Shown here: one piece after another, positions 1-64,000 of the stretch
Layout: each line of letters begins with the position of its first letter
Numbering within the stretch: position 1 is the first letter of the stretch
Virus record (IMG/VR): IMGVR_UViG_3300027749_002876
Location: 460,566-524,565 of that record
Length of the DNA stretch: 64,000 nt
Reading direction: 5' to 3' (one strand)
Translations under genes and position numbers: made by a program
Notes under the pieces: generated by a model
Database searches by the model: none
What the model saw: the letters and a program-made list of their open reading frames with translations, nothing else
Told to the model about the DNA's origin: nothing

Positions 1-484
1 CATGTTCATCGTTGCGAATAACACGATAATCATTCATCATGCCATTCAATGTCAATATGGTTAATCTATCGTTTCTATTACAGTCAGTCCATAGTGTAGC
101 ACCAATAAAGGACACTTCATTGATAACCTTGATATCACGTTCTAAAAAGTAAATATTTGGATATCTGTCACATTCAGTGCGTAGATGGTCTAAACTTTGG
201 TTCCATCTGCCGTGATAGAATTCATGGTTACCCGCAACATAAACAACATGAGGAAACTCGTTACTTACTCTATTTAAAAAAGCACGGAACTTTTGTGCGG
301 TTTTTTGTCGTTTACTCAATTCAGCATATGGAGCATACGGATTTGTTACAGTAGGAGGATGACTATGTAAATCTGCCGCCAACATAATATCACCCGATAA
401 TATAAGGACCTCAGCACCTTCTGTATTTTTGAGGTTAATATCTTCAAATTCTAAATGCAGGTCACTACATAATGCTATTTTCAT
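1..484 (-). CDS. Calcineurin-like metallophosphoesterase (3' end runs off window)
   Basis: Not in ORF track; manual translation from ATG at 484 gives MKIALCSDLHLEFEDINLKNTEGAEVLILSGDIMLAADLH...AGNHEFY (DxH, GD, GNH motifs). Confidence 0.85.
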   Translation of the reverse strand, partial: MKIALCSDLHLEFEDINLKNTEGAEVLILSGDIMLAADLHSHPPTVTNPYAPYAELSKRQKTAQKFRAFLNRVSNEFPHVVYVAGNHEFYHGRWNQSLDHLRTECDRYPNIYFLERDIKVINEVSFIGATLWTDCNRNDRLTILTLNGMMNDYRVIRNDEH

Positions 485-489
485 TTTAT

Positions 490-732
490 TTAACTATGTT
501 TCAAAACAAAGAATACCTCATCTGTATTGATTTGTATTCTACTCAAAGAACCTTTTTTATCCAATATATATTCAATATCGTAATTGTATTTGTTCTTTAG
601 TAAATTTTTTACTAGGGGTCTAAACTCTCCCTGAATATACCTAGTATCTTTTGTTGCTTCTCCAATTAAATTACAAACAGCAATTGCAACATTTCCGTGT
701 TTCCAAGGATCAGTCATGTCAATGTCAATCAT
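490..732 (-). CDS. Hypothetical phage protein
   Basis: 80-aa ORF, ATGA overlap with upstream gene. Confidence 0.6.
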   Translation of the reverse strand: MIDIDMTDPWKHGNVAIAVCNLIGEATKDTRYIQGEFRPLVKNLLKNKYNYDIEYILDKKGSLSRIQINTDEVFFVLKHS

Positions 733-1058
733 ACTAACTCCGCAATATGTTTACATGTACCACGATACATGTAGCCGGGGCATGTACATGTTTTGTCTTC
801 GGTATCGATGGAATAGACATTACCTTTACTACCGGACACTTTAACGATTGTACTCTTTTCCTTAACTGCCTTGAAAGGATTGGGTTTTACTGTAGTAAAC
901 TTACGACCACGCTTGTCAATTGTGATCGGGGTTTTGAAATAGACAGGAGTAGTAGAACCAACCTTGATGTATGCAACCATTTTGGTTCCATCAAGTAAGT
1001 ATGTGTGATTAGCAAGGTTGCTATCATTCCAAACAGTTGTTTCTACTACTGCTTCCAT
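729..1058 (-). CDS. SWIM zinc-finger protein
   Basis: C-terminal CTCPGYMYRGTCKH (CxC...CxH). Confidence 0.8.
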   Translation of the reverse strand: MEAVVETTVWNDSNLANHTYLLDGTKMVAYIKVGSTTPVYFKTPITIDKRGRKFTTVKPNPFKAVKEKSTIVKVSGSKGNVYSIDTEDKTCTCPGYMYRGTCKHIAELV

Positions 1059-1059
1059 A

Positions 1060-1530
1060 TTAAGCTACCTCTAATTCTGCTTCTTTGGCAATTGCCTCTG
1101 TCAACAACTTAAAGTCTCCACCATGATCGGATACGAACCAAGTAGCAACACCATCGATGTTTCGCAAAAGATAATCGTATTCTTCTTCTTGACCATCAAC
1201 TAAAAAATGTAGATAATCGTTATAGTATGTTGCATCGGATTGGCCTTCACCACGATCACGACCATAGAATGTACACATGTCACGATACAGGTTAACGTAT
1301 TCATCCTGTGTCATGTTTGCTTCAAACATACTGAAGGGATGTTTTGTACCAATTGTTGGGTGCAAGCTAGACAAGCTACCGAGGTCGATCAAATCACGCA
1401 AGATAAAGGGATTAGAATAATACTCTTGCAACATTTTACCGTTGTGAGACAAGTAACCATCCCAGTGACAATACACTTGACCGATAGTACCATCTGCAAA
1501 TTCGAGAGCGATTGTTGAACGTGTAGCCAT
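1060..1530 (-). CDS. Conserved hypothetical phage early protein
   Basis: MATRSTI...VYCHWDGY motif common in phage proteins; AGGA RBS. Confidence 0.7.
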   Translation of the reverse strand: MATRSTIALEFADGTIGQVYCHWDGYLSHNGKMLQEYYSNPFILRDLIDLGSLSSLHPTIGTKHPFSMFEANMTQDEYVNLYRDMCTFYGRDRGEGQSDATYYNDYLHFLVDGQEEEYDYLLRNIDGVATWFVSDHGGDFKLLTEAIAKEAELEVA

Positions 1531-1545
1531 TTTGTTTATCCTATA

Positions 1546-1791
1546 TTAGAAAAAAATTACTTCTGTGGTAACAACAACTGTTAAGTCTGTTCTGGAAGTT
1601 TGATATGATGACATATGCCCGGGGGTACCGTATACGTTCATGTATGAAGATTGGTGCTTTGCACGATTTTCTGTTGACAGTGATTTGACAATCTCAGGTA
1701 CCTGAGATTTAATGTCAACACCATCAACCCATTTGTAAACTTCCCAACGATTGTCAGTCTTGCTAAGACCATAAGTGAAAAAATTGCTCAT
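1546..1791 (-). CDS. Small early hypothetical protein
   Basis: AGGAG RBS; own sigma70 promoter at 1826-1854. Confidence 0.7.
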   Translation of the reverse strand: MSNFFTYGLSKTDNRWEVYKWVDGVDIKSQVPEIVKSLSTENRAKHQSSYMNVYGTPGHMSSYQTSRTDLTVVVTTEVIFF

Positions 1792-1825
1792 TTATTTCTC
1801 CTGTTGTTTAACTGTTTAAGATTCT

Positions 1826-1854
1826 ATTATATACTCAAATCCATTTATTGTCAA
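1826..1854 (-). promoter_or_regulatory. Sigma70-type early promoter (repeated cassette)
   Basis: TTGACA-ATAAATGGATTTGAGTA(17)-TATAAT. Confidence 0.9.
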
Positions 1855-1857
1855 ATT

Positions 1858-2130
1858 TTACACCAAGTCAACTTGGACTTGTTTACCACGGATTGTATGA
1901 CCTAGGCCTGTAGGAACTTCCTCATTTTTACGTTTTGCTTCATAACGCAAATAAGACAATTTAATTAGTGCATCCCAGCAAGTAGCACGGGCGTTTACCG
2001 TAGCAAACATTTCCGTCATTTGCTGGACCGTCATATACATACCGATATCGTTTTCGGATCCGTCACCCTTGAAAATTACACGGAATTTTTGTGAGTTATT
2101 AAATCCGTCAATGATAGTTTTTGTACGCAT
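1858..2130 (-). CDS. Small early hypothetical protein
   Basis: 90-aa ORF between two promoter cassettes, AAGGA RBS. Confidence 0.7.
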   Translation of the reverse strand: MRTKTIIDGFNNSQKFRVIFKGDGSENDIGMYMTVQQMTEMFATVNARATCWDALIKLSYLRYEAKRKNEEVPTGLGHTIRGKQVQVDLV

Positions 2131-2146
2131 TTTCTAGTCCTTTTCT

Positions 2147-2368
2147 TTATTGTCTAGATTCTATTGTAACAGAAACACCATTTATTGTCAAGTTTTGGTC
2201 AAGTTTAAAGTCCTCAAAATCTATCTCATTTTCCACATCGGAGATAACATTGCTAAGGTTGATGGACATGTCAAAAGCCTCGTCCGCATCACCAAATATT
2301 TCCTCAATGAGATCCTGAGCCTCGTTGAGCAAACTCAACAATTCCTGGAGGTTTTCAAATTTAGTCAT
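2147..2368 (-). CDS. Small acidic early protein
   Basis: 73-aa acidic ORF whose tail reads through the next promoter. Confidence 0.6.
   Translation of the reverse strand: MTKFENLQELLSLLNEAQDLIEEIFGDADEAFDMSINLSNVISDVENEIDFEDFKLDQNLTINGVSVTIESRQ
2163..2191 (-). promoter_or_regulatory. Sigma70-type early promoter (repeated cassette)
   Basis: TTGACA-ATAAATGG...(17)-TACAAT. Confidence 0.85.
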
Positions 2369-2381
2369 TTAGTATTACCTT

Positions 2382-2603
2382 TTAGATATAGAATTCAGTA
2401 TCAAAATTCAAAGCGGTATAGACACATTCACGGACTTCTGTATCCATTGCTTCACCGAACAATTCATAGTCGCTGTCGGCCAAGTCACGCAAATTTTGAT
2501 AGACAACGGGCCAAGTGCTTTTCTGCATTTTGTGGAATTCAATAATATCGGCAATTTGTTTGTTACCGTTTTCGCTAAACATTCCGTATGATACTGTAGT
2601 CAT
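2382..2603 (-). CDS. Small early hypothetical protein
   Basis: 73-aa ORF with AAGGA RBS and own promoter. Confidence 0.7.
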   Translation of the reverse strand: MTTVSYGMFSENGNKQIADIIEFHKMQKSTWPVVYQNLRDLADSDYELFGEAMDTEVRECVYTALNFDTEFYI

Positions 2604-2636
2604 TTCTAAGTCCTTTTCTTTACTGTCTAAGATTCT

Positions 2637-2665
2637 ATTATATACCCAAACCCATTTATTGTCAA
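2637..2665 (-). promoter_or_regulatory. Sigma70-type early promoter (repeated cassette)
   Basis: TTGACA-ATAAATGGGTTTGGGTA(17)-TATAAT. Confidence 0.9.
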
Positions 2666-2669
2666 ATTT

Positions 2670-2930
2670 TTACATTGACCAATAAGTCTCTGTTGCAGGA
2701 TTACAACAGTGTGGGGTGTCGGCATCAATTTCTATTTCCTTACCGGACATGAGATTTTTAACTGTTTTCTTGGGGAAAACGAATCCAGGGTTAAGAACCT
2801 TGAAAGCTTCCAAAGTCTTAGCAGTTTGTGCTAACGGGTTAGTTTCAATGAATTTAATCATTGACAGAAAAGTCATACCCAAAAATTCTGCGTCTTTTTG
2901 AATAACTTTGATTGCTGTAACTTGTTTCAT
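2670..2930 (-). CDS. Small early hypothetical protein
   Basis: Ends KNLMSGKEIEIDADTPHCCNPATETYWSM, a recurrent phage motif. Confidence 0.7.
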   Translation of the reverse strand: MKQVTAIKVIQKDAEFLGMTFLSMIKFIETNPLAQTAKTLEAFKVLNPGFVFPKKTVKNLMSGKEIEIDADTPHCCNPATETYWSM

Positions 2931-2961
2931 TTGTGTCCTTTAGTTGACTGTCTAAGATTCT

Positions 2962-2990
2962 ATTATATACCCAAAACCATTTATTGTCAA
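2962..2990 (-). promoter_or_regulatory. Sigma70-type early promoter (repeated cassette)
   Basis: TTGACA-ATAAATGGTTTTGGGTA(17)-TATAAT. Confidence 0.9.
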
Positions 2991-2994
2991 CCTT

Positions 2995-3285
2995 TTATCG
3001 TTTGTCGCAATACTCAAAAAGTATCCATTTTGCACGATTGAGGGCTTGACGGGCATCTTCGGCTCGCATATAGTCAATTTCACCATATTCGGTGTTAATC
3101 ATCTCTTGGGCATCACTCATCAAACTAGCGGCCATCATTGCAGGACCCGAATGACGAAAAGTAATACTTTGTTCTACAGCCTCACGCATTTGGGCTTCTG
3201 TGCAACCATACATGCGGATCTCACGTTTTTCTTGCATATCACGGTTAACAGCATTGACGATAGAAGAACGAAAATCAACTGTCAT
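2995..3285 (-). CDS. Small early hypothetical protein
   Basis: 96-aa ORF, AAGGAG RBS, own promoter. Confidence 0.7.
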   Translation of the reverse strand: MTVDFRSSIVNAVNRDMQEKREIRMYGCTEAQMREAVEQSITFRHSGPAMMAASLMSDAQEMINTEYGEIDYMRAEDARQALNRAKWILFEYCDKR

Positions 3286-3317
3286 AAAAACTCCTTTAAT
3301 TAACTTACTAAGACTCT

Positions 3318-3346
3318 ATTATATACCCAAAACTATTTATTGTCAA
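3318..3346 (-). promoter_or_regulatory. Sigma70-type early promoter (repeated cassette)
   Basis: TTGACA-ATAAATAGTTTTGGGTA(17)-TATAAT. Confidence 0.9.
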
Positions 3347-3360
3347 ATTTTGGTAACCGT

Positions 3361-3382
3361 AAAAAAGCCCCGTTTCCAGGGC
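3361..3382 (-). terminator. Intrinsic terminator after clpP
   Basis: GCCCUG-GAAA-CGGGGC followed by UUUUUU. Confidence 0.85.
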
Positions 3383-3397
3383 AAAACGTAATATTTT

Positions 3398-3985
3398 TTA
3401 TTCTCGTTTTTCGATAATTTTATCAATCAATCCATAGTCTAATGCTTGTTTGGCTGACATAAAGTTATCACGTTCCATATCAAGTGTAAGTTGTTCAAAC
3501 GTTTTACCTGCACTGTTATGTTTGACATATATTTCAGTAAGGTTCTTTTTCATTGCTAGAATTTCTTCTACTTGAATCAACATATCAGTTGCCTGACCAC
3601 GTGCGCCACCACTAGGTTGATGAATCATATGTCGTGCATTTGGCAACATAAAACGTTTGTCTTTGGCACCTGCTGTTGCCAATAGACTGCCCATACTACA
3701 AGCCTGACCCATAACGATTGTTTGCACATCAGGTTTGATGAATTGCATACAATCATAGATGGCCATACCAGCAGTTACGCTACCACCTGGACTATTGATA
3801 TACATTGAGATATCTTTCTCACCCTCTGATTCTAAAAATAATAGCTGGGCAACGATTAGATTTGCCATTTGGTCGTGTACTTCACCTTCAAGCAAAATAA
3901 CACGGTCACGCAATAGACGGCTGTAGATATCGTAACTACGCTCGCCTTTAGCGGTTTGTTCAATAACGATTGGGACTAGACTCAT
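3398..3985 (-). CDS. clpP: ATP-dependent Clp protease proteolytic subunit
   Basis: [28 protein letters not shown] (catalytic Ser), [13 protein letters not shown]. Confidence 0.97.
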
Positions 3986-4013
3986 AAACTTCCTTTATAA
4001 AAATATTTCTATT

Positions 4014-4042
4014 ATTATAACAAGAGTTTATGCTGTTGTCAA
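4014..4042 (-). promoter_or_regulatory. Sigma70-type promoter for clpP
   Basis: TTGACA-17-TATAAT. Confidence 0.85.
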
Positions 4043-4055
4043 ATGTTTTTGGTAA

Positions 4056-5624
4056 TTAACGTGTCTTACGTTTTTTACGACCTGCACCACCCGTATCAGT
4101 ATCAACGGGTTCAATTGTTCTAGGTTCTTTCCTACGTTTTGGATCAACAATATCAGCCGCCGCAACAGTTACGTCATCGCCGTATTCATCAGATTGAACT
4201 ACATCACCTGTAGCACCATCTGGACCTGGATCTTCATAGTCTTGTGCATTTCTACCCAATTTGAAACTGAACCCTGCACTACTTGGTTGTTTTGCACTAG
4301 ATTTGTTTTCTAATGTAACAACACCTTCTAGCTTAGATGGCCATTGGGTTGCAAAGGTCAATTCACCGTTAGCATGATAATCAGTGTATTGTTGAATGAA
4401 GTTCATTTCCAAAACTTGTAAGATAGTATCAGCAAACTCAGGTATTGCATTATCTTCATTCACCGCACGTGATATTGTTTTCTTAATTAGATATACTAAT
4501 TTACCACCTTCTGTAGCAACCTCACTATTAACAGTTGCAAGTAAAGGTTGATATGATGCTGGTAATCTAGAGCCATTGTTTATACTATCAATACTTTGTT
4601 GTAATACTTTAGGTGATGTGGTTTCAAATGGTAAAAACTTATGCCATACTTTAGGAATGCTATTCGGATTTACTTTGAATAAAAAATCCATAATCTTAAA
4701 TGCTTGAACGATAGTACTTGGCCCGGTTTCGTCTTTTCCTGCCTGACACAACTCAATAAGTTTAACTGCGTTTTTTAGTTTACCATTACGCTTGATATCA
4801 TCACTAACCTTTAAGCCTGATACAGCAGGAGCCGCTCCTCCTCCGGTGCCTTTACTTGAAATGTTTAAGCTATGACTTGTTCCTGGATTAGTAATAGTAG
4901 CATAACTATCAGCAATATTATTGTTAGCCGCACTCGGAAAGTTTAATACTAGTGAACCCATATCACCGCCTAGCCATTCTAGGAATTGACGTTTTCTAGG
5001 GAAGCGAGTACGGTCATATAATAATGCTAGTACACCTAAGTATTCACCGGCATAATCAACAATGGCCTTACGTTCTTTTTCTTTTTCTTTTGTTACGTAG
5101 TTTTCAGGTAGTTGAACATATTCACCTGACACAATATAAGTAGCAAGTTGTTGTACTACTTGTCCGTAATCTGTACTAGCTAATACTTGATTGTTCTCAA
5201 TAGTATCGTATAAGTCTGATGCTGGGATATTTCTATCTGTGATTTTAATCAATGATGGTTTTAATAAAACAGATTCTTTTGTACTACCACCAAATTCTTC
5301 ATTCTTAGCTAACTGTGCCATTGGGATTTCTCTACCATCTTTGGTTATAATAGTAATCTTTTCACCGATAAAATCACCTGAATCTTTAAGTTGAGTTAAC
5401 CGATTTACTTCGCTAGCTTTGATATAAATATCTTCACCGGTATAGTTATCAACAAATGGTTTATTAGTTTTTATTTTATTGATTAACAAATTCCATCTTT
5501 CAGGTTTTTTATTAATCTGTGTTGGAGTTAAACCGTTAGCAAACAAAGTAGAAGGAGCGTTAGGATCCTTCTTTTTAGCTTCATCCATAGCTAAGTTTTC
5601 AAGTAATGTTAATAAATCACGCAT
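4056..5624 (-). CDS. Late protein, putative head-internal; possible PD-(D/E)xK-like nuclease domain
   Basis: 522 aa; ATAAATA 6 nt before ATG; N-terminus MRDLLTLLE; IADSY...ISSKG motif; basic C-terminal tail. Confidence 0.6.
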   Translation of the reverse strand: MRDLLTLLENLAMDEAKKKDPNAPSTLFANGLTPTQINKKPERWNLLINKIKTNKPFVDNYTGEDIYIKASEVNRLTQLKDSGDFIGEKITIITKDGREIPMAQLAKNEEFGGSTKESVLLKPSLIKITDRNIPASDLYDTIENNQVLASTDYGQVVQQLATYIVSGEYVQLPENYVTKEKEKERKAIVDYAGEYLGVLALLYDRTRFPRKRQFLEWLGGDMGSLVLNFPSAANNNIADSYATITNPGTSHSLNISSKGTGGGAAPAVSGLKVSDDIKRNGKLKNAVKLIELCQAGKDETGPSTIVQAFKIMDFLFKVNPNSIPKVWHKFLPFETTSPKVLQQSIDSINNGSRLPASYQPLLATVNSEVATEGGKLVYLIKKTISRAVNEDNAIPEFADTILQVLEMNFIQQYTDYHANGELTFATQWPSKLEGVVTLENKSSAKQPSSAGFSFKLGRNAQDYEDPGPDGATGDVVQSDEYGDDVTVAAADIVDPKRRKEPRTIEPVDTDTGGAGRKKRKTR

Positions 5625-5685
5625 AATGAGTATTTATGCTTTTAAACAGATTTTGATATTTAAACCATTGCCTAATAGGCAAGTG

Positions 5686-6825
5686 TTAACTCAACATGAG
5701 GTTAGCCTCACGGCTAACATAATTGTCATAGTCTTTTGCAAGTAATAACACCGTATCATGTGGTGTGTTAATATTCCTTGCTACACGGGCTCTAACATAC
5801 TTGCTTACATTTTTTGCAAGTAACATCAATGTTTCAGGTGGAGTGCTTCGATTTGATGCTACATTCATTTGAACATCTACGACTGGGTCTTTTGCAAGTA
5901 ACATCAATGTTTTAGGTGGGGTGCTTGGATTTGATGCTACTAACTCTCTAACATCTATATCCTTATCTTTTGCTAGCAACATCAATTGTTCGGATGGAAC
6001 TTCTTCCCGATCGGCAATTAATTTTTTTGTTTTTAATGGCATTTTAGATACATCAATTTTAGAGAAGTCGTAATGTGCTCTAATAGCTGATTGTGTATCC
6101 AAATAACTGCTACTACGTAGACGATAGTTGCCTTCAGGACTATTAGAATTTGCAAACTTACAAAATTTATCAACTACTTCTCTAAAGCCAGCTACATTAG
6201 TTCCGTACGCATTATCTGGAAAAAGTACCATATGATTTTTGTAATAATATGGCTTTATCAATATTCGAGCCAATGGGTTATCAATATTTTTATCATTTTC
6301 TCTAATCAAGTATGCAATGATTGCTCCGTTTTTAATGTCTGCTGGTATATATTTATTATTAACAGTCGGACCGTCATCTAAATCCATACATGAAACCCAA
6401 CCACGGTCTGTACTCATACCTGCAATATCAATCGGATCTCTTGAAAACACCACCTCAAGTGGAGAAGCCTGCCGTGTCGCGGCCCTAATTGGGTCATTTG
6501 CAAATTTATTTAATAACTTTTTATCCTTGATTAATTTTCCAATTTTTATTTTTTTACTTGGATCACTAGATTTTTTTGCCAATCCATGCTTATAGTCATC
6601 AATTTCATACCCAAGATTAGAAATTGCATTTTGTAGTTCTTTTTGAGTGGATGAAATTTCTTTACCTGAATCGGAAGATTGTACTTCTAGAGGTGCATAA
6701 ATCCGAGATTTTCCATTAAACACATTATCGTGTATATTAGCATCGTACTCTGACCCTAAATCTTTGTATAATTTTGCAATTTGTTCAGGTGTTAGTGCTT
6801 CAATTAAAAATTCTGTGGCTCTCAT
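5686..6825 (-). CDS. MRAxEF-leader protein with C-terminal LRV/HEAT-like repeats
   Basis: N-terminus MRATEFLIE; 26-aa repeats LMLLAKD...VASNxxTP; ATAAGTA motif upstream. Confidence 0.7.
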   Translation of the reverse strand: MRATEFLIEALTPEQIAKLYKDLGSEYDANIHDNVFNGKSRIYAPLEVQSSDSGKEISSTQKELQNAISNLGYEIDDYKHGLAKKSSDPSKKIKIGKLIKDKKLLNKFANDPIRAATRQASPLEVVFSRDPIDIAGMSTDRGWVSCMDLDDGPTVNNKYIPADIKNGAIIAYLIRENDKNIDNPLARILIKPYYYKNHMVLFPDNAYGTNVAGFREVVDKFCKFANSNSPEGNYRLRSSSYLDTQSAIRAHYDFSKIDVSKMPLKTKKLIADREEVPSEQLMLLAKDKDIDVRELVASNPSTPPKTLMLLAKDPVVDVQMNVASNRSTPPETLMLLAKNVSKYVRARVARNINTPHDTVLLLAKDYDNYVSREANLMLS

Positions 6826-6833
6826 ATTAGTAC

Positions 6834-7325
6834 TTATGCTTTAAACAAATCCTGGTGCTTAAACCACTTGCGCTTACTGTGAGCACCTTTTAATGAAATT
6901 CTATGTTTCTTTAATTTATCTCGGAATACAAAGAAGCTAGGACCATGACTCATTAGAGGTTGTTTACCTCGTTGAAGTCTTTCCATTCCTTGAATATCCC
7001 ATTGATATTGATGGCACATTTCGTGTGCTAATACTGTGATAAGCCACTGCTTACAGTACCACTTGTCCATCACTCTTATTTTACAGTAGCTCTTAGTCCT
7101 ACTAGGCATTTCTAATGAACCGTAACACATGCCCCAATATTTTCTACAACGTGGCATAACTTCAATCTCAGGCATTATTAGCTTGTTATTAAATATTGTT
7201 TTATTCAGCATCCTATAAAGTGATATAACTTCATCACGGTTGGTTCTATAACAAAGACGTTTTTGATATGTGATTGGTGGCAATTCCTCACGCATAAGGT
7301 CGATAATAGAAGTTTTTTTGAACAT
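6834..7325 (-). CDS. SprT-like zinc metalloprotease
   Basis: VLAHEMCH (HExxH) plus SHGPSF. Confidence 0.8.
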   Translation of the reverse strand: MFKKTSIIDLMREELPPITYQKRLCYRTNRDEVISLYRMLNKTIFNNKLIMPEIEVMPRCRKYWGMCYGSLEMPSRTKSYCKIRVMDKWYCKQWLITVLAHEMCHQYQWDIQGMERLQRGKQPLMSHGPSFFVFRDKLKKHRISLKGAHSKRKWFKHQDLFKA

Positions 7326-7424
7326 AATGTATTTATGATACTATTTAAATACGAATAATACACATATTACGGAAAAAATATATAACTTCTCTATCCGATT
7401 AAATATATGTTTAGGAGAAATCAA

Positions 7425-7745
7425 ATGGAAATTATTATAGGATTGGTCATTTTGGCCGGAGTAGCTTGGTTCTTTTTCATGCGTAATGATAAGAAATCAG
7501 ATGAGGTAGTCACATCTGCTACAGATAACGTCACTGCCCCGTACAAAGTACCAGAACCATCCGCTACTACACCAATACCGTTGGTCGCAGAAGTTATCCC
7601 AGCTGGTACGGAAGCTACAATGGCTGCACCAACTAAAGCTAAAGCACCAGCAAAGCCAAAGGCGCCGGCTAAGCCAAAAGCAACAACTGCTAAAGTTTCG
7701 GCAAAAGCTAAAGCACCTGCAAAGCCAAAAGCACCAAAAGCTTAA
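7425..7745 (+). CDS. Membrane-anchored protein with Lys/Ala/Pro-rich tail
   Basis: AGGAGA RBS before MEIIIGLVILAGVAWFFF TM helix; KAPAKPK repeats. Confidence 0.7.
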   Translation: MEIIIGLVILAGVAWFFFMRNDKKSDEVVTSATDNVTAPYKVPEPSATTPIPLVAEVIPAGTEATMAAPTKAKAPAKPKAPAKPKATTAKVSAKAKAPAKPKAPKA

Positions 7746-8446
7746 TGAATATAGGGTTTGATGTTATTAGCGACCTTAATCTGGCCGCTGAAGATAGCTT
7801 TGATTGGGAAGATAAGGCAACAAGCCTATACCTAATTATAGCAGGAAATATAAGCAATGATTTGCGAGTAATACATCAAACACTGGTTCATCTATCAAAA
7901 TTTTATCAGGGTATCTTTTATATGCCCGGATCGTTAGAACACGATTCAATGCACCTTATAAAAAACAGATACAGAGAAATAGTAGAACTCTGTAGACCAT
8001 TGAAAAAAGTAGCATGTCTATATAGATATGTAGTTATCATCAATGGTGTTGCCGTTCTAGGAGCAAATGGATGGTACGGTAATAAAAATGATTTGACCGA
8101 CTCTTTAGAGAAGCTACATCTACATTCACAGCAAGTAGAAGATGTAACTTATCTGGGTGCTAGTTTAGAAAGACTTCAACTACATCTGGACGTTAAGAAA
8201 ATAATTGTAGTTACACATAGTTCCCCTAGTCCCGAGTTGTTCTTTAAAGAAAATCCACCCGATCTTGATGTTCAAATTCCAATGATGCAAGTATTAGGAA
8301 ATGATTCAGAAAATAAAGTAGTTACTTGGGTTTATGGTAGCTACAACAAAAATGTTGAAACTACTATCAATAACATAAATTATGTAAACAATTCATGTTA
8401 TGATAAAAATCCTTATTGGCCTAAAAGAATTGATGTAGAAGTTTAA
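7745..8446 (+). CDS. Degenerate metallophosphoesterase-fold protein
   Basis: ISDLN / AGNIS / PGSLEH / VVTH correspond to MPP motifs with several metal ligands substituted. Confidence 0.65.
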   Translation: MNIGFDVISDLNLAAEDSFDWEDKATSLYLIIAGNISNDLRVIHQTLVHLSKFYQGIFYMPGSLEHDSMHLIKNRYREIVELCRPLKKVACLYRYVVIINGVAVLGANGWYGNKNDLTDSLEKLHLHSQQVEDVTYLGASLERLQLHLDVKKIIVVTHSSPSPELFFKENPPDLDVQIPMMQVLGNDSENKVVTWVYGSYNKNVETTINNINYVNNSCYDKNPYWPKRIDVEV

Positions 8447-8751
8447 TTAACATCAGCTTCAACTTTAACCTGTAGAGGGAATCCCTGACTACGTGCATCA
8501 AGTGTAACTTCAATCCCGCGCTGTTCTGCAATCTCATATGGTAATACAGCAACTATAGCACTACCCTGTTGATGAATATTTTCAGTTAGTGATGTAGCAG
8601 TATCTTGATTATAATTAAAATACCCGATTAAACTGTTAACCACAAAATTCATACTGGTAACTTCATCGTTCATATAAATGACTCTATAGAGTGGTGGTTC
8701 AGCAAGATTTATGTTTGGGCTGATTTTAATTTTAATATCTGTTTTGGACAT
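8443..8751 (-). CDS. clpS: Clp protease adaptor ClpS
   Basis: PPLYRVIYMNDEVTSMNFVV...IHQQGSAIVAVLPYEIAE...FPLQV. Confidence 0.9.
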   Translation of the reverse strand: MSKTDIKIKISPNINLAEPPLYRVIYMNDEVTSMNFVVNSLIGYFNYNQDTATSLTENIHQQGSAIVAVLPYEIAEQRGIEVTLDARSQGFPLQVKVEADVN

Positions 8752-8815
8752 AGTGTTAAGTTAGTTATATGTGCGAGTGTTACCCCGCACATTTATTTAT
8801 ATAAAATTTATTATA

Positions 8816-9265
8816 TTACTTAGTGTAATTTATTGCAATAGATTTCGGCTTCTTTTCTTCAGGAACTTTACGTTCTAAAAAGATAGAAAGAATTCCATTC
8901 TTTACTTCAGCATGTATAACCTCCACATGTTCAGCTAATGGGAATGTCTGTGTGAAATCTCTACTGCTTAGTCCTCGATGTAAATATTCATAATTAATTA
9001 CTTCTTCACGTACCCTAGATCCAGATACAATTAGTGCATTGTTATCTAATTTAACATCTAATTCATCTTCACCAAACCCGGCTACTGCAATTTCAATGGT
9101 TACAGTTTCCTCACCTGTTTTAATTACATTGTGTGGTGGATAATTAGTATTAGTTTGTCCAGCTGTTAAACGCATTAGTTCGTCTAACATAGAATCAAAT
9201 CCGATTCCAAATTTGTGTATAGATGGAATATCTATAGCACGAAGGGTTAAAGTTTTTGTTGTCAT
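8816..9265 (-). CDS. Small heat-shock protein (Hsp20/IbpA family)
   Basis: IGFD, NYPPHNV, IAVAGF, YLHRGLSSRDF, NGILSI, PEEKKP. Confidence 0.95.
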   Translation of the reverse strand: MTTKTLTLRAIDIPSIHKFGIGFDSMLDELMRLTAGQTNTNYPPHNVIKTGEETVTIEIAVAGFGEDELDVKLDNNALIVSGSRVREEVINYEYLHRGLSSRDFTQTFPLAEHVEVIHAEVKNGILSIFLERKVPEEKKPKSIAINYTK

Positions 9266-9323
9266 GTTTTTCTCCTATTAAGCAAGTTTATGACTATCGG
9301 GCCCGCAGAATGCGGCACCCGAT
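9263..9323 (-). promoter_or_regulatory. ROSE-like RNA thermometer in hsp20 leader
   Basis: Hairpin AUCGGGU-G-CCGCA-UUC-UGCGG-GCCCGAU, then CUUGCU-UAAU-AGGAG pairing with the SD (bulged G). Confidence 0.75.
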
Positions 9324-9335
9324 TTTTTATCTAAT

Positions 9336-11231
9336 TTAATTAGATTCTTTTACTTCCGCATCAACTACATTGTCATTAGCATTCTTTGCTTCTGTAGCTT
9401 CTTTGGCTTTTTGTTCCTCATCATATTTGATTTTTGTGATGGGACTAATTGCTTCGTATAAGTCTTTGATTTTGTTTTCAATTTCTTCTACGTCTGTTCC
9501 AGCTAATGCAACTTCCAATGCATCAATGCTATTAGATGCTTTTTCTTTTTCTTCTGCTGTAACACTATCTCCGTGCTTCTCGTAGTCTTTACGGAAACTG
9601 TTCAATGTTGATTCGCCGTTATTTTTTGCTTGAATAAATTTAACTTGTTTGGCATCAGATTCAGCATTTGCTTCAGCATCATTAACCATTTGTTGAATTT
9701 CTCTTTCAGTTAGTCCTGAATCAGATTTGATAGTAATCTTATTCTCTTTGCCTGTACCTTTATCTTTGGCACTTACATTAAGAATACCATTTGCATCAAT
9801 ATCTAACGTGACTTCAATTTGAGGAACACCACGCATTGATGGAGGAATGCCCTCTAAATTAAATTCACCTAATATCTTATTGTATGTAAACAAATCACGT
9901 TCACCTTGTGCAACCTTAATAGTTACTGCAGGTTGATTGTCTTCCGCTGTACTAAACACTTGACTATGCTTAGTTGGGATAGTTGTATTCTTCTTAATCA
10001 ATTTAGTGAATACACCGCCACTTGTTTCAATACCCAAACTCAGTGGTGTCACATCCAATAACAATACGTCAGTGCGTTCACCGGCTAATACACTACCTTG
10101 AAGTGCCGCACCTGCCGCCACTGCTTCATCAGGATTAACATCTTTGCGTGGTGCCTGACCAAACAACTTCTCAACTGTTTCTTGTACTTTGGGCATACGT
10201 GTCATACCACCAACAAGAATAACCTCATCAATGTCAGCAATTTTAACACCGGCATCTTGTATAGCTTGTTGACATGGTTTGATACTACGTTGAATCAATT
10301 CATCAACTAACAATTCTAATTTAGCACGACTTAATTTAACATTTAAGTGTTTAGGTCCACTAACATCGGCTGTGATATATGGCAAGTTAACATCTGTTTG
10401 AGCACTACTACTTAACTCAATCTTTGCTTTCTCAGCCGCATCTTTCATCCGTTGCAATGCCAATACATCTTTGGTTAAGTCAATACCGTTGTCTTTCTTA
10501 AACTCATCAACTAAGAAGTCCATGATACGTTGGTCAAAGTCTTCGCCACCTAAGAACGTATCACCATTTGTTGATAATACTTCAATTTGTGTTTCACCAT
10601 CAACATCTGCTAATTCAATAATACTTACATCAAATGTACCACCACCTAAGTCATAAACAGCAATCTTACGGTCCGTTTTATCTTTTTTATCTACACCATA
10701 TGCTAGTGCAGCCGCAGTAGGTTCGTTGATAATACGCAATACTTCTAGTCCTGCAATACGTCCTGCGTCTTTAGTTGCTTGACGTTGGCTATCATTGAAG
10801 TAAGCTGGAACTGTAATAACTGCTTGAGTAACTGTTGTACCCAAATAGTCTTCAGCAGTCTTTTTCATCTTACGTAATACTTCAGCACTGATTTGCGGTG
10901 GTGCTAATTTTTGCCCATTAGACTCAACCCATGCATCGCCATTGTCTGCCTTAATGATTTTGTATGGCATCAAGTCAATATCTTTTTGAACCGCTTGTTC
11001 TGTGAACTTACGACCAATCAATCGCTTGGCAGCATAGATTGTATTCTTTGGGTTTGTAACTGATTGACGTTTGGCACTTGCACCTACTAATATCTCATCA
11101 TTGGCATAGGCAACGATTGAGGGTGTAGTTCTTGCACCTTCACTGTTTTCAATTATTTTGGGGATTCCGTTTTCAATAACGGCTACGCAGGAATTTGTGG
11201 TTCCGAGGTCTATTCCAATTACTTTGCTCAT
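9336..11231 (-). CDS. dnaK: Chaperone DnaK (Hsp70)
   Basis: [37 protein letters not shown]; start placed at 11231 after AAGGAG. Confidence 0.98.
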
Positions 11232-11286
11232 TTTTTCTCCTTTATAAAGCAAGATTCTAATTTCAGACCCGATAATCGGCATCTGA
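11229..11286 (-). promoter_or_regulatory. ROSE-like RNA thermometer in dnaK leader
   Basis: Hairpin UCAGAU-G-CCGA-UUA-UCGG-GUCUGA, then UCUUGCU-UUAUAA-AGGAGA; ATAAATA motif at 11292-11298 just upstream. Confidence 0.7.
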
Positions 11287-11329
11287 GTACATATTTATCA
11301 TATTGATAATACGTAAAAAATTCTATTAT

Positions 11330-11545
11330 TTAAAAGTCTTTCTTAGGAAGACTTTGGTCTCTTAAAAATTTCTGCCACCTACGTTTAGCTTGACTTTTTG
11401 CTAGTTTACGTTTGATAGTAGGTTTTACGAATTCTTGACGGTCACGTACCTCTTGTAAGGTGCCGTAGTCTGCGATAACTTTTTTAAATTTCCGCAATGC
11501 TTTGTCTACGTTTCCATCCTGAACTAAAACTTTCCTACCTCTCAT
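11330..11545 (-). CDS. rpsU: Ribosomal protein bS21
   Basis: NVDKALRKFKK...EVRDRQEFVKPTIKRK. Confidence 0.9.
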   Translation of the reverse strand: MRGRKVLVQDGNVDKALRKFKKVIADYGTLQEVRDRQEFVKPTIKRKLAKSQAKRRWQKFLRDQSLPKKDF

Positions 11546-12744
11546 ACTATAACTGTTGGCTCCAAAATTTGTTTTCTATCTATATTTATGTTTAGTACAT
11601 TATTATCACGGTACTTTTTAGTGTAGAACATGTGAGGCATCAATACACGCTCAATTTCAGTATGCAATCCACGTGCCCCTGTCTTAAGTGACAATGTATT
11701 CTCTGCTAATTGGTCTAGTGCATCTACCGTAAAGCTTAAATCAATGTTGTCCAAGCTTAACAAGTACTTGTATTGGTCAATATAGTTATTTTTGATTCCG
11801 GTCAATACTGTGATTAACTCATCTTTTGTCAAATCTTCCACATTGACTGTTGTAGTAAAACGACCAATGAACTCGGGAATCATACCAAATTTAACTAAGT
11901 CATCTGGACTAACATTACTTAAATTACCATCAGTGTTGGCGTTTTTAATTTGAGCGCCAAATCCAATACTTGTACCGTTTTCACGATTGCTAACAATACC
12001 CTTTAATCCAACAAATGCACCGCCAGCAATGAATAAGATATTCTTAGTATTGATTTCAATCATATCTCCACCGGGATGTTTACGTCCACCACCAGCTGGA
12101 ATACGACAAACAGTACCTTCAACCAGTTTAAGTAATGCTTGTTGAACACCTTCACCTGACACATCACGTGTGATATTAGCACTTTCACCTTTACGGGCAA
12201 TCTTGTCAATCTCGTCAATGAATACAATGCCACGCTCGGCTAGTTTAACGTCACCACCTGCGGCATTGAGTAGCATACTAATCATTGATTCAACATCATC
12301 ACCTACATAACCTGCTTCTGTAATACTTGTTGCATCTGCTACGATGAAGGGCACTTTAAGATATTTTGCTACTGTTTTAGCAAGTAAGGTTTTACCTGAA
12401 CCAGTTGGTCCTACTAGTAATACATTACCTTTAGAAATCTCTAAGTCTTTAGGTGGTTTGTTGATACGTTTATAGTGATTAGCAATAGCCACACTTAATA
12501 CTTTTTTAGCATTGTGTTGACCAACTACATGAGTATCAAGGAAATCTTTAATAGACTCTGGATCATATGATACTGCATCTTCTATTACAAATTCGTTCTT
12601 GGATTCATCGTCTACCATTAATGTATTGCATAATTCTACGCAATCACTACAGATAGCTACTTCTTCACTTACAATCAATTTTTTTACATTGTCTTTGTGG
12701 TTATCACAAAAGGAACAACGGTTGAGTTTATTTTCTGTTGACAT
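11542..12744 (-). CDS. clpX: ATP-dependent Clp protease ATP-binding subunit ClpX
   Basis: CSFC...ICSDC zinc finger, [31 protein letters not shown] loop, TGARGL. Confidence 0.97.
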
Positions 12745-12781
12745 ATTAATACTTATCTACAATTTATTGTTTAAATGATTT

Positions 12782-13750
12782 TTATGGACAACTACTGTCA
12801 TCTACTACTGACAACTCAATATTGTGAATATATTTTATTGCCTCTTCCATATTGGTTAGTCTTAATTCTATTAAGTTTTTTTCTGTTTGATTTCCGTATA
12901 CTACTAGTGTAGAACCCAAATCATAAAAAGCTGGCTTCTTACCTACAACAGAATCTGGCACATAACATTGCTTAAACGTTATAGTATTCTTAAAATCTTT
13001 AATAGTTAACAAAATGTTAGGTTTATTTCTTTGCATTTTATCTCTAATAGTCGATGTAATAATCATATCGTTAAACTTATATTGATTTTTACTACCAATA
13101 ACCCAATCTTTAGGATCCTTTGCCATTACAGTAACATTGCTCGGGCTGGGTGTTAACAATCCATTACTGCCATCCTCTAATATCTTCAATGCTTCATTAA
13201 ATGAAACAATGTAGTTATAGTTCCATTTCAATTCTAATGGAATTTCAATGATACCATTGCGATAGCTATCCACTTTAAATTGATGAACCCCTTGAGTAAC
13301 AGTAAATGCTTTTTTGGGATAGTCATTTAATACTTGGTTTAACAATCTATCTGCGTTAGCTTTTACTTGTAGAAATGTTTTATATTGGTTAGAGTGTTTA
13401 TCAGTATCAAAGTTTTTAACTTCTTTACCCACTCCTAATATTCTATCGGATAACTTACTACTGGCTACTTGAACATCAACAATAACTTGAATATGATTTC
13501 CCAATTTAAATGTGTTAATGATTTTGTAATCAGTTACATAACCGGCACTATAAACTAAAATTTCATCTTTAACTAGTTTATAGTTGACAGATTCACGTTC
13601 TGTGGTTACGACTGAGCCAGCAACAATCTCAATCGCTGTTCTAAAAGCATTTAGTTTAGCTTCCTCGAACGTAGATCCTTGACCACTAACCTGCAATGCG
13701 TTAGCAAAAGGTGCTACCAGACATAATAACACTAATAATAGTCTTTTCAT
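12782..13750 (-). CDS. Exported protein (LPP20-like N-terminal domain)
   Basis: Signal peptide MKRLLLVLLCLVAPFANA; GQGSTFEEAKLNAFRTAIE motif. Confidence 0.65.
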   Translation of the reverse strand: MKRLLLVLLCLVAPFANALQVSGQGSTFEEAKLNAFRTAIEIVAGSVVTTERESVNYKLVKDEILVYSAGYVTDYKIINTFKLGNHIQVIVDVQVASSKLSDRILGVGKEVKNFDTDKHSNQYKTFLQVKANADRLLNQVLNDYPKKAFTVTQGVHQFKVDSYRNGIIEIPLELKWNYNYIVSFNEALKILEDGSNGLLTPSPSNVTVMAKDPKDWVIGSKNQYKFNDMIITSTIRDKMQRNKPNILLTIKDFKNTITFKQCYVPDSVVGKKPAFYDLGSTLVVYGNQTEKNLIELRLTNMEEAIKYIHNIELSVVDDSSCP

Positions 13751-14418
13751 TATTGACCAAAGCGTTTACGCATATACATTGCGGCACGTTCAGTATCATG
13801 GTCCCAACGAATAACTGCCTTAACAGTTTGTCTATCTACGATTTCAGCATCTTTAAGTAATGCACCACGTAGTTTACCTTCAGCATTGTTACGAATGCTT
13901 TCACTCAGTGTACGAACAACCTCGTTATTGTTTTCACGTACAGCAAAGTTTGTGTCTTTGCTTGCATCTTGGTCACTCATTTCAACTGCTTCATCGGCAC
14001 TGATACGATTTTTAATACGATCCTGAGCCTTCTCTACATTCTTTGTAACAGTATTAGAAAAGTTGTTTGAACTAACACCCTCATTCATAAAACGAATTAG
14101 TCTTGCCTTCGCATCCATCTCTGCGGCAATAAATGCACGTTCACGTAATGCTTCACTATTGCCAAAACTATTTGCATAGCCGGTAACTTCAATAGATTGG
14201 ATTTCACCCTTGACACACAATGCATCAGTAACACCAAACATACCTGTGCCAAATGCACAAGACCATTCAATCTTGATACCCTGTCGTTTAAAACTAGAGG
14301 TAAGTTTTTGTGTATTAATTGCAGTAATGGGCGCAGATTCTACACTTGCTTTTTTACTGGTTGACGAACATCCAGCTAGCACCAATGCTACTGAAATTGC
14401 TACTAGTTTGAGTTTCAT
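13750..14418 (-). CDS. Lipoprotein (LPP20-like)
   Basis: Start revised to MKLKLVAISVALVLAGC (lipobox LAGC) after GGAG. Confidence 0.75.
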   Translation of the reverse strand: MKLKLVAISVALVLAGCSSTSKKASVESAPITAINTQKLTSSFKRQGIKIEWSCAFGTGMFGVTDALCVKGEIQSIEVTGYANSFGNSEALRERAFIAAEMDAKARLIRFMNEGVSSNNFSNTVTKNVEKAQDRIKNRISADEAVEMSDQDASKDTNFAVRENNNEVVRTLSESIRNNAEGKLRGALLKDAEIVDRQTVKAVIRWDHDTERAAMYMRKRFGQ

Positions 14419-14448
14419 ATATACTCCGATTTTGTTAAAGATGTGTTT

Positions 14449-14477
14449 ATTATACACTACTTTTAACTAAACGTCAA
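14449..14477 (-). promoter_or_regulatory. Sigma70-type promoter for lipoprotein pair
   Basis: TTGACG-17-TATAAT. Confidence 0.75.
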
Positions 14478-16009
14478 CTATTTTGGTTACCCTTTTGAAT
14501 TTTAATGTAATCTTCAATTTGGTAACGCTCATTGTCTGACAACAATTCTGGGTCATACTCGCCCTTTGCAATCATATCAATAAGGTAATCAATGTATTTG
14601 GTATTGTACAAGTATGTATTGCTAGAAGTTTTGGCAATTTCAATCCAATTTTGTCCATCAAATTTGTAAACTTTATTGGGTAATACATCTACACGGGTGA
14701 ACACATCACCTTTATCCGAGGAATCAGGAAACTTTGGTCCAAACCCACTGGTAATCTGTTTACCCGAATCTACTGAGATTTTTAAGAATTCCGGATGCAT
14801 ACTGAATAATGCTTCTTTTTGCATATGTTTACCTTCGTATGCAACATATCCGCCTGGTAATTCTTTAAACGGTAAATCCTGTTTTACCAACATAGTGTGA
14901 TCCTCATCTGCTGTGAGTTCAACATCAGGTTCTTTTGTAGCAACCATTGGCTTAGTATCAAAATGAACGAATGGTTTATTCAAATATGGATGTTGTTTTA
15001 GTATTGATTCTTCTTCAAAAGGACCATCACTAACGTCACATAATTTATTTGGGCAAAATAGACCGATGCCAGTAGCATTTATCAATTCAGTACCACACAT
15101 ATAACAGTTGATTGGTTCATTAACCGATTCTTTAATCTGTACAATTTGGCCATCTGTTAATGGCCCATCATCAGGTTCATATGCTGGTTCTGTGACAGTG
15201 GGAGTTGATACTGGTTCAGTCCCTAGAGGGCTGTCACCCTCCTCATCCCATTCTTTACTTGCATTGGCAGCTAATACTAAAGCAATAGCTAAAGGATCAA
15301 ATACAATAACAAGTAAAATAATAACCCAACGCACTGATGCCTCTAACATATTGGTATCAGCGTTGTCACCATATATCAACGCGGCAATGTATTTTATCGG
15401 ACCGACTTCTGCCTCAACCTTGCGTACCTCGGAAGCAATAGGGGCTCGTTCTTCATTAAGTATTGTAATTTTTTTCTGTTCGGCTTCAATCTCAGCAAGG
15501 AGACGCCCACGTTCCTTTTGTTGACCCCTACGTACAGCCACGGCCTTATCTGCACCCGTTTCTGTTGTACTTCGACCCATAATTTGGTCCACTGCCTCAT
15601 CCATTTGTTTGAGAGCTTTGCGATTAACATCTATATTTTCCTTTGATATTTTAATCTTCTCATCGTATAATGCAATCTTAGATTGTACATCACCTGAGGT
15701 AACACCTTGTTCCATGTGTGCTTTGCTTAAGAAGCCAAAGATACCCATGCTTGTTAATAGTGCAAGTGCAATAACAGCAGGTACAAGATATAGTTTAAGT
15801 AAGAAGCCGGCACGATTCCAATACTTACGTAGCCAAACAGTTGTGGTAATCTTACCTATTTCAAGGATACCGCCCATGATGATAACAGGAACAACCGCAC
15901 CTGCAAAGATGGCGGTTAATCCAATGATACTATACCAGGCTGCGACTGAGCTAAGTGCAAGAGCAACCAATAGTGTAAGATTTGAGAATGATAGAAATTT
16001 TAAGCGCAT
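14474..16009 (-). CDS. Multi-pass membrane protein with coiled coil
   Basis: Three N-terminal TM segments, coiled coil, TM IILLVIVFDPLAIALVLAA, CxxC...CPxxxC motif. Confidence 0.7.
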   Translation of the reverse strand: MRLKFLSFSNLTLLVALALSSVAAWYSIIGLTAIFAGAVVPVIIMGGILEIGKITTTVWLRKYWNRAGFLLKLYLVPAVIALALLTSMGIFGFLSKAHMEQGVTSGDVQSKIALYDEKIKISKENIDVNRKALKQMDEAVDQIMGRSTTETGADKAVAVRRGQQKERGRLLAEIEAEQKKITILNEERAPIASEVRKVEAEVGPIKYIAALIYGDNADTNMLEASVRWVIILLVIVFDPLAIALVLAANASKEWDEEGDSPLGTEPVSTPTVTEPAYEPDDGPLTDGQIVQIKESVNEPINCYMCGTELINATGIGLFCPNKLCDVSDGPFEEESILKQHPYLNKPFVHFDTKPMVATKEPDVELTADEDHTMLVKQDLPFKELPGGYVAYEGKHMQKEALFSMHPEFLKISVDSGKQITSGFGPKFPDSSDKGDVFTRVDVLPNKVYKFDGQNWIEIAKTSSNTYLYNTKYIDYLIDMIAKGEYDPELLSDNERYQIEDYIKIQKGNQNS

Positions 16010-16016
16010 CTAATAT

Positions 16017-16223
16017 TTAGTCTTTAAATAGGTAGCCATAAGTGTTGATAAATTCCTCTACTCCCATTACATATCTGACAGGTATACCAGGTCCTGTTTT
16101 AGTCATATAAGTGACCCAGTATATCCCTTCATCACGTAATTTAATTTGTGTGACAGTGATTGTAGCACCATCTTCAAATACAAAAGATTTACCAACTAGC
16201 TTTTCTAGTTCTGGTGGAATCAT
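16017..16223 (-). CDS. Hypothetical protein
   Basis: 68-aa ORF, ATGA overlap. Confidence 0.6.
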   Translation of the reverse strand: MIPPELEKLVGKSFVFEDGATITVTQIKLRDEGIYWVTYMTKTGPGIPVRYVMGVEEFINTYGYLFKD

Positions 16224-17545
16224 TTTGCATTATGATACACATCAAACTGTGACCACTGACCTCGCCAGTTTTCATGTTCACTATCCATACCTTCATCACC
16301 AAGTTCTTCACCATCATATACTAATCGTGTGACTACGCTTGTGCCTTGAATATCCCAGTTGAATACTTTCAGTTTCTTAGGTTCAAATGCACCTTCAATA
16401 CTTGTTTGAATACAACTGCCCTTACCACCTTGTGTCCACATCAACCAGTAACCTTTACCTAGATGTTCTGGATAGAGTTCTTCTACTTCTTCTGATGCTT
16501 CCCAACGGCTATCTTCTTCTCCGTGTGCGTCACTAAAGAATGATTCAATGTCGCCGTCATAGATTGTCTCGCCTGCACTATTTTCAATGGTCATACGGGT
16601 ATCGTCTTGGTCAAAGCCCCAGAATGAATGTTTACCTTGATACTCATAATAAGGCAAATCAAATCGTGCCGCCTTAGGAGTTTTGTTCTCATCGTAGTCA
16701 TAATTCTCGTTAAGTGCATCACTCAAGTCATCTTCGTGATCCTCATTACTCCAGTAATCATATTGTTGTTTCTTAATCTTATGTACGCCAATCTCACGTG
16801 TACGACCCCAGATACGAATTGTATATGTATCTTCAGGATAAATTTCTTTTAATGAATCATCATCCTCAACTACAATATTTTCAAAGGGCCATTCAGCAGT
16901 TTCTACGAAATTACTATCTGGAGTGGGCCATTGTGTAGTAGGAGTATCCACTATTAATTTTTCAAACTCCAGTTTGAGTTCTTCTAATCCTGCTTCTAAC
17001 TCAGCAGTATCTACATGTTCTTCTTCCTCTTCATCAAGGGCTTCTTTAGCCCAACGTGCTTCACGTTCTGCTTTTTCTTGTTCTTCTTTAACACCGGCTT
17101 CTGTTAATACGAGATTGCTATCACACATTGGACAAATCTTAACAGCCTCATCTAATTGTTTGCCACCTTTATATACCCAAGACATTTCAGCATCATAACT
17201 TTGACCAACCCATTTACAATTACTACATTTGTGCGTGGGTTTTGGTGGCTCGGGTTCAACATGCCAACTAGATTTGTCACCTAATTCATATGTAACTTCG
17301 TAACCACCTTTGCGGTCAGTCCAACAGTCATCATATTGAAATTCCCATTCAATGTCAACATCATTTTCGTTGGCATCGTCAAGCACTTCTTCATAATCAA
17401 TTTCACCTGCCTCGAGGTCTGCGAGTTTTTGTGCAATCTCATCTTCATCTAAGTCAGGATAGATTTCACTTAATAGTGCTTCATCAATTTCAATAGCATA
17501 TTGTCTATCGTGTTGATGCCATTCATGTTTTACGACTGTTACCAT
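16220..17545 (-). CDS. Highly acidic hypothetical protein with zinc ribbon
   Basis: Very D/E-rich; CSNC...CPMC; AGGAGG RBS. Confidence 0.7.
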   Translation of the reverse strand: MVTVVKHEWHQHDRQYAIEIDEALLSEIYPDLDEDEIAQKLADLEAGEIDYEEVLDDANENDVDIEWEFQYDDCWTDRKGGYEVTYELGDKSSWHVEPEPPKPTHKCSNCKWVGQSYDAEMSWVYKGGKQLDEAVKICPMCDSNLVLTEAGVKEEQEKAEREARWAKEALDEEEEEHVDTAELEAGLEELKLEFEKLIVDTPTTQWPTPDSNFVETAEWPFENIVVEDDDSLKEIYPEDTYTIRIWGRTREIGVHKIKKQQYDYWSNEDHEDDLSDALNENYDYDENKTPKAARFDLPYYEYQGKHSFWGFDQDDTRMTIENSAGETIYDGDIESFFSDAHGEEDSRWEASEEVEELYPEHLGKGYWLMWTQGGKGSCIQTSIEGAFEPKKLKVFNWDIQGTSVVTRLVYDGEELGDEGMDSEHENWRGQWSQFDVYHNAK

Positions 17546-17672
17546 TTTGTGCCTCCTTAGCGTTCTGGTAAATTTTCTTTAATATATCTACTATTGGACG
17601 AACTATCCATCCACCCCAAACTATACCACAAATAAAATAAATCCATTCATTGAAAGTCATAATGTCATTGTA

Positions 17673-19007
17673 TCACTTATCGTCACGGAAACGAACAAAT
17701 CTGGGGAAACGCAAACTATATGTACCATCTTGGTTCTGTGTAATTACATCACATAAGACTTCACAAGTGCGACCAATGACCAAATTACGGTTAGTGTAAT
17801 AATCATCTCTATCAACATCACTAAAGCCACTACCCACATTGACTGTAATTTCTTTCCCGTCGTCAACTCCATGACAAACCAGTGCTCCAAGTCTTCCCAA
17901 GTTTCTACCAGTACCTTCTTCAACACCTACGACCTCCAAATCTACAGTTAATGTTGGCTTCCATTTCATCCAATCAGTGCTACGTTTACAGATATATGGA
18001 GCTTCTAATTCTTTAATCATAATGCCTTCAAACCCTGCATTGACATTGTCCTTAGCATAACGCATCAATTGATCCTTACCTGCGGCTGTATCTAAGTCAA
18101 CCATGATGTGTGGTAATAGTTCAACATTGGGCATAGTGTCAACCACGTGCCGAATGTGTTCAAGGATATCGATACGTTTACGCAGTTGACTATTCCAATG
18201 TCCTTCACGGAAATCACTCAATGGAATAATATCAAAGATATTAAACACACTGTCATCAGCCTGCACGTTGTCTTTTCTACGTGCTTGTCGCATCAGTTCT
18301 TGGAATGTATTACCGATCACTTCACCGTCTAATACGAACCCGTTAATCAATGCGTTCTGATGTCCTCTAGCAATTTTAATCCAGTTCTCACGCACCTGTT
18401 CTTCAATGTGACCAAAGTTGTCAAACTGTTTGCCGTTACGACTGAAACAGATAGTAGTCACATCACCAAAGTCACTTGGGATAACCATTAGTAACACACG
18501 AACACCATCAAGCTTTGGCTCAAGACGTTTAACACCTTTCATCTCAGGACGACCCTCGCTATTAGTTGCTAGTTGACAACCAAAGATTGGGATCTCGTAA
18601 TCAGTTTTTTTACAGATTTTATTAACTGTCTTATCGCTGATACCTGCACGTAAGTCTCTACGCAATACAGGTGCTAAGAATGTATTCCATTCACTACTAT
18701 CAAAACGCTCTGCCATTTCCTGAATAGCATCACGTGCGGCATGACCTGTCAATCTACGTTGGCTAAGTTGTAACATCAATTCATTAAACTCTTCCCAGGG
18801 ATTTTCTGCATCACTAATACCTACTGTGTCTGGTACTTGGCGAACACCAAACGTAACGTAAGGATTGTAACACGCTTTTACAAAAGACAAGAAATTGATA
18901 GCGTTTGTACTACCTAGGACACTTGCCTCTAATGCTTGTTTGATAACGTCTTCCTTGTGTAGGCGACTATCTGATTCGTTTAGTTTATTAATCCAACTTG
19001 CACTCAT
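17673..19007 (-). CDS. ATP-dependent DNA ligase
   Basis: EPKLDGVR adenylation motif, LDGE, FEGIMIK, WMKWK, VGSGFSD, SLRFPRF. Confidence 0.95.
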   Translation of the reverse strand: MSASWINKLNESDSRLHKEDVIKQALEASVLGSTNAINFLSFVKACYNPYVTFGVRQVPDTVGISDAENPWEEFNELMLQLSQRRLTGHAARDAIQEMAERFDSSEWNTFLAPVLRRDLRAGISDKTVNKICKKTDYEIPIFGCQLATNSEGRPEMKGVKRLEPKLDGVRVLLMVIPSDFGDVTTICFSRNGKQFDNFGHIEEQVRENWIKIARGHQNALINGFVLDGEVIGNTFQELMRQARRKDNVQADDSVFNIFDIIPLSDFREGHWNSQLRKRIDILEHIRHVVDTMPNVELLPHIMVDLDTAAGKDQLMRYAKDNVNAGFEGIMIKELEAPYICKRSTDWMKWKPTLTVDLEVVGVEEGTGRNLGRLGALVCHGVDDGKEITVNVGSGFSDVDRDDYYTNRNLVIGRTCEVLCDVITQNQDGTYSLRFPRFVRFRDDK

Positions 19008-19153
19008 TTTTCACTCCATTCACAGGTACAGTATTGAAACTCATGTCGGGTTTCATCTATAGGTAGATAATCAAACTCAGGGCAATAGTGTGCCTTCTCA
19101 CCAGTCAATATCTTACCGTGTATTTGTAAGCAATCTTTTTCAAACTCGGTCAT
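19004..19153 (-). CDS. Small Cys/His-containing protein
   Basis: Manual: MTEFEKDCLQIHGK...HYCPEFDY...YCTCEWSEK; ATGA overlaps on both sides. Confidence 0.5.
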   Translation of the reverse strand: MTEFEKDCLQIHGKILTGEKAHYCPEFDYLPIDETRHEFQYCTCEWSEK

Positions 19154-19437
19154 TCTGTAACTCCAAAATGTTGTTTAATCAAATTCGAAGCAAGGAATGG
19201 TTCCGCAGTATCAGCAATCTCGGCGCATTTAAGAACAATCAACTCAGCGAACTTTTCATATACTGTGTCGTCGGGCATTGTTACATATTTTACGCCCGCC
19301 TGTTCAAGTAGTTCTCTAATTCGTTCGTTCTTTTTAAGTTTTAGTTTAGGAGCATACGGACCTCTACTACAAACGTGTGCAACATCAAAGTCTGGGTAAG
19401 TGCCTGCACAATGCTGGCAAACAAATCGCTTATTCAT
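19150..19437 (-). CDS. Small protein of the EKFAELIV paralogue family with N-terminal CxxC
   Basis: NERIRELLEQAG...EKFAELIVLKC. Confidence 0.65.
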   Translation of the reverse strand: MNKRFVCQHCAGTYPDFDVAHVCSRGPYAPKLKLKKNERIRELLEQAGVKYVTMPDDTVYEKFAELIVLKCAEIADTAEPFLASNLIKQHFGVTE

Positions 19438-19440
19438 ATA

Positions 19441-19926
19441 TTATCCTGAGAATGGCCACGCTGTCGTTGCGACAAAAGGTGGACGGGGTTTAAGTTCTAT
19501 TGTTTCAATAGTCTCATTATACACGTCCTCGTCAATTTTGTCAACAGTAAACGGACCCAAAATAGTAATAGTATCCTCTTCAACTTCCCAATTATGTTCA
19601 CCATCATAGAGCCAACCTGCACCACCGTCTGCCCAAAGTTGTTCAATTTCTTCTTTTTCTTCTTCGGTGAAACTGTCATCAAACTCAAAATCTACTGCAC
19701 AAAGGTCCTCAAGTTCACAGCCCCAACCAATAGTAGGATCGACACAATGGTATCTGTCATCACTAAAGGGTAGTTCATCTTCATCTTCTACAAATCCTTG
19801 ACCCCAACGATATAGTTCAGTAACACTCCAACCACGGATATTACCTTGTTCATCTTTGCTGTAAACATCATAGTATGCCTCAACGGATTTTTTATCTTGT
19901 GGTTTAATTCTGTATAGTATATTCAT
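19441..19926 (-). CDS. Acidic hypothetical protein
   Basis: Start revised to MNILYRIK after AAGGAG. Confidence 0.65.
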   Translation of the reverse strand: MNILYRIKPQDKKSVEAYYDVYSKDEQGNIRGWSVTELYRWGQGFVEDEDELPFSDDRYHCVDPTIGWGCELEDLCAVDFEFDDSFTEEEKEEIEQLWADGGAGWLYDGEHNWEVEEDTITILGPFTVDKIDEDVYNETIETIELKPRPPFVATTAWPFSG

Positions 19927-20344
19927 TATATTCTCCTTGTAAAAGCATATCAATATGCGCTGTTAAATTATCTACATCCAAACCATGTGCCAGATAACCT
20001 TCATATAAACAGTTATCATAACCCACACTTGGTGCAATTTCTGGACCTTTACTATTCATAATATAAGCCATAGCAACTGAACCATCAAGTAATACTACAT
20101 CAATCTTATTATAATAATAAGGATAACCTTCTAATCTATCTAATGATTTTTCACACTCAGGTGTAATCTCCCACAATACACCTTCCATTGCACTACCGGG
20201 AACAAGGTCAATATCGGCGTGGTGTCTAAACTTTAACTCAAAGTTAGGCAATACACAACGACCGAGACTAACCGCTTTTGGACAACGATTATTCATCTCG
20301 GCAATATTTGTATTCATACCATATGCAAAATAATATCTGTTCAT
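19904..20344 (-). CDS. Gamma-glutamylcyclotransferase-like protein
   Basis: YYFAYGMN, GVLWEI, LDRLEGYP. Confidence 0.85.
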   Translation of the reverse strand: MNRYYFAYGMNTNIAEMNNRCPKAVSLGRCVLPNFELKFRHHADIDLVPGSAMEGVLWEITPECEKSLDRLEGYPYYYNKIDVVLLDGSVAMAYIMNSKGPEIAPSVGYDNCLYEGYLAHGLDVDNLTAHIDMLLQGEYNEYTIQN

Positions 20345-20772
20345 TACCAGCTACTGTTATAAAATACTTTCAATCCTAAGAACACTTCTGCCTTAGCGTT
20401 ATTTACAAACTCAAGGTCTTGTTCATAGTAATGACTGTCAGCGGGATTACCAAAGAAGAAACCTTGTGTATCTGGAAGTTGACTATGCCGAATCGCTCGT
20501 TCAAGTTCATCCAAATCATCCCAAGTTAGTTCAAGTTCAATGCCATTGAATGTAGCATCACTATTACCTGTACCGGGCATACCCTTGCTTCGCCAAAGAC
20601 GTTCCATCCAACCATGCAAGTTAGGATGTTTACGCCAATAAGCAATTTCGTATGGCTTAGTAACAGTTGTACTTACAAATTCATTAACTGTTTTATCAAA
20701 CTCGGCAGTTTCATAATAATCATTGTATTGCCCTTTCTTGTTGGCAACATATGCATACATATCTAGTCCCAT
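20344..20772 (-). CDS. Conserved hypothetical phage protein
   Basis: MGLDMY...YWRKHPNLHGWM...GFFFG...YNSSW; start after GGAGGAG. Confidence 0.75.
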   Translation of the reverse strand: MGLDMYAYVANKKGQYNDYYETAEFDKTVNEFVSTTVTKPYEIAYWRKHPNLHGWMERLWRSKGMPGTGNSDATFNGIELELTWDDLDELERAIRHSQLPDTQGFFFGNPADSHYYEQDLEFVNNAKAEVFLGLKVFYNSSW

Positions 20773-20801
20773 AATCTCCTCCACCTTTTTACGTTTATAT
20801 T

Positions 20802-20930
20802 TCACTTTGTTTGTTCAATAGTCACTTCTTTAACCTTGTCTATGCTTTTATCAGCCATCTTAGCAATACCACTAAAGCCAACTGTTGAGACAACGATACC
20901 AAGAACAAAGCCTACTAATAAATTTATCAT
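20802..20930 (-). CDS. Small membrane protein
   Basis: MINLLVGFVLGIVVSTVGFSGIA TM helix; start revised after GGAG. Confidence 0.6.
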   Translation of the reverse strand: MINLLVGFVLGIVVSTVGFSGIAKMADKSIDKVKEVTIEQTK

Positions 20931-20932
20931 TT

Positions 20933-21166
20933 TCAAATCTCCGGAAATTCTAATTTTTGCCAATCTTCGGCATACTCTGTTTTTAACACAGTTGCCGCAT
21001 CTGTATAGCCATGATTGACTAATGTTTGAATACACTTTTCTACAATCAAACTAGCAAAAGCATCAGGATCAAAATCATATGTATATGTAGAACGATTACC
21101 TTCACCGTCTACTTCAACATAACCTTTGGCTTCTTTAAAAAGTTTTTCGATATCTTTATTCATCAT
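20933..21166 (-). CDS. Small protein, EKFAELIV paralogue family
   Basis: NKDIEKLFKEA...DAFASLIVEKC. Confidence 0.65.
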   Translation of the reverse strand: MMNKDIEKLFKEAKGYVEVDGEGNRSTYTYDFDPDAFASLIVEKCIQTLVNHGYTDAATVLKTEYAEDWQKLEFPEI

Positions 21167-21362
21167 TCAACTCCACCATTCCAAAATGTATAAGTAAATC
21201 TCTACCCAATAACGGACCATGTTCCCATGCACTACATGCATAACGATTACATTCCTGAACAATCAACTCGGCAAACTTTTCCATATTATTCGGCAATCCA
21301 ATTTCCAAAAAGTCTTTTGAGTAACCAGCCTGTTCAGCAAATTCTTTAAATAGAATGTTCAT
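21156..21362 (-). CDS. Small protein, EKFAELIV paralogue family
   Basis: FKEFAEQAG...EKFAELIVQEC...HFG. Confidence 0.65.
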   Translation of the reverse strand: MNILFKEFAEQAGYSKDFLEIGLPNNMEKFAELIVQECNRYACSAWEHGPLLGRDLLIHFGMVELNDE

Positions 21363-22099
21363 ACAATAACCTTCACACGATTAAGTTGGGTACTATTGTC
21401 TCTATAACCTTTAACAGTACCATAAATGTCATACATCTTTCCTACGTCTAATTCACTCTTGTAAGCAAAGAATACAACTTGGTCATCACTAGTGATACCA
21501 GTAATAAAATTTACATTGTAAGTTTGCGAATATGCCGATCTTAATACTTCAACACTCGTTGATATTTTATTACCAACTTGACCAATAAAACCACCAGTAG
21601 AAAAGTTAATACGCTGGTCTACTGTTTGACGTTTTACACCACGCTCATAGCAACTTGGCAAACTTGCAATTACTGCCAAATCATAAGTACCAGTGATAAC
21701 CTCACGATTGGCAATCAACATAGCATTGTTATCAAACTCACTTAGTTGTTTACCTTGTAGTATTTTGAAAGTAAATGCCTGATAGAAAGCACGAACCTTT
21801 TTACCCTGTTCACGGTCTTCGTCAGTAATCAATGTAGTATCAACCAACAAACTTTCAACAATCTGACGATTGGATAGTTTGTTTTGGCTCTTGTCGTCCT
21901 CGGTCAATACACTCAGTTTAACATACGCACCATTTGTACGTTGTGCCTGACAGGCCGCGGCCCATACATCATCGGCATTAAGATTCAACACAACTTTTTT
22001 AGTGTTAGACCTTGCACGATATGGAGTAGTGTCATCAGCATGACCCATGCGTTGGATCTGACGACTAGTCATATTTGATACGTTAGCAAATCCGTACAT
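21359..22099 (-). CDS. Hypothetical protein with probable C-terminal OB-fold
   Basis: C-terminal IYGTVKGY...TQLNRVK pattern; AAGGAG RBS. Confidence 0.6.
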   Translation of the reverse strand: MYGFANVSNMTSRQIQRMGHADDTTPYRARSNTKKVVLNLNADDVWAAACQAQRTNGAYVKLSVLTEDDKSQNKLSNRQIVESLLVDTTLITDEDREQGKKVRAFYQAFTFKILQGKQLSEFDNNAMLIANREVITGTYDLAVIASLPSCYERGVKRQTVDQRINFSTGGFIGQVGNKISTSVEVLRSAYSQTYNVNFITGITSDDQVVFFAYKSELDVGKMYDIYGTVKGYRDNSTQLNRVKVIV

Positions 22100-22109
22100 A
22101 ATTGTCTCC

Positions 22110-22367
22110 TTAAACGAATTCGTAAAACTTAACAGATGGGTCTAACTTTTGCAATTCTTTAGCCGCCATTGTCAATTCCTTGTAGCGTTTCTGAACCAGA
22201 CTACGGGGCAGTTCACCATCACAAGTCAAATTCTCGGGACTCAAATCACTATCGATTGAATCGGCAATCTTTTGACGGTCAGTAGCATTGTCTAATGTAA
22301 GTTCTTTGGCACCAAAGATTGTAGCGTAAGCGTTCTTGCGAACCAGATATGTTTTTAATGCTGACAT
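22110..22367 (-). CDS. Small early hypothetical protein
   Basis: LSPENLTCDGE motif recurrent in phage early proteins. Confidence 0.7.
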   Translation of the reverse strand: MSALKTYLVRKNAYATIFGAKELTLDNATDRQKIADSIDSDLSPENLTCDGELPRSLVQKRYKELTMAAKELQKLDPSVKFYEFV

Positions 22368-22401
22368 TTTTAACTCCTGTTGTTTAACTGTTTAAGATTC
22401 T

Positions 22402-22430
22402 ATTATATACCCAAAACCATTTATTGTCAA
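22402..22430 (-). promoter_or_regulatory. Sigma70-type early promoter (repeated cassette)
   Basis: TTGACA-ATAAATGGTTTTGGGTA-TATAAT, identical to 2962-2990. Confidence 0.9.
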
Positions 22431-22434
22431 CCTT

Positions 22435-22659
22435 TTAGCCACGAATTTCAAATGCAAATTCAGTGCCGGATCTAGTGACATAAATCTTACGGCCATAGAC
22501 CGTGATATAACCCCACTCACCGTCTTGGTAAATGTCGTGCGGGTCCTTTTCAATAGTGACATTACGGACTATTTCACAGAAACCATTGCGCCATGTAGGC
22601 AGTTTCTGCTTAAAATACTTATCGTTGTCACGTTGAACAATGAAGATTTTTGATTTCAT
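22435..22659 (-). CDS. Small early protein, probably leaderless
   Basis: Start revised to MKSKIFIVQRD, 6 nt after TATAAT. Confidence 0.65.
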   Translation of the reverse strand: MKSKIFIVQRDNDKYFKQKLPTWRNGFCEIVRNVTIEKDPHDIYQDGEWGYITVYGRKIYVTRSGTEFAFEIRG

Positions 22660-22665
22660 AAATGT

Positions 22666-22694
22666 ATTATACACCCAAATCCATTTATTGTCAA
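22666..22694 (-). promoter_or_regulatory. Sigma70-type early promoter (repeated cassette)
   Basis: TTGACA-ATAAATGGATTTGGGTG-TATAAT. Confidence 0.9.
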
Positions 22695-22957
22695 ATTTTG
22701 TATGAGCAATAACCACGGATTTTGCTTTGCTTATTGGTAAAACTCTCATTGAATTTTACTTCATAACCCTTGGATTTAAGAGCCGTCATCAGTGTTGACA
22801 GGTCACAGTCTTCCTCAAGGAAAGCATTAGTACCATTTTGGTAACTGTAAGGGGTGATTTTATCAGCGATACCAAGACTGACCAACTTAGCTTTGGGGAA
22901 GCGAGCCCAGGCGTGTCCGGGGTCACCAAATACTTTGATAGAGATTTTCTTTGTCAT
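22691..22957 (-). CDS. Small early hypothetical protein
   Basis: DPGHAW...FLEEDCD motif recurrent in phages. Confidence 0.7.
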   Translation of the reverse strand: MTKKISIKVFGDPGHAWARFPKAKLVSLGIADKITPYSYQNGTNAFLEEDCDLSTLMTALKSKGYEVKFNESFTNKQSKIRGYCSYKI

Positions 22958-22990
22958 TTCATAGTCCTTTATTTAACTGTCTAAGACTCT

Positions 22991-23019
22991 ATTATAGCAC
23001 AGTGTCCATTTAATGTCAA
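22991..23019 (-). promoter_or_regulatory. Sigma70-type early promoter
   Basis: TTGACA-TTAAATGG...(17)-TATAAT. Confidence 0.85.
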
Positions 23020-23028
23020 ATTTTAGGT

Positions 23029-23058
23029 AAAAAAAGCCCCAAAAACAGGGGCATTTTT
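23029..23058 (-). terminator. Intrinsic terminator (possibly bidirectional)
   Basis: GCCCC-UGUUUUU-GGGGC-UUUUUUU on minus; T-run also on plus. Confidence 0.8.
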
Positions 23059-23072
23059 ATGAACTAAAAGTA

Positions 23073-23342
23073 TTACTTTTTAGTAGTACCTTGGTTTACA
23101 AAACCGTACATCTTTTCAGCAGTTTCAAGGATCTTGTCTAGACCAGGAAACTCTGGCATGTTTACTTTGTTAACAATTTGTCCGGTCTTCTCATCACGTT
23201 CGGCACTGACTTCCCAGCCCATGTATTTGGCATGATACTCTTGACCTACTAAGTCTTTAGCCATTGATAAAATATCGGTACGAATTTCGTAGCCATTTTT
23301 ATTGAATTTAACTTCTGGTAGTTTTGGTGTAAAGTCTGTCAT
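23073..23342 (-). CDS. Conserved hypothetical phage protein
   Basis: KNGYEIRTDILSMAK...ILETAEKMYGFV; promoter TTGACA-17-TACAAT at 23369-23397. Confidence 0.7.
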   Translation of the reverse strand: MTDFTPKLPEVKFNKNGYEIRTDILSMAKDLVGQEYHAKYMGWEVSAERDEKTGQIVNKVNMPEFPGLDKILETAEKMYGFVNQGTTKK

Positions 23343-23638
23343 TTTATTTCCTTAAAAAGTGTGTGTTAATTGTAGTTTGTTTTGACTGGAATGTCAACGG
23401 GTTTTGGTAATGTACCATGATTAACCCACTCCCAGTCTTCGTCAGTCATAGGTTGCCATTGATTCATATCCAACCTTTAAATTCATTGTCAATGATTGGA
23501 TGTACTTCCCAACCTTCATTAGCCCATTTGAATAGCATGATTAGGTCGTTGATACATCTCATTTTACTTTGCCCGCTTTGTATACTTTAAAGTCTCGGAC
23601 TGTTTGTACTATTGATAATAGTAGTTGTTTGATTTTGT

Positions 23639-23833
23639 TCATAGATACCTCTGTTGTGATTTTCTTTCAAATTCATTAGTCAACCGTTCAATATCACCAA
23701 TATCCTTGGGATTTTTACTATTGATATATTGCTCCAATTGACTACCATATGATTGGTTAGATAGCAATCCCAATAAAGGAATTGCTATGCCAATCACAGT
23801 CATTGTAATGATTGTGAGTAATACTGATATCAT
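23639..23833 (-). CDS. Small membrane protein
   Basis: Start revised to MISVLLTII (TM); YGSQLEQYINSKNP. Confidence 0.6.
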   Translation of the reverse strand: MISVLLTIITMTVIGIAIPLLGLLSNQSYGSQLEQYINSKNPKDIGDIERLTNEFERKSQQRYL

Positions 23834-23834
23834 A

Positions 23835-24104
23835 TTACTTAGATTTTTTTGTATTGAAAGCAGGAACCATTGCTTTGAATTGGTCACTCATTTCTGTGTA
23901 GAAATCTTTGCTTGTGAAAATCATACCCAAAGCCATCATAGATTGCATTCCTGCATCTGCGGCTTGTTTTGTATATTTTGATTGTGCATCAACAAATGTA
24001 ATCATTGCTGATTTGATGCCGTCGTGTTGAACTGTTTGTTCTACGAATTTCTTTTTAAAGTCTGAAACGCCGTCAATAAAGGCGTAAGTTGCTGTGTTAA
24101 ACAT
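23835..24104 (-). CDS. Phasin-like amphipathic helical protein
   Basis: FIDGVSDFKKKFVEQTV...FVDAQSKYTKQA pattern; AGGAG RBS. Confidence 0.5.
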   Translation of the reverse strand: MFNTATYAFIDGVSDFKKKFVEQTVQHDGIKSAMITFVDAQSKYTKQAADAGMQSMMALGMIFTSKDFYTEMSDQFKAMVPAFNTKKSK

Positions 24105-24175
24105 TTTATATCTCCTATGTGTGTGTTTAAAATTGAGTTTTTATGAAGAACTCGTAACTTCATATATATTTATGC

Positions 24176-24481
24176 CTAGTCATATATTTCTCTATATTTC
24201 GACATAGCCATTTCTCTAGCCAGAAACAATCTTAATTGTACATAATCACTTAATTCCTCATCGTCATGTAAAGACGTTTCAATCTTTAATATGATACGAC
24301 GGGAATTAACTAATATGTCCTCATCATCAATTAGAACCTGATTTGGATCAAGTCCCCAAGTCCTAATTGCTATGAGTCTATATGGATTACTTCTTAGGAG
24401 CTTCGGCTTTTTTATCTTCGGCTTTTGCTGGGGCTGGACTAGCAGGCTTTGCGTCACTTTTAGTGTCTGCCTTGGGAGCAT
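24176..24481 (-). CDS. Hypothetical protein (true start uncertain)
   Basis: C-terminal ~60 aa looks coding; N-terminal part overlaps 24387-24656 in another frame. Confidence 0.35.
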   Translation of the reverse strand: MLPRQTLKVTQSLLVQPQQKPKIKKPKLLRSNPYRLIAIRTWGLDPNQVLIDDEDILVNSRRIILKIETSLHDDEELSDYVQLRLFLAREMAMSKYREIYD

Positions 24482-24656
24482 CCTTTTTCTTAGCTAATTT
24501 CATTTCAGCTTTTGGAGCTTCTGTTTTAGCAGGTGCAGCCGGTGCTACTGCTGCCGGAGTAGTAGTTGCTGGGGCTGTAGTTGCTTTTGCTGGCTCAGCG
24601 GCAAAAGCTGTTGCTACTGATAATGTTGTGATTAGGGCGATTGCTAATGTTTTCAT
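24387..24656 (-). CDS. Exported Ala/Pro/Lys-rich small protein
   Basis: Signal peptide MKTLAIALITTLSVATAFA, then low-complexity region. Confidence 0.75.
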   Translation of the reverse strand: MKTLAIALITTLSVATAFAAEPAKATTAPATTTPAAVAPAAPAKTEAPKAEMKLAKKKDAPKADTKSDAKPASPAPAKAEDKKAEAPKK

Positions 24657-24747
24657 TTTAAGTTTCCTTTAAGTTAATGAAGTAGATTTATGTGTCTACA
24701 TATATATAACGCAGTAGCTATTGATTCCGTTGACATAAATACATATT

Positions 24748-25239
24748 ATGTTATATATATCTTATCAAGGAATCTACGATGGCCAAGACTATGAAAGTGC
24801 CAATACTCCCAAACAAATAAACAAAGCATTGGGTAAAGGCTATAGTTGTTTAATAGACGTTTGGAGAGTAGACAACAAATTGTATGTAGGAAATGGTCAA
24901 CCGTTAATTGAAGTAACCGAGAAATATATACAGGGTAATAGATTTTGGATTAATGCTGTAAACACTGATATGCAAGATTGGATAGCTACACAATCAAGTA
25001 CATTGTATCCAAACTACTTTAATTTTGCGGCAAGTACCCCGCCCCCACCATATGCTACTGCTAGTAATGGGAAACTGATTACTCCCGGAACTGTACCTAT
25101 CAATAGTAATAGTGTTATGTTTTTACCAGAGATAAACGACCGTAGCTTATATACTATGGTTAAGGTAAAAAGCTACGGAATATGTAGCGGATTTTTAACC
25201 CTTATTAAACGTATGCGTAATGAAGGTGTTTGGTATTAA
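24748..25239 (+). CDS. Degenerate GDPD/PLC-like phosphodiesterase-fold protein
   Basis: YISYQG...ANTPKQINKALGKGYSCLIDVW resembles the HRG...EN...EIDV pattern with catalytic residues lost. Confidence 0.5.
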   Translation: MLYISYQGIYDGQDYESANTPKQINKALGKGYSCLIDVWRVDNKLYVGNGQPLIEVTEKYIQGNRFWINAVNTDMQDWIATQSSTLYPNYFNFAASTPPPPYATASNGKLITPGTVPINSNSVMFLPEINDRSLYTMVKVKSYGICSGFLTLIKRMRNEGVWY

Positions 25240-25400
25240 CCACCACGCCCAGTACGTCTAACTACGCTAGCACCACCAAATCCTTTGCTAGGTTTGGGTG
25301 ATTTTTGTTCTGTTTTCTTTCCATTAATCATTGGTGCATTTTTCTTTTTAGCTTCATTGGCTAAATTAATGAATGGATTTGGGTTTTTCTTTTCTGTCAT
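25236..25400 (-). CDS. Small basic protein
   Basis: Manual: MTEKKNPNPFINLA...RRTGRGG (54 aa), ATGA overlap. Confidence 0.55.
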   Translation of the reverse strand: MTEKKNPNPFINLANEAKKKNAPMINGKKTEQKSPKPSKGFGGASVVRRTGRGG

Positions 25401-25801
25401 TTTCTTACCTTTATTGAATCTAAGTAACTTACTATATCACCATATAGTTCAATCATCATAGCAATTTTGCTATCATATAATCTTATGTATGGTTTCTTTT
25501 TCTTACCTTCAATCTTATTTACACCCAAGTAGAAGGGGCATTTGATTTTTTTATTAATCTCCATAACATAAGCATGTTCACTAGTTCCCTCTCTAAGTTT
25601 AAAATCAGATTGATAATATTCAATCTCTGCCATTCTAAAAATGAAATCTCCATATTCTGTTAGTCGTAATCCATCTTGTCTACCACTGATCCATATACGC
25701 ATCATTAAATTATCCGCAGTGGAATCAATGCTTTTATTAGCAGGTAGTTCGGCCAATACGGCTTCGGTTATAATTTGTTTGATTGACTTACGATTAGTCA
25801 T
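25397..25801 (-). CDS. Hypothetical phage protein
   Basis: 134-aa ORF in a tightly packed operon. Confidence 0.65.
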   Translation of the reverse strand: MTNRKSIKQIITEAVLAELPANKSIDSTADNLMMRIWISGRQDGLRLTEYGDFIFRMAEIEYYQSDFKLREGTSEHAYVMEINKKIKCPFYLGVNKIEGKKKKPYIRLYDSKIAMMIELYGDIVSYLDSIKVRK

Positions 25802-26087
25802 CTGGATAAACTTTTTGGCCGTTGTTCATAAAAACGACACTAAATTTATCAGTTTTGAATTGTGCGTTTAATTTACGACACAGGTTCCTAGCGTGACCAG
25901 GATTGCTGAAGCTAGTTTTTTTATATTTTGGAGTTGCATCCGGATCTTGATAATGTTGGCTTTTTAAATTGATAGGTTGGTTATCATAGAAGACAGCCCA
26001 AATTCCTGCAGCCTCAACAATTTGATCGCACTTGTATGTATTCTTATCTACGATTTCTAACAAAATCTTTGGTTGTGTCCTAGACAT
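25794..26087 (-). CDS. Conserved hypothetical phage protein
   Basis: IWAVFY...PKYKKTSFSNPGHA. Confidence 0.7.
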   Translation of the reverse strand: MSRTQPKILLEIVDKNTYKCDQIVEAAGIWAVFYDNQPINLKSQHYQDPDATPKYKKTSFSNPGHARNLCRKLNAQFKTDKFSVVFMNNGQKVYPDD

Positions 26088-26281
26088 TAAAATCTACCGC
26101 CGTTAATTTCTAGTTGAATAACATTATCATCGGTTGCTTTTTTGGTATTAAGTAACTCATAATTTTCTGCTATTAACTTAGCTATCTCATCACGCAATGT
26201 TCTAGCCTCATCTATGGGCAAAACTAAATTAGTCCCCTTAGTGGCTGAAACCTTGTCAATGAAACGCTTTATAATAATCAT
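26087..26281 (-). CDS. Hypothetical protein
   Basis: 64-aa ORF, coupled start/stop. Confidence 0.6.
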   Translation of the reverse strand: MIIIKRFIDKVSATKGTNLVLPIDEARTLRDEIAKLIAENYELLNTKKATDDNVIQLEINGGRF

Positions 26282-26745
26282 ACATTATTTATCAAGGCCT
26301 CAGCTTCTTCTTCAGTTTTAAACGGACCTTGATACTGATAACGCTGGATAAAGATGTATTTAGGGCAAAAAATTGATTTTTCTTCACTACCTTGCTTAAA
26401 TGTGTACCATCCTGCGGCATGATAGCACTTACTTTTGGGAGTTTTAGTAAACAAATGTAATTTGCGTTTGATATCTAATACTGAATTATATACCTTATTT
26501 GTTGTGGGATATTCATTGAATGGTACTTCTTTCTTATCACTACTAAATTTACTGAAGGTTAGAAATTCAATATTTGCTATTTTTTTAATAGTTTTTGTAT
26601 TTTTGTAATGTGTTTTATTTCCGTTAAGTTTTACCTCAAATCCAGATCCATCAGCAAGTACATTGCCGACTTTCTCTGTACCATCAGTAACAATCCAGAA
26701 TTGATTTTTAACTACAGGTTTTGCAATTAATGTTTTATTAGTCAT
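26278..26745 (-). CDS. Conserved hypothetical phage protein
   Basis: LFTKTPKSKCYHAAGWY...FCPK...GPFKT. Confidence 0.7.
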   Translation of the reverse strand: MTNKTLIAKPVVKNQFWIVTDGTEKVGNVLADGSGFEVKLNGNKTHYKNTKTIKKIANIEFLTFSKFSSDKKEVPFNEYPTTNKVYNSVLDIKRKLHLFTKTPKSKCYHAAGWYTFKQGSEEKSIFCPKYIFIQRYQYQGPFKTEEEAEALINNV

Positions 26746-27020
26746 TTTTTTCTTTTCTTTGTTTCAGGTTCATCGTCAAAATTTGTTAATCGTGTGACAC
26801 CCTTATGCGTACATATTAACACATTTGTATATCTATTGTCAACCTTTAAAGGTAAATCTAAATGAATATGTAATTCAGGACCTCGAACTTCACTAATTAC
26901 AGTATCATTGCCCACACTACCTATCCAACGTATTTTACCATACATCCCGGTCACTCTAGCCATAAATTCATATTTAGGCTTATATCTATGTTGTTCGAAA
27001 TATTCAGCTAGACTTGCCAT
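26742..27020 (-). CDS. Hypothetical protein
   Basis: 92-aa ORF in operon. Confidence 0.6.
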   Translation of the reverse strand: MASLAEYFEQHRYKPKYEFMARVTGMYGKIRWIGSVGNDTVISEVRGPELHIHLDLPLKVDNRYTNVLICTHKGVTRLTNFDDEPETKKRKK

Positions 27021-27204
27021 TTTTTAATTCCATAACAGGTGCAATATTATTATCAAAAATCTGAGCCATTGTCTTATACAATCCTTTACGCTCGTCCGGC
27101 GTCATTCCTGCTACCCAGGGAGGACCATTTGGATCTTTATCTAATCCATAATCATGTCGATATGTATAACACATATCAGTAATGACTTCTTCCCGTGATT
27201 TCAT
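27004..27204 (-). CDS. Hypothetical protein
   Basis: MCYTYRHDYGL motif. Confidence 0.6.
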   Translation of the reverse strand: MKSREEVITDMCYTYRHDYGLDKDPNGPPWVAGMTPDERKGLYKTMAQIFDNNIAPVMELKNGKSS

Positions 27205-27401
27205 TATAGTTGAAACTTTTTCAAGTACTCTTTAGCCAAATTATAATCTTCTACAACTGGCTCATCTAACATTTTTCTGTATTCAATAATGATTTCCATA
27301 GCATAGGCCTGATCCTCATCTTCTAATGAGTACCACCACTCTTGTAATTCTTCCGGTGTTTTGTTTAAAATATATTGTAAGTTGTTGTAATCTCTACTCA
27401 T
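27204..27401 (-). CDS. Hypothetical protein
   Basis: AGGAG RBS, 65 aa. Confidence 0.6.
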   Translation of the reverse strand: MSRDYNNLQYILNKTPEELQEWWYSLEDEDQAYAMEIIIEYRKMLDEPVVEDYNLAKEYLKKFQL

Positions 27402-27410
27402 ATTATTCTC

Positions 27411-27605
27411 CTAGTTTTCCCAAGTTTCAAATCCAAAATGTTTTTTAATCAAATCATTAGCCTTGTACGGTTCTGCATTATCAGCAATATCAGCACATTC
27501 CTTGACAATTAACTCGGCTAACTTTCCTACATTGTCAACATTCATCCATTTGCCACTAACGTCGGTTCCCACTTGTGTAATCAATTCTTTAATTCGTTCA
27601 CTCAT
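27411..27605 (-). CDS. Small protein, EKFAELIV paralogue family
   Basis: SERIKELITQVG...GKLAELIVKECADIA...HFG. Confidence 0.65.
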   Translation of the reverse strand: MSERIKELITQVGTDVSGKWMNVDNVGKLAELIVKECADIADNAEPYKANDLIKKHFGFETWEN

Positions 27606-28603
27606 ACTAAACTTCCCTTATATGGACTGTTCAACCATTTCGAATATATTTCCGCTTGTGCGCTAATTTTTTGTAAATCATACTTGCCACAGAATTTTAG
27701 AAAGTGTAGACCCACTTGAGGAATAGTCTCAACTCGGACACTTTCACGAATACGTTGATCCACAGCATCTTTAATTTCTTGGGGCTGTGCAGTCAAGTCA
27801 ATGAGGGTTTTGTTGCGCTCAAATGCATCTTTAACTCGCACCTCAACATTATTGTGATCGACAAAACGTTGCAACATAAAATTATTATAATTAAAGCCCA
27901 TTTTATTTCGATCCTCAAATGCTTCACGAATACCAACTTTATTCTTAGTGCCTTTTTCTCTGGCCCCGGGGTACGCCGCAAATACGTTGTCGCTTGAATC
28001 ACCTCTGACCAATTTTTTAAATAATCCGTACTCGGGATCTTCTAAGAGTTTTGGTTCTTTAGTTTTCTTATCAATGACTGGTTTACCATTTTCTTTGAGA
28101 TATCCATTAGTAGTTACAAGTTCATTGCCTACGCCATTATATCTAGAAACTTTGTCTGTAATGAGTTGGTCGTAATCCGTGTCTGTGGAAATTATGTAGT
28201 GCCGATCTGATGGATGCAATGCGATGAAGCGGGCAATCATGTCATCTGCCTCAGCACGTTCGTGTCGCAGGACACTTACGTTGGTCTTGGATTGAATGTA
28301 TTCTGTAAATTTTGAATACGTGTCCCAAAACATTTTTGATTCTTCAGCCTCTTCCTCAGTAATAGACATAGCATCTACTACACGATTTTTTTTATATGGA
28401 GCATATAAATCTTTGCGAAAGCTACGGCCTTCGAGACAGAAAACGCAGTGGTCAATTCCAAAACGTTTTACTGCTTGATTCACACTTGCTAGTGTAAGGT
28501 GCAAGGCCATGCCTATCTTCTCTTCCAAGGTACTAGAACGTGATGCCACGTGTCTAGCACGGAAGAAAGTATTTGCAGTATCGATGAGAGCGTATTTTGT
28601 CAT
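27602..28603 (-). CDS. rnh: RNase H / 5'-3' flap exonuclease (T4 rnh-like)
   Basis: LIDTAN, FRKDLYAPYKKNR, EADD, ISTDTDYDQL, GDSSDNV. Confidence 0.9.
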   Translation of the reverse strand: MTKYALIDTANTFFRARHVASRSSTLEEKIGMALHLTLASVNQAVKRFGIDHCVFCLEGRSFRKDLYAPYKKNRVVDAMSITEEEAEESKMFWDTYSKFTEYIQSKTNVSVLRHERAEADDMIARFIALHPSDRHYIISTDTDYDQLITDKVSRYNGVGNELVTTNGYLKENGKPVIDKKTKEPKLLEDPEYGLFKKLVRGDSSDNVFAAYPGAREKGTKNKVGIREAFEDRNKMGFNYNNFMLQRFVDHNNVEVRVKDAFERNKTLIDLTAQPQEIKDAVDQRIRESVRVETIPQVGLHFLKFCGKYDLQKISAQAEIYSKWLNSPYKGSLV

Positions 28604-28609
28604 GTGTCT

Positions 28610-28638
28610 ATTATATACTACTATTTAGATGTTGTCAA
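28610..28638 (-). promoter_or_regulatory. Sigma70-type promoter, leaderless rnh transcript
   Basis: TTGACA-17-TATAAT-AGACAC-ATG. Confidence 0.8.
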
Positions 28639-28641
28639 GAT

Positions 28642-29073
28642 TTAAAACCCTTCAAGATACTTTTCTGGGTGCTTTAATGCGGTCTTCATAAAATCTTTAA
28701 GATTTGGTGTCTCTCTGGTTAATGGTAAATGTTTCTTTTTAACAATGAAGATACCAGGAATACGTGCGATTTTAGAACGATAATATTCTTCTAAAATATC
28801 CACTGTAATTCCAGTGTCCTTTATGCTAATGTATTCTGTGCGGTTGTAACCATTGAATTTAGAAAAGTGTTTTTTGAAGTAAGCTTTTCCATCTTCTTCT
28901 AGAGTACGAATCTTACCCTCAAGCCCGGGCCGTGCGATACATGCAAAGTGAATGATAACTTGATTACCTCCTTTTGAATATCCACCGATACGAGAACCAA
29001 AATCCTCTGTAATCCCGGGCTTTGAGTACAATTCTTTACCCTGCACTTCAGCAATGTAAAGTCCCTGTGTCAT
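28642..29073 (-). CDS. GIY-YIG/T5orf172-like protein
   Basis: GLYI...KPGITEDFGSRI...LE...TEY. Confidence 0.5.
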   Translation of the reverse strand: MTQGLYIAEVQGKELYSKPGITEDFGSRIGGYSKGGNQVIIHFACIARPGLEGKIRTLEEDGKAYFKKHFSKFNGYNRTEYISIKDTGITVDILEEYYRSKIARIPGIFIVKKKHLPLTRETPNLKDFMKTALKHPEKYLEGF

Positions 29074-30374
29074 TATCCCACCAAATCTTGTGTTTCTTGG
29101 GGTAATGCATCAAACAATGTATAATCATTATCATCGTAGTCTTCCAAGAATGTCCTAGATATATTCTTAAATGTACCACCGTGTTTGTAATATATTTGCA
29201 ATAACAGTGCTAAAGATGCATCAGCAGGTGTACTTGGTATCTTCTCATCTGGATTAGATTCCTTGTGCCAAGTTCTGAACGTGCCTTCAGCAAGTCGACG
29301 GAACTCTGCCGGAGAACCTGAAATGTTACGAATGATATTACCTAATGACATTACAAATTCTTTAATATCTTTTGATTTCAAAGACTTGTTACCTTTGATT
29401 TTATTACGCAAGTTAATCATAGGAATAACTTCAATAGAGTCAACACTCCGATAGTCCCAATTCCACTGATGAATTTGACACCACCAGTGTACTTCTTCGT
29501 CTGTCAAGTCTTTTAACAAGTCAACACGAACAAACGCACCCGGCAAATCTTTATTGTCATCATCTTCTTCATGTACCGGGACAATGCCATATGATTCCAT
29601 GATAATCTGTTTAGCAAATGCTTCTTCGTATAATTCCTTAGTAACAGTATTTGGATTGTCTTGTCGCTTACACAAAACATAGTTCTTCCATTTATCAAAG
29701 TAAACCAGTCTACGCTTGTCCTCGCCGTTAATACCCAAGAAGTGTTCACGTGCAAAAGTAAAATTGTGAAACTCAATCACTTGACATTTGATTTCAACAT
29801 CAAGCCAATTGTCAGCAGAAATACCATCATCAGCAAAGTGACCCCATTTAGACAATACACCATATGATACTGCGGTATGTTGACCGTCAATGATGTAGTA
29901 ATGATATTTGTTTTTAACTTTGATTTTAAGAATGTTAACGTATTGCACTTTCTTGGGATCAAAGTTCTCTACGATTTTCTTAATGTGACCATGAATTAAT
30001 GGACGTTGAACAGCAAGTGCGCTCAACAACTCACGCAATGGTATTGCTTCATAGTACGGTAAATTCTTGTAAGAAACTACCTTCTTACTTGTATTACGTT
30101 TTGCAATACCTGAAAGTTTATCATTCATAAATCCTTCAACCAATGCTTCAACAGTTTTAGCATCATGTTCATTGGGCTTCTTATCTAAAACGTTTACAGC
30201 ACGTTCAGATGGGCTAATTGTATGGATATCTGCATCATCAAATGCAAACAAATCAATCGGTGTAGTGAGAATAGCCTTCATAAGTGCCTTTTTTACTTTC
30301 TTTGCGCTAGGTTTTCTTACTGGATCTTCTTTCGAAAGTTTTGCAGATTGTGTTTTTTTAGCTATAGTTACCAT
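29073..30374 (-). CDS. ParB/Srx-like (DGQH) domain protein
   Basis: VQRPL...HIKKIVENFD...YIIDGQHT...FLGIN. Confidence 0.65.
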   Translation of the reverse strand: MVTIAKKTQSAKLSKEDPVRKPSAKKVKKALMKAILTTPIDLFAFDDADIHTISPSERAVNVLDKKPNEHDAKTVEALVEGFMNDKLSGIAKRNTSKKVVSYKNLPYYEAIPLRELLSALAVQRPLIHGHIKKIVENFDPKKVQYVNILKIKVKNKYHYYIIDGQHTAVSYGVLSKWGHFADDGISADNWLDVEIKCQVIEFHNFTFAREHFLGINGEDKRRLVYFDKWKNYVLCKRQDNPNTVTKELYEEAFAKQIIMESYGIVPVHEEDDDNKDLPGAFVRVDLLKDLTDEEVHWWCQIHQWNWDYRSVDSIEVIPMINLRNKIKGNKSLKSKDIKEFVMSLGNIIRNISGSPAEFRRLAEGTFRTWHKESNPDEKIPSTPADASLALLLQIYYKHGGTFKNISRTFLEDYDDNDYTLFDALPQETQDLVG

Positions 30375-30408
30375 GAAAAATTCCTATGAGTCAAGTTGAT
30401 AAGTCTCT

Positions 30409-30437
30409 ATTATAGACCCAAACGGATTAATTGTCAA
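30409..30437 (-). promoter_or_regulatory. Sigma70-type early promoter
   Basis: TTGACA-17-TATAAT-AGAGACTT, related to the repeated cassette. Confidence 0.85.
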
Positions 30438-31495
30438 GTTTTATCTAATTTGTATCCGGTTACAATAAGCCCATATTGTGAAAATTCACGGTAAAATGCA
30501 TCGATATCATTACCATAATATAGGAAACATTGTCCTCGGGTATTTACACTACTTTTTTTACCATCTACTGCAATAAAACTAATTCTATGGTCAGTGAAGC
30601 AAAGAGCATTAGCTGTATCTGCTAGTTTTTTAAACCAACCTGTGTCGGTTGAATTGTTACACAAAATGATAGCTTGTTCAAAATTAGATTTTTCTAGCTC
30701 GGTCAAAAACTTATTTACTGCTACTTTCATAAGAGGACCATATGGTGGATTTAACCATACTGATTTGGCATTCCAATCCTTTGAACACCCATCATCTTTT
30801 TCTGTGAATATTCTTGAGGCTTTTACAGTTTCGTTTGCTTTGACACTACTAAACGGGTCCAAATCAATAGTTCCACCAAATACGTTACGTGCAGAATTTG
30901 TGTATTTTTCAGGTGTGTACCAGCTATCGCTGTCTCTATCTTTAGTATATGCTACGGGTGAAGAACCTACATATGCAATATTAACTTTTTTAGTGACCTT
31001 TTTCATTTGATTATTTATCACTTGGTCAATTTTAGTACAAGTACCTTCATAATCAAGCGCAACAAATTTGTTGTTTTTTATGCGAGAGGCTTCTAAATTT
31101 ATTGCTTCTATAATAAGTTTCCCTCGCTTTTCTTTCCAATGCTTACCCATAGTTGCACACAAGTATTCTTGAAATATGCTTTTATTAGCATGAAATAATA
31201 CACCAAGCATTTTTTCATCAACACTACCCGGTACCTCTTGTGTTTTCACTTCAATCCCTAATAAGGGAACAGTACCTTTAAACAAACCAAAATCGATTCT
31301 TCCAGGAGCACCAAACCAATTAGTATATGGATATTGTTTAACTGCAACGATTTTATCTTTTGGAATTATAGAATTTTGAAATGCACTATATGATTCATAA
31401 ATTGTAATTCCGCTTTTTATTAAATGAGCGGCAACTAATGAATCCCCTGCTTTACCTGAATCCTGTGCCAATGTGCCCTGACTGTGTTTAATCAT
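30434..31495 (-). CDS. PD-(D/E)xK nuclease fused to phage-type N6-adenine DNA methyltransferase
   Basis: N-terminal RIDF...IEVKTQEVPGSVDEK; C-terminal WYTP, DLDPFS, WLNPPYG. Confidence 0.75.
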   Translation of the reverse strand: MIKHSQGTLAQDSGKAGDSLVAAHLIKSGITIYESYSAFQNSIIPKDKIVAVKQYPYTNWFGAPGRIDFGLFKGTVPLLGIEVKTQEVPGSVDEKMLGVLFHANKSIFQEYLCATMGKHWKEKRGKLIIEAINLEASRIKNNKFVALDYEGTCTKIDQVINNQMKKVTKKVNIAYVGSSPVAYTKDRDSDSWYTPEKYTNSARNVFGGTIDLDPFSSVKANETVKASRIFTEKDDGCSKDWNAKSVWLNPPYGPLMKVAVNKFLTELEKSNFEQAIILCNNSTDTGWFKKLADTANALCFTDHRISFIAVDGKKSSVNTRGQCFLYYGNDIDAFYREFSQYGLIVTGYKLDKT

Positions 31496-31525
31496 TACTT
31501 GTGTCCTATAATATTTTTGAATAAA

Positions 31526-31945
31526 TTAACTAACCTCAGTACGGCCTTCGCCTAAGTTTTTAGTGCGTACCATTCGTAAGTCACGGTTCGTTGGATCGGC
31601 CTGTTGTTGTTCATAGACCTCGAGTGCAATATTTCTACAAATTGTTTGAAACCAACGATCTACTAACACGTTATCTGTATCAGTATCTTTTTGTTTATAA
31701 CCTGCACGAATTAAATTTACAATAAACTTCTCATTCCAGTCAAGTTCAAATGCACCATTGTTAACATCATTGGGGTCAAGCTCCAAACTTAGAATGTTAA
31801 TATACGGCTCACCTGCTGCCGTTGCTTTTTCTTTAGCAGTAAGTTCAGGTACTACTGGTGCAATTTTCTTTTCCTTAACTTTTTTAGGTTCGGGTTCAGA
31901 TTTAACTTCTGGCTTTTTAAATAAATTCTTTATTTTTTCAAACAT
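31526..31945 (-). CDS. Conserved hypothetical phage protein
   Basis: KEKATAAGEPY...FELDWN...VDRWF. Confidence 0.7.
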   Translation of the reverse strand: MFEKIKNLFKKPEVKSEPEPKKVKEKKIAPVVPELTAKEKATAAGEPYINILSLELDPNDVNNGAFELDWNEKFIVNLIRAGYKQKDTDTDNVLVDRWFQTICRNIALEVYEQQQADPTNRDLRMVRTKNLGEGRTEVS

Positions 31946-32955
31946 TTGTATCTCTCTAGTAATTTAAAGCTGGCTAAGTTTTTAGCTTTGCTTTCGCACA
32001 TCATATCAAAATTATCAATGAATGTCAATGCCCAATCGTTCACCGCTTCGTTCCAATAGTAATCACTATGTGCCCTAAGCTTCTGTTTACTGTATCCCGC
32101 TTCAATCAACGCACCATGAGAGGGTAATTGTGATCCGGAATGTCCGACAAGTACATCTTCACGGCTGACGGAGTAATGTAGAGTAGGCCTAACACCACGC
32201 CAGCTATCAATAACCATTTTAACACGGTCGTCAGTAGGTTGAATATATTCACCTTCCCTAATCCAATTATGGTGAATGTCCATGACCGTAGGTACGAGGT
32301 CAGATAATGATAAGCAGTCTGTAAGTCCATGTGTGTATTCCTCATTTTCTAGTGTTAGTGTGTTTCTTGCTTCGGGGCTGAGTCTTCCGTAGACTTCTCT
32401 GATTCCTTGGGGACCTCTTCGTCCTGAGATGTGGACGTTGGTTTTAAAGTCCTGAAACTGTTTGCCGAAACCCATCCATCGAACCATGTCTGCATGATAC
32501 TCAAACTCCTCTATACTCTTATTTACTACCTCATCACGGTCACTTGCTAAAACTACAAACTGATCCGGATGAAATGATAACCGAACATCATTAGCTCTAG
32601 CTGTTTCACCGATAGGTGCAAACCATCGTTGTAAACTATTTTGTACATCGGTTGATTGCCAAAATTCTTTGTAGCCATCCATAGTATAAAAACTAAGCAT
32701 ATCACTAGTAAGACGAACCATACGCAATTCGGGTTCTAATGTGGCAACACGCTTAACAAGTGCGTGAGTATTCATAATATTGCGTTTAGCAACATCCATA
32801 ATCTTTTCTTCTACTACATTACGGTTATTACGCTTTGCCCACGCTTGTGTAGTACCACCTGTGTTAAGACCCTCGGCTGAAACAAGCTCACCTTTGTGAT
32901 TGATTTCCGCCCATTTACAAGCAAAGCCGATGCGTTTGATAGATTGATTTGTCAA
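31930..32955 (-). CDS. uvsE: UV-damage endonuclease UvsE
   Basis: RIGFAC, RLSFHPDQF, NVHISG, TLENEE, DIHH, HYS, RAHSD, MCESKAK. Confidence 0.9.
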   Translation of the reverse strand: MTNQSIKRIGFACKWAEINHKGELVSAEGLNTGGTTQAWAKRNNRNVVEEKIMDVAKRNIMNTHALVKRVATLEPELRMVRLTSDMLSFYTMDGYKEFWQSTDVQNSLQRWFAPIGETARANDVRLSFHPDQFVVLASDRDEVVNKSIEEFEYHADMVRWMGFGKQFQDFKTNVHISGRRGPQGIREVYGRLSPEARNTLTLENEEYTHGLTDCLSLSDLVPTVMDIHHNWIREGEYIQPTDDRVKMVIDSWRGVRPTLHYSVSREDVLVGHSGSQLPSHGALIEAGYSKQKLRAHSDYYWNEAVNDWALTFIDNFDMMCESKAKNLASFKLLERYKCLKK

Positions 32956-32988
32956 AGTAATAGTCCAAAGTGATAAATAATAAGATAC

Positions 32989-33017
32989 AGTGTAACATAT
33001 TTACGCAATAAAGTCAA
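32989..33017 (-). promoter_or_regulatory. Sigma70-type promoter for uvsE
   Basis: TTGACT-17-TACACT. Confidence 0.6.
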
Positions 33018-33035
33018 CTATTTACGGATACCACT

Positions 33036-33911
33036 ATGAGAATTAACGAATTTATAACAGAGTCTAGTAAGATTTGCCCACAATGTGGAATGAGAGGTTG
33101 CACGTGCAAACCTGGAAAATGTAATTGCAAACCAAAGCCTGGTTATCCAAAACAGGTTGATGAAGCCGCTAATCCAGCACAACAAGCCGCTATAGCTATT
33201 GCTATGAAAAAAGCTGGTAAAAAGCCAAAAAATATGCATGAAGAAGATGAGGGTATGTTTGGTAGATCCAAAAACGATAAACGATATTTAGATAAATTTG
33301 ATCCAACTGAAGTTATGAATATCAGTGATGATCCTAGTAAGGCACATAAAACAACGGGCAAGGGTTCATTAAGAACATCTAAGAAAGATTTAGAATTTGC
33401 ATTTGGACCACCCGGAGAAGATGATACATGGGTTTTAGAATTTAAGAATGGTTTAATTGCCACTATATACCCACAATCTAACAGTGGTGGCATGGATTGG
33501 ATCATAGGTGGTAATCATACAAACACTGAAGATTTTGTACATATGGCTTATTCAGCCGCACTTGATGAAAAACTTGAAGAGGATTGGAACAAGGTCAACC
33601 AGAAAGACAAAACATCTGGTATGAGCCGTAAGGCAGTAAAAGCATATCGTAGAGAAAATCCAGGTAGCAAATTACAAACAGCAGTTACTACTAAACCTAG
33701 TAAATTAAAGCCTGGATCAAAAGCTGCCAAACGCCGTAAGAGTTTTTGTGCTAGAATGAGTGGTAACAAAGGTCCTATGAAAAAGCCTAATGGTAAACCT
33801 ACTCCCAAAGCATTAGCACTACGTAGATGGAATTGTGAGAGTGTAGAGCAAATGGAAGAATTGGTAATGTTAGCAGAACAATTTATCCGCAATCACAAGA
33901 CTAAACTTTAA
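33036..33911 (+). CDS. MRxxEF-leader modular late protein (putative head-internal polyprotein)
   Basis: MRINEFITE; Cys-rich module; AANPAQQAAIAIAMKK module; basic RRKSFCARM...ALRRWNC module; ATAAATA at 32973-32979. Confidence 0.65.
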   Translation: MRINEFITESSKICPQCGMRGCTCKPGKCNCKPKPGYPKQVDEAANPAQQAAIAIAMKKAGKKPKNMHEEDEGMFGRSKNDKRYLDKFDPTEVMNISDDPSKAHKTTGKGSLRTSKKDLEFAFGPPGEDDTWVLEFKNGLIATIYPQSNSGGMDWIIGGNHTNTEDFVHMAYSAALDEKLEEDWNKVNQKDKTSGMSRKAVKAYRRENPGSKLQTAVTTKPSKLKPGSKAAKRRKSFCARMSGNKGPMKKPNGKPTPKALALRRWNCESVEQMEELVMLAEQFIRNHKTKL

Positions 33912-34728
33912 GTAGTTCTTCTAAAGTATATAAGTTCTTCATATAGGGTGATACATTTTCTAGTACACTACTAGCAATGTCGCCCTTCCTTCTTGGGCCG
34001 TATTTCACGTTGAAGCTAACATCATTGACTTTTTGAAACTCATCAACAATCTCACTAACAGTATATCCTACTCCGTGACCTAAACATTCTACACTATTGC
34101 TAGGTTTCTCAATAGCTTGTTTTAATGAATCACATATCTCATTTACGTGTACATAGTCACGTACACAAGTACCATCAGGTGATACATCATAATCATTACC
34201 AAAAATTGTAAACTCTTTTGATTGCATGGCCATTATTAAATTATACATTAATCCATCGGGGTTAGTGGGAGCAAAGCCTTCGCTTCCAATAACATTATAA
34301 AATCTAAAGATTGTATATGGGGTTGCTCGATGGGTTGTACAATATTCTCTTACCACATCTTCTGCCGCACGTTTGCTGATACCATAAGCACTACAACAAT
34401 CTTGTGCGGCACCGGTGCTTGCAAAGATAAAGTTCTTTGTCTTAATCTTATTCAATACATTCATTGTACCATTCAAGTTAGTTATATAATATTGAATAGG
34501 TTTCTGCTCACTTTCACCCACATTAACTAACGCGGCCAAATGAATAACACAATCAAACTCATCTTCTAAACTAAAAGGTCGATTGATATCACAATGATAG
34601 AATGTATGCGGCGACTCTTGTGGTTCTACTTTATCTAAACCATACACTTGATATTCACCCTTCAATATCTTAGTAAGATGTGAACCAATGTAACCGCTAT
34701 TACCTGTTATTAAAACTTTTTTTACCAC
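33901..34728 (-). CDS. NAD-dependent epimerase/dehydratase (GalE-like)
   Basis: ITGNSGYIG, HLAA, YGISK, RFYNV, GTCVRDYVHV. Confidence 0.9.
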   Translation of the reverse strand: MVKKVLITGNSGYIGSHLTKILKGEYQVYGLDKVEPQESPHTFYHCDINRPFSLEDEFDCVIHLAALVNVGESEQKPIQYYITNLNGTMNVLNKIKTKNFIFASTGAAQDCCSAYGISKRAAEDVVREYCTTHRATPYTIFRFYNVIGSEGFAPTNPDGLMYNLIMAMQSKEFTIFGNDYDVSPDGTCVRDYVHVNEICDSLKQAIEKPSNSVECLGHGVGYTVSEIVDEFQKVNDVSFNVKYGPRRKGDIASSVLENVSPYMKNLYTLEELLKV

Positions 34729-36053
34729 TGAAATAATTCCTCACTAGTTTCTAATGCTGGTTCAAAGATCGGATCTTTGGTTAAATATGTGTCATTGTCT
34801 GTATAGATAACTCTAAATTTATGTTTGTTAGTCAACACACTGCGAACATCATCAATACAAATTACATTACGTCCTAAATTCTTAATGAAGTCAGTATGTG
34901 TAATAGTTGTTTCATTGCAAATTTTGGCTGTATTAGTGTTAGATTTTTTACTATCAAACTCATTAAAACAATTATTCCACTTATGAAACACAGTAGCTTC
35001 TTGTTCTTGTGCATGTTGTAATGATCCTAAGTTATACCATCTTTCTGCTTTTTCAAAAATATCATATAACTCTTTTGCTTTACTTGCCATGTCTTTCTTT
35101 GTGCATTTGTAAAAGAAATTATCATTGAAGTTTTTAGTCCAGCGTTGATTTTCTAATACCAGTGTGGGCAATTGAATATGTTGTTCATAGAAAGCCATAC
35201 CATAACTCTCAACAACACTAGGATTAAACGCAATACGACTAGACTTAATAAAATCTACTTTCTCTTGTCCAACAATACTAGCACGAACATCATACATGAC
35301 TCCTAGTTTAGACAATCTATCTTCAAACTTCTTTACACCATTAGGACTAGTCATAACCTTAACCGGTAGTTTAGTCTGCTCAATCAATTCAATAAACAAC
35401 TCAGGATTCTTACCTTCTTCCCATCGACCAACAAACAGTATCCCCTCACGTTCACCTGTGTACACAGTTAATAAGTCTGGTTCAGTAATAGGTATAGGAA
35501 GATGATAGGATGATTCATTTAAATGTAGTTGATTGAATTTACTTTGAGTTCCTATATCAATGTTTGTTGTGCTTAATTGTTGGCGCATCATCACATTGGT
35601 GTTGTGTAAGAATGGATTCTTAGTGTCTTTGAATATCTGGCTTTCTAAGTGAGTGTAGGCAATGATTTGAATACAATCCTCAAGACCCATAGTACTAGCT
35701 ACTTGCACAGTTTCATATGTATTACATACAAACGCATCGTATAAGTTATTCTCTAACGCTTTGATAATACTATTACGGAAATTAGCCATGCGTTCATAAC
35801 AGAATGTATCACCATACATAAAGATGTTGCTATGCTCAGTATAACGTAATGAATCAGCAGGCGATATGATATTAGCCGGAATAGATTTGATAAACTCATT
35901 ATCTTGCGGTTCTTTGTCAGTAATGATATCAACTTTAACATTATGACTATCCATTAACTCACAAAAACTTTTTGTAAATTGTCCTATGCCACCATGTGGT
36001 ATTAATGTTTGATAGCTTACTAAAAAGCCAATTCGTTTATCGTATGTTCTCAT
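34722..36053 (-). CDS. GT-B (GT4-like) glycosyltransferase
   Basis: HGGIG, LFVGRWEEGKN, PSVVESYGMAFYE. Confidence 0.85.
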   Translation of the reverse strand: MRTYDKRIGFLVSYQTLIPHGGIGQFTKSFCELMDSHNVKVDIITDKEPQDNEFIKSIPANIISPADSLRYTEHSNIFMYGDTFCYERMANFRNSIIKALENNLYDAFVCNTYETVQVASTMGLEDCIQIIAYTHLESQIFKDTKNPFLHNTNVMMRQQLSTTNIDIGTQSKFNQLHLNESSYHLPIPITEPDLLTVYTGEREGILFVGRWEEGKNPELFIELIEQTKLPVKVMTSPNGVKKFEDRLSKLGVMYDVRASIVGQEKVDFIKSSRIAFNPSVVESYGMAFYEQHIQLPTLVLENQRWTKNFNDNFFYKCTKKDMASKAKELYDIFEKAERWYNLGSLQHAQEQEATVFHKWNNCFNEFDSKKSNTNTAKICNETTITHTDFIKNLGRNVICIDDVRSVLTNKHKFRVIYTDNDTYLTKDPIFEPALETSEELFQW

Positions 36054-36227
36054 TTATCTTCTATAGTAGGTACATCTTGCCATTCAGTATATTCACGCTT
36101 TTTAGTAAAACTACCTTGAATAGTAGTTGTACTATAATCAGTTACTTCAATTTGTGTTCTATATTGTAACACTTTTTCAGGTCCGTCCCAACCGCTTCGG
36201 ACAAGATATCTTAATTCATACATATAT

Positions 36228-36464
36228 TTACCTTTTTAACAACCACATAATATGGGCATTTTTATCGTGCCAACTGTGTTCTAAACTAATTTCACTTGGT
36301 CCAGCATAGATACTGGTTAGTCTATAAGCCCACTTTAACCAAATACATTTACCTGACAAATCACAAGTTTCAGGCAACCATGCAAACTTTAAATCTGCAC
36401 CCAAGTATTTGTTACGATAGGAGTCATTGATACCCATACTATCTAGTGGCATAACTATCTCCAT
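36228..36464 (-). CDS. Hypothetical protein
   Basis: FAWLPETCDLSGKCIWL motif. Confidence 0.55.
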   Translation of the reverse strand: MEIVMPLDSMGINDSYRNKYLGADLKFAWLPETCDLSGKCIWLKWAYRLTSIYAGPSEISLEHSWHDKNAHIMWLLKR

Positions 36465-36706
36465 CGTAACATAAAATGAATATAATCTTTCTCATCTGTG
36501 AATTTGAACGTAGTTTCAAATCCATCATCTTGTGTATCTTTATATTCATACGTCCACCTAGATTTTGTTCTACCAGGACCAAAAGTATCAACACACCAAT
36601 CTAATGGATTATTTTTATCTCTTATAGAACCGTCTGGTCCCATATAGTGTTTCCAATAATCCCAAGATAATAAAGCAATGTGTTGATATTTTTTCATGTG
36701 CCCCAC
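36455..36706 (-). CDS. Hypothetical protein
   Basis: WCVDTFG...FKFTDEKDYIHFMLRW. Confidence 0.55.
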   Translation of the reverse strand: MGHMKKYQHIALLSWDYWKHYMGPDGSIRDKNNPLDWCVDTFGPGRTKSRWTYEYKDTQDDGFETTFKFTDEKDYIHFMLRWR

Positions 36707-37542
36707 TCGTTTTTGAAAAGAGGTACTTGAAGTCTATCACTGTACCGATAACCACGATTCATTGCTTCAATAGCAACATTCTTAGCATTTAAGTTATACA
36801 ATGATTCTACACCACCGCAAGGCATGAAGTATACAGGGCCTCTGAATCCACCATTACGAAATTCTAGTACAGCTTTGTCTGCTTCAATTGCATCTTCACT
36901 AGTAGCAATAACAAACTTAAGATACACAAAGCCAATACTTTCATATTGACGAATGATGTTAGGACAAATTGCTTCACTCCACTTCTCGCCACTGATACTT
37001 AGTTTAGGACTAACACTAAATGTTAATGCATTCTTTTCTCTGTTAATCTTCCATTGTTGTAGATAGATTGATAGGTCTTGACTTAGTTCTTGTGTACCAT
37101 TAGTTTCAAAAGTAATCTCTTTGAGACCTCTCATTTTTTCGTTTGAAAGTAATTCTGGATATGCTCTTTGCCATCCAAGAAGAGGTTCACCACCAGTGAT
37201 AACAAGGTGCTCATCCATCCAGCGACCGTGAGGAAGGATAGTAAGAATAGAGTCAACAATAGAAACGGTACTGAGCATAGGACTAAGATGCTTAAATCTA
37301 GAGTCCCACGAGGCGTAGGAATCGCAACCTGTACTGACAAGCGGTAAGGATTTATAATCTGTATAATCTTGTGCTTTAATCGCAATAACATCTCTTTCAC
37401 TACTCAATTCTCCTTTATTCATGCCGAAGCCACCACACGTAAAATTGCATCCATATGTTCTAAGGAAAATACTTGGTACTCCGATATATCGGCCTTCTCC
37501 TTGTATACTATAAAAAAGTTCACTTACTTTTATGCTTGTCAT
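36694..37542 (-). CDS. queE: 7-carboxy-7-deazaguanine synthase (radical SAM)
   Basis: ELFYSIQGEG, FLRTYGCNFTC...GCDS, ITGGEP, FETNGT, SPKL. Confidence 0.92.
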   Translation of the reverse strand: MTSIKVSELFYSIQGEGRYIGVPSIFLRTYGCNFTCGGFGMNKGELSSERDVIAIKAQDYTDYKSLPLVSTGCDSYASWDSRFKHLSPMLSTVSIVDSILTILPHGRWMDEHLVITGGEPLLGWQRAYPELLSNEKMRGLKEITFETNGTQELSQDLSIYLQQWKINREKNALTFSVSPKLSISGEKWSEAICPNIIRQYESIGFVYLKFVIATSEDAIEADKAVLEFRNGGFRGPVYFMPCGGVESLYNLNAKNVAIEAMNRGYRYSDRLQVPLFKNEWGT

Positions 37543-38083
37543 TAATATGTTCTTTCAAATCATTCATTGATATATAGAGTTTTTCACAAATGAAGCCCTC
37601 TTTCTTTCGTTTACTATCGGATAAGCACCATCCCCTAATAGTTGTCTCATGTACATCGTAATATTTAGCCGCATGCCCCATTGAAGGGAATATACCATCA
37701 GGCGTAGTCACCATCATTTTCCAATTAGGTCTATCATTGTGAATTATACGTTCAATTGAATCTAAAACTGCAGGTACCTTATAGTCTCTTTTTAAGTATT
37801 CTACTGCATTTAACAGATTTTGTAAATCATCTTGGAACTTCCCGAGAGCCATATTACAGTTGGTGCAAAGTAAACCTCTTACTTTTTTTGTAACATGACA
37901 ATGATCCACTGCTAAATCCCTATTACATATATCAAGTTTATTACAAATCGCACAGCCATGATTTTGTTCTACCAACATTGCTTCGTACTGGTCGGCATTA
38001 ATTCCAAAATCTTTCATCAAATCTGACCTTTTTCGGCGTTTGTTAGTTCGTTCTTTACTATTGAGTGTTTTTTGCTTAATCAT
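37520..38083 (-). CDS. Endonuclease VII-like HNH homing endonuclease
   Basis: CAIC...LAVDHCH...VRGLLCTNCNMALG; C-terminal NUMOD/HTH-like segment; TATAAATA and AAGGAG upstream. Confidence 0.85.
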   Translation of the reverse strand: MIKQKTLNSKERTNKRRKRSDLMKDFGINADQYEAMLVEQNHGCAICNKLDICNRDLAVDHCHVTKKVRGLLCTNCNMALGKFQDDLQNLLNAVEYLKRDYKVPAVLDSIERIIHNDRPNWKMMVTTPDGIFPSMGHAAKYYDVHETTIRGWCLSDSKRKKEGFICEKLYISMNDLKEHINDKHKSK

Positions 38084-38130
38084 TATTATCTCCTTATATG
38101 TATTTATACAAGGTGACGGTAGAGTAAGAT

Positions 38131-38184
38131 TTAACCCTCTCCTTGGATGCTATAAAATAATTCTGATACTTTTAAATGATTCAT
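38131..38184 (-). pseudogene. Orphaned duplicate of the queE 5' end (17 codons)
   Basis: MNHLKVSELFYSIQGEG-stop; matches QueE start MTSIKVSELFYSIQGEG. Confidence 0.85.
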
Positions 38185-38399
38185 TTGATTTTTAAATTGT
38201 AATTTTTTAAAATAACTTCAGCGTATGTACCGCCACCTTGTTTATAAACACCATTAACTTGCTTTGCACAATCCCTGATTAATAGTTCAGCAAACTTTTC
38301 AATACTTTCTTCATCATCAGTTTGACCTGCGACAGATGCTCGTTTGAGCGCCCAGTCAAAACCTGCTTCTTTTGCCAGGTCTTCTATTTTTTTATTCAT
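38181..38399 (-). CDS. Small protein, EKFAELIV paralogue family
   Basis: NKKIEDLAKEAG...EKFAELLIRDC. Confidence 0.65.
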   Translation of the reverse strand: MNKKIEDLAKEAGFDWALKRASVAGQTDDEESIEKFAELLIRDCAKQVNGVYKQGGGTYAEVILKNYNLKIK

Positions 38400-38402
38400 A
38401 TA

Positions 38403-38594
38403 TTACCAATGATGTAAAGTGTTTGCTATGATGAAACAACATGTTATCACATGTAGCACCACCCAGAAAGTTTTTAGGAACAATGCGATTTTTGCTTCAC
38501 CTAATGTAAGAATAGGTACATCAGGCCTGTCATCATCGGTATTACCCATTAGATGACCGGTTGCTCTTGCCCATATTTTTTCTAAGCTATTCAT
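38403..38594 (-). CDS. Small membrane protein
   Basis: KIWARATG...C-terminal TM ending HHW. Confidence 0.6.
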   Translation of the reverse strand: MNSLEKIWARATGHLMGNTDDDRPDVPILTLGEAKIALFLKTFWVVLHVITCCFIIANTLHHW

Positions 38595-39010
38595 TAAGCT
38601 ACCTCGTCTTTATTGTTGTTAGGATATTTTGCACTAGTATATCTAATAACTAATACGCTTATTGCGATAACAAATGTAGAGCCGGCTACAGCTAACATTT
38701 CAATAACATTGATTGGCTGATGACTCATTATATCTACCATATGCCGTGTCAGTGCTGTTATTGCAATGTATAGCAGGAACCTGACAGGCATATGATTGGT
38801 CTTGAAATAAATGCCCACCATTGCACCTATTTCCAAATAGATAAACATTAATAACAAGTCACCGACTGTTGCGTGATGTTTTTGAAACATTTCAGCGAAG
38901 GTCCAACCGGCAGCCCATACTGTTGCGGCACCGATACCAAACAATGCAAGCCTATGAAATATGTCTACTAAGGTATGTCCTACCTTATCTACCATTTCTG
39001 TTTTCAACAT
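38594..39010 (-). CDS. psiE: Phosphate-starvation-inducible PsiE-like membrane protein
   Basis: DLLLMFIYLEIGAMVGIYFKTNHMPVRFLLYIAITALTR. Confidence 0.85.
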   Translation of the reverse strand: MLKTEMVDKVGHTLVDIFHRLALFGIGAATVWAAGWTFAEMFQKHHATVGDLLLMFIYLEIGAMVGIYFKTNHMPVRFLLYIAITALTRHMVDIMSHQPINVIEMLAVAGSTFVIAISVLVIRYTSAKYPNNNKDEVA

Positions 39011-39492
39011 TATTCAAACTCTCTATCTTCACGATGACCGCCACGTCCTGCCATGTTGCTATCAGTCTCACGTACCTCTACTCTACAGCACCATACACGT
39101 TTAGCTTCTTCGCTACCACAGTTGGGTAAGAAGATTGTGTTGATGTATTCATATAAAAAGTCAGCAATACCTTCACAACCAGTGCGTTCTACTTCTGTGA
39201 TCTTTGCTAGTTTCAATCTACCTAGTTCTAATAGATGTTCACGCATTGGGTCATCTTGTGCGACTAATAATGTATGGTCAAACCATTCTTCTAGTTTATC
39301 TTTGAGTGGGCGTAGTCCACCAAAATCAGTTACCCAGTTACGGGCATCCAATGTATCAGCTTCAAACTCAAAGTGAAAACTCATAGCATAGCCATGAATT
39401 AAATTACAATGACTGTCAGCACGCCATTGACGATATGCGACAGGACCTATTTGTCTGTATGTCTTTGTTGAAAAGAATTTTTTGTTTGCCAT
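39010..39492 (-). CDS. queD: 6-carboxytetrahydropterin synthase (QueD/PTPS family)
   Basis: SHCNLIHGY, DFGGL, FDHT, GCE, VEVRET. Confidence 0.88.
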   Translation of the reverse strand: MANKKFFSTKTYRQIGPVAYRQWRADSHCNLIHGYAMSFHFEFEADTLDARNWVTDFGGLRPLKDKLEEWFDHTLLVAQDDPMREHLLELGRLKLAKITEVERTGCEGIADFLYEYINTIFLPNCGSEEAKRVWCCRVEVRETDSNMAGRGGHREDREFE

Positions 39493-39573
39493 GTTTTCTC
39501 CTATGTTGTATTATAGCATAGGCGGCAGAGTTTGTAAAGCGGGAGTGACGCCAAGACCGCTACTTTTATTTAA
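39490..39573 (-). promoter_or_regulatory. Structured queD leader: preQ1-I-like pseudoknot, SD-sequestering hairpin and internal sigma70 promoter
   Basis: AGCGG-UCUUGGCGUCACUC-CCGCU-UUACAAA-CUCUGCCGCC; CCUAUG/CAUAGG over SD; TTTACA-17-TATAAT at 39510-39538. Confidence 0.55.
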
Positions 39574-40272
39574 CAAAAAACCCATAACCTCTTCTTTATT
39601 AAGAATTAAATTAAATGGATCAGTTTTAATAGATTTTTCTCCTAAATATTTGAATTTTGTATTGTAGATTTTTTCCATGTCTGAATAGATAGATTCATAT
39701 TTTACTTTTTTATATTCAATATTGTGTAATATTATAGACAAATTCTTTTCCCATAATAGGTGACTATTATAAATTTCAGTTAATCCATTATTCAGACGAT
39801 TAATATCAATTGTTGCAGGTTCATTGATTTCACTATTGATTCCAAATACGTTTTTTAGGTTGTTAGCATATGAGCGGGCAATCATAAAACTTAACAATTG
39901 TTCTTTAATATCTCTTGTCAATGTGATAAATTCAAAACCTATATTTTTTAACTCTATTATTATTTTAGATAATGTTTCCTTATCATAATGATCCATCAAA
40001 AAAATTCTTACAGTTAATGATTGGTTTATATTTGTATTTTTTAATAAATTAAGTCGTTCTTCAAATCCTTCAAATATTTTAAAGTTTGAAGGAATGCTAG
40101 CAAAATTCTTTAATCTTATATTATTGTCATCATCAGTCACATATTCACTGCGATTCCAATTTTCAAAATACTCGCCCAATTGAAAGCTTGATTTTATTTC
40201 TCCGGATAATTTTTCACACAATTGACTACCTGTTCTGGGTAAACAAATAATACATGTTCTGTTGCCGTTCAT
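39511..40272 (-). CDS. Sulfotransferase-like (Stf0/P-loop) protein
   Basis: LPRTGSQ (PAPS-binding-like), LGEYF, LTRDIKEQLLS, VKYE. Confidence 0.6.
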   Translation of the reverse strand: MNGNRTCIICLPRTGSQLCEKLSGEIKSSFQLGEYFENWNRSEYVTDDDNNIRLKNFASIPSNFKIFEGFEERLNLLKNTNINQSLTVRIFLMDHYDKETLSKIIIELKNIGFEFITLTRDIKEQLLSFMIARSYANNLKNVFGINSEINEPATIDINRLNNGLTEIYNSHLLWEKNLSIILHNIEYKKVKYESIYSDMEKIYNTKFKYLGEKSIKTDPFNLILNKEEVMGFLLNKSSGLGVTPALQTLPPML

Positions 40273-41063
40273 TTTAATCCTAAATTTTTCCTAATTTTAG
40301 TTGCACTGATATTATGTGTAGCATCATCAAATATTTCTTGCTCAATCTTATAACCAACATCACGACCGTATGTAATATTCACAATGTTTGGTACAATTTG
40401 AATTTCGTATTGACCTTGATATAACATATCTAAGTCACGTTTAATAAAACTTTTAACTTGTTCGATGGCAAATGGATTACTTCCTTGCCAACCTTGACAG
40501 TCACGTATTTGTATAACTACTTGCCCAGTCTTAGCAATAGCCCGTTCAAACAACTTACGATGTCCTTCATGCCATGGTTGCCAACGACCTAGCATCTGTA
40601 CTGTTTCTTTCTGCCAATCAAACACTGGTCTGCGTCTATTATCTAATATGTGTGCGGCAATAAACTCACCCCACTTTTCACCTTTTTGTTCAGTAATTCT
40701 AAAGTCATATACTTCTGGTGGGATAAATGCTTTGTTAGTATCGTCAAATCTACCTTTATCAATAGTATCAACCCATACAGTCCAATCTGCTTTAAAGTTA
40801 TTACGCATTTCAACTAATGGTGCAACAAAGTCACATATAACATAATCACATTCAATCATATTATCTGCTAGTTCACGCATACGTAAACTTTGACGAACAC
40901 GACCTTCTGTGCTAAAGTCCCAATCGTTATACTTTTTTCGTACATCGTCAGCATTTAGCCAACCTACTTTTTTCTTATCCGCTTGTAGGTGCTCTACAAT
41001 ATGTTGTGCTATATAAGTTTTACCTGCGCCAGGCAGGCCCATTACTAATATTCTTTTAGGCAT
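40269..41063 (-). CDS. Adenylylsulfate-kinase-like domain fused to HxGH nucleotidyltransferase domain
   Basis: GLPGAGKT, LNADDVR, FSTEGR; GRWQPWHEGH, ISATKIR. Confidence 0.8.
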   Translation of the reverse strand: MPKRILVMGLPGAGKTYIAQHIVEHLQADKKKVGWLNADDVRKKYNDWDFSTEGRVRQSLRMRELADNMIECDYVICDFVAPLVEMRNNFKADWTVWVDTIDKGRFDDTNKAFIPPEVYDFRITEQKGEKWGEFIAAHILDNRRRPVFDWQKETVQMLGRWQPWHEGHRKLFERAIAKTGQVVIQIRDCQGWQGSNPFAIEQVKSFIKRDLDMLYQGQYEIQIVPNIVNITYGRDVGYKIEQEIFDDATHNISATKIRKNLGLK

Positions 41064-41523
41064 TTTTGTTTTTCTCCGCTTCTGCTACACGTTTGCGTAG
41101 ACTTGAACTGCTAAAACTATGGTCACGTTTGTTAAATATAACCTGTACACCACGGCCTGCACCCTCATTACGTCCGGTAAAATTCTTATCCTCATACTCT
41201 GTACCCAAAATACGAACATCTAACGGTAGAATCAATAACAAGTCAATTAAGTCTTGTTCAGTTTGATATACCACTACTTCATCAACATAGCGACAAGCCG
41301 CAAGTTGAATCTGTCGTTCTACAATACTTTGAATAGGTTTATTCTTAGTATCAGGTCTATCAATGGTTGGATCGGTTTGTAGCCCACAAATCAAGTAATC
41401 ACAATGATTTTTTGCTTCACTTAACATAGCAACGTGACCTGCATGAAGCATATCAAATGTGCTAAAAGTAATACCAATCTTTTTACCCTGTGCTTTTAAT
41501 TCTTTAATATGATTGAAAATCAT
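41056..41523 (-). CDS. Glycerol-3-phosphate cytidylyltransferase-like (TagD family)
   Basis: TFDMLHAGH, YVDEV, SSSSLR; start revised to MIFNH. Confidence 0.85.
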   Translation of the reverse strand: MIFNHIKELKAQGKKIGITFSTFDMLHAGHVAMLSEAKNHCDYLICGLQTDPTIDRPDTKNKPIQSIVERQIQLAACRYVDEVVVYQTEQDLIDLLLILPLDVRILGTEYEDKNFTGRNEGAGRGVQVIFNKRDHSFSSSSLRKRVAEAEKNKNA

Positions 41524-41765
41524 TTTGAAAGTGTTCTCCACATTTTAGTTTGTTCATGTTCTTTTAAGAATTCATCCTCACCCGTAAATGTAGGTGCATC
41601 ATTCATAATCTCATCCAATAACCATTTCAATTTATGTAAATCTTTTTTGATTTCAAATGTAGTAAATCCATCGTTATACGGACTGTGAAGTTCTACACCT
41701 GCAATGTAGATTTGATGATGTACACTATTATAATCCATTGGTTTTTTAAATCCCATTATTTGCAA
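41520..41765 (-). CDS. Hypothetical protein
   Basis: [13 protein letters not shown] motif. Confidence 0.6.
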
Positions 41766-42436
41766 CCTTTATTTGCAATCTGCAAAAACTCTTGTCTTGC
41801 GGCTGGATCTGTTTTGAATCCACCACCTAGACGGCAGGTAGTTGTACTTGAACCAGTATCTTCTACACCTCGGGCCGCAACACAATAATGCCTGGCATCA
41901 ATCATTACAGCTACATCTTCTGTTTCTAGTATATAACATAGTGAATGAAAAATTTGTTCAGTTAATCGTTCTTGTATTTGCGGGCGCTTACTGAAATATT
42001 CTACTATACGGTTGATTTTACTAAGGCCTAGTACCTTATCCTTTGGTACATAAGCAACGGTAGCCAAACCCGCAATAGTAATAAAATGATGTTCACATGA
42101 ACTTTGTACATTGACATTGCGTTCAACAACCATTTCATTATATTTCATTTTATTTTCTACAGTAGTACATTTTGGAAATGCTTCATAATCTAGTCCGTAG
42201 AAAATTTCATTTACATACATCTTAGCAACACGCTTGGGTGTCTCAATTAGACTATCATCAGATAAATCTAAACCAAGATATTGCATAATAATAGTGAAGT
42301 GTTCTTCAATACGATCAATCTTATCTTTTCTGTCTAAGTTGTTTGGCAATGTAGGAGTCTCAACTCCCATTTTGACTAAGTGCTGATGCACTTGTTGACC
42401 CAACTCTGGATCTGTTTTTGTTTTATTATAACTCAT
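41756..42436 (-). CDS. folE: GTP cyclohydrolase I
   Basis: [39 protein letters not shown]; start revised to MSYNK. Confidence 0.95.
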
Positions 42437-42502
42437 AGATAACCTTCCTTTGTGATGGTTTTGTTTTGATATTGTGTTACCATTGTGTAACACAAGTATT
42501 TA

Positions 42503-42715
42503 TCACTTTGTTTTAGCAACTGATTTTTTTGATTTAGCCTTAACTGCAGGCTTCATATTAGCTAATTCTACACTAGCACAAGCTTCACGCACCTCATTAA
42601 CTAATGCGTCCCAATCCCATTTTAATTCAGTACGACCATCAGGAAAAGTAGTCACAGTTAAGTGACTACCTTTAACTACTGTTGGTTCTGCAAGTTGAAT
42701 TTTCTTGCGAGCCAT
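42503..42715 (-). CDS. Hypothetical protein
   Basis: 70-aa ORF in operon. Confidence 0.6.
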   Translation of the reverse strand: MARKKIQLAEPTVVKGSHLTVTTFPDGRTELKWDWDALVNEVREACASVELANMKPAVKAKSKKSVAKTK

Positions 42716-42717
42716 GG

Positions 42718-42912
42718 TTAAGCCTTAGCTTTTGCTTCTGCTCTTGCGGCTTTTTCTGCTGTAATTTCATTACGGCGAGCCTTAACTGCTTTAGCTAGTT
42801 CTGCTAATGCTTTACGTGCCCTAGTACCGGCGGCTGCATTACCCTTGTTAAATTTATCGTTCTCAGCATTGTATGCTTCTAAACTATTTTCAATATCATT
42901 TTGTGCGCTCAT
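42718..42912 (-). CDS. Histone H1-like (Hc1-type) DNA-binding protein
   Basis: KFNKGNAAAGTRARKALAELAK...RRNEI; start MSAQND after AAGGAG. Confidence 0.8.
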   Translation of the reverse strand: MSAQNDIENSLEAYNAENDKFNKGNAAAGTRARKALAELAKAVKARRNEITAEKAARAEAKAKA

Positions 42913-42922
42913 AATTTTCTCC

Positions 42923-44122
42923 TTAATATTTTGCTTCACGGGTGTGTTTGCGATAATCACTATCCATACGCAACCATTGTTGTCCGTTACCTTCTAGGAT
43001 ATCACAAATTCTATCGATTGTACTGTCAGTCCAATCACTAATCTTTCCTTGATTTACATGCGGTTGATGTAACATATTATATAACTTAATTGTTGCATCT
43101 TCAACACTCCAGGGCGTATACAGTCTTGTATAGTCATTCGCAAATGTTTCTGGGAAACTGCGATATGCCGGATACAATACATTGCAACCCAAACTATCTG
43201 CTTCACTGACTGTGTTACTCACCCAGTCTTGTAATGCACAATTAAACAATACTCTTGTATCATTTAATAACTCATAGTATGCGTTCTTATCTAGGTCTTG
43301 ATATACTTTTAATAGTCCACGATTTTGCATATCTTGTGTACGTTTCATGTAACTATCGTTATTGCTTTTTAGTTTACTACCGCTGAACACACAGAATTCT
43401 ACACCACGATATACACCATGACGATCCTTCTCACCGTACCGGTTATAGAATTCTTCAATCACATCCATGTAGAAGTCAGGTTGCTTTTCTTGATCCCATC
43501 TAGCACTAAATGCAATACGCATTGTACGTTCATTGAATGGCTTGATGACATTATTTACACGGCTACGAACTTCTTCTTTGCCAAATGCTAAGCCTGAGAT
43601 ATTGTAGATCGGTGCCTTCCAACCCGCAATCTTCATATGCATTACCATTTCTTCATTACTAGCAAGTACACCATCAACGAATGAATCAACCATCTTTTCA
43701 TAGTGACCCATGAACTCACTCATGCCCCATACATGTACGAAATCATCCGGATCGATTGACTGAGCAAGACAACGGACAAATATACGAGGACGGAGATTAA
43801 TAGGAACTTGCTTAAGTATATAAGGAAGACTTTCAATGCCCGGCTGAAACATATCTTCAAAGTATACAATATCTTCATAACTACACTCACCTTTTTTCAT
43901 CATCTTTACTAGATTCATTAATTGACTCATACCAAAGTATGTACGTCCATGAGCATCTAATACTTGTCCGGTAACAATAGCTTGGTCATCACTTAATGTT
44001 TCGCCGGGAACGATAACATAGTTAATGCCTCTACGTTTGAATACACGTTCATTCCAGTCTTGTAACTGTAGTGTGTATCTTGCTTTGTAAGGCTCTAGGC
44101 CCATATAAAATAACTTATGCAT
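42923..44122 (-). CDS. GT-B glycosyltransferase (phage type)
   Basis: FSARWDQEKQP, CALQDWVSNTVSEA, PAYRSFPE. Confidence 0.75.
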   Translation of the reverse strand: MHKLFYMGLEPYKARYTLQLQDWNERVFKRRGINYVIVPGETLSDDQAIVTGQVLDAHGRTYFGMSQLMNLVKMMKKGECSYEDIVYFEDMFQPGIESLPYILKQVPINLRPRIFVRCLAQSIDPDDFVHVWGMSEFMGHYEKMVDSFVDGVLASNEEMVMHMKIAGWKAPIYNISGLAFGKEEVRSRVNNVIKPFNERTMRIAFSARWDQEKQPDFYMDVIEEFYNRYGEKDRHGVYRGVEFCVFSGSKLKSNNDSYMKRTQDMQNRGLLKVYQDLDKNAYYELLNDTRVLFNCALQDWVSNTVSEADSLGCNVLYPAYRSFPETFANDYTRLYTPWSVEDATIKLYNMLHQPHVNQGKISDWTDSTIDRICDILEGNGQQWLRMDSDYRKHTREAKY

Positions 44123-44873
44123 TTTCTCTTTCTATATCTAGTTCATCACATTCTTCACCATACTGTATTTCTACAATACGACATGGTGTATCATATGGAT
44201 TACTTAGTTGATGCCAATCACCTTGTGAAATTTTTACTTGACCAAACGTTGACAATTCAATTGGAAGTAAACTGTAACCACTTGACAATTTTGTATATAG
44301 TATACACTTACCTTCTGTAACATGCCAAAATTCACTTCGTTTAAAATGCCGTTGCATACTTAAACTTTGACCCGGCTCTACTGTTAGTTCTTTTACTTTA
44401 CATCCACTTACATCATGTAGTATACGATAGTATCCCCACTGACGCAATGTTTTAGGTTGTTTCCATTCACGTAGTATCCAACTACTACTGTTCTTTTTGT
44501 CATCCCCACCCACACCAAATACAAATTCTACATCATCAAATATCATTTCGGGAATGTTATCTTTAGTTCTATCTCCCCCATTAGCAAATATAATATTTGT
44601 TTTTGGGTACATTTCTTTGACTTTGCGAATGGCATCAATGGCGGTATCATCACTATCATCAAACTCTATTACTTTATGCACTTGATGTAAATTTTCAATG
44701 ATTATTTTACGTTCTTGAATAGGCATAAAAGGTTGACCTTTTTTACGGGTCAACCATGCGTCACTATTAACTCCTACTATCAGTAAGAAACCTAAATGCT
44801 TAGCGGAATTGAAATATTCAATATGGCCACTATGCAAGGGGTCAAAGCCCCCAGTGACTAACACTATCTTCAT
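44115..44873 (-). CDS. Cytidylyltransferase fused to mannose-6-phosphate-isomerase-type cupin
   Basis: TGGFDPLHSGH, FANGGDR, NSSS; RQWGYY, LSMQRH, WHQLSNP, EIQYG. Confidence 0.88.
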   Translation of the reverse strand: MKIVLVTGGFDPLHSGHIEYFNSAKHLGFLLIVGVNSDAWLTRKKGQPFMPIQERKIIIENLHQVHKVIEFDDSDDTAIDAIRKVKEMYPKTNIIFANGGDRTKDNIPEMIFDDVEFVFGVGGDDKKNSSSWILREWKQPKTLRQWGYYRILHDVSGCKVKELTVEPGQSLSMQRHFKRSEFWHVTEGKCILYTKLSSGYSLLPIELSTFGQVKISQGDWHQLSNPYDTPCRIVEIQYGEECDELDIERENA

Positions 44874-45076
44874 GGACGCATATCCTCTTGCCATTGATCC
44901 TTAGCCCATTTGCCGGCAATTTGTTTTTGATGTTGACGGTATGCGAAACTCCGCATGTCATACAATGATGTTTCATCAAACTTGTACCCAAAGTCCTGAC
45001 AGAATTCAAGGTACTTTTCAAGATCCTCAAAAATCTGATTGATACGTGGGTTAGGTTGATATTGTTGTTTTGCCAT
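44870..45076 (-). CDS. Hypothetical protein
   Basis: IFEDLEKYLEFCQDFGYKFDE. Confidence 0.65.
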   Translation of the reverse strand: MAKQQYQPNPRINQIFEDLEKYLEFCQDFGYKFDETSLYDMRSFAYRQHQKQIAGKWAKDQWQEDMRP

Positions 45077-45087
45077 TTTTAATTCCT

Positions 45088-45543
45088 TTAAATAGCGAGT
45101 TGTTGATAAGGTTTGTTTGTGTTATAGACAATAGTAGCCCCGTTCTCATTATCTTCTGATACTTGAATAGCAATATTACGATCTGGATATCGAGTTGCAA
45201 TGACTTCATAGAGGTCATCACTAATCATTTCACAACTTTTGTAATCCAACGCAAGAATGCCTTGAGAATATTGATTCTCTAACCATCTTTTAAACTGAAT
45301 AAACTCAATATCACGGTCGTTGTGAAATACTTCAATAGACACTTCAAAGTGAAAGATGTGTCTATGTGGAGTAGCTAAAAAGCTAACATCATACTCATCA
45401 CCTGTTGCCAAGTTAGGGTCTGTTGCCGCCGCTGGGTATTTATGAATACCTTCTTTTTGAAAACGCACAAAAATTGTACGTAATGCATGTTGTTTGATAC
45501 GTACACGTTTCTCGGTCAATGCCTGTATATGTTGTTCTTGCAT
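45088..45543 (-). CDS. Second T-fold (QueD-paralogous) protein
   Basis: EGIH...PHRHIFHF...DRDIEFIQFKR...SCEMIS...VSEDNENG, His/SCE/E pattern like PTPS. Confidence 0.65.
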   Translation of the reverse strand: MQEQHIQALTEKRVRIKQHALRTIFVRFQKEGIHKYPAAATDPNLATGDEYDVSFLATPHRHIFHFEVSIEVFHNDRDIEFIQFKRWLENQYSQGILALDYKSCEMISDDLYEVIATRYPDRNIAIQVSEDNENGATIVYNTNKPYQQLAI

Positions 45544-45544
45544 A

Positions 45545-47098
45545 TTATTCTCCTAGTACTTTTGAAATTTCATCATCACTATCTTCAATAGCTTCTTCAA
45601 CTTCCGGTTCACTATCAGTTACGTCAAACAATTGGTCAAACATTGTCATAGCATTCATTGCTTTCTTGCCACTTAAACCCTGACTACCTGACTTCATCTG
45701 CATCCAGAAGCTACTATGTGATTCTATCATATCTAGGCTCTTTTGTCTATCTTTTTGTGCAAATATCTTATCAACAATTTCACCAAAATGCTCATCATCA
45801 AACTTGCTCATAACCATTTTAGGCATGATGCCCTTATCATACTGGCGATTAGCTTCTTGTACAGCAGTCATATGCATATAAACATTATGACTCTGTAGTA
45901 ATGTATAACTCAATGTATCCCAACTTGTTTTAGTTTCTTTACCATGTTGACCAATAAAGCCTTGACCACGATAACAAAGGTCCTTCATCAACATAAGGTC
46001 CGTTACTGGACTATCTGTAAACTTGTCATGGATATTATCTTGTAGTACAGCATCACTATACTTACGATTATCATTAGCATAACTTTTCTTCTCGGCAGTC
46101 TTTTCCATACTGTATGCCCACTTCTTATCGTGTTCAATACTATTGTTAAAGTATGCTAGACCTTTAGCCGCACTAAAGAATGGACTTGCACAGTCAAATG
46201 TAATCTGTAGTTTAGGGTTGTGATACTTACGAATAGCTTTTTGAATGTCACTGAACAATACAGCATATTCCATAATGCTTACACCCAAGCAATGAATCAA
46301 ATCATGTTTACCCTCTACCAGTAAACCATCATGTATGATATCAACTAATCTACGCAACATCAAATGAACATCAATCTTGTTCTGTCCACCGAATGCCCAA
46401 CCATTAAAGTGATTATCTGGATAGACATTTGGATCACAATACTTCTTCATTTCTTCATACCAATCGTCTGATTGTTTATGATTGCGACCCTGCAATACAT
46501 TTAAGAACTTACATTTACCATTACGGTTCTTAATGAAGTATTCGTTATTGATGTGAGTAGCAGTAATAGCTTCTTCAATCGTACTGATACCATGTGCTGA
46601 CTTACCAGTCTTTGGGTCTTTGATATTGAATGTAGTAAGACTTTGTGATGGGATATCTAAACACATACCATAGTCCATGTATGTGTCCATCCAGTTCAAT
46701 ACAGCTTTACGTTTAATCATAGCACGTGGGCAGTTAGGATCTTTCCAGTCTGCTGGCCACTGACATTTAAGAATCTGAAAACCACCACTATCACCTAACA
46801 TGAACGTACCCTCTTCACGTTCTCTAATAATACTTTCACTAGGATCGTCTTTAGTAGTATCTAAGTTAGCATGACCAGCACTGTATAAGCCCCACTTATA
46901 ATAGTATAGGCCTTCTTTACTGTTTAAGAAGTTAAGTTTTTCAACATCACCATTAAAGCCGGCCGGGATACGTGCTTTAGGGAAGTAATCTTCACCTTTG
47001 CGTTGTTTACCTAAGCCAGCAATATAGAAACTACTGACTGCAGGTAAGAACAATGCCCAATCGGGCTTGTGCTGTGCTGATAGATTAACTTGTTCCAT
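45545..47098 (-). CDS. dpdA: TGT-fold transglycosylase, DpdA-like (DNA 7-deazaguanine insertion)
   Basis: GDSGGFQ, MCLDIP, VLQG, GWAFGG, IHCLG, TFDCASP, HN; sits with folE/queD/queE beside the replication genes. Confidence 0.75.
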   Translation of the reverse strand: MEQVNLSAQHKPDWALFLPAVSSFYIAGLGKQRKGEDYFPKARIPAGFNGDVEKLNFLNSKEGLYYYKWGLYSAGHANLDTTKDDPSESIIREREEGTFMLGDSGGFQILKCQWPADWKDPNCPRAMIKRKAVLNWMDTYMDYGMCLDIPSQSLTTFNIKDPKTGKSAHGISTIEEAITATHINNEYFIKNRNGKCKFLNVLQGRNHKQSDDWYEEMKKYCDPNVYPDNHFNGWAFGGQNKIDVHLMLRRLVDIIHDGLLVEGKHDLIHCLGVSIMEYAVLFSDIQKAIRKYHNPKLQITFDCASPFFSAAKGLAYFNNSIEHDKKWAYSMEKTAEKKSYANDNRKYSDAVLQDNIHDKFTDSPVTDLMLMKDLCYRGQGFIGQHGKETKTSWDTLSYTLLQSHNVYMHMTAVQEANRQYDKGIMPKMVMSKFDDEHFGEIVDKIFAQKDRQKSLDMIESHSSFWMQMKSGSQGLSGKKAMNAMTMFDQLFDVTDSEPEVEEAIEDSDDEISKVLGE

Positions 47099-47101
47099 TA
47101 A

Positions 47102-47833
47102 TTACTTTGCGTTAGCTGGCAATAGATATGTGTAAGTAGCAAGACCACTGTCAACTATAATCTCAGTCGCACCTGCATCAGCAATACGAACTTTCTTATC
47201 ACCTGGCAAATCCATGATAGCTAAGAATACTTTAACAGGCCAGTTCCATACTTTAGTCAATGAACCAGTTACACTGTGTTGAAATACAAAGTTACCACTG
47301 TGAGTTGATGGGTCACCAAAGTTAATCTTCAAGTCACCATTAACTGTAGTGAATGTAAAATGTTCTTCTTCACTATTAGCACTTGCTTGTTTCTTTAGTC
47401 GTTGAATGCCTGCGATAGTTGGCTCAAACTCAACATTCCAAGTAGTACCTTTAAAAGTAACAGTTTTAACTTTTTCTTCTACGATTGATTTAGTCATCAA
47501 ACGATAGTCGTTAACAAATGTACCGTCTTTTGTTTCAAAGTGAATAGTACTAGGTACATCAACACCATCACGTGTAGTACGTAACACAGAGATTTTAGCG
47601 TGTTCATCATAGTCATCGAAACCAAGAACAGTTTTTAGTTTAGTTAAGTTAGGCATACCAAATACACCAATGAAGTCACTGATTGGACCATTCAATACTC
47701 CTGATACAATAACAGTTTTCTTTTCTGATATTGCATTAATATGTGTTTCAGTATCTGTACCGGATACTTTAATTAAGTCTACGTCCCCTAGACCGTTTGT
47801 GTGTGTAATTAAATCTTGTAAATAATCTTTCAT
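47102..47833 (-). CDS. DNA polymerase sliding clamp (gp45-like)
   Basis: 243-aa beta-rich protein with FGMPNL motif, immediately downstream of the polymerase. Confidence 0.6.
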   Translation of the reverse strand: MKDYLQDLITHTNGLGDVDLIKVSGTDTETHINAISEKKTVIVSGVLNGPISDFIGVFGMPNLTKLKTVLGFDDYDEHAKISVLRTTRDGVDVPSTIHFETKDGTFVNDYRLMTKSIVEEKVKTVTFKGTTWNVEFEPTIAGIQRLKKQASANSEEEHFTFTTVNGDLKINFGDPSTHSGNFVFQHSVTGSLTKVWNWPVKVFLAIMDLPGDKKVRIADAGATEIIVDSGLATYTYLLPANAK

Positions 47834-47874
47834 GTTTTTCCTTTGTATACCTATTTAGGCAGTTTATGTTATCT

Positions 47875-47903
47875 ATTATAGTGGATTTTATTGCGTAAAG
47901 CAA
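47875..47903 (-). promoter_or_regulatory. Sigma70-type promoter for clamp gene
   Basis: TTGCTT-17-TATAAT. Confidence 0.65.
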
Positions 47904-47910
47904 TAGCAGT

Positions 47911-50628
47911 TTACCCGAAGCTGAACAAATCATCAAATGTACTATTAGTATCTGTACTACTACGAATATCCCAACCAAGTACGCCCAGTAAGTTATCAAT
48001 CTTCTCATCAACCAATGTTTGTTCCATTGCTTGGTCATCAAAAGGTAACTCGGTGAACCATTTTGGTAATCGTAATTCGTCAACCGGATATGCAACTGAA
48101 GTGAAGCCTAATGGATTGGGTTTAAGTTTACATACTACTACCTTCATACCATCAATAATCTTTTGACTATAGTTATCGCTATTCACTCTACGCAAGTAGT
48201 TGTAATTCAATGCCGCTCTTACGTGTCCGGGCATATTAGCACGACCTGTACTGCTCTTGGCTTCTAAGTCACCGTACATTGTAAGTTTATTAACACCTTT
48301 GGGTGAGCCTTTAGTCCAACTGTCTTGTGCAGTTAATACACGTTTAAAGTCTTTGATAGCTTCAATGACCTCGTCACGACCTTTACCTTGTTGCAGAACC
48401 ATTTGCAATACATTCATTAAGAATTCTTGTATGTATTTAGGAGTATCAGCACGTTTCAAGTCAAGACCCATAGCTTTGATATCACCAAGCTTACCATCTT
48501 TGTCTTTACGCTTACCTTCTTTGTCAAAGATGTTAATAGCATAACGCTTCTTAACCATAAAGATAGCACGATCACCAATCAGTTCACGACCAGCTTTGAT
48601 AATTTCACCATTCTTTCTTGGAGCGTGAAACGCCTTCTCCATAAATGATGGGAAACTTTCATTAGCTTGGTCTGCGATACTATCGTATAGTCCGATACAG
48701 AGTTCTTTGTCCCATACCAATTCACCTTTATCAATCTGTGGCTTGAGTGTGGGATAAGCTGTGAAGTAACAACTATCAGTATCACCATATACAATTGCAT
48801 TTCCTTCGTGTGAATACGTACCTTCAACTGATTCATTGATAGTACTCATCATATGCCGAACAATCTGACGACCACTTAGTGTAACACTTTGACCTATGCG
48901 CTTATCATAGAATCTGCAATGTTCATTTAACAATGCACCATATGCCGAGTTCAATAAAATCTTACGAACAAGTTGTCGCTTGTCCCAATATTCTCTATCC
49001 TCAGTCGTAGTTGACTCTTTGAGTTTCTTCTGCATTTCTTTACGGTCTGAGTACCAGCGTGTTAGTAGACCAGGAACAATACCTTCTTTTTCATAAGTAA
49101 AGATTGTACCATTAGCACTTAACATCCAAGGCTTGTGACTGTCGAATATCATCTTCCAGACTTCTGCCGCACTCATTTCTTCAGTACGACCATCTTCAAA
49201 GTCAACTATAAGCATAGTACCACGTTCTTGATTCATAACCGCAGTATATTCTAATGCACCAAACAAATTCTCCCATAGTATAGCACCAGTCACATCATCG
49301 TCACCTTCTTTATAGCGTTTCTTCTCACTGGCTAGTCGAAGGCCTTTGTCTTTCATGTACTGGTCTGTGATTGTCTGTCTGATTTGAGCAACGATGGTTT
49401 CACCACCCATGTTGAGGCTACGAATAACCGAGGGATAGAGCGAGTTAATGTCGACGGCTCCGACATATTCATGCATGCCTCTTTTCGGCGTAGCAACAAA
49501 GGCACCTGCTGCCTGCTGGATTTCTTCTTCATTTTCAACCTTTCGTTTTTTATCTGGAACAACTAAGCCACGTTCGTGTGCTTCATTAAAAATTGCCATC
49601 TCAATCATTGCCACTGAACCCATAACTGTTGGAAGCAGTACTGTGTTCTCATGTGCAAGTTGATTAGCTAATTCTAAAAACTTTAGTTTGTTGTGAATCT
49701 TCACCAACAACATTGTATCTTGTCTGTTGTATTCAATGAACTTTTTAAAGTCTTTGTTATACAGTTGGTCAAGCGTGCCTTCATATTGTGTTTTGTTTTC
49801 ACCTACTTCCATCTCACCGATACTATCAAGTTTATAACTATGGCGTGATTCATAGTTATACTTTTTGTACAACTGTAGATAGTCCAAGTGAATACGACCT
49901 ACTAAGTCATAAGTTGTTTCACTCTTACCGAATCGTTCATACTCTCTAGCTTTAGGAAGTTGACCCATCAAGCAAAACTTGCGTGTGTCATCTTTACTCA
50001 TCACCCTAGTAACACGATTGACCATATAGGGAATATCATAGCCCTCTGAGTTCCAACCAGTCAATACATCAGCATCTTCAATAAGTTGAAAAAAAACATC
50101 AAACATTTCCTTTTCTGTTTTGAAAAGCATTGTGTTTTCAAATCCACCAGCGATTTCTAATGCGGTTTCACTAGACATATGTTTGGGAGCAATTACTAAC
50201 GTAATACATTGGTCTAGCCAATCTAAGTAACAACTGATAGCAGTTACAGGATTGAATGGATCACTAGTAGGACTGAAACCTTTATCTGGATCAAAGTCTA
50301 CCTCAATGTCAAAGAAACAAGTATGAAGTTTAGGAGCGTCAACTTTTAAATAGTTTTCACTTAGACAACGGAAGACAACATTGATATCACTTTCAAATAA
50401 TTTCTTACCTGAATGAATGCGTCTTTCTTTTTCAAACTCTTGTCGTTTGCGTGTACTGAAACGACTGACTGGGTCACCATAGATACTACGATGCTTACCT
50501 TTATTATTAGGATAATATAATACATAGTTAGTAGGATACTCTTTATACTCTCGTTTACCTTGAGGTGACCGTTCTACTACATAGATGCGATCCTCATCTT
50601 TACTGTGAATGGCATCCACATAACTCAA
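47911..50628 (-). CDS. Family B DNA polymerase (gp43-like)
   Basis: Exonuclease FDIE, GWNSEGYD, YNRQD; polymerase DINSLYPS, KILLNSAYG, YGDTDS, KKRY. Confidence 0.96.
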   Translation of the reverse strand: MSYVDAIHSKDEDRIYVVERSPQGKREYKEYPTNYVLYYPNNKGKHRSIYGDPVSRFSTRKRQEFEKERRIHSGKKLFESDINVVFRCLSENYLKVDAPKLHTCFFDIEVDFDPDKGFSPTSDPFNPVTAISCYLDWLDQCITLVIAPKHMSSETALEIAGGFENTMLFKTEKEMFDVFFQLIEDADVLTGWNSEGYDIPYMVNRVTRVMSKDDTRKFCLMGQLPKAREYERFGKSETTYDLVGRIHLDYLQLYKKYNYESRHSYKLDSIGEMEVGENKTQYEGTLDQLYNKDFKKFIEYNRQDTMLLVKIHNKLKFLELANQLAHENTVLLPTVMGSVAMIEMAIFNEAHERGLVVPDKKRKVENEEEIQQAAGAFVATPKRGMHEYVGAVDINSLYPSVIRSLNMGGETIVAQIRQTITDQYMKDKGLRLASEKKRYKEGDDDVTGAILWENLFGALEYTAVMNQERGTMLIVDFEDGRTEEMSAAEVWKMIFDSHKPWMLSANGTIFTYEKEGIVPGLLTRWYSDRKEMQKKLKESTTTEDREYWDKRQLVRKILLNSAYGALLNEHCRFYDKRIGQSVTLSGRQIVRHMMSTINESVEGTYSHEGNAIVYGDTDSCYFTAYPTLKPQIDKGELVWDKELCIGLYDSIADQANESFPSFMEKAFHAPRKNGEIIKAGRELIGDRAIFMVKKRYAINIFDKEGKRKDKDGKLGDIKAMGLDLKRADTPKYIQEFLMNVLQMVLQQGKGRDEVIEAIKDFKRVLTAQDSWTKGSPKGVNKLTMYGDLEAKSSTGRANMPGHVRAALNYNYLRRVNSDNYSQKIIDGMKVVVCKLKPNPLGFTSVAYPVDELRLPKWFTELPFDDQAMEQTLVDEKIDNLLGVLGWDIRSSTDTNSTFDDLFSFG

Positions 50629-50891
50629 AGTGTTTTCCCTACAGTTTCTAGGATCGTATTGAGTTCATCATGGTCTTTGTTAGTCTGACCGAGACTTGCT
50701 TTGTGAGCAATTTTAATTGCTTTTTTTAATGTACTAGCTTTGATTTCAAGTTCCTCGGCAACCGCTTTTACTGTATCCGAAAGTCCACCATTCAATGTAT
50801 CAATCTCATGTAGGACTGTCATACCTTCATTAATTAATTGTGTAAGTTTAATCTTAGCTTCACCATTAAACGTTCTATTATAATCTGACAT
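50625..50891 (-). CDS. Small dsDNA-binding protein (T4 DsbA/GapR-like)
   Basis: 88-aa helical protein, VKAVAEELEIKASTLKKAIKIAH; promoter TTGACT-17-TATACT at 50915-50943. Confidence 0.55.
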   Translation of the reverse strand: MSDYNRTFNGEAKIKLTQLINEGMTVLHEIDTLNGGLSDTVKAVAEELEIKASTLKKAIKIAHKASLGQTNKDHDELNTILETVGKTL

Positions 50892-50939
50892 AGTTTCTCC
50901 TTAAATAATTAGTTAGTATACTTGAGTTGCGTAGAGAAG

Positions 50940-51536
50940 TCAAGTATTTTGTTTACCTTGTACAATCTTCTTGACCAAAGTATGTAGTCCTGGATTGACA
51001 TGTAATGCATGTGGCATCAATTCATTACGAACATAGTTACGCATATAGCGTGAGTTTTTGTTTGATTCATCTTCAAGCCAGGGTACGTTATGACTCTCAC
51101 ACCAATAGATAAACTCCTGTTTGCGTGTAGTTAAGAATGGTCTGATTACATTGTTGCGTGTTAATGGAATAACTTTGGGTGTACCATGTAAGCTTGACCA
51201 AATATATGTTTCAACACAATCATCTAAGTGATGACAAGTGATGACTGGCCCAAGACCACTTAAAAAATCATAACGTTCTCTACGCCAGTATTCTTCTTGA
51301 CTTTCTTTACTACCCTTTTGACTTCGTGGTGATCCATATAGCATTGGGATATTATTATCACTGCAATATCTGGAAACAAATTGTGAGGCTTTTTCACCGT
51401 TTTGTGTTCTGTGATTAAAATGGGCAATCGTTACTTCGTGCTTGCGACTTAAAAAGTCAACTACTGCCATGCTATCTACACCACCGCTACAAGCGACTGT
51501 GATACTTTTGGGTAATGGAACTGTTAGCTTAATCAT
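50940..51536 (-). CDS. tilS: tRNA(Ile)-lysidine synthase-like (PP-loop domain only)
   Basis: ACSGGVDS, HFNH, RRERY, HHLDDCVET, IRPFL, EDESN...RNYVR. Confidence 0.85.
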   Translation of the reverse strand: MIKLTVPLPKSITVACSGGVDSMAVVDFLSRKHEVTIAHFNHRTQNGEKASQFVSRYCSDNNIPMLYGSPRSQKGSKESQEEYWRRERYDFLSGLGPVITCHHLDDCVETYIWSSLHGTPKVIPLTRNNVIRPFLTTRKQEFIYWCESHNVPWLEDESNKNSRYMRNYVRNELMPHALHVNPGLHTLVKKIVQGKQNT

Positions 51537-51542
51537 CTATAC

Positions 51543-51571
51543 ATTATAGCATATAATGATTTGTTTAGCAA
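51543..51571 (-). promoter_or_regulatory. Sigma70-type promoter, leaderless tilS transcript
   Basis: TTGCTA-17-TATAAT-GTATAG-ATG. Confidence 0.7.
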
Positions 51572-51588
51572 CGATTATGGATAGTTGG

Positions 51589-52542
51589 TTAACCGTAGGC
51601 TGCGGCTGCTAATTGGGTTCTAGCAGTACCTACACCAGTAGTGTCACTAGCAACTACACCTGTATTACTTACTAGATTGGTTGTTGATACTGCAACAGTT
51701 GTAGTACCATAACCAAATATAGCGTTATCAGTACCATAACCAGCGGCAGCTAGGTTATACCTAGCTGTACCTACACCAGTGGTGTCAGTGGCCACTACGC
51801 CTGTATTACTTACTAGATTAGTTATGGCTGTTCTACCAGCACCTCCGCTGGTAGTACCAAATCCAAATATAGCTTTATCTGTGCCGTATCCGGCAGCCGC
51901 CAAGGCATTTCTAGCAGTACCTACACCTGTGGTGTCTGTGGCTACAACACCGGCGTTACTTACTAGGTTAGTCACGGCTGTGGATGCACTATTGTCAAGT
52001 CCGTAACCAAATACAGCTTTGTCAGTGCTGTACCTTGCGGCTGCCAGGTTAACTCTGGCAGTACCTACACCTGTGGTATCTGTGGCCACTACTCCTGTAT
52101 TACTTACTAGATTAGTCATTGATACTCTGGCAAAAGAAGAATTATCTCCATACCCAAATATAGCTTTATCTGTACCATAACCAGCAGCCGCCAACGAATA
52201 TCTAGCAGTACCAACACCTGTGGTGTCAGTGGCTACAACACCAGCGTTACTTACTAGATTAGTCATGGATACAACGGTGCTGCCATCAGTAGTCCCGTAA
52301 CCAAATATAGCTTTATCTGTGCCATAGCCTGCGGCTGCTGGTCCGAATCTAGCAGTACCTACTCCTGCAGTATCAGTTGCTACTACACCTGTGTTTGATA
52401 CTAAATTGGTCATTGACACACCGGCAAAAGTAGGATTACCTACATATCCATAACCAAATATAGCTTTATTACCACTCGGTCCGGGAGAAACAGTACATCC
52501 AGCACCAGTAAATGTTATACCACCTGTTATTGTAATTGACAT
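51589..52542 (-). CDS. Six-repeat beta-propeller-like virion/adhesin protein (paralogue 1)
   Basis: 6 x ~48-aa KAIFGYG-var-TNLVSNTGVVATDTTGVGTAR-xx-LAAAGYGTD. Confidence 0.75.
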   Translation of the reverse strand: MSITITGGITFTGAGCTVSPGPSGNKAIFGYGYVGNPTFAGVSMTNLVSNTGVVATDTAGVGTARFGPAAAGYGTDKAIFGYGTTDGSTVVSMTNLVSNAGVVATDTTGVGTARYSLAAAGYGTDKAIFGYGDNSSFARVSMTNLVSNTGVVATDTTGVGTARVNLAAARYSTDKAVFGYGLDNSASTAVTNLVSNAGVVATDTTGVGTARNALAAAGYGTDKAIFGFGTTSGGAGRTAITNLVSNTGVVATDTTGVGTARYNLAAAGYGTDNAIFGYGTTTVAVSTTNLVSNTGVVASDTTGVGTARTQLAAAAYG

Positions 52543-52551
52543 GTTATTCCT

Positions 52552-53121
52552 TTATTGAAAGATATGATGATTCTGTTCCCCGTATATCTTAATATATTTA
52601 CCAGCAAGCATATCTGCCATTGCTTCTATTGGACTACCTGGATAACTATCACCCGGATCAATCATATCTAATTCACCTTGACGGACATGTACCAATTCGT
52701 GGAATACTGTGCGTAGTATATCTACTAGGTTACGATTTTTAGCATATACCCAAATACTATCATCACCCATTTTATGTCCTCCAGTATGATGATTATTTTG
52801 TGCTTCATCAGTATCCATACTGAGTTCAATACGTGGTTTGTTTTTTAGATGTAATCGTTTACATGCCCAATCACAGAACTTATCAACTTCTTGTTGTAGT
52901 TCACTACTATCACCCTCGTCTAGTTTATTCTTAATCCAACTATCCGGACTACGATGGAATTTCTTTACGAACAAGTCATGTAGTGCTTTACCAGTGATAC
53001 TATGTTTGCTAGCAATTCTTCGCATCAATTTATCAATGGTATTATAATCGTGCTTTTCCAAACTAGGCAATTTTCTTGCTAGTTCTTTTGCGGCTGATTC
53101 GTATAGTTCTATTGATTTCAT
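52552..53121 (-). CDS. Late protein with HExxH metallopeptidase motif
   Basis: Start revised to MKSIELYES, 5 nt after ATAAATA; LRTVFHELVH...PIEAMA. Confidence 0.7.
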   Translation of the reverse strand: MKSIELYESAAKELARKLPSLEKHDYNTIDKLMRRIASKHSITGKALHDLFVKKFHRSPDSWIKNKLDEGDSSELQQEVDKFCDWACKRLHLKNKPRIELSMDTDEAQNNHHTGGHKMGDDSIWVYAKNRNLVDILRTVFHELVHVRQGELDMIDPGDSYPGSPIEAMADMLAGKYIKIYGEQNHHIFQ

Positions 53122-53133
53122 ATTAGTATTTAT

Positions 53134-53224
53134 GCTCACTTTTGATTTCACAGTAGCGAATTGTTACATCAGGCCAGCAGCCGGCCCACACTTTATAACG
53201 CAAAGGTCCTAAGGTAGTGTGTTC
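53134..53224 (-). ncRNA. Candidate structured RNA of unknown class
   Basis: GC-richer intergenic: CACACU/AGUGUG, GGCCGG/CUGGCC, UGAU..ACA/UGU..AUCA stems; loop UUCGC can pair with 3' GUGAG. Confidence 0.45.
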
Positions 53225-54037
53225 TTAATCATTCGTTTTACATTTAGCACGTTTACTATTAGTTAATAGACCGTAATCTACTGGCCATTCTTTACCAGGC
53301 TGTAATTCTTTAGCATTAGCAGGGAAATGATACTTTACACCTGCATATTCTTGTATCTGTGCTAATGGTGCACGAAATTGTGTTAAATCATTACCCAAGT
53401 TAACATATGGTTTCTTATGTGGGAATTGCCATCCAGCAACTTCTTTTGTAGTATTATTAATTACAATCTTGTAGTACCCATGAGGCACAACTACTCCGTT
53501 ACCAATCTTCTCATTGCTAGGTCCATAGTATGCACCTACATAGATAGTAAACGGTTGCTTTAATTGTACTGCCCAGCCACGAATACTTGTTTCTAATAGT
53601 TTCCATATACCACGATTTAAACTACCATGTTGCGGATACATATTAGTCATTAAGAAACTTTCGTATTCTACAATTTGACTATAACTTAAATCACCATCTG
53701 GTGCGGCATGACCTTTGTCATAACCTGTAGCTACATAATCATCAGGCTTTGCACCATCTTTAATACTAGCATCAGCAACAAAAGCGTTTGTACGTGGGAA
53801 ACATCCTAATGCGTTTTCTGGTTTTAATGTATATGCTACATAGACTGGAATCTTAGCAGGAGCATCATATGCTACAAGATATGCTTCACGGCATATAGGT
53901 TGTGATGGTCTTTGTGTTTGTGCGAATCCATATGGACTATGTACTTGACATTGTTGTGGTGGTAATGGTATACGTTGATCCCAAGCAAAGGCATTTATTG
54001 ATAGCATTACTGCTAGTATTGTTAATAGTTTTTTCAT
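53225..54037 (-). CDS. Secreted DNA/RNA non-specific endonuclease (NucA/EndoG family)
   Basis: Signal peptide; YDKGHAAP, ESFLMTNMYPQ, LNRGIW..LE, VPHGYYK. Confidence 0.9.
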   Translation of the reverse strand: MKKLLTILAVMLSINAFAWDQRIPLPPQQCQVHSPYGFAQTQRPSQPICREAYLVAYDAPAKIPVYVAYTLKPENALGCFPRTNAFVADASIKDGAKPDDYVATGYDKGHAAPDGDLSYSQIVEYESFLMTNMYPQHGSLNRGIWKLLETSIRGWAVQLKQPFTIYVGAYYGPSNEKIGNGVVVPHGYYKIVINNTTKEVAGWQFPHKKPYVNLGNDLTQFRAPLAQIQEYAGVKYHFPANAKELQPGKEWPVDYGLLTNSKRAKCKTND

Positions 54038-55230
54038 AATAATATATTTTTGTAATCAACGAAATTTGCATGTCTATCTTCTAGACCTTTGCCGGCAGGG
54101 TTAATTTTTTGTGTTACTGCTTTTGTATCGTTGAAGTTATTTATACTAGGTTTGACACGTGTTTGCCAATACCATACAGCAATTTTGGCTGCAACGTCTG
54201 GTCGTTCTGCTAATTCAGGTTGTTGTAGTAGAGGAATATTTAATGCTGTTTGTGCCATGCGATAATTATCACGACCAGTCAATTGAATGAATCCACGACC
54301 ATGGTATTTTTCACCATCTCCGGGTTGTTTGTTACCTAGTATTTTAGCAGTACGTGGTGCAAACTTAGGATCATATTTTTTAGCAAAATAGTTTGGACCC
54401 ATGCTTTTTTCTTTTAACCTACTGAAGTTCCAAGATTCATGTTTAGTTTGACCCATAAGTTGTGCCAATTCAGTGCCAACAATGCCGGCTTGTCTAGCAG
54501 TTTTTTGCATCATTGTTTCTTCTTGTGGATTATTACTTAGTGTGGTTATATTGTTTGCTACAGCTTTAGGTTCAGGTTGTGCCGGTTCATCTTGTTTATT
54601 TTGTGAATTATAATTACCTATCATACTACCCACTGTAGCGGCACCTAAACTACCTAGTGCAAATCCCCTGCGAGATATATCGTCAGCTATTATGTTACGA
54701 TTCTTTACTTTGCTAATCTCAATACTGATTGGTGTATTGGTAGTCATTGCCCTAAAGATTTTTTCAGTTTCACCCTGACCTGGTTTAAGTTTTGCTGATA
54801 TTATGTTGAATCGTAACCTATTCTTTTTAACACCAATGAACTCTCCTATTAATACTTCATAGTTAGGATAGTTAGGTGACAAATCCACTTTGGGATTTTC
54901 TTGTTCTTCTAAATAAAATACATCTTCATCCGGTGATGTTTGTAATGTTGGATGTGCTGTTAATACAATATATGCATTTTCACCATGATTATCTTTTTGC
55001 TTAGACATTGCTACTCCTAAATCAGGAGTTCTAACTACAAAAGTAATATATGGCATTTTTATTAGTTCATGTCCACGTTTAGTTTCTAATTTATGTAATA
55101 CTCGAAGGACTTTTTCTATAGGAATATTACGTTTTGAACCGTCACTTCTATCATTAATGAAGTGTTTGCTCACAACTAAATATCCGTCTGCAAAGGGTAT
55201 TTCTTTATTAATAAATTCTGTTGCTCTCAT
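54034..55230 (-). CDS. MRAxEF-leader modular protein with C-terminal GH19 chitinase/lysozyme
   Basis: MRATEFINKE; AQLMGQTKHES, YHGRGFIQLTGRDNY, AVWYW, TQKIN...GLEDR. Confidence 0.85.
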   Translation of the reverse strand: MRATEFINKEIPFADGYLVVSKHFINDRSDGSKRNIPIEKVLRVLHKLETKRGHELIKMPYITFVVRTPDLGVAMSKQKDNHGENAYIVLTAHPTLQTSPDEDVFYLEEQENPKVDLSPNYPNYEVLIGEFIGVKKNRLRFNIISAKLKPGQGETEKIFRAMTTNTPISIEISKVKNRNIIADDISRRGFALGSLGAATVGSMIGNYNSQNKQDEPAQPEPKAVANNITTLSNNPQEETMMQKTARQAGIVGTELAQLMGQTKHESWNFSRLKEKSMGPNYFAKKYDPKFAPRTAKILGNKQPGDGEKYHGRGFIQLTGRDNYRMAQTALNIPLLQQPELAERPDVAAKIAVWYWQTRVKPSINNFNDTKAVTQKINPAGKGLEDRHANFVDYKNILL

Positions 55231-55231
55231 A

Positions 55232-57595
55232 TTAGCTCATTATAGGTAATACTTCAATGTCCGTACCTTGATCGTACCCATTGTCTCTTAGCCATTGAAT
55301 AGCTACACGATTAGCATCACGTTGAACATTGCCTATGCCACTAAAACGATGTACTTCACGTCCGTCTGCCATTACTTTCCAAGCACCGGTGAATGAACCA
55401 GGTATTTGTCTTTGTTGTTGAATAGCATTAGTGCTATCTGGGGCGGGTGCAGGTTGATCCATACGTGATAGACCATACCCTCGTCTATCAATACCCTGAT
55501 CCAATAACCAAGCTTGAGCTTTTTCTCTCGCATCTTCAACTGATGTAGCTTGGAATGTATAAACTATACTTTGGTCTGCTGTTCTGTATAGTTTGTAATC
55601 TTGTGTTTCGCCACTTGGTTCATTAGTAGCACGAATTGGTTGTGCTAGTATAGGTTCACTATCACCAACACGTCTTATACCAAATATGTCTCTAGCTTGT
55701 CTTGCTGGAAATCTGTGTGGACCGTGTTCAAGATAATCATTTAGTCGAATCAATGCTTCTCTATCATTAGTAATGCCTTCAGCATCCTCTACCTTTCTAT
55801 TAGTATCCAAATTAAATATTTCATATTTTGGTTTATCATCTTTAGGTTCTTCAAACTTACGAACTGGATAAACAGCGGCAGCAGTTAATGCACCTAAACG
55901 AATGTTCCATTCATCTGATGCTTTTTGTAGTGCTTCTTCTTTACTTGTAGCAACAACTTCAATACTTGCACCACTACGGCCACGACCTTCTTTATCAACA
56001 CGATACCAATACTTTTTGCCAACTTCATTGTCAGCCTTTACTTTACGTTCTATCTGTGCTTGTTTAACAAAGCTACGTAATGCAGCCTTTGGTAACTCAC
56101 CTGCGGCATACTTAGCAAAGTATTGAATCGTATCTGTATTATCTTTACTTGGCTCTAATAACTTATAAAGTTTTTTTAGATATTCTTTTCTATACTTCTG
56201 TGGGTCAACTGCGGCATCCAGTGCTACAACAAATCGTAACAGTGTGTTCTCAATCTTAGGTATATCAGTATCCAACCAATCACCTCCCGGGCTACGAAAC
56301 TCAATGTAACCATCTTTAGTATTGATACTTGTATATTTGGCTGTTGAACCACTATGAACTAGTTTGCTAGCAATATCACTTAGTCCACTTTTCATTCCAT
56401 CTAACAACTTTTTAGCGTTTGCTGGATTTTCTCTAATGTTATCTTTAACTTGTTTCAACGCACTCTTGCAAAAAGTGTTACCTTCACGGTCGAACTCTTT
56501 CAATATATATTCGTCACCTAATAGTAATGCTAGTTTAACATAGTCAAGCTTTTCTCTACTGAAGTCAGGAACACTTACGTTGATATGTAAGCCGGTACTA
56601 TCATTCGTATAGCAACCTGTTTTCTTAGCCCAAGCAACAACTTTGTTGAAGTCAGTTATCATTTCATCTATTGGCATTGGTGGACTTACAAACTCTAATC
56701 CAGCAGAACTGTAATCATCTGGCTCTAAGCTACCATCAGGTTCAACTACATAGTGACCTGCTTCTCTACGAGCACCGTGATAACGTTCGCTTGTATTGAC
56801 TGGCTTACCAATCATTCTACTGAACTCATCACCAACATCATCAACGCTTAAGTCACCACCATTGTCGGGATAAAACCAATGTGGCCAAGTAATATCATAG
56901 TTACTTTCAACGTCTTGCATTGTATAAAGACCTTCACTTTCTAACCAATCATTTTCGTCTGGCCAATCAGTTTCATCCATCCACTTTTCACGTGCATTGT
57001 CATACAATCTAGATTGTTCATCCCATTCTTCTTCAACAAACTGGTCGAACTTTTCACTTGCTAAATCGTGTGCTTCTTTCCAGTGTTTCCAAGCTTCATT
57101 GCCTTCTGTTTCACTGCGTTTAGATATCTTACCTGCTTTGTTCGCCGCTTCCTTTTGTTCATCTGTTAAGCCTAATTGGTCATACGCTTCATCAAGTGCG
57201 GCATCTTCATCAAACTCACCTTCACTTTCAATGTATTCACGTAGATAATCTTTACCTTCACTATCCCATTGTTCGCTACGTCTTTCATCTGCCCATTCGT
57301 GATAACCTTCAGTTAGCTCATCAACTAAACTATCTACTTCTCTAAGACCATTGTAGTTACGGTCATAGAAAAAGTTGCGTATGTTTTGAATACTACCAGC
57401 ACTTTCATCACTATCATAGTCAGCTTCTGGATCTCCGTCACCTTCTTCTCGTTTAACGTTTGGAACAATCATCTCAAATTCCATACCAGCCTGAGCACCA
57501 GTCTTAGCAGCCTCTTGCTTTAACCGTGTAGGATTCATTGCTACTTCGTCAAGTATCTCTGTATCTTCTAATATTATAAAGTCTGTTGCTCTCAT
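55232..57595 (-). CDS. MRAxEF-leader putative amidoligase (COOH-NH2 ligase) protein
   Basis: MRATDFIILE; GMEFE, EPDGSL, GLEFVSP, TNDSTGLHIN, KYTSIN, IEFRSPGG. Confidence 0.8.
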   Translation of the reverse strand: MRATDFIILEDTEILDEVAMNPTRLKQEAAKTGAQAGMEFEMIVPNVKREEGDGDPEADYDSDESAGSIQNIRNFFYDRNYNGLREVDSLVDELTEGYHEWADERRSEQWDSEGKDYLREYIESEGEFDEDAALDEAYDQLGLTDEQKEAANKAGKISKRSETEGNEAWKHWKEAHDLASEKFDQFVEEEWDEQSRLYDNAREKWMDETDWPDENDWLESEGLYTMQDVESNYDITWPHWFYPDNGGDLSVDDVGDEFSRMIGKPVNTSERYHGARREAGHYVVEPDGSLEPDDYSSAGLEFVSPPMPIDEMITDFNKVVAWAKKTGCYTNDSTGLHINVSVPDFSREKLDYVKLALLLGDEYILKEFDREGNTFCKSALKQVKDNIRENPANAKKLLDGMKSGLSDIASKLVHSGSTAKYTSINTKDGYIEFRSPGGDWLDTDIPKIENTLLRFVVALDAAVDPQKYRKEYLKKLYKLLEPSKDNTDTIQYFAKYAAGELPKAALRSFVKQAQIERKVKADNEVGKKYWYRVDKEGRGRSGASIEVVATSKEEALQKASDEWNIRLGALTAAAVYPVRKFEEPKDDKPKYEIFNLDTNRKVEDAEGITNDREALIRLNDYLEHGPHRFPARQARDIFGIRRVGDSEPILAQPIRATNEPSGETQDYKLYRTADQSIVYTFQATSVEDAREKAQAWLLDQGIDRRGYGLSRMDQPAPAPDSTNAIQQQRQIPGSFTGAWKVMADGREVHRFSGIGNVQRDANRVAIQWLRDNGYDQGTDIEVLPIMS

Positions 57596-57615
57596 TTTTA
57601 TTTCATCTTTTTTGT

Positions 57616-58566
57616 TTAACCGTAGGCTGCGGCTGCTAAACTATCCCTAGCAGTACCTACACCTGTAGTATCAGTAGCAACAACGCCTGTGTTTGATACT
57701 AAATTGGTTATTGCAGTTACTGAGCCACTATTACCATATCCAAATATAGCTTTATCAGCTCCATACCCGGCTGCTGAAAGAGCATACCTAGTAGTACCTA
57801 CACCTGTAGTATTTGTAGCAACAACACCGGTGTTACTTACTAAGTTGGTTGTTGCGGAAGGACCTACACTTGTGACATTTCCATACCCAAATATTGCTTT
57901 ATCAGTACCATACCCTGCGGCTGCTAGATAATATCTAGCAAGACCAACTCCTGTTGTATCTGTAGCAACTACTCCTGCATTACTTACTAAATTAGTCATT
58001 GACACTCCGCTACCGACAAGACCATATCCAAATATAGCTTTGTCAGTACCATAACCTGCAGCCGCAAGGGCAAACCTAGCAGTACCAACACCAGTGGTAT
58101 CTATGGCAACTACACCAGTGTTTGATACTAGATTGGTCATTGACAATCCGGTAAAACTTATGTTAGCACCATATCCAAATATAGCTTTATCGGTGCCATA
58201 TCCAGCGGCTGCAAGATAACCTCGCACTGTACCTACACCCGTTGTATCGGTAGCTATTACGCCTGTGTTTGATACTAAGTTAGTTAGTGAATATGCAACG
58301 GTATAACTAGCATTAAACCCATATCCAAATATAGCTTTGTCAGTACCATAACCTGCTGCCGCAAGGCCTTCTCTAGCAGTACCCACACCTGTAACATCAT
58401 TACCAACTACACCCGTGTTAGATACTAGATTAGTTATTGCTGTAACTGTACCGGTAGTTCCATATCCAAAGATAGCCTTTTGAGTGCCACCACCTCCACC
58501 CCCGCCACCAGGTGTAAACGTCCATCCGCCACTAAATGTTAATCCACCTGTTATTGTTACTGTCAT
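57616..58566 (-). CDS. Six-repeat beta-propeller-like virion/adhesin protein (paralogue 2)
   Basis: Same 6-repeat framework as 51589-52542; poly-Gly linker. Confidence 0.75.
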   Translation of the reverse strand: MTVTITGGLTFSGGWTFTPGGGGGGGGTQKAIFGYGTTGTVTAITNLVSNTGVVGNDVTGVGTAREGLAAAGYGTDKAIFGYGFNASYTVAYSLTNLVSNTGVIATDTTGVGTVRGYLAAAGYGTDKAIFGYGANISFTGLSMTNLVSNTGVVAIDTTGVGTARFALAAAGYGTDKAIFGYGLVGSGVSMTNLVSNAGVVATDTTGVGLARYYLAAAGYGTDKAIFGYGNVTSVGPSATTNLVSNTGVVATNTTGVGTTRYALSAAGYGADKAIFGYGNSGSVTAITNLVSNTGVVATDTTGVGTARDSLAAAAYG

Positions 58567-58567
58567 A

Positions 58568-59443
58568 TTATGTTGCCTTTTTCAACTTATTCCATTTATC
58601 ATATATATAGTTTTTCAACTCTATTGTATTTTTAATTTCATTGTCGTTCATGTATTTAATCAACTTCACAGCACTAGCTCTATCTCCTGCATCTGGCTTA
58701 CGTGCGTTACTTAAATCAACACCTATGTTATGATCGCCTGTAGTATCGTGATACCATAACAGGTTCTTTAGTTGTCTCTTTGCTCTATCGCTTAGATATT
58801 CCTCTTTGTCTTTTTCAATCAACTCAATCCAAGGCTTAACAAAGTCAGTTGGCTTACGAGTAGCACCTCTAGTTGGTTGACCCTTCAATACATCTTTGGC
58901 TTGACTTGGCTGAACACTCTTACGTGTATCTAATAATCTCCAAGCACTCTCATTTGTATAAAGATATGCTGGTATATCTTTTTGTTTAGCTGTTATCATT
59001 ATTTGCCGTGTTTGTGGGCTACGATATTCATTTTGTTCTTTTAATAAGATATGTATCTCTGTAACAGGTGTCATTGGTATACTTGGCTCTTTGCTGAACA
59101 CTCTATCTTCTGATTCACGTGTTCTAGTACCATCACTTTTTAACCAAGCACTATTCCAATAGTCTATTGGCTTAACAATGTATCTACTGTTGAACCAATC
59201 ACCGTTCATTTTAAACATTACACCACCCGTACCAACATATCTATGATAGTCACCAGTCGGTGTTCTTGTTAAACTTAAGAAGTATGGATAACCTTTTGGT
59301 GCATAATCTTCTTCGCTACTATTACCTGTTACACTTGCTAGTTCAAAGTTACCTGATTGTAGAATCTTTAATGCGGCATTGGTACTAGTGTAATGAAATA
59401 CTACGCTGGTTGCACGTTCTATTAAAAACTCGTTTGCTCTCAT
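58568..59443 (-). CDS. MRAxEF-leader protein, possible ADP-ribosyltransferase fold
   Basis: MRANEFLIE; VFHYT, FLSLTR, RESEDR. Confidence 0.5.
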   Translation of the reverse strand: MRANEFLIERATSVVFHYTSTNAALKILQSGNFELASVTGNSSEEDYAPKGYPYFLSLTRTPTGDYHRYVGTGGVMFKMNGDWFNSRYIVKPIDYWNSAWLKSDGTRTRESEDRVFSKEPSIPMTPVTEIHILLKEQNEYRSPQTRQIMITAKQKDIPAYLYTNESAWRLLDTRKSVQPSQAKDVLKGQPTRGATRKPTDFVKPWIELIEKDKEEYLSDRAKRQLKNLLWYHDTTGDHNIGVDLSNARKPDAGDRASAVKLIKYMNDNEIKNTIELKNYIYDKWNKLKKAT

Positions 59444-59450
59444 TATGTTA

Positions 59451-61457
59451 TTAATATGTTGGTAATGCCGCTGTGGGTGGCGTGAATGTGGTGGTGTATC
59501 TGGCCAAGCCTTTTGTGATGCGGAGATCGTCTATATAACCATTTAAATCATATACGTTATCTATAGTTTTACCTACTCTCAATGGACCTGTTGGCATCAT
59601 ACTGGTTGAGTTTGCACCGCTATAGCCCTGTACTCCATCATTGAATATTCGTAATGTTCCACTTGCTCTACAAATTGCAATATGAGTCCACGTGGCCGAA
59701 GCAACAGCAATTGAGCTGGCAATATCGCTTGCAATTAAAATATAAGGTTGATTGCTGGAATTTAACAGCACTGCCCAAGGCGATGCAGTTCCTGAACTTC
59801 TTGTGTCAAGTATTGTTTGATATGCTGATCCACCGGCTCTATAAAGCCAAAATTCTATTGTAAAATCTCCAGTACCAAATTGATTGGCCACAGAGAAAGG
59901 TGCAGTTAGATAATCACCTGTACCATCGAACGCCATACTTGATCCGCCAAATTTTGATTGTGCAGTAGAGATTTTGGCATCACCCACTGTTTCCAAGTTG
60001 TTCATCATTGCATTGTCAATGATACCAGCGTTGGTGTAGTTGAGTAGTAGGCTTGTGTTTGTGATTGCTGTTAGTGGTGATGTGGGTACGGTTACAGTGG
60101 TAACACCCGAACCTTTAACTATGCGAAGGTCTTCTATGTATGCTTTTGCATAAACAGGAGCACCGTCATTTGATGCACCAATCAACAAGGTGCCACTTGT
60201 ATCGATATTTGCAGTAACAGAAGTTGGTGTCATTGCTGATACACCATTGATAAATTGATACAATGTTCCGCTAACTCGGCTAGTAACTACATGAGTCCAG
60301 GTATTCAATGGAAAAGTTGAAGTGGTAATATAATTTGTGCCGGTATAAAAATTAAGTTTTCCGGCAGTATCCGTGTACCAAACCCAGGGAGCAACAGATC
60401 CAGTAGTAGTTCGTTTATCAAGTATTCCACTATTACCAGAAAAACTAGTTATATAAATCCACGCTTCTATTGTAAAATCACCAGTACCTAAATTTAGGGC
60501 AGCATTATTGGCCACACTCAAATAATCCCCTGAGCCGTCAAAGTATCCTGACCCACCGATTGTGCTGGCACTGTATGCGGCTGTGGGTTCGAATGGTGAG
60601 AATCGTTGTACAGTTGGTGAACCTGTTAGTGTAATGGCAAAAGTGTTTGCGGAGTTGTCAATGAATCTATTGCTTTGACAGGTTAATAATCTTGTACCCG
60701 ATATAGCAGTCAATGGAGTTGTGCTTGGAGTAAATGCTGATGAATAAACAACTGTATTTGTCAACCGGTAATTAGAAATGTAGCCAGAAAAATATGTTGG
60801 TTGATTGCCTTCAACACCAATATTGTCATTTTGGTTAAGACCAGCGGCTGCTACACCAGTATAAGTTGCAGAAGTTGTACTTAATACCCCGTTGACATAA
60901 ATTTTAATTGTAGTGCCATTAATTGTAGCCGCAATATGAGTCCATGTATTAAGTGGAACATCACTTGTAGACGCAGAATCTACATTTTTATATCCCCCGT
61001 CATACCAGTAAAATCTAACAGCTCCATTACGAATACCAAAATTAAAGTATGTTGCACCTTTAGCCTGAACGGGAGAAAACATCCAAGCAGATGCACCTGT
61101 GTTATATGCTGTTGGATACACCCATGCTTCAAATGTGGCAGTTATACCAGTAGCTGAACCTGTACAAAGAAAGTTTGATGCAGTTGTTCCTGCGGTTAAA
61201 TAACTGCTACCTGTAAAGAAATTACTCCAATTACTTCCATAAGGACTAAACGTGCCTTGTGTTGTATTACCGTTGCGAGTTATTGCAAAGTTGTTTGTAC
61301 TACCATCTAAAAATGTATTGTTCTGTGCAAGATTTGTACCATTCCCTGGTAACAACAATGAGTTGTACATAAAGTATGGGTCGTTTGCGGCAGCTCCCGA
61401 AGGTGCAAACGTCAATCCACCACTAAATGTTATACCTCCGGTTACTGTTACTGTCAT
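59451..61457 (-). CDS. Virion fibre/adhesin with three LamG (ConA-like) domains
   Basis: Three FTIE/TFEAW...WTH.A...Y(F)xNG...GYI.(D/N).R.T units; SGYFDGSGDYL. Confidence 0.85.
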   Translation of the reverse strand: MTVTVTGGITFSGGLTFAPSGAAANDPYFMYNSLLLPGNGTNLAQNNTFLDGSTNNFAITRNGNTTQGTFSPYGSNWSNFFTGSSYLTAGTTASNFLCTGSATGITATFEAWVYPTAYNTGASAWMFSPVQAKGATYFNFGIRNGAVRFYWYDGGYKNVDSASTSDVPLNTWTHIAATINGTTIKIYVNGVLSTTSATYTGVAAAGLNQNDNIGVEGNQPTYFSGYISNYRLTNTVVYSSAFTPSTTPLTAISGTRLLTCQSNRFIDNSANTFAITLTGSPTVQRFSPFEPTAAYSASTIGGSGYFDGSGDYLSVANNAALNLGTGDFTIEAWIYITSFSGNSGILDKRTTTGSVAPWVWYTDTAGKLNFYTGTNYITTSTFPLNTWTHVVTSRVSGTLYQFINGVSAMTPTSVTANIDTSGTLLIGASNDGAPVYAKAYIEDLRIVKGSGVTTVTVPTSPLTAITNTSLLLNYTNAGIIDNAMMNNLETVGDAKISTAQSKFGGSSMAFDGTGDYLTAPFSVANQFGTGDFTIEFWLYRAGGSAYQTILDTRSSGTASPWAVLLNSSNQPYILIASDIASSIAVASATWTHIAICRASGTLRIFNDGVQGYSGANSTSMMPTGPLRVGKTIDNVYDLNGYIDDLRITKGLARYTTTFTPPTAALPTY

Positions 61458-61466
61458 AATATTCCT

Positions 61467-61904
61467 TTATTCACGGTTCTTTAATATACTACGCAACATC
61501 CAACTATGTTTTTCGTGTGCGTCTAGTCGTTCAGCAATGAAGTTTGCGATACCTTGTTTGTTCTCATCTTCAGCAGAAACAAAACAACCATTTAGTAAAT
61601 CAATCATCTTTTCATTATCAGATAATAACTCAGCAAACATTAAGTGTGGACGAGGAACTTTAAGTTGGTCCTCAATGATAGTTAGTTCTGCATAACGTGA
61701 CAAACTACCCGGTGCATAGCTATCTAGTGTGCGAATATACTCTCCAATCGGGTCAATGGAATTATACACCTCAGCATAAAAATCACCTAAAAACTTGTGG
61801 TATTGCGGGAAGTTATCACCCTCTATATTAAAATGAAAACCATGTATTTTTACATAAAATGCAAAAGTACTACCTAACAATACCTTAAGATTATCTACTA
61901 ACAT
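61467..61904 (-). CDS. dps: Dps/ferritin-like DNA protection protein
   Basis: HGFHFNIEGDNFPQYH, IDPIGEYIR, HEKHSWMLRS. Confidence 0.88.
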   Translation of the reverse strand: MLVDNLKVLLGSTFAFYVKIHGFHFNIEGDNFPQYHKFLGDFYAEVYNSIDPIGEYIRTLDSYAPGSLSRYAELTIIEDQLKVPRPHLMFAELLSDNEKMIDLLNGCFVSAEDENKQGIANFIAERLDAHEKHSWMLRSILKNRE

Positions 61905-61942
61905 TTGAAATTCCTTATATAACTATATTTATCTATTTTAGC

Positions 61943-62011
61943 ATAAATAAAAGTGAGGATCGCGGTACTGGAAATACCCACCCTCTCTAATGCTAAAAAG
62001 GAGCAATCAGC
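61943..62011 (+). promoter_or_regulatory. Late-promoter motif and structured leader of HNH gene
   Basis: ATAAATA, then GAGG..GGUA-CUGGAAA-UACC..CCUC hairpin and UGCU-AAAAAGG-AGCA over the SD. Confidence 0.5.
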
Positions 62012-62608
62012 TTGACTATTTATTCAACTTCGGACCATCGTAAGATTTACGAAACACACATTGGTCCAATTCCAAAAGACATAGAAGGTCGTAGTTATGA
62101 AATTCATCATATTGACGGAAATCACAATAACAATGAATTGTCAAATTTATTGTGTGTTTCTATTAGAGAACACTATGAAATACATAAATCTCAGGGAGAC
62201 CTTAAGGCTTGTTTAATTATGTCTCAAAGAATGGGTGTTTCCCCTGAAGAAAAATCACACCTAGCAAAATTATCAAATACAGGAAAAAATAATCCAATGT
62301 ATGGTACTATTTGGATTAACGACGGAATTATTAATAAGAAAATTCGCGGAGATATACCCGAAGGCTGGGCACGAGGCAGATTAATATCACACGAACACGC
62401 TTCAAAATTTACAAAACGATCCAAAGTTGGTACTAATAACACTAGATTTAATAAGACAATTTATTGTTTTGAGAATATTAAAACACTAGAACAAATTCAT
62501 AGTACATCATATGAGTTTGCTATTAAGTATGGAGTTAGCACTGTTGGAATAAGAGGTCTCATTCAAAAAAACAAGACCTCTTATAAGGGTTGGCGAATGG
62601 TTTTTTGA
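62012..62608 (+). CDS. Free-standing HNH homing endonuclease
   Basis: YEIHHIDGNHNNN...NL...EH...H; NUMOD-like GKNNPMYG, WINDG, KGW; opposite strand to neighbours. Confidence 0.88.
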   Translation: MTIYSTSDHRKIYETHIGPIPKDIEGRSYEIHHIDGNHNNNELSNLLCVSIREHYEIHKSQGDLKACLIMSQRMGVSPEEKSHLAKLSNTGKNNPMYGTIWINDGIINKKIRGDIPEGWARGRLISHEHASKFTKRSKVGTNNTRFNKTIYCFENIKTLEQIHSTSYEFAIKYGVSTVGIRGLIQKNKTSYKGWRMVF

Positions 62609-64000
62609 TTATTCATTTCTAGGCAATACGAATACTCTACCGCCTGCTAAAATAGCCATATAGTTTCCTATGCCACGCTCACCCATTACAGCTTGGGGGA
62701 TAACAATTTGTTGCCCGCCGCGTGGTCTGATGCCACCAGGTTCTAACATAATCATTTTATATTCTTGTCCATCAACTGTAACAGTACCTGCTTGTCTATC
62801 AGCACGTTCTGCACGAACTAATCCTTGACCGGGTATAGTTGCAGTAGATGGTGTTGCCGCCGGAGCTGGATCAGTTGCTTGTTGTGTAGCAGTGGGTTTC
62901 ATTCCACCTACTTGATTACCGTCAGCATCATATGTTACACGACCGTGTGCGGCACCTGTACCTAATGCCATTGCACCAGTCAATGCGGCGGCACCTAATT
63001 TTTGTTTCCAACCTTCGTCTACATTTTCATTAGACTTTTTCTTTGTATCAACATTGATAGCTTTACCACTACGATCTGGATTAGGATCTTCTCTACGCTT
63101 ACGTTGAGCGGCACTTGCACGACCCTTCTTACCTAAACTATGCGCTTTACTTTGAGGCAAGCATTTTGGTTTACCTTCTCCTGGTTCTCTAGCACACGGA
63201 CCTTTAATCTTTCCTTTAGTATCCATGCGAACCCATTTTTCTTTGTTGAACCAATCGTGCAAACTTTCATCTGCTTGTTCAATACCTTCTAGTATAGAAC
63301 TTTCATTCTTCTTTCCACCGTTGCCCCAGTTACTTGCACCTTTTTTACGACATTTAACTAATGCCCCAGACGCATAAGCACTTGGCCATACTTTATAACG
63401 ACTCTTTACTTTATAGTAGCAAGCATCTTTCTTTTCGTTCATTAGTTCTTCGCTAACCATTTCACCACCACAGTGTGGGCAACTATGTTGTGCTTCCGCC
63501 ACACCTTGCTGACCCGGCACTGTATCAACAATGTTTATCATTTTATCAGGAACTATTTGTACAGGAACATTGCCGTTGTATCCGGCGGCTTGGTATGCGA
63601 TAAATCTATGATTCCCATCTATTACAAAAAGTTTACCTTTGTTATTCCAAACAACTAACGGACCTAATTTCCCATTTTGTTTTAGTTGTGGTAAAAGATT
63701 GTTATTGACCCATTGAGCAACCTTTGGATCCTTCATTGACTTACCATTTTCCCACATTTGTAATTTATTAAAAGGTGCTTCAGTTACTGGCAAACTTTTC
63801 TTTATCCTGTCATCAACAGTAGCACCTTTATAAGCAGGATTTGTGTAGATAGTTACTAGTTGCTGTTCCAAGGCTTCCGCCACACCTTGCTGTCCTAGTA
63901 ATGATTGCACCCAAGGAATGAACGTGTTAATGATCCAGTCATTGTGCTGTTTGCTTTTGTCCAGTGTGCTGGAATCTGCCACACGACCGTTTATGGTCAC
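62609..64000 (-). CDS. Modular polyprotein-like late protein (5' end beyond window) with ParB-like domain
   Basis: QQGVAE x2; VIDGNHR ParB motif; CPHC; DACYYKVKSRYKVWPSAYASG and WFNKEKWV...KCLP modules; internal signal-peptide-like segment. Confidence 0.75.
   Translation of the reverse strand: MTINGRVADSSTLDKSKQHNDWIINTFIPWVQSLLGQQGVAEALEQQLVTIYTNPAYKGATVDDRIKKSLPVTEAPFNKLQMWENGKSMKDPKVAQWVNNNLLPQLKQNGKLGPLVVWNNKGKLFVIDGNHRFIAYQAAGYNGNVPVQIVPDKMINIVDTVPGQQGVAEAQHSCPHCGGEMVSEELMNEKKDACYYKVKSRYKVWPSAYASGALVKCRKKGASNWGNGGKKNESSILEGIEQADESLHDWFNKEKWVRMDTKGKIKGPCAREPGEGKPKCLPQSKAHSLGKKGRASAAQRKRREDPNPDRSGKAINVDTKKKSNENVDEGWKQKLGAAALTGAMALGTGAAHGRVTYDADGNQVGGMKPTATQQATDPAPAATPSTATIPGQGLVRAERADRQAGTVTVDGQEYKMIMLEPGGIRPRGGQQIVIPQAVMGERGIGNYMAILAGGRVFVLPRNE
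63492..63892. repeat. Exact 20-bp direct repeat flanking ParB-like domain
   Basis: gcttccgccacaccttgctg at 63492-63511 and 63873-63892 (encodes QQGVAE on minus). Confidence 0.9.

What the first reader, a model, noticed from the sequence alone, without database searches (positions are those of the whole stretch)
62942..63022. Internal Sec-type signal peptide right after a VDE site in the polyprotein
Seen: ...NENVDE | GWKQK-LGAAALTGAMALGTG-AAHG | RVTYD... has basic n-, hydrophobic h- and AxG c-regions, beginning exactly after a candidate Glu cleavage site about 330 residues into the visible frame, with no Met at the junction. Together with the Tat-like case at 54631, this suggests a general design. 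Inference: protease-activated cryptic export or membrane-insertion signals that send injected modules to the host envelope.
Basis: partly seen in the sequence, partly recalled or inferred. Interest (0 to 1): 0.65.

Follow-up and report, generated by a model that had tools for sequence, protein, structure and literature searches.

The report
Hidden export signal in phage polyprotein
Inside a giant mosaic protein of an uncultured ~350-kb freshwater phage sits a strongly conserved 27-residue cassette that looks like a bacterial export signal placed directly behind a cutting site for the phage's head protease, which suggests (but does not prove) that the virus packages, pre-cuts and delivers export-ready protein fragments to the envelope of its next host.

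Summary
Window 62942-63022 (minus strand) encodes VDE|GWKQK-LGAAALTGAMALG-TGAAHG, 1041 residues into a 1173-aa ORF that runs off the window end. It is not chance. The cassette recurs in 256 protein clusters and 38 viral contigs. In 155 aligned instances the Glu before it is invariant, the residue two before is aliphatic in 154, and the AxA-type end is kept in about 98%. Synonymous sites are near saturation (pS 0.66, pN 0.17).

The cassette is never a true N-terminus. Where it lies near one, a leader like the T4 capsid-targeting sequence comes first. The phage has a T4-type prohead protease (gp21 family), and its capsid protein carries LAE aligned to T4's LTE cleavage site. Relatives carry canonical Tat motifs (RRGFLKG) in the same position after [LIV][DE]E, up to three signals in one chain, which only makes topological sense if the chain is cut.

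Best reading: a protease-unmasked export or membrane-insertion signal in a capsid-targeted, mosaic internal "polyvalent" protein. Cleavage, packaging, injection and export are all inferred, not shown. A conserved Arg at +1, weak hydrophobicity and an unknown cargo fold are caveats. It is a new variant of known kinds (T4 internal proteins, signal peptides, SAR domains).

The parts
62609..64000 (-). C-terminal 463 codons plus stop of a 1173-aa mosaic 'polyvalent' ORF. The 5' part lies beyond the window end and was read from the twin copy L004:3622-7143(-) = P0002. Its N-terminus MSKILKGLLNE is a leader like the T4 capsid-targeting sequence.
63014..63022 (-). V-D-E, a candidate T4 gp21-type prohead-protease site (P3 aliphatic, P1 Glu), directly before the signal-like segment.
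   Evidence: (Glu 155/155; P3 L/V/I/M 154/155)
62999..63013 (-). n-region G-W-K-Q-K (net +2). Gly at P1' and the Trp are conserved across the family.
62960..62998 (-). h-region LGAAALTGAMALG: 13 uncharged residues, Gly/Ala-rich and weakly hydrophobic. Small residues fall on one helical face (A-xxx-A-xxx-G-xxx-A).
62942..62959 (-). c-region TGAAHG, with Ala at -3 and Gly at -1 (the family consensus is G-A-x-A). This is the candidate signal-peptidase-I site, before Arg-Val.
62825..62941 (-). Conserved start of the mature part (RVTYDADGNQVGGMKP) followed by a Pro/Thr/Ala-rich linker.
62612..62824 (-). C-terminal cargo domain of about 70 aa. It is beta-rich, with no Pfam, PHROG or fold match. It also occurs without the signal cassette in other proteins (P0011, P0012).
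63494..63505 (-). Module-junction motif G-V-A-E (DNA GGTGTGGCGGAA), in the context QQGVAE|A.
63875..63886 (-). Module-junction motif G-V-A-E (DNA GGTGTGGCGGAA), in the context QQGVAE|A.
63554..63688 (-). Weak ParB/Srx-like module (VIDGNHRF), residues about 105-149 of the visible frame.
63059..63448 (-). Zn-ribbon / DUF5872-like / phrog_727 and phrog_23735-like basic modules. These are shared with T4-like cyanophages, where they sit between g15 and g16.

Best explanation
The segment is one copy of a conserved composite cassette. It joins a Glu-specific (T4 gp21-type) prohead-protease site, [LIVM]-x-E|G, to a Sec-type signal peptide or signal anchor (W-K-x-K, a 13-residue Gly/Ala-rich core, G-A-x-A|R-V).

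The cassette sits inside a mosaic, multi-module late protein whose N-terminus carries a leader like the T4 capsid-targeting sequence.

Proposed sequence of events, all inferred:
1. The leader takes the protein into the prohead core.
2. The prohead protease cuts after the leader, at the QGVAE-type junctions and at VDE. The roughly 130-residue C-terminal fragment then begins G-W-K-Q-K, and the acidic residues that neutralised the n-region are gone.
3. The fragments stay in the capsid and enter the next host with the DNA.
4. There the now N-terminal, weakly hydrophobic signal uses the post-translational Sec route. It places the small C-terminal cargo domain in or across the inner membrane, with possible removal by signal peptidase I at AxA/AxG.

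What is shown: the cassette's conservation, its architecture, its strictly internal position, its co-occurrence with leaders and with the protease, and a parallel Tat version.

What is not shown: cleavage, packaging, ejection, export, and the function of the cargo.
For: 1. The composite is conserved over 155 instances. P1 Glu is invariant, P3 is aliphatic, P2 is free, and AxA is kept even where the c-region is three residues shorter.
2. Selection acts on the peptide: pS 0.66 against pN 0.17.
3. The cassette is always internal, 31 to 1333 residues into its ORFs, with at least 8 different upstream and at least 4 different downstream modules.
4. In complete small genes with a stop 3 codons before the ATG, it is preceded by MRINEIIIE.. 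or MKIQDIITE.. plus LDE/IDE, not by a plain Met-Lys-Lys start.
5. These leaders resemble T4 ipII/ipIII MKTYQEFIAE and the gp24 propeptide MAKINELLRE (PMC9958956, PMC3012670). They are 4.4-fold enriched among carriers.
6. A gp21-family protease (PF03420, 94 bits) is present. The capsid protein's LAE43 aligns with T4 LTE65, the end of the 65-residue propeptide (PMC9958956). The protease is also found in 3 of 5 large carrier contigs, including the 95%-complete 342-kb one.
7. The site before the cassette is in some proteins the family's generic junction (QQGVAE|GWK, QGMAE|GWK, QGVGE|GWK). Module breakpoints lie within 6 residues of [LIVM]xE in 54% of cases, against 22.5 +/- 2% for random positions.
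8. The same family carries canonical twin-arginine signals after [LIV][DE]E (VDE|IDRRGFLKG and others). P0094 has two Sec-type signals and one Tat-type signal in one chain, all with the basic side N-terminal. That topology is inconsistent unless the chain is cut.
9. A relative's GH19 muramidase, an enzyme with a periplasmic substrate, has LEE|DWKS plus a Gly/Ala hydrophobic segment just before the catalytic domain.
10. No internal start codon could produce the signal as an N-terminus.
Against: - There are no proteomic, N-terminal or export data for this phage or any relative, and no cultured phage carries the cassette.
- Arg at +1 (135/155) and Lys or Arg soon after are unusual for efficiently exported Sec substrates (established knowledge on early-mature-region charge).
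- The core is weakly hydrophobic (KD 1.4-1.6), against 1.8-3.0 for the phage's genuine N-terminal signals.
- The exact residues of the core are far more conserved than in ordinary signal peptides, which hints at an additional or different role such as helix packing.
- The cargo has no recognisable periplasmic function: Pfam and PHROG find nothing, AF2 confidence is about 70 only in the last 70 residues, and the best fold match is Z 3.3.
- P0002's own leader (MSKILKGLLNE) is only inferred to be a capsid-targeting sequence.
- Other hydrophobic segments in the family are not significantly tied to Glu sites: 5 of 16, against 2.5 +/- 1.4 expected.
Confidence: 0.45

Rival explanations
1. Plain internal signal-anchor. 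The uncut 1173-aa protein is a bitopic inner-membrane protein of the producing cell. Its roughly 1040-residue N-terminal part is cytoplasmic, it has one Gly/Ala-rich transmembrane helix, and it has a roughly 110-residue periplasmic tail that signal peptidase may clip off. No capsid packaging or phage protease is involved.
For: The uncharged stretch from Leu to the AxA/AxG end is 19 residues, flanked by Lys-x-Lys with Trp on one side and Arg on the other, as in many single-pass anchors. Bacterial proteins with long cytoplasmic domains before a single transmembrane helix are common (established knowledge). The gene lies among late or structural genes but is not itself shown to be virion-associated.
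Against: This reading gives no reason for an invariant Glu with aliphatic P3 and free P2 directly before the segment. It gives no reason for leaders like the capsid-targeting sequence in front of it in small complete genes. Variants with a 16-residue uncharged stretch are too short to span a membrane yet keep AxA. Chains with two or three such signals, all basic-side-first, and canonical Tat motifs deep inside chains cannot be threaded consistently without cleavage. In the uncut chain the n-region's +2 is cancelled by the adjacent acidic residues.
Confidence: 0.17
2. The same cassette and the same protease cut, but export happens in the producing cell. Fragments freed by prohead maturation leave the still-empty prohead, as T4 scaffold peptides do, and are then exported by Sec/Tat. 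This would couple envelope events such as lysis timing or superinfection exclusion to head maturation.
For: T4 core peptides escape the prohead after gp21 cleavage (PMC9958956). A GH19 muramidase in relatives and in the window carries the same kind of internal segment, and lysis enzymes act in the producing cell.
Against: Fragments of 10-15 kDa or more are much larger than the peptides known to leave T4 proheads. T4 internal proteins of this size stay inside and are injected (PMC9958956, PMC3012670). No data bear directly on this.
Confidence: 0.1
3. A membrane-active or oligomerising 'glycine-zipper' helix rather than an export signal. After ejection it would insert into the inner membrane as a pore, channel or anchor that helps genome entry or depolarises the cell. 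Alternatively it would pack against other helices inside the capsid core.
For: The residue-level conservation of the core is unusual: G16, A17-19, L20, G22, A25, L26 and G27 are invariant in A1. Small residues are spaced i, i+4. Arg at +1 fits a helix end better than a Sec mature region. AF2 models the core as a helix, at low confidence.
Against: The conserved A-x-A with a polar -2 residue at a fixed distance, kept through c-region length changes, is a signal-peptidase feature. The Tat-type twins in the same position point to export rather than pore formation. The cassette sits in hypervariable accessory proteins, not in conserved entry machinery.
Confidence: 0.13
4. A non-functional relic of a gene fusion (a former N-terminal signal peptide trapped inside a fused ORF), or a chance hydrophobic patch.
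For: The protein is a mosaic of modules that are separate genes or differently combined elsewhere.
Against: There are 256 clusters. Synonymous sites are near saturation while the peptide is conserved. The flanking Glu and AxA are invariant. A stand-alone ancestor with a Met-start signal was never found.
Confidence: 0.02

Closest known systems
T4 internal proteins (IPI, IPII, IPIII, Alt) with the capsid-targeting sequence, processed by the gp21 prohead protease
   Same: Both have a short N-terminal leader ending in [LI]-x-E (T4 MKTYQEFIAE; here MSKILKGLLNE, MRAxEF[LIV]xE, M[KR]IN[ED]I[IL]xE). Both have a Glu-specific S77 protease in the genome and a capsid-protein propeptide site aligned with T4's. 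Both have a hypervariable set of cargo proteins clustered in the genome (PMC3012670, PMC9958956).
   Different: T4 internal proteins are single small proteins cut once, after the leader, and they act in the cytoplasm. Here the carrier is a mosaic of up to more than 1600 aa with many internal Glu sites, and fragments begin with Sec- or Tat-type signals. Packaging and cleavage are not demonstrated here.
Sec (signal peptidase I) signal peptides of Gram-negative bacteria and of this phage's own secreted proteins
   Same: The layout is basic n-region, uncharged h-region, and a c-region with small residues at -3 and -1 and a polar residue at -2. The total length is 24 residues.
   Different: The segment is internal, not N-terminal. 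It is preceded by acidic residues. Arg is at +1. The core is weaker in hydrophobicity and much more conserved than usual.
SAR (signal-arrest-release) domains of phage endolysins
   Same: Both are Gly/Ala-rich, weakly hydrophobic, Sec-engaging segments. In relatives, and in the window's ORF 54034-55230, a similar segment precedes a GH19 muramidase domain (PMC7143992 for the SAR concept).
   Different: SAR domains are N-terminal and are not cleaved. Here the segment is internal, follows a Glu site, ends in AxA, and in this gene the cargo is not a muramidase.
Polyvalent proteins of phages and conjugative elements (Iyer et al. 2017, PMC5512222)
   Same: Both are large mosaics of unrelated small modules encoded next to virion genes. 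This one includes a ParB/Srx-like module. Modules are extensively shuffled between relatives, and the proposed role is as effectors delivered with the DNA and processed into units.
   Different: No zincin-like MPTase or other autopeptidase was detected. Processing is proposed to be by the head protease. Export signals are not part of the described polyvalent repertoire: that paper mentions 'signal peptide' and 'transmembrane' zero times.
Ejection or inner-body proteins of phiKZ/SPN3US-type giant phages, cut by the prohead protease after Glu
   Same: Many head-internal proteins are cut C-terminal to Glu at short motifs by a gp21-related protease, then ejected into the host (PMC9026906, PMC10052503).
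   Different: This is a different phage lineage, and no export signals are reported on the fragments.
Internal signal sequences of eukaryotic viral polyproteins (for example flaviviruses)
   Same: Topogenic signals are embedded in a polyprotein and define fragment boundaries (own knowledge).
   Different: Those act co-translationally at the ER without prior unmasking. Here a viral protease is proposed to expose the signal, and export would be post-translational, in another cell.

Membership tests
Sec-type (SPase I) signal peptide | Positively charged n-region | tested here: met
   The n-region is GWKQK (+2). K/R occurs at the first basic column in 145/155 instances and Lys at the second in 116/155.
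Sec-type (SPase I) signal peptide | Uncharged hydrophobic h-region of about 7-15 residues | tested here: met
   There are 13 uncharged residues with mean KD about 1.4-1.6. This is weaker than the phage's own N-terminal signals at 1.8-3.0.
Sec-type (SPase I) signal peptide | Small neutral residues at -3 and -1 (AxA rule) | tested here: met
   In the family, -3 is Ala in 150/155 and -1 is Ala 139, Ser 7, Gly 6. The window copy is A-H-G.
Sec-type (SPase I) signal peptide | Located at the N-terminus of the translated protein | tested here: not met
   The segment is 1041 residues into the ORF. No in-frame start codon lies in the 29 codons before it. It is internal in all 38 loci and in essentially all 150 listed representatives.
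Sec-type (SPase I) signal peptide | No positive charge at the start of the mature part | tested here: not met
   Arg is at +1 in 135/155 instances.
Sec-type (SPase I) signal peptide | Export and cleavage demonstrated | not testable with these tools
   This needs PhoA or Bla fusions and N-terminal sequencing. SignalP was not available.
T4 gp21-type prohead-protease substrate site | Aliphatic residue at P3 and Glu at P1 | tested here: met
   The window has V-D-E. In the family, P1 is Glu in 155/155 and P3 is L59, V47, I24, M24, F1.
T4 gp21-type prohead-protease substrate site | Cognate S77 protease encoded by the phage | tested here: met
   PF03420 scores 94.2 bits at G000 353668-354312. It is also present in 3 of 5 large carrier contigs.
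T4 gp21-type prohead-protease substrate site | Substrate targeted to the prohead core (capsid-targeting sequence or scaffold association) | tested here: inconclusive
   The leader MSKILKGLLNE and related leader classes resemble the T4 capsid-targeting sequence and the gp24 propeptide, and are enriched among carriers (43% against 9.8%). No functional test was possible.
T4 gp21-type prohead-protease substrate site | Cleavage observed in virions | not testable with these tools
   There is no cultured relative and no proteome. tblastn against 50,697 phage records found no carrier.
Tat (twin-arginine) signal peptide | S/T-R-R-x-F-L-K motif in the n-region | tested here: not met
   This segment has K-Q-K and no Arg-Arg. 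Relatives do carry RRGFLKG in the equivalent position.
Transmembrane anchor helix | About 19 or more hydrophobic residues with high mean hydrophobicity | tested here: inconclusive
   The uncharged stretch from Leu to the AHG end is 19 residues, but KD is 1.3-1.6, below the usual 1.6 cut-off. Family variants have only about 16 uncharged residues.
SAR domain | Gly/Ala-rich weakly hydrophobic N-terminal domain of a muralytic enzyme | tested here: not met
   The composition fits, but the position is internal and this gene's cargo has no muramidase signature.
Polyvalent protein (Iyer et al. 2017) | Several unrelated effector domains in one polypeptide, next to virion genes | tested here: met
   The modules include ParB-like, Zn-ribbon/DUF5872-like, basic and beta-rich units. 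The gene lies between a homologue of the cyanophage g15-g16 locus gene and a structural gene.
Polyvalent protein (Iyer et al. 2017) | Zincin-like MPTase or other autopeptidase for processing | tested here: not met
   No peptidase family was found in Pfam or PHROG scans of all six segments.

The most novel reading that the evidence does not exclude
A clade of ~350-kb aquatic jumbo phages packages mosaic polyproteins into the capsid. The prohead protease dices them at Glu sites into a cocktail of small effectors, each born with its own Sec or Tat signal. The virion thereby delivers periplasm- and membrane-directed effectors into the next host and lets the host's own export machinery sort them. 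This would be a previously undescribed delivery route, with protease unmasking as the switch that keeps the signals silent in the producing cell.
Probability: 0.35. Interest if true: 0.85.

Novelty: new variant of a known kind. Interest (0 to 1): 0.7.

Why it matters
Phage proteins known to be injected (T4 internal proteins and Alt, P1 Dar, N4 vRNAP, phiKZ inner-body proteins) act in the cytoplasm. How a phage could modify the envelope of a cell at the very moment of entry, for example for superinfection exclusion, peptidoglycan remodelling or blocking defence sensors in the periplasm, is little explored.

A conserved, portable 'cut-here-then-export' cassette, with Sec and Tat versions, would be a simple modular answer. 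It is directly testable with reporter fusions and virion N-terminomics.

It also gives a sequence signature ([LIVM]xE-GWKxK...AxA-RV, or [LIV][DE]E-x-[DS]RRGFLKG) for mining injected envelope effectors. It links the 'polyvalent protein' concept to head-protease processing. It could also be useful as an engineering part for T4-type protein-delivery vectors.

Tried and rejected
- Pfam and PHROG scans of the C-terminal 144 residues, and of seven small carriers, found nothing meaningful.
- tblastn of the C-terminal part against 50,697 cultured-phage records found no match.
- The AF2 model of residues 1036-1173 from a 13-sequence alignment had mean pLDDT 52.7. Only the last ~70 residues reach about 70. 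The VIA-align wide search gave a best Z of 3.3, so no fold is assigned.
Tail-fibre repeats swamp it, so it is uninformative. The family-wide version for other hydrophobic segments is weak: 5 of 16 against 2.5 +/- 1.4.
- Internal translation start: rejected, because there is no in-frame ATG/GTG/TTG before the n-region.
- Recent copy-paste or DNA-level conservation as the reason for the cassette's similarity: rejected (pS 0.66). It does apply to the GVAE junction motif.
- 'T4-like cyanophage' as the source: rejected. Only other modules match cyanophages. The capsid protein is closest to Vibrio phage 2.275.O, PA5oct and Phosso, and the source runs are freshwater.
- Simple 1.5x concatemer as the reason for the duplicate: rejected (126,273 mismatches).
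- Literature searches for a phage polyprotein with prohead-protease-exposed signal peptides returned nothing relevant.
- Complex prediction, the protein-atlas search and the second structure job were not used.
Full report
**1. What is at the coordinates**

The finding lies on the minus strand. Window 62942-63022(-) translates to VDEGWKQKLGAAALTGAMALGTGAAHG. It sits inside the ORF 62609..64000(-), whose 5' part runs off the window.

The window is the last 64 kb of a 524,565-bp IMG/VR record. The last 4,089 bp are repeated at 99.6% identity at 172924-177012. I used that copy to read the whole gene: 1173 aa, P0002, with the segment at residues 1037-1063. A diverged counterpart in the other part of the record has NENIGE|GWREK-LGAAALAGSMALG-AAGAHA|RV. 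It is P0003, 1220 aa, and the shared 3' part is 78% identical in DNA.

No start-type codon is in frame in the 29 codons before the basic stretch.

**2. What organism and gene**

The record has a single T4-type major capsid gene and a single S77 (gp21-family) prohead protease. The capsid protein is closest to Vibrio phage 2.275.O (348.9 kb), PA5oct and Sinorhizobium phage Phosso, at 64-67% identity. Carrier contigs of 160-167 kb are rated 45-48% complete, and one of 342 kb is rated 95% complete.

The source is therefore an uncultured jumbo myovirus of about 350 kb with a T4-type head. The runs holding the sequence are freshwater or lake metagenomes. Independent samples carry the finding region with 0-5 differences.

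The record itself looks like one ~347.5-kb genome plus about 173 kb of a related strain in inverted order. This matters only because it explains the two gene versions.

The gene is a mosaic of short modules:
- a weak ParB/Srx-like module,
- a Zn-ribbon / DUF5872-like module (phrog_727),
- basic modules,
- a Pro/Thr linker,
- a beta-rich C-terminal domain.

Some of these modules occur in T4-like cyanophages, in a gene between g15 and g16.

**3. Is the signal-like segment more than chance?**

Yes. Short relatives of the C-terminal part show the same cassette with different neighbours on both sides. The C-terminal domain also occurs without it.

An IMG/VR scan with the cassette alignment (A1) gave 38 loci. 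In all of them the cassette is internal, 31 to 1333 residues into the ORF. There are at least eight unrelated upstream contexts and at least four kinds of downstream cargo.

A profile search of 1.84 billion representatives gave 256 hits at E<=1e-3, of which 100 are at <=1e-10. Aligning 155 instances to the profile gave these counts:

| Position | Residues |
|---|---|
| P3 | L59, V47, I24, M24, F1 |
| P2 | D103, E33, A6, G5, N4, T3, K1 |
| P1 | E 155/155 |
| P1' | G136 |
| next residue | W138 |
| first basic column | K/R 145 |
| core | 13 residues with near-invariant G, A and L positions |
| -3 | A150 |
| -2 | polar (N, H, Q, S) |
| -1 | A139, S7, G6 |
| +1 | R135 |
| +2 | V132 |

The window copy, with Gly at -1, is a minority form.

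Nineteen distinct DNA versions differ at synonymous sites almost to saturation (pS 0.66), while pN is 0.17. The conservation is therefore at the peptide level and is old. It does not come from recent copying.

**4. Evidence that the Glu is a prohead-protease site**

(i) The pattern is aliphatic P3, free P2 and invariant Glu at P1. That is the pattern of T4 gp21 sites. T4 removes a 65-residue propeptide from gp23 and a 10-residue one from gp24 (PMC9958956). In the record's capsid protein, L-A-E43 aligns exactly with T4 L-T-E65.

(ii) In some proteins the site in front of the cassette is the family's generic module junction: QQGVAE|GWK, QGMAE|GWK, QGVGE|GWK. That junction, (Q/E/K)-G-(V/M)-A-E-(G/A/E), occurs 52 times in 24 mosaic proteins, against about 1 expected. 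In the whole 524-kb record it occurs only in this gene.

(iii) Breakpoints of local similarity between mosaic proteins lie within 6 residues of a [LIVM]xE in 54% (starts) and 44% (ends) of cases, against 22.5 +/- 2% for random positions. In the metagenomes, foreign contigs stop matching exactly at the two GVAE junctions of the window: loose ends at 63493/63507 and 63874/63888, and junctions at 63494-63505 and 63875-63886.

**5. Evidence that the carriers are capsid-targeted**

Carrier N-termini fall into a few stereotyped leader classes:
- MS[SNK]ILKGL..NE,
- M[KR]A.EF[IV].E,
- M[KR]IN[ED][IV][IL].E,
- M.LNDL[FY]E.

These closely resemble T4 ipII/ipIII MKTYQEFIAE and the gp24 propeptide MAKINELLRE, read here from the T4 record. 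In T4 the roughly 10-residue capsid-targeting sequence is the only conserved part of an otherwise hypervariable set of injected internal proteins (PMC3012670, PMC9958956, PMC9026906).

A deliberately broad leader pattern fits 43% of carriers and 9.8% of all ORFs in the record.

Two small carriers are complete genes, each with a stop three codons before the ATG. They read MRINEIIIE-SE-LDE|GWKEK... and MKIQDIITE-EQ-IDE|GWKEK..., and their neighbours all begin with such leaders. An ordinary secreted protein would simply start Met-Lys-Lys, as the phage's own signal peptides do. A leader plus a Glu site in front of a signal makes sense if the signal is meant to be exposed later.

**6. The design is general in the family**

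The same proteins contain canonical twin-arginine signals in the same position:
- VDE|IDRRGFLKG, IDE|IDRRGFLKG, IDE|DLSRRGFLKG and LEE|IDRRGFLKG;
- LDE|IDRRGFLKG in a protein starting MKANEFLTE;
- MKISEILVE-QE-LDE|ISRRGFLKG in a small complete-looking ORF.

P0094 (1646 aa) has two Sec-type cassettes and one Tat-type cassette in one chain, each with its basic side N-terminal. Such a chain cannot satisfy the positive-inside rule unless it is cut between them. This is the strongest argument against a simple membrane-anchor reading.

A relative's 610-aa GH19 muramidase, with leader MRADDLLNE, has LEE|DWKS plus a Gly/Ala hydrophobic segment just before the catalytic domain. The window's own GH19 protein (54034-55230, leader MRATEFINKE) has SRRGFALGSLGAATVGSMIG at 54616-54675. 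It has no [LIVM]xE directly before it.

**7. Mechanism proposed, and what is inferred**

Shown: the cassette's anatomy, conservation, context and co-occurrence.

Inferred, in order:
1. Leader-mediated entry into the prohead.
2. A cut by the S77 protease after the leader, at the junctions and at VDE|G.
3. Retention in the capsid and ejection into the next host.
4. Post-translational Sec engagement of the now N-terminal, weakly hydrophobic signal.
5. Possible cleavage at AxA/AxG.

The cut would also remove the acidic residues (NENVDE) that cancel the +2 of the n-region. That gives a simple unmasking logic.

Caveats:
- Arg at +1 is conserved.
- Hydrophobicity is low.
- The core is conserved far beyond what targeting needs, with small residues spaced i+4, which could add a helix-packing role.
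- The cargo is unknown.
- No experimental data exist, and no cultured carrier is known.

I put 0.45 on the full chain and about 0.9 on the narrower statement that this is a selected membrane-targeting cassette coupled to a Glu site.

**8. Rivals**

- A bitopic anchor in the producing cell (0.17).
- Maturation-coupled export in the producing cell (0.10).
- A membrane-active or oligomerising helix (0.13).
- A relic or chance (0.02).

Their evidence is listed in the fields above.

**9. Comparison and novelty**

It works like a T4 internal protein (leader, Glu cut) combined with a Sec/Tat signal or SAR-like segment, inside a polyvalent-protein-like mosaic.

It is not a member of the signal-peptide class in the strict sense, because it is not N-terminal and has Arg at +1. 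It is not a SAR endolysin. It is not an MPTase-processed polyvalent protein.

Full-text searches found no description of protease-exposed signal peptides in phage head proteins. The polyvalent-protein paper does not mention signal peptides. I rate it a new variant of known kinds.

Noticed in passing
window 63494-63505 and 63875-63886 (minus strand); 48 instances in L004, L005 and L009-L046: The module-junction peptide G-V-A-E is conserved at the DNA level with codons that are rare in these genes. Of 48 distinct instances, 26 are exactly GGTGTGGCGGAA. Val is GTG in 77% at junctions against 18% gene-wide, and Ala is GCG in 69% against 8%. The consensus is about [CG]AA GGT GTG GCG GAA G[GC]. Diverged variants still keep G-[VMLI]-x-E. 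This suggests a double role, as a protease site and as a recombination or gene-conversion linker for module shuffling. Metagenome contigs of other phages break off exactly at these junctions.
   Followed up: partly
whole record G000 (window = 460566-524565): The 524,565-bp 'virus record' is probably not one genome. A 4,089-bp 99.6% repeat (172924-177012 = 520477-524565) implies a unit of about 347.5 kb. Bases 1 to about 173,000 are an inverted, 75-88% identical version of about 350-524 kb plus the start of the unit. There is only one capsid gene and one protease gene. It is likely a strain chimera from assembly.
   Followed up: partly
window 54034-55230 (-), segment 54616-54675: This is a GH19 / endolysin-like protein whose leader, MRATEFINKE, resembles the T4 capsid-targeting sequence. 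It has an internal twin-arginine, Gly/Ala-rich segment (SRRGFALGSLGAATVGSMIG) about 40 residues before the muramidase domain. No [LIVM]xE lies directly before it. A relative (L049:784-2616) has LEE|DWKS plus a hydrophobic segment in the same place.
   Followed up: partly
window ORFs 4056-5624(-), 5686-6825(-), 33036-33911(+), 54034-55230(-), 55232-57595(-), 58568-59443(-); also L004:7145-8215(-): This is a cluster of genes whose products start with leaders like the T4 capsid-targeting sequence: MRATEFLIE, MRINEFITE, MRATEFINKE, MRATDFIILE, MRANEFLIE, MRDLLTLLE, MKISQIIQE. It looks like a large internal-protein locus analogous to T4's hyperplastic IP region.
   Followed up: partly
P0094 (1646 aa), P0018, P0065, P0070; L053, L054: Canonical Tat motifs ([DS]RRGFLKG plus a Gly/Ala core) lie deep inside mosaic proteins, always right after [LIV][DE]E. 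P0094 combines two Sec-type signals and one Tat-type internal signal.
   Followed up: yes
L005:1853-5515 (P0003) residues 342-368; also P0021, P0037, P0127: The diverged copy of the gene carries a second, more hydrophobic 27-residue segment (SLIYSALIAAAGISGAGIGGAAALGLF, KD 1.76). It has no Glu site before it and no AxA after it, so not every hydrophobic module in the family follows the cassette design.
   Followed up: no
window 63040-63500 and 63836-64000: Contig depth in lake metagenomes rises 5- to 20-fold over the Zn-ribbon/DUF5872-like and ParB-adjacent modules, relative to the unique parts of the gene. This shows that these modules are shared by many co-occurring phages. An RNA-library contig joins 61706 to 63042 of a relative, skipping the C-terminal cassette and cargo.
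   Followed up: no
G000 347475-350648 (+), outside the window: A 1057-aa protein has GIGE|GLGGAGGAALGAMIGTAIFPVVGTAIGAALGGWLGS, long glycine-zipper-like hydrophobic stretches after a Glu. It may be a tape-measure or ejection protein.
   Followed up: no

What the first reader, a model, noticed from the sequence alone, without database searches (positions are those of the whole stretch)
63492..63892. Exact 20-bp repeat encoding QQGVAE brackets a ParB-like domain: in-frame domain-cassette shuffling
Seen: CAGCAAGGTGTGGCGGAAGC occurs twice, in frame, 381 nt apart, precisely flanking a ~120-aa VIDGNHR ParB/Srx-like domain. Identity includes all wobble positions and uses GTG-GCG codons, unusual in this A/T-ending genome, so the DNA itself looks constrained. 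Inference: one element serves as both recombination site and protease cleavage site (..VAE|). Domains could then be inserted or excised as cassettes within a capsid-targeted polyprotein and released as separate proteins during head maturation, like an integron operating inside an ORF.
Basis: partly seen in the sequence, partly recalled or inferred. Interest (0 to 1): 0.78.

Follow-up and report, generated by a model that had tools for sequence, protein, structure and literature searches.

The report
Conserved in-frame linker shuffles phage domains
The 20-bp repeat is two copies of a roughly 21-nt linker, conserved even at silent codon positions, that separates swappable domains in multi-domain proteins of ~350-kb freshwater T4-like phages; it looks like both a head-protease cut site and the place where domains are exchanged.

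Summary
CAGCAAGGTGTGGCGGAAGC lies twice on the minus strand (63492-63511, 63873-63892), in frame and 381 nt apart, around a ParB/Srx-fold domain. The pair is not a private duplication. It is two instances of a family-wide linker, consensus AAG CAA GGT GTG GCG GAA GGC (K/Q-Q-G-V-A-E|G).

- **Silent sites are nearly fixed.** In 57 non-redundant linkers from ParB-selected loci, GCG fills 93% of Ala positions against a 7% background. The same VAE peptide in the phage's own scaffold uses common codons, and the N-terminal leader's silent sites vary normally.
- **Homology breakpoints fall at linkers.** 43.5% lie within 15 nt of one, against 3% expected.
- **The cassette moves.** The repeat-to-repeat ParB unit is 98.5-99% identical in a non-syntenic gene of a relative whose syntenic flanks are 71-76% identical. 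Other homologues have this slot empty (exactly 381 nt fewer) or holding another module.
- **Cleavage is inferred.** The phage encodes a T4-type prohead protease. The linker's Glu never varies (0/78). Relatives carry leaders resembling T4's capsid-targeting sequence.

Best reading: polyvalent virion proteins whose linker is both cleavage site (inferred) and homologous-recombination island (comparative evidence). No integron-like machinery was found. Cleavage, packaging and live recombination are untested.

The parts
62609..64000 (-). 3' part (463 codons plus stop) of a polyvalent polyprotein gene, cut by the end of the record. The full-length copy is G000 175621-179142 (L004:5622-9143:-), 1173 aa.
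   Evidence: ORF list and translation; exact 3,997-bp duplicate and full ORF.
63893..64000 (-). C-terminal end of 'module X' (..NIKPVTINGRVADSS..FIPWVQSLLG). In relatives this module lies before or after ParB, or directly before the Zn-ribbon cassette.
   Evidence: P0015 and P0018 have ParB then X. P0187, P0172 and P0180 have X in other arrangements.
63873..63892 (-). Linker copy 1: CAG CAA GGT GTG GCG GAA GC (Q Q G V A E A). Predicted prohead-protease site after Glu (codon 63875-63877) and a homology island.
63512..63872 (-). ParB/Srx-fold module (..VIDGNHRFIAY..). It is the mobile cassette body.
   Evidence: It is 98.5-99% nt identical to G001 230513-230913 in a different gene.
63492..63511 (-). 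Linker copy 2, identical to copy 1. Predicted cleavage after Glu (codon 63494-63496).
   Evidence: DNA homology to the related copy at G000 13610 starts inside this linker.
63014..63491 (-). Zn-ribbon plus DUF5872-like cassette (AQHSCPHCGG..KVWPSAYASGALVKC..DPNPDRSGKAINV..NENVDE). It is very common at 80-97% identity as the C-terminal module of thousands of relatives.
   Evidence: Pfam DUF5872 match is weak. PHROG 727. More than 7,700 hits, with HSPs starting at the linker. Cyanophage homologues exist.
62612..63013 (-). C-terminal extension after a V-D-E|G junction. It holds a hydrophobic Gly/Ala segment, a Pro/Thr-rich spacer and a beta-rich tail. It is shared with P0152 and with the copy in L005.

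Best explanation
The two 20-bp repeats are two copies of a roughly 21-nt in-frame linker element, consensus AAG CAA GGT GTG GCG GAA GGC, peptide K/Q-Q-G-V-A-E|G/A/N. The element separates autonomous domain modules in long 'polyvalent' proteins of a clade of ~340-360-kb freshwater T4-like jumbo phages.

Shown:
- The element is conserved at all its silent positions across dozens of unrelated flanking contexts.
- Nucleotide-homology breakpoints between genes concentrate on it.
- The ParB/Srx module between the two copies behaves as a cassette. It is found nearly identical in other genes, it is absent with exactly one linker left, and it is replaced by another module.

Inferred:
(a) At the protein level the linker is a cleavage site (hydrophobic-x-Glu|) for the phage's T4-type S77 prohead protease. 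A single N-terminal leader would then carry a chain of effector domains into the prohead, where they are cut apart and later delivered with the DNA.
(b) At the DNA level the identical linkers act as short homology islands. The phage's own recombination system (a RecA/UvsX-type recombinase is encoded) exchanges, inserts or deletes modules in frame at these islands during co-infection or between paralogous genes. That exchange in turn keeps the linkers identical (concerted evolution).

The ParB/Srx module itself is probably an NTP-dependent nuclease or NTPase effector, as proposed for ParB domains of polyvalent proteins.
For: **DNA-level conservation**
- 89 GVAE linkers in 41 ParB-selected loci: GGT 98% (background 44%), GTG 76% (21%), GCG 92% (7%).
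- 57 non-redundant contexts show a discrete conserved core of about 21 nt with unconserved flanks.
- A scan with free silent positions gave 63 of 83 sites as T,G,G.
- 161 of 162 occurrences of the 17-mer are in frame.
- 78 of 78 near-consensus sites are in frame.

**Controls**
- 42 other VAE tripeptides in the own genome never use GTG-GCG. The scaffold sites LVAEG and FVAES use common codons.
- Silent sites in 199 leaders vary normally.
- The canonical linker's anti-SD affinity is below the median of its synonymous versions.
- There is no RNA structure around the linkers.

**Breakpoints**
- 113 of 260 lie within 15 nt of a linker, against a 3.1% null with a maximum of 7.7%.

**Cassette behaviour**
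- L004 6506-6906 is 98.5-99% identical to G001 230513-230913, in a non-syntenic 826-aa gene. Syntenic flanks are 71-76% identical and the MCP is 96% identical.
- P0187 has X-linker-Cterm, exactly 381 nt less. P0172 has a different 108-aa module in the slot.
- The ParB family has 47 different upstream and 45 different downstream module families.
- Module order differs between the copy at L004 and the one at L005.

**Protease site**
- S77 protease, scaffold and Gp23 MCP are present.
- The MCP has QLLAE|S and the scaffold has LVAEG and FVAES.
- The first two positions of the Glu codon are invariant in 78 of 78 sites, while G, V and A vary.
- The linkers have pLDDT below 50 in the AF2 model.
- Leaders such as MRAQEFITE and MKINEIITE resemble the T4 capsid-targeting sequence. 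In some relatives a leader is joined directly to a module at E| (PMC9026906, PMC3012670).

**Other**
- A RecA/UvsX-like gene is present.
- The effector-like domain repertoire of relatives matches polyvalent proteins: GH19, deaminase, Pol-beta NTase, amidoligase, sigma70_r4 (PMC5512222).
Against: - No direct evidence exists for cleavage, packaging or ejection. There is no cultured relative and no proteome. The protease-peptide complex prediction gave no answer.
- The focal protein's own leader (MSKILKGLLNE) is not the canonical one.
- Breakpoints at linkers could arise from selection for in-frame, domain-preserving recombinants rather than from preferential crossing-over there.
- 20-21 nt is at the low end of the homology known to support recombination (own knowledge).
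- No clean 381-nt deletion variant was seen in the runs. Only assembled contigs could be laid, and the one joint at the repeats had a 20-nt side.
- Short-read assemblies can mis-phase the flanks of a 400-nt cassette shared at 99% identity, and the record itself is chimeric. Individual full-length architectures are therefore less certain than the boundaries themselves.
- No T4 late promoter motif was found near the gene.
Confidence: 0.62

Rival explanations
1. The linker is only a peptide feature, either a protease site or a flexible inter-domain spacer. Silent-site conservation would come from a translational role, such as a rare GTG-GCG pair slowing the ribosome at domain boundaries. Breakpoints would pile up at linkers only because recombinants elsewhere are non-functional.
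For: GTG and GCG are rare codons here. Linkers are disordered inter-domain segments. Selection for intact domains must filter recombinants. The invariant Glu shows strong peptide-level selection.
Against: Common codons are fixed as well: GGT 96-98% against 44-58% background, and CAA 95%. What is conserved is therefore sequence identity, not codon rarity. Anti-SD affinity is unremarkable, rank 1349 of 2048. The same peptide in the scaffold uses common codons. A 98.5-99%-identical cassette ends exactly at the outer edges of both linkers with unrelated flanks, which needs a homology-guided or site-guided join.
Confidence: 0.2
2. The linker is the target of a dedicated enzyme, either a site-specific recombinase (integron-like) or a sequence-specific homing-type endonuclease whose breaks start cassette exchange.
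For: The conserved site is discrete and about 21 nt long. An HNH endonuclease gene abuts the polyprotein stop codon in this phage but not in relatives. A GIY-YIG-like ORF follows the MCP; this is read from the sequence only.
Against: The record has no tyrosine recombinase. The site is not palindromic and has no significant fold. Linkers occur in many loci with no adjacent nuclease gene. No circles or excision products were seen.
Confidence: 0.08
3. The pair is a private event: a local duplication, a target-site duplication left by a mobile ParB-nuclease element, chance, or an assembly artefact.
For: Direct repeats flank a nuclease-like domain. The record is chimeric.
Against: The same linker flanks hundreds of unrelated modules in independent assemblies and samples. 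0 of 100 shuffles reproduce the pair. ParB is only one of more than 200 module families bounded this way.
Confidence: 0.03

Closest known systems
T4 internal proteins (IPI-III, Alt) with capsid targeting sequence, processed by prohead protease gp21
   Same: A short N-terminal leader ending in hydrophobic-x-Glu. Cleavage occurs C-terminal to Glu by an S77 protease encoded next to the scaffold and MCP genes. The cargo behind a conserved leader is highly variable (PMC9026906, PMC3012670).
   Different: T4 internal proteins are single small proteins, each with its own leader. Here many domains are strung behind one leader and separated by repeated internal sites, and those sites are conserved at the DNA level while the leader is not. 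Cleavage here is inferred.
Polyvalent proteins of phages and conjugative elements (Iyer et al. 2017, PMC5512222)
   Same: Between 2 and 15 unrelated effector domains sit in one polypeptide, predicted to be delivered with the DNA. ParB/Srx, Pol-beta NTase, deaminase and peptidoglycan-hydrolase domains recur, with extensive mosaicism.
   Different: That work does not describe a conserved linker; the word 'linker' is absent from the paper. It proposes built-in MPTase autoproteolysis. Here a uniform linker matching the head protease's specificity and fixed at silent sites bounds the modules.
Short conserved motifs that mediate modular shuffling in T4-type phages: PeSLs between genes, and glycine-rich motifs between hypervariable segments of gp38 adhesins
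   Same: Short conserved sequences flank interchangeable segments and mark exchange points (PMC2839356, PMC4122927, PMC3157838).
   Different: PeSLs are intergenic promoter-terminator cassettes. The gp38 motifs are structural core elements within one domain. Here the motif is an in-frame inter-domain linker with a second predicted role as a cleavage site, and it moves whole folded domains.
Polymorphic toxin systems (CdiA VENN motif, Rhs DPxGL motif). This comparison rests on my own knowledge and was not checked here.
   Same: A conserved peptide-coding motif demarcates a swappable C-terminal module. In Rhs it is also a proteolytic cleavage point.
   Different: Those systems have one boundary per protein and use long conserved upstream homology. 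Here there are multiple identical short boundaries per protein, so internal cassettes can be inserted, deleted and permuted.
Integron gene cassettes
   Same: Arrays of exchangeable units are bounded by a repeated site.
   Different: No integrase is present. There is no attC-like folded palindrome. The units are in-frame protein domains, not genes. The mechanism is most likely general homologous recombination.
phiKZ/SPN3US-type inner-body and ejection proteins cut at multiple sites by the prohead protease
   Same: Large head-internal proteins are cleaved after Glu at several sites (PMC9026906, PMC7411985).
   Different: Cleavage sites there have few determinants and are not reported as nucleotide-conserved cassette boundaries.

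Membership tests
ParB/Srx superfamily domain | ParB/Srx alpha+beta fold | tested here: met
   AF2 model pLDDT 88, pTM 0.81. Foldseek top hits are sulfiredoxin, ParB, Noc, SbnI and PadC at probability 1.0.
ParB/Srx superfamily domain | Conserved active-site motif with Arg (DGxHR) | tested here: met
   D92, G93, H95 and R96 are invariant in 36 aligned modules.
ParB/Srx superfamily domain | Sequence-profile match above the curated threshold | tested here: inconclusive
   The focal sequence alone gives Pfam ParB_N at E 0.02, below the cut-off. The family profile hits ParB 7bnk at E 3.9e-8, and 30 of 36 members match ParB_N.
T4-type prohead-protease substrates / capsid-targeted internal proteins | The phage encodes an S77 (gp21) prohead protease in a T4-like head module | tested here: met
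   PF03420 at 94 bits, G000 353734-354165, next to scaffold-like and Gp23 MCP genes.
T4-type prohead-protease substrates / capsid-targeted internal proteins | N-terminal capsid targeting sequence of about 10 residues ending in hydrophobic-x-Glu | tested here: inconclusive
   Relatives start MRAQEFITE, MRFTEIISE or MKINEIITE. The focal protein starts MSKILKGLLNE, which ends in L-N-E but is not canonical. The targeting function is not testable here.
T4-type prohead-protease substrates / capsid-targeted internal proteins | Cleavage C-terminal to Glu at the motif; presence of the products in virions | not testable with these tools
   Only indirect evidence exists: invariant Glu, similar sites in the scaffold and MCP, disordered linkers. 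The complex prediction gave no answer.
Polyvalent proteins (Iyer et al. 2017) | Several unrelated effector-type domains in one phage-encoded polypeptide, with mosaic architectures | tested here: met
   The focal protein has at least 6 modules. 211 module families were found in 190 proteins. Relatives carry GH19, deaminase, NTase, amidoligase and sigma70_r4.
Polyvalent proteins (Iyer et al. 2017) | Late or virion-gene context and delivery into the host | not tested
   Neighbours are other leader-bearing ORFs, a ferritin-like gene and an HNH gene. No late promoter motif was found. Delivery is not testable here.
Integron-like site-specific cassette system | Tyrosine recombinase (integrase) associated with the array | tested here: not met
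   PF00589 has no match in the 524-kb record, while the controls ring in 14 of 14 genomes.
Integron-like site-specific cassette system | Structured, imperfectly palindromic recombination site | tested here: not met
   The 21-nt core is not palindromic. Folding z-scores are -0.70 and 0.12, and the two contexts fold differently.
Short-homology shuffling motifs of T4-type phages (PeSL / gp38 glycine-rich motif type) | A short sequence conserved at nucleotide level flanking variable modules, with exchange junctions at it | tested here: met
Short-homology shuffling motifs of T4-type phages (PeSL / gp38 glycine-rich motif type) | Recombinants at the motif obtained or observed directly | tested here: inconclusive
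   Only Logan contigs were available. Unitigs break at linkers, and no clean junction read was found.

The most novel reading that the evidence does not exclude
The 21-nt linker is an evolved dual-code element: a protease site whose exact DNA spelling is itself maintained by selection because it serves as a recombination signal, possibly cut by a phage nuclease such as the adjacent HNH enzyme. This clade would then have an in-ORF, in-frame combinatorial system for assembling injected effector sets, a bacterial-virus counterpart of exon shuffling.
Probability: 0.2. Interest if true: 0.92.

Novelty: new variant of a known kind. Interest (0 to 1): 0.8.

Why it matters
If the reading is right, these phages load a whole, rapidly re-assortable set of effector domains (nuclease-like ParB, deaminases, nucleotidyltransferases, wall hydrolases and others) into the capsid behind one leader, and then release them with the head protease.

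The linker would explain how very large effector diversity is generated without breaking reading frames. More than 7,700 related protein clusters were found, and ParB alone has about 45 different neighbours on each side.

It also gives a simple sequence handle, a 17-21-mer, for finding virion-delivered effectors in metagenomes. It offers a natural design for multi-cargo delivery in T4-type capsids.

There is a practical warning too. Cassettes shared between genes fragment and mis-join short-read assemblies of these phages, as this record itself shows.

Tried and rejected
- **Concatemer hypothesis for the record.** Rejected. Only the last 4 kb repeats. The record is better read as a 347.5-kb circle plus a fragment of a relative.
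- **Read-level search for a 381-nt deletion or other joints.** Only Logan contigs could be laid. The single joint at the repeats had a 20-nt side, so it is uninformative.
- **Protease-linker complex prediction.** No answer; not used as evidence.
- **T4 late promoter TATAAATA near the gene.** None found.
- **RNA structure at the linkers.** None beyond shuffles.
- **SD-like pausing.** The canonical spelling is weaker than the median synonymous spelling.
- **Integrase.** None.
- **Cultured relatives.** tblastn against isolated phages found only the Zn-ribbon/DUF5872 cassette, in T4-like cyanophages. No linker-bearing isolate turned up, so no proteome exists to consult.
- **Literature.** No paper holds ENFADG, MRAQEF or QGVAEG in a phage context.
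- **Deep conservation claim.** A distant phage (G005, MCP 31-43% identical) has only one near-canonical linker, at a contig end. I do not claim conservation beyond the ~350-kb clade, whose MCPs are 74-96% identical.
Full report
**1. The observation**

CAGCAAGGTGTGGCGGAAGC occurs exactly twice in the window, at 63492-63511 and 63873-63892. Both copies are on the minus strand. No further match exists at up to three mismatches, and none of 100 shuffles gave two matches. The copies are 381 nt (127 codons) apart and in frame in a minus-strand ORF that runs from 62609 off the end of the window. Both encode QQGVAEA.

In this genome GTG is 9.3% of Val codons and GCG 6.2% of Ala codons. GVAE would be spelled GGT GTG GCG GAA with probability 0.0027.

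**2. Where the window lies**

The window is the last 64 kb of a 524,565-bp IMG/VR record. The final 3,997 bp are identical to G000 173016-177012. That duplicate gives the full gene, a 1173-aa protein at L004:5622-9143:-.

A self-comparison shows that 173016-520568 closes on itself as a 347,553-bp circle. The first ~155-173 kb of the record is an inverted, collinear relative at 73-91% identity. Three further results fit this reading:
- The unitig depth is 26.5 on one side of the junction and about 43 on the other.
- Related near-complete genomes are 338-360 kb.
- Only one prohead protease gene and one MCP gene are present.

The record is therefore most likely a mis-joined assembly. The second, 1220-aa copy (L005) is probably the orthologue in a related phage rather than a paralogue.

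The phage is T4-like in head assembly. It has an S77 protease, an acidic core-like protein, a scaffold and a Gp23-family MCP. The runs that hold it are freshwater metagenomes.

**3. The domain between the repeats**

The domain belongs to the ParB/Srx superfamily.
- The focal sequence alone is sub-threshold in Pfam (E 0.02).
- A 36-member profile hits solved ParB proteins at E 3.9e-8.
- 30 of 36 members match ParB_N.
- The AF2 model is confident (pLDDT 88), and both linkers are disordered with pLDDT below 50.
- Foldseek returns sulfiredoxin, ParB, Noc and SbnI at probability 1.0.
- D-G-x-H-R is invariant.

**4. The repeat is a family-wide linker**

The ParB module has 203 representatives (at 50% clustering) in 1.8 billion proteins. 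It sits at every position in proteins of 100-1759 aa, and most alignments run from linker to linker.

Fetched members show several recurring features:
- [K/Q]QGVAE[G/N/A] appears repeatedly between unrelated segments.
- N-termini read MRAQEFITE, MRFTEIISE or MKINEIITE.
- A basic module beginning NFADGKNPG is a common C-terminus.

Cutting 190 non-redundant proteins at the linker gives 211 module families. The ParB family has 47 different upstream and 45 different downstream neighbours. Relatives add GH19, amidoligase, cytidine deaminase, Pol-beta nucleotidyltransferase and sigma-70 region 4 domains. This matches the polyvalent proteins of Iyer et al. (PMC5512222). That paper does not mention a linker.

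**5. The DNA itself is conserved**

The loci tested here were chosen by ParB protein similarity, not by linker DNA.
- Of 89 GVAE linkers, 59 are exactly GGTGTGGCGGAA.
- GGT fills 98% of Gly positions (background 44%), GTG 76% of Val (21%) and GCG 92% of Ala (7%).
- 57 non-redundant contexts give a discrete conserved core, A-A-G-CAA-GGT-GTG-GCG-GAA-GG-C, with no conservation on either side.
- An independent scan that left the three four-fold silent positions free gave T,G,G at 63 of 83 sites.
- The spelling with the genome's preferred codons occurs in 50 stretches.

Controls:
- 42 other VAE tripeptides in the same genome never use GTG-GCG. The scaffold's LVAEG and FVAES sites and the MCP's LLAE|S site use common codons.
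- 199 leader sequences show ordinary silent-site variation.

When sites are picked by DNA similarity alone (up to 4 of 21 mismatches), all 78 are in frame. Silent positions differ at about 11% per site. The first two positions of the Glu codon never differ, while Gly, Val and Ala do change. Both a peptide constraint (Glu is absolute) and a nucleotide constraint therefore act on the element.

**6. Boundaries map to the linker**

Among homology breakpoints inside linker-bearing ORFs, 113 of 260 lie within 15 nt of a linker core. Randomised positions in the same ORFs give 3.1%, with a maximum of 7.7% in 500 trials.

The focal repeat-to-repeat unit (L004 6506-6906) is 98.5-99% identical to G001 230513-230913. 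There it sits in a different, non-syntenic 826-aa polyprotein. The syntenic flanks of the two phages are only 71-76% identical, and their MCPs are 96% identical. The alignment has 6 differences between the linkers and loses similarity abruptly outside both.

Homologues of the focal gene fill this slot in three ways:
- P0187 has module X, one linker, then the Zn-ribbon cassette. The two HSPs overlap on that one linker, and the focal gene has exactly 381 nt more.
- P0172 has a different 108-aa module between two linkers. Its gene is followed by a ferritin-like gene, as the focal gene is apart from the inserted HNH gene (section 9).
- P0180 and P0153 show further arrangements.

Between the L004 and L005 copies, DNA homology to the C-terminal cassette begins inside the linker, and two N-terminal modules are in swapped order. 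P0015 and P0018 have ParB before module X, whereas the focal protein has X before ParB.

**7. Mechanism**

The cleavage role is inferred from these points:
- The phage encodes an S77 protease.
- T4 gp21 cuts after Glu, and the short T4 leader targets cargo into the prohead (PMC9026906, PMC3012670).
- The linker's Glu is invariant.
- The scaffold and MCP carry the same hydrophobic-Ala-Glu motif.
- The linkers are disordered.
- Some relatives join a leader directly to a module at E| (for example ..IVDE|NFADG).

The recombination role is inferred from the breakpoint statistics, from the abrupt cassette edges, and from silent-site identity that neither the peptide nor translation explains. The phage encodes a RecA/UvsX-family recombinase. 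Repeated exchange at linkers would itself keep them identical.

Rival mechanisms fared as follows:
- SD-like pausing. The canonical spelling ranks 1349 of 2048 for anti-SD affinity.
- RNA structure. None was detected.
- An integron-like integrase. None was found.
- A dedicated nuclease cannot be excluded. An HNH gene abuts the gene's stop codon here but not in relatives.

**8. Limits**

- Nothing shows cleavage, packaging or ejection directly, and the complex prediction gave no answer.
- The runs could only be laid as assembled contigs. Unitigs break at the linkers, depth spikes there, and no clean deletion joint was found.
- Cassettes of ~400 nt at 99% identity can be mis-phased by short-read assemblers. 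The boundaries are therefore better supported than any single full-length architecture.
- The linker system is documented for a clade whose MCPs are 74-96% identical. A distant phage has one near-canonical copy at a contig end, and I do not rely on it.

**9. Comparison and novelty**

The components are known:
- T4 leaders and gp21 processing.
- Polyvalent proteins.
- Short conserved motifs as shuffling points in T4-type phages: PeSLs and the gp38 glycine-rich motifs (PMC2839356, PMC4122927, PMC3157838).
- Motif-bounded toxin modules in CDI and Rhs systems (own knowledge).

What I did not find described is a uniform, multi-copy, in-frame inter-domain linker with both properties: it matches the head protease's specificity, and it is fixed at its silent sites as the junction for whole-domain cassettes. 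I rate it a new variant of a known kind, of high interest.

Noticed in passing
window 60004-64000 (G000 520569-524565) and G000 173016-177012: The record's last 3,997 bp exactly repeat an internal stretch, so 173016-520568 closes as a 347,553-bp circle. The first ~155-173 kb is an inverted collinear relative at 73-91% identity. Unitig depth differs across the junction (26.5 against about 43), and related genomes are 338-360 kb. The 524-kb record is probably a mis-joined assembly of one complete phage plus part of another.
   Followed up: partly
window 62012-62608 (+): A free-standing HNH endonuclease gene (Pfam HNH_3, E 1.2e-10) abuts the polyprotein stop codon, between it and the ferritin-like gene (61467-61904). 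Relatives (L005, L100, L357) have the ferritin-like gene directly after the polyprotein. It looks like a homing-endonuclease insertion and could stimulate local recombination.
   Followed up: partly
window 58568-59443 (-), about 33036 (+), about 6825 (-); also G000 180214, 258676, 259068: Other ORFs start with the same leader type (MRANEFLIE, MRINEFITE, MRATEFLIE, MKISQIIQE). The record has about 12 such ORFs, suggesting a larger set of head-targeted proteins, several of them single-domain.
   Followed up: partly
L004 7208-7232 (G000 about 177208-177231): Two linkers lie in tandem with nothing between them (NEGVAEGVAENN; GGTGTGGCGGAA then GGTGTGGCAGAA). This could be the scar of an unequal exchange or an empty slot.
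   Followed up: no
window 51585-52471 and 57612-58495; G000 218-220k, 269-272k, 276-278k, 287-288k, 357-361k, 452-454k: A multi-copy family of ~1-kb units at about 70% nt identity, often in tandem. The copy at window 57616-58566 (316 aa) has no Pfam match.
   Followed up: no
window 59451-61457 (-) and 55232-57595 (-): The first is a 668-aa protein with three Laminin_G_3 / ConA-like lectin domains; its N-terminal part lies in the exact duplicate. The second is a 787-aa protein with an amidoligase domain. An amidoligase also occurs inside the polyvalent relative P0006.
   Followed up: no
L088 2669-3649 (G000 about 356776-357756): The ORF right after the MCP gene begins MKHFIYKTTHTNGKYYIGRHS..GYLGSGKW. 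This looks like a GIY-YIG (Seg-type) homing endonuclease. It was read from the sequence only.
   Followed up: no
L006 3809-4972 (Synechococcus phage Syn19 gene 101): The Zn-ribbon/DUF5872 cassette has homologues in T4-like cyanophages, in a conserved hypothetical gene near gp13-gp16. Those proteins lack GVAE linkers but repeat EEVTNE[A/G].
   Followed up: no
L004 6400-7600 in runs X1-X4: Logan unitigs end at the linker positions (6506, 6887, 7222), and summed depth rises 3-5 fold in bins that hold linkers or shared cassettes. Assemblies of these phages are prone to fragmentation and chimeras at polyprotein genes.
   Followed up: partly
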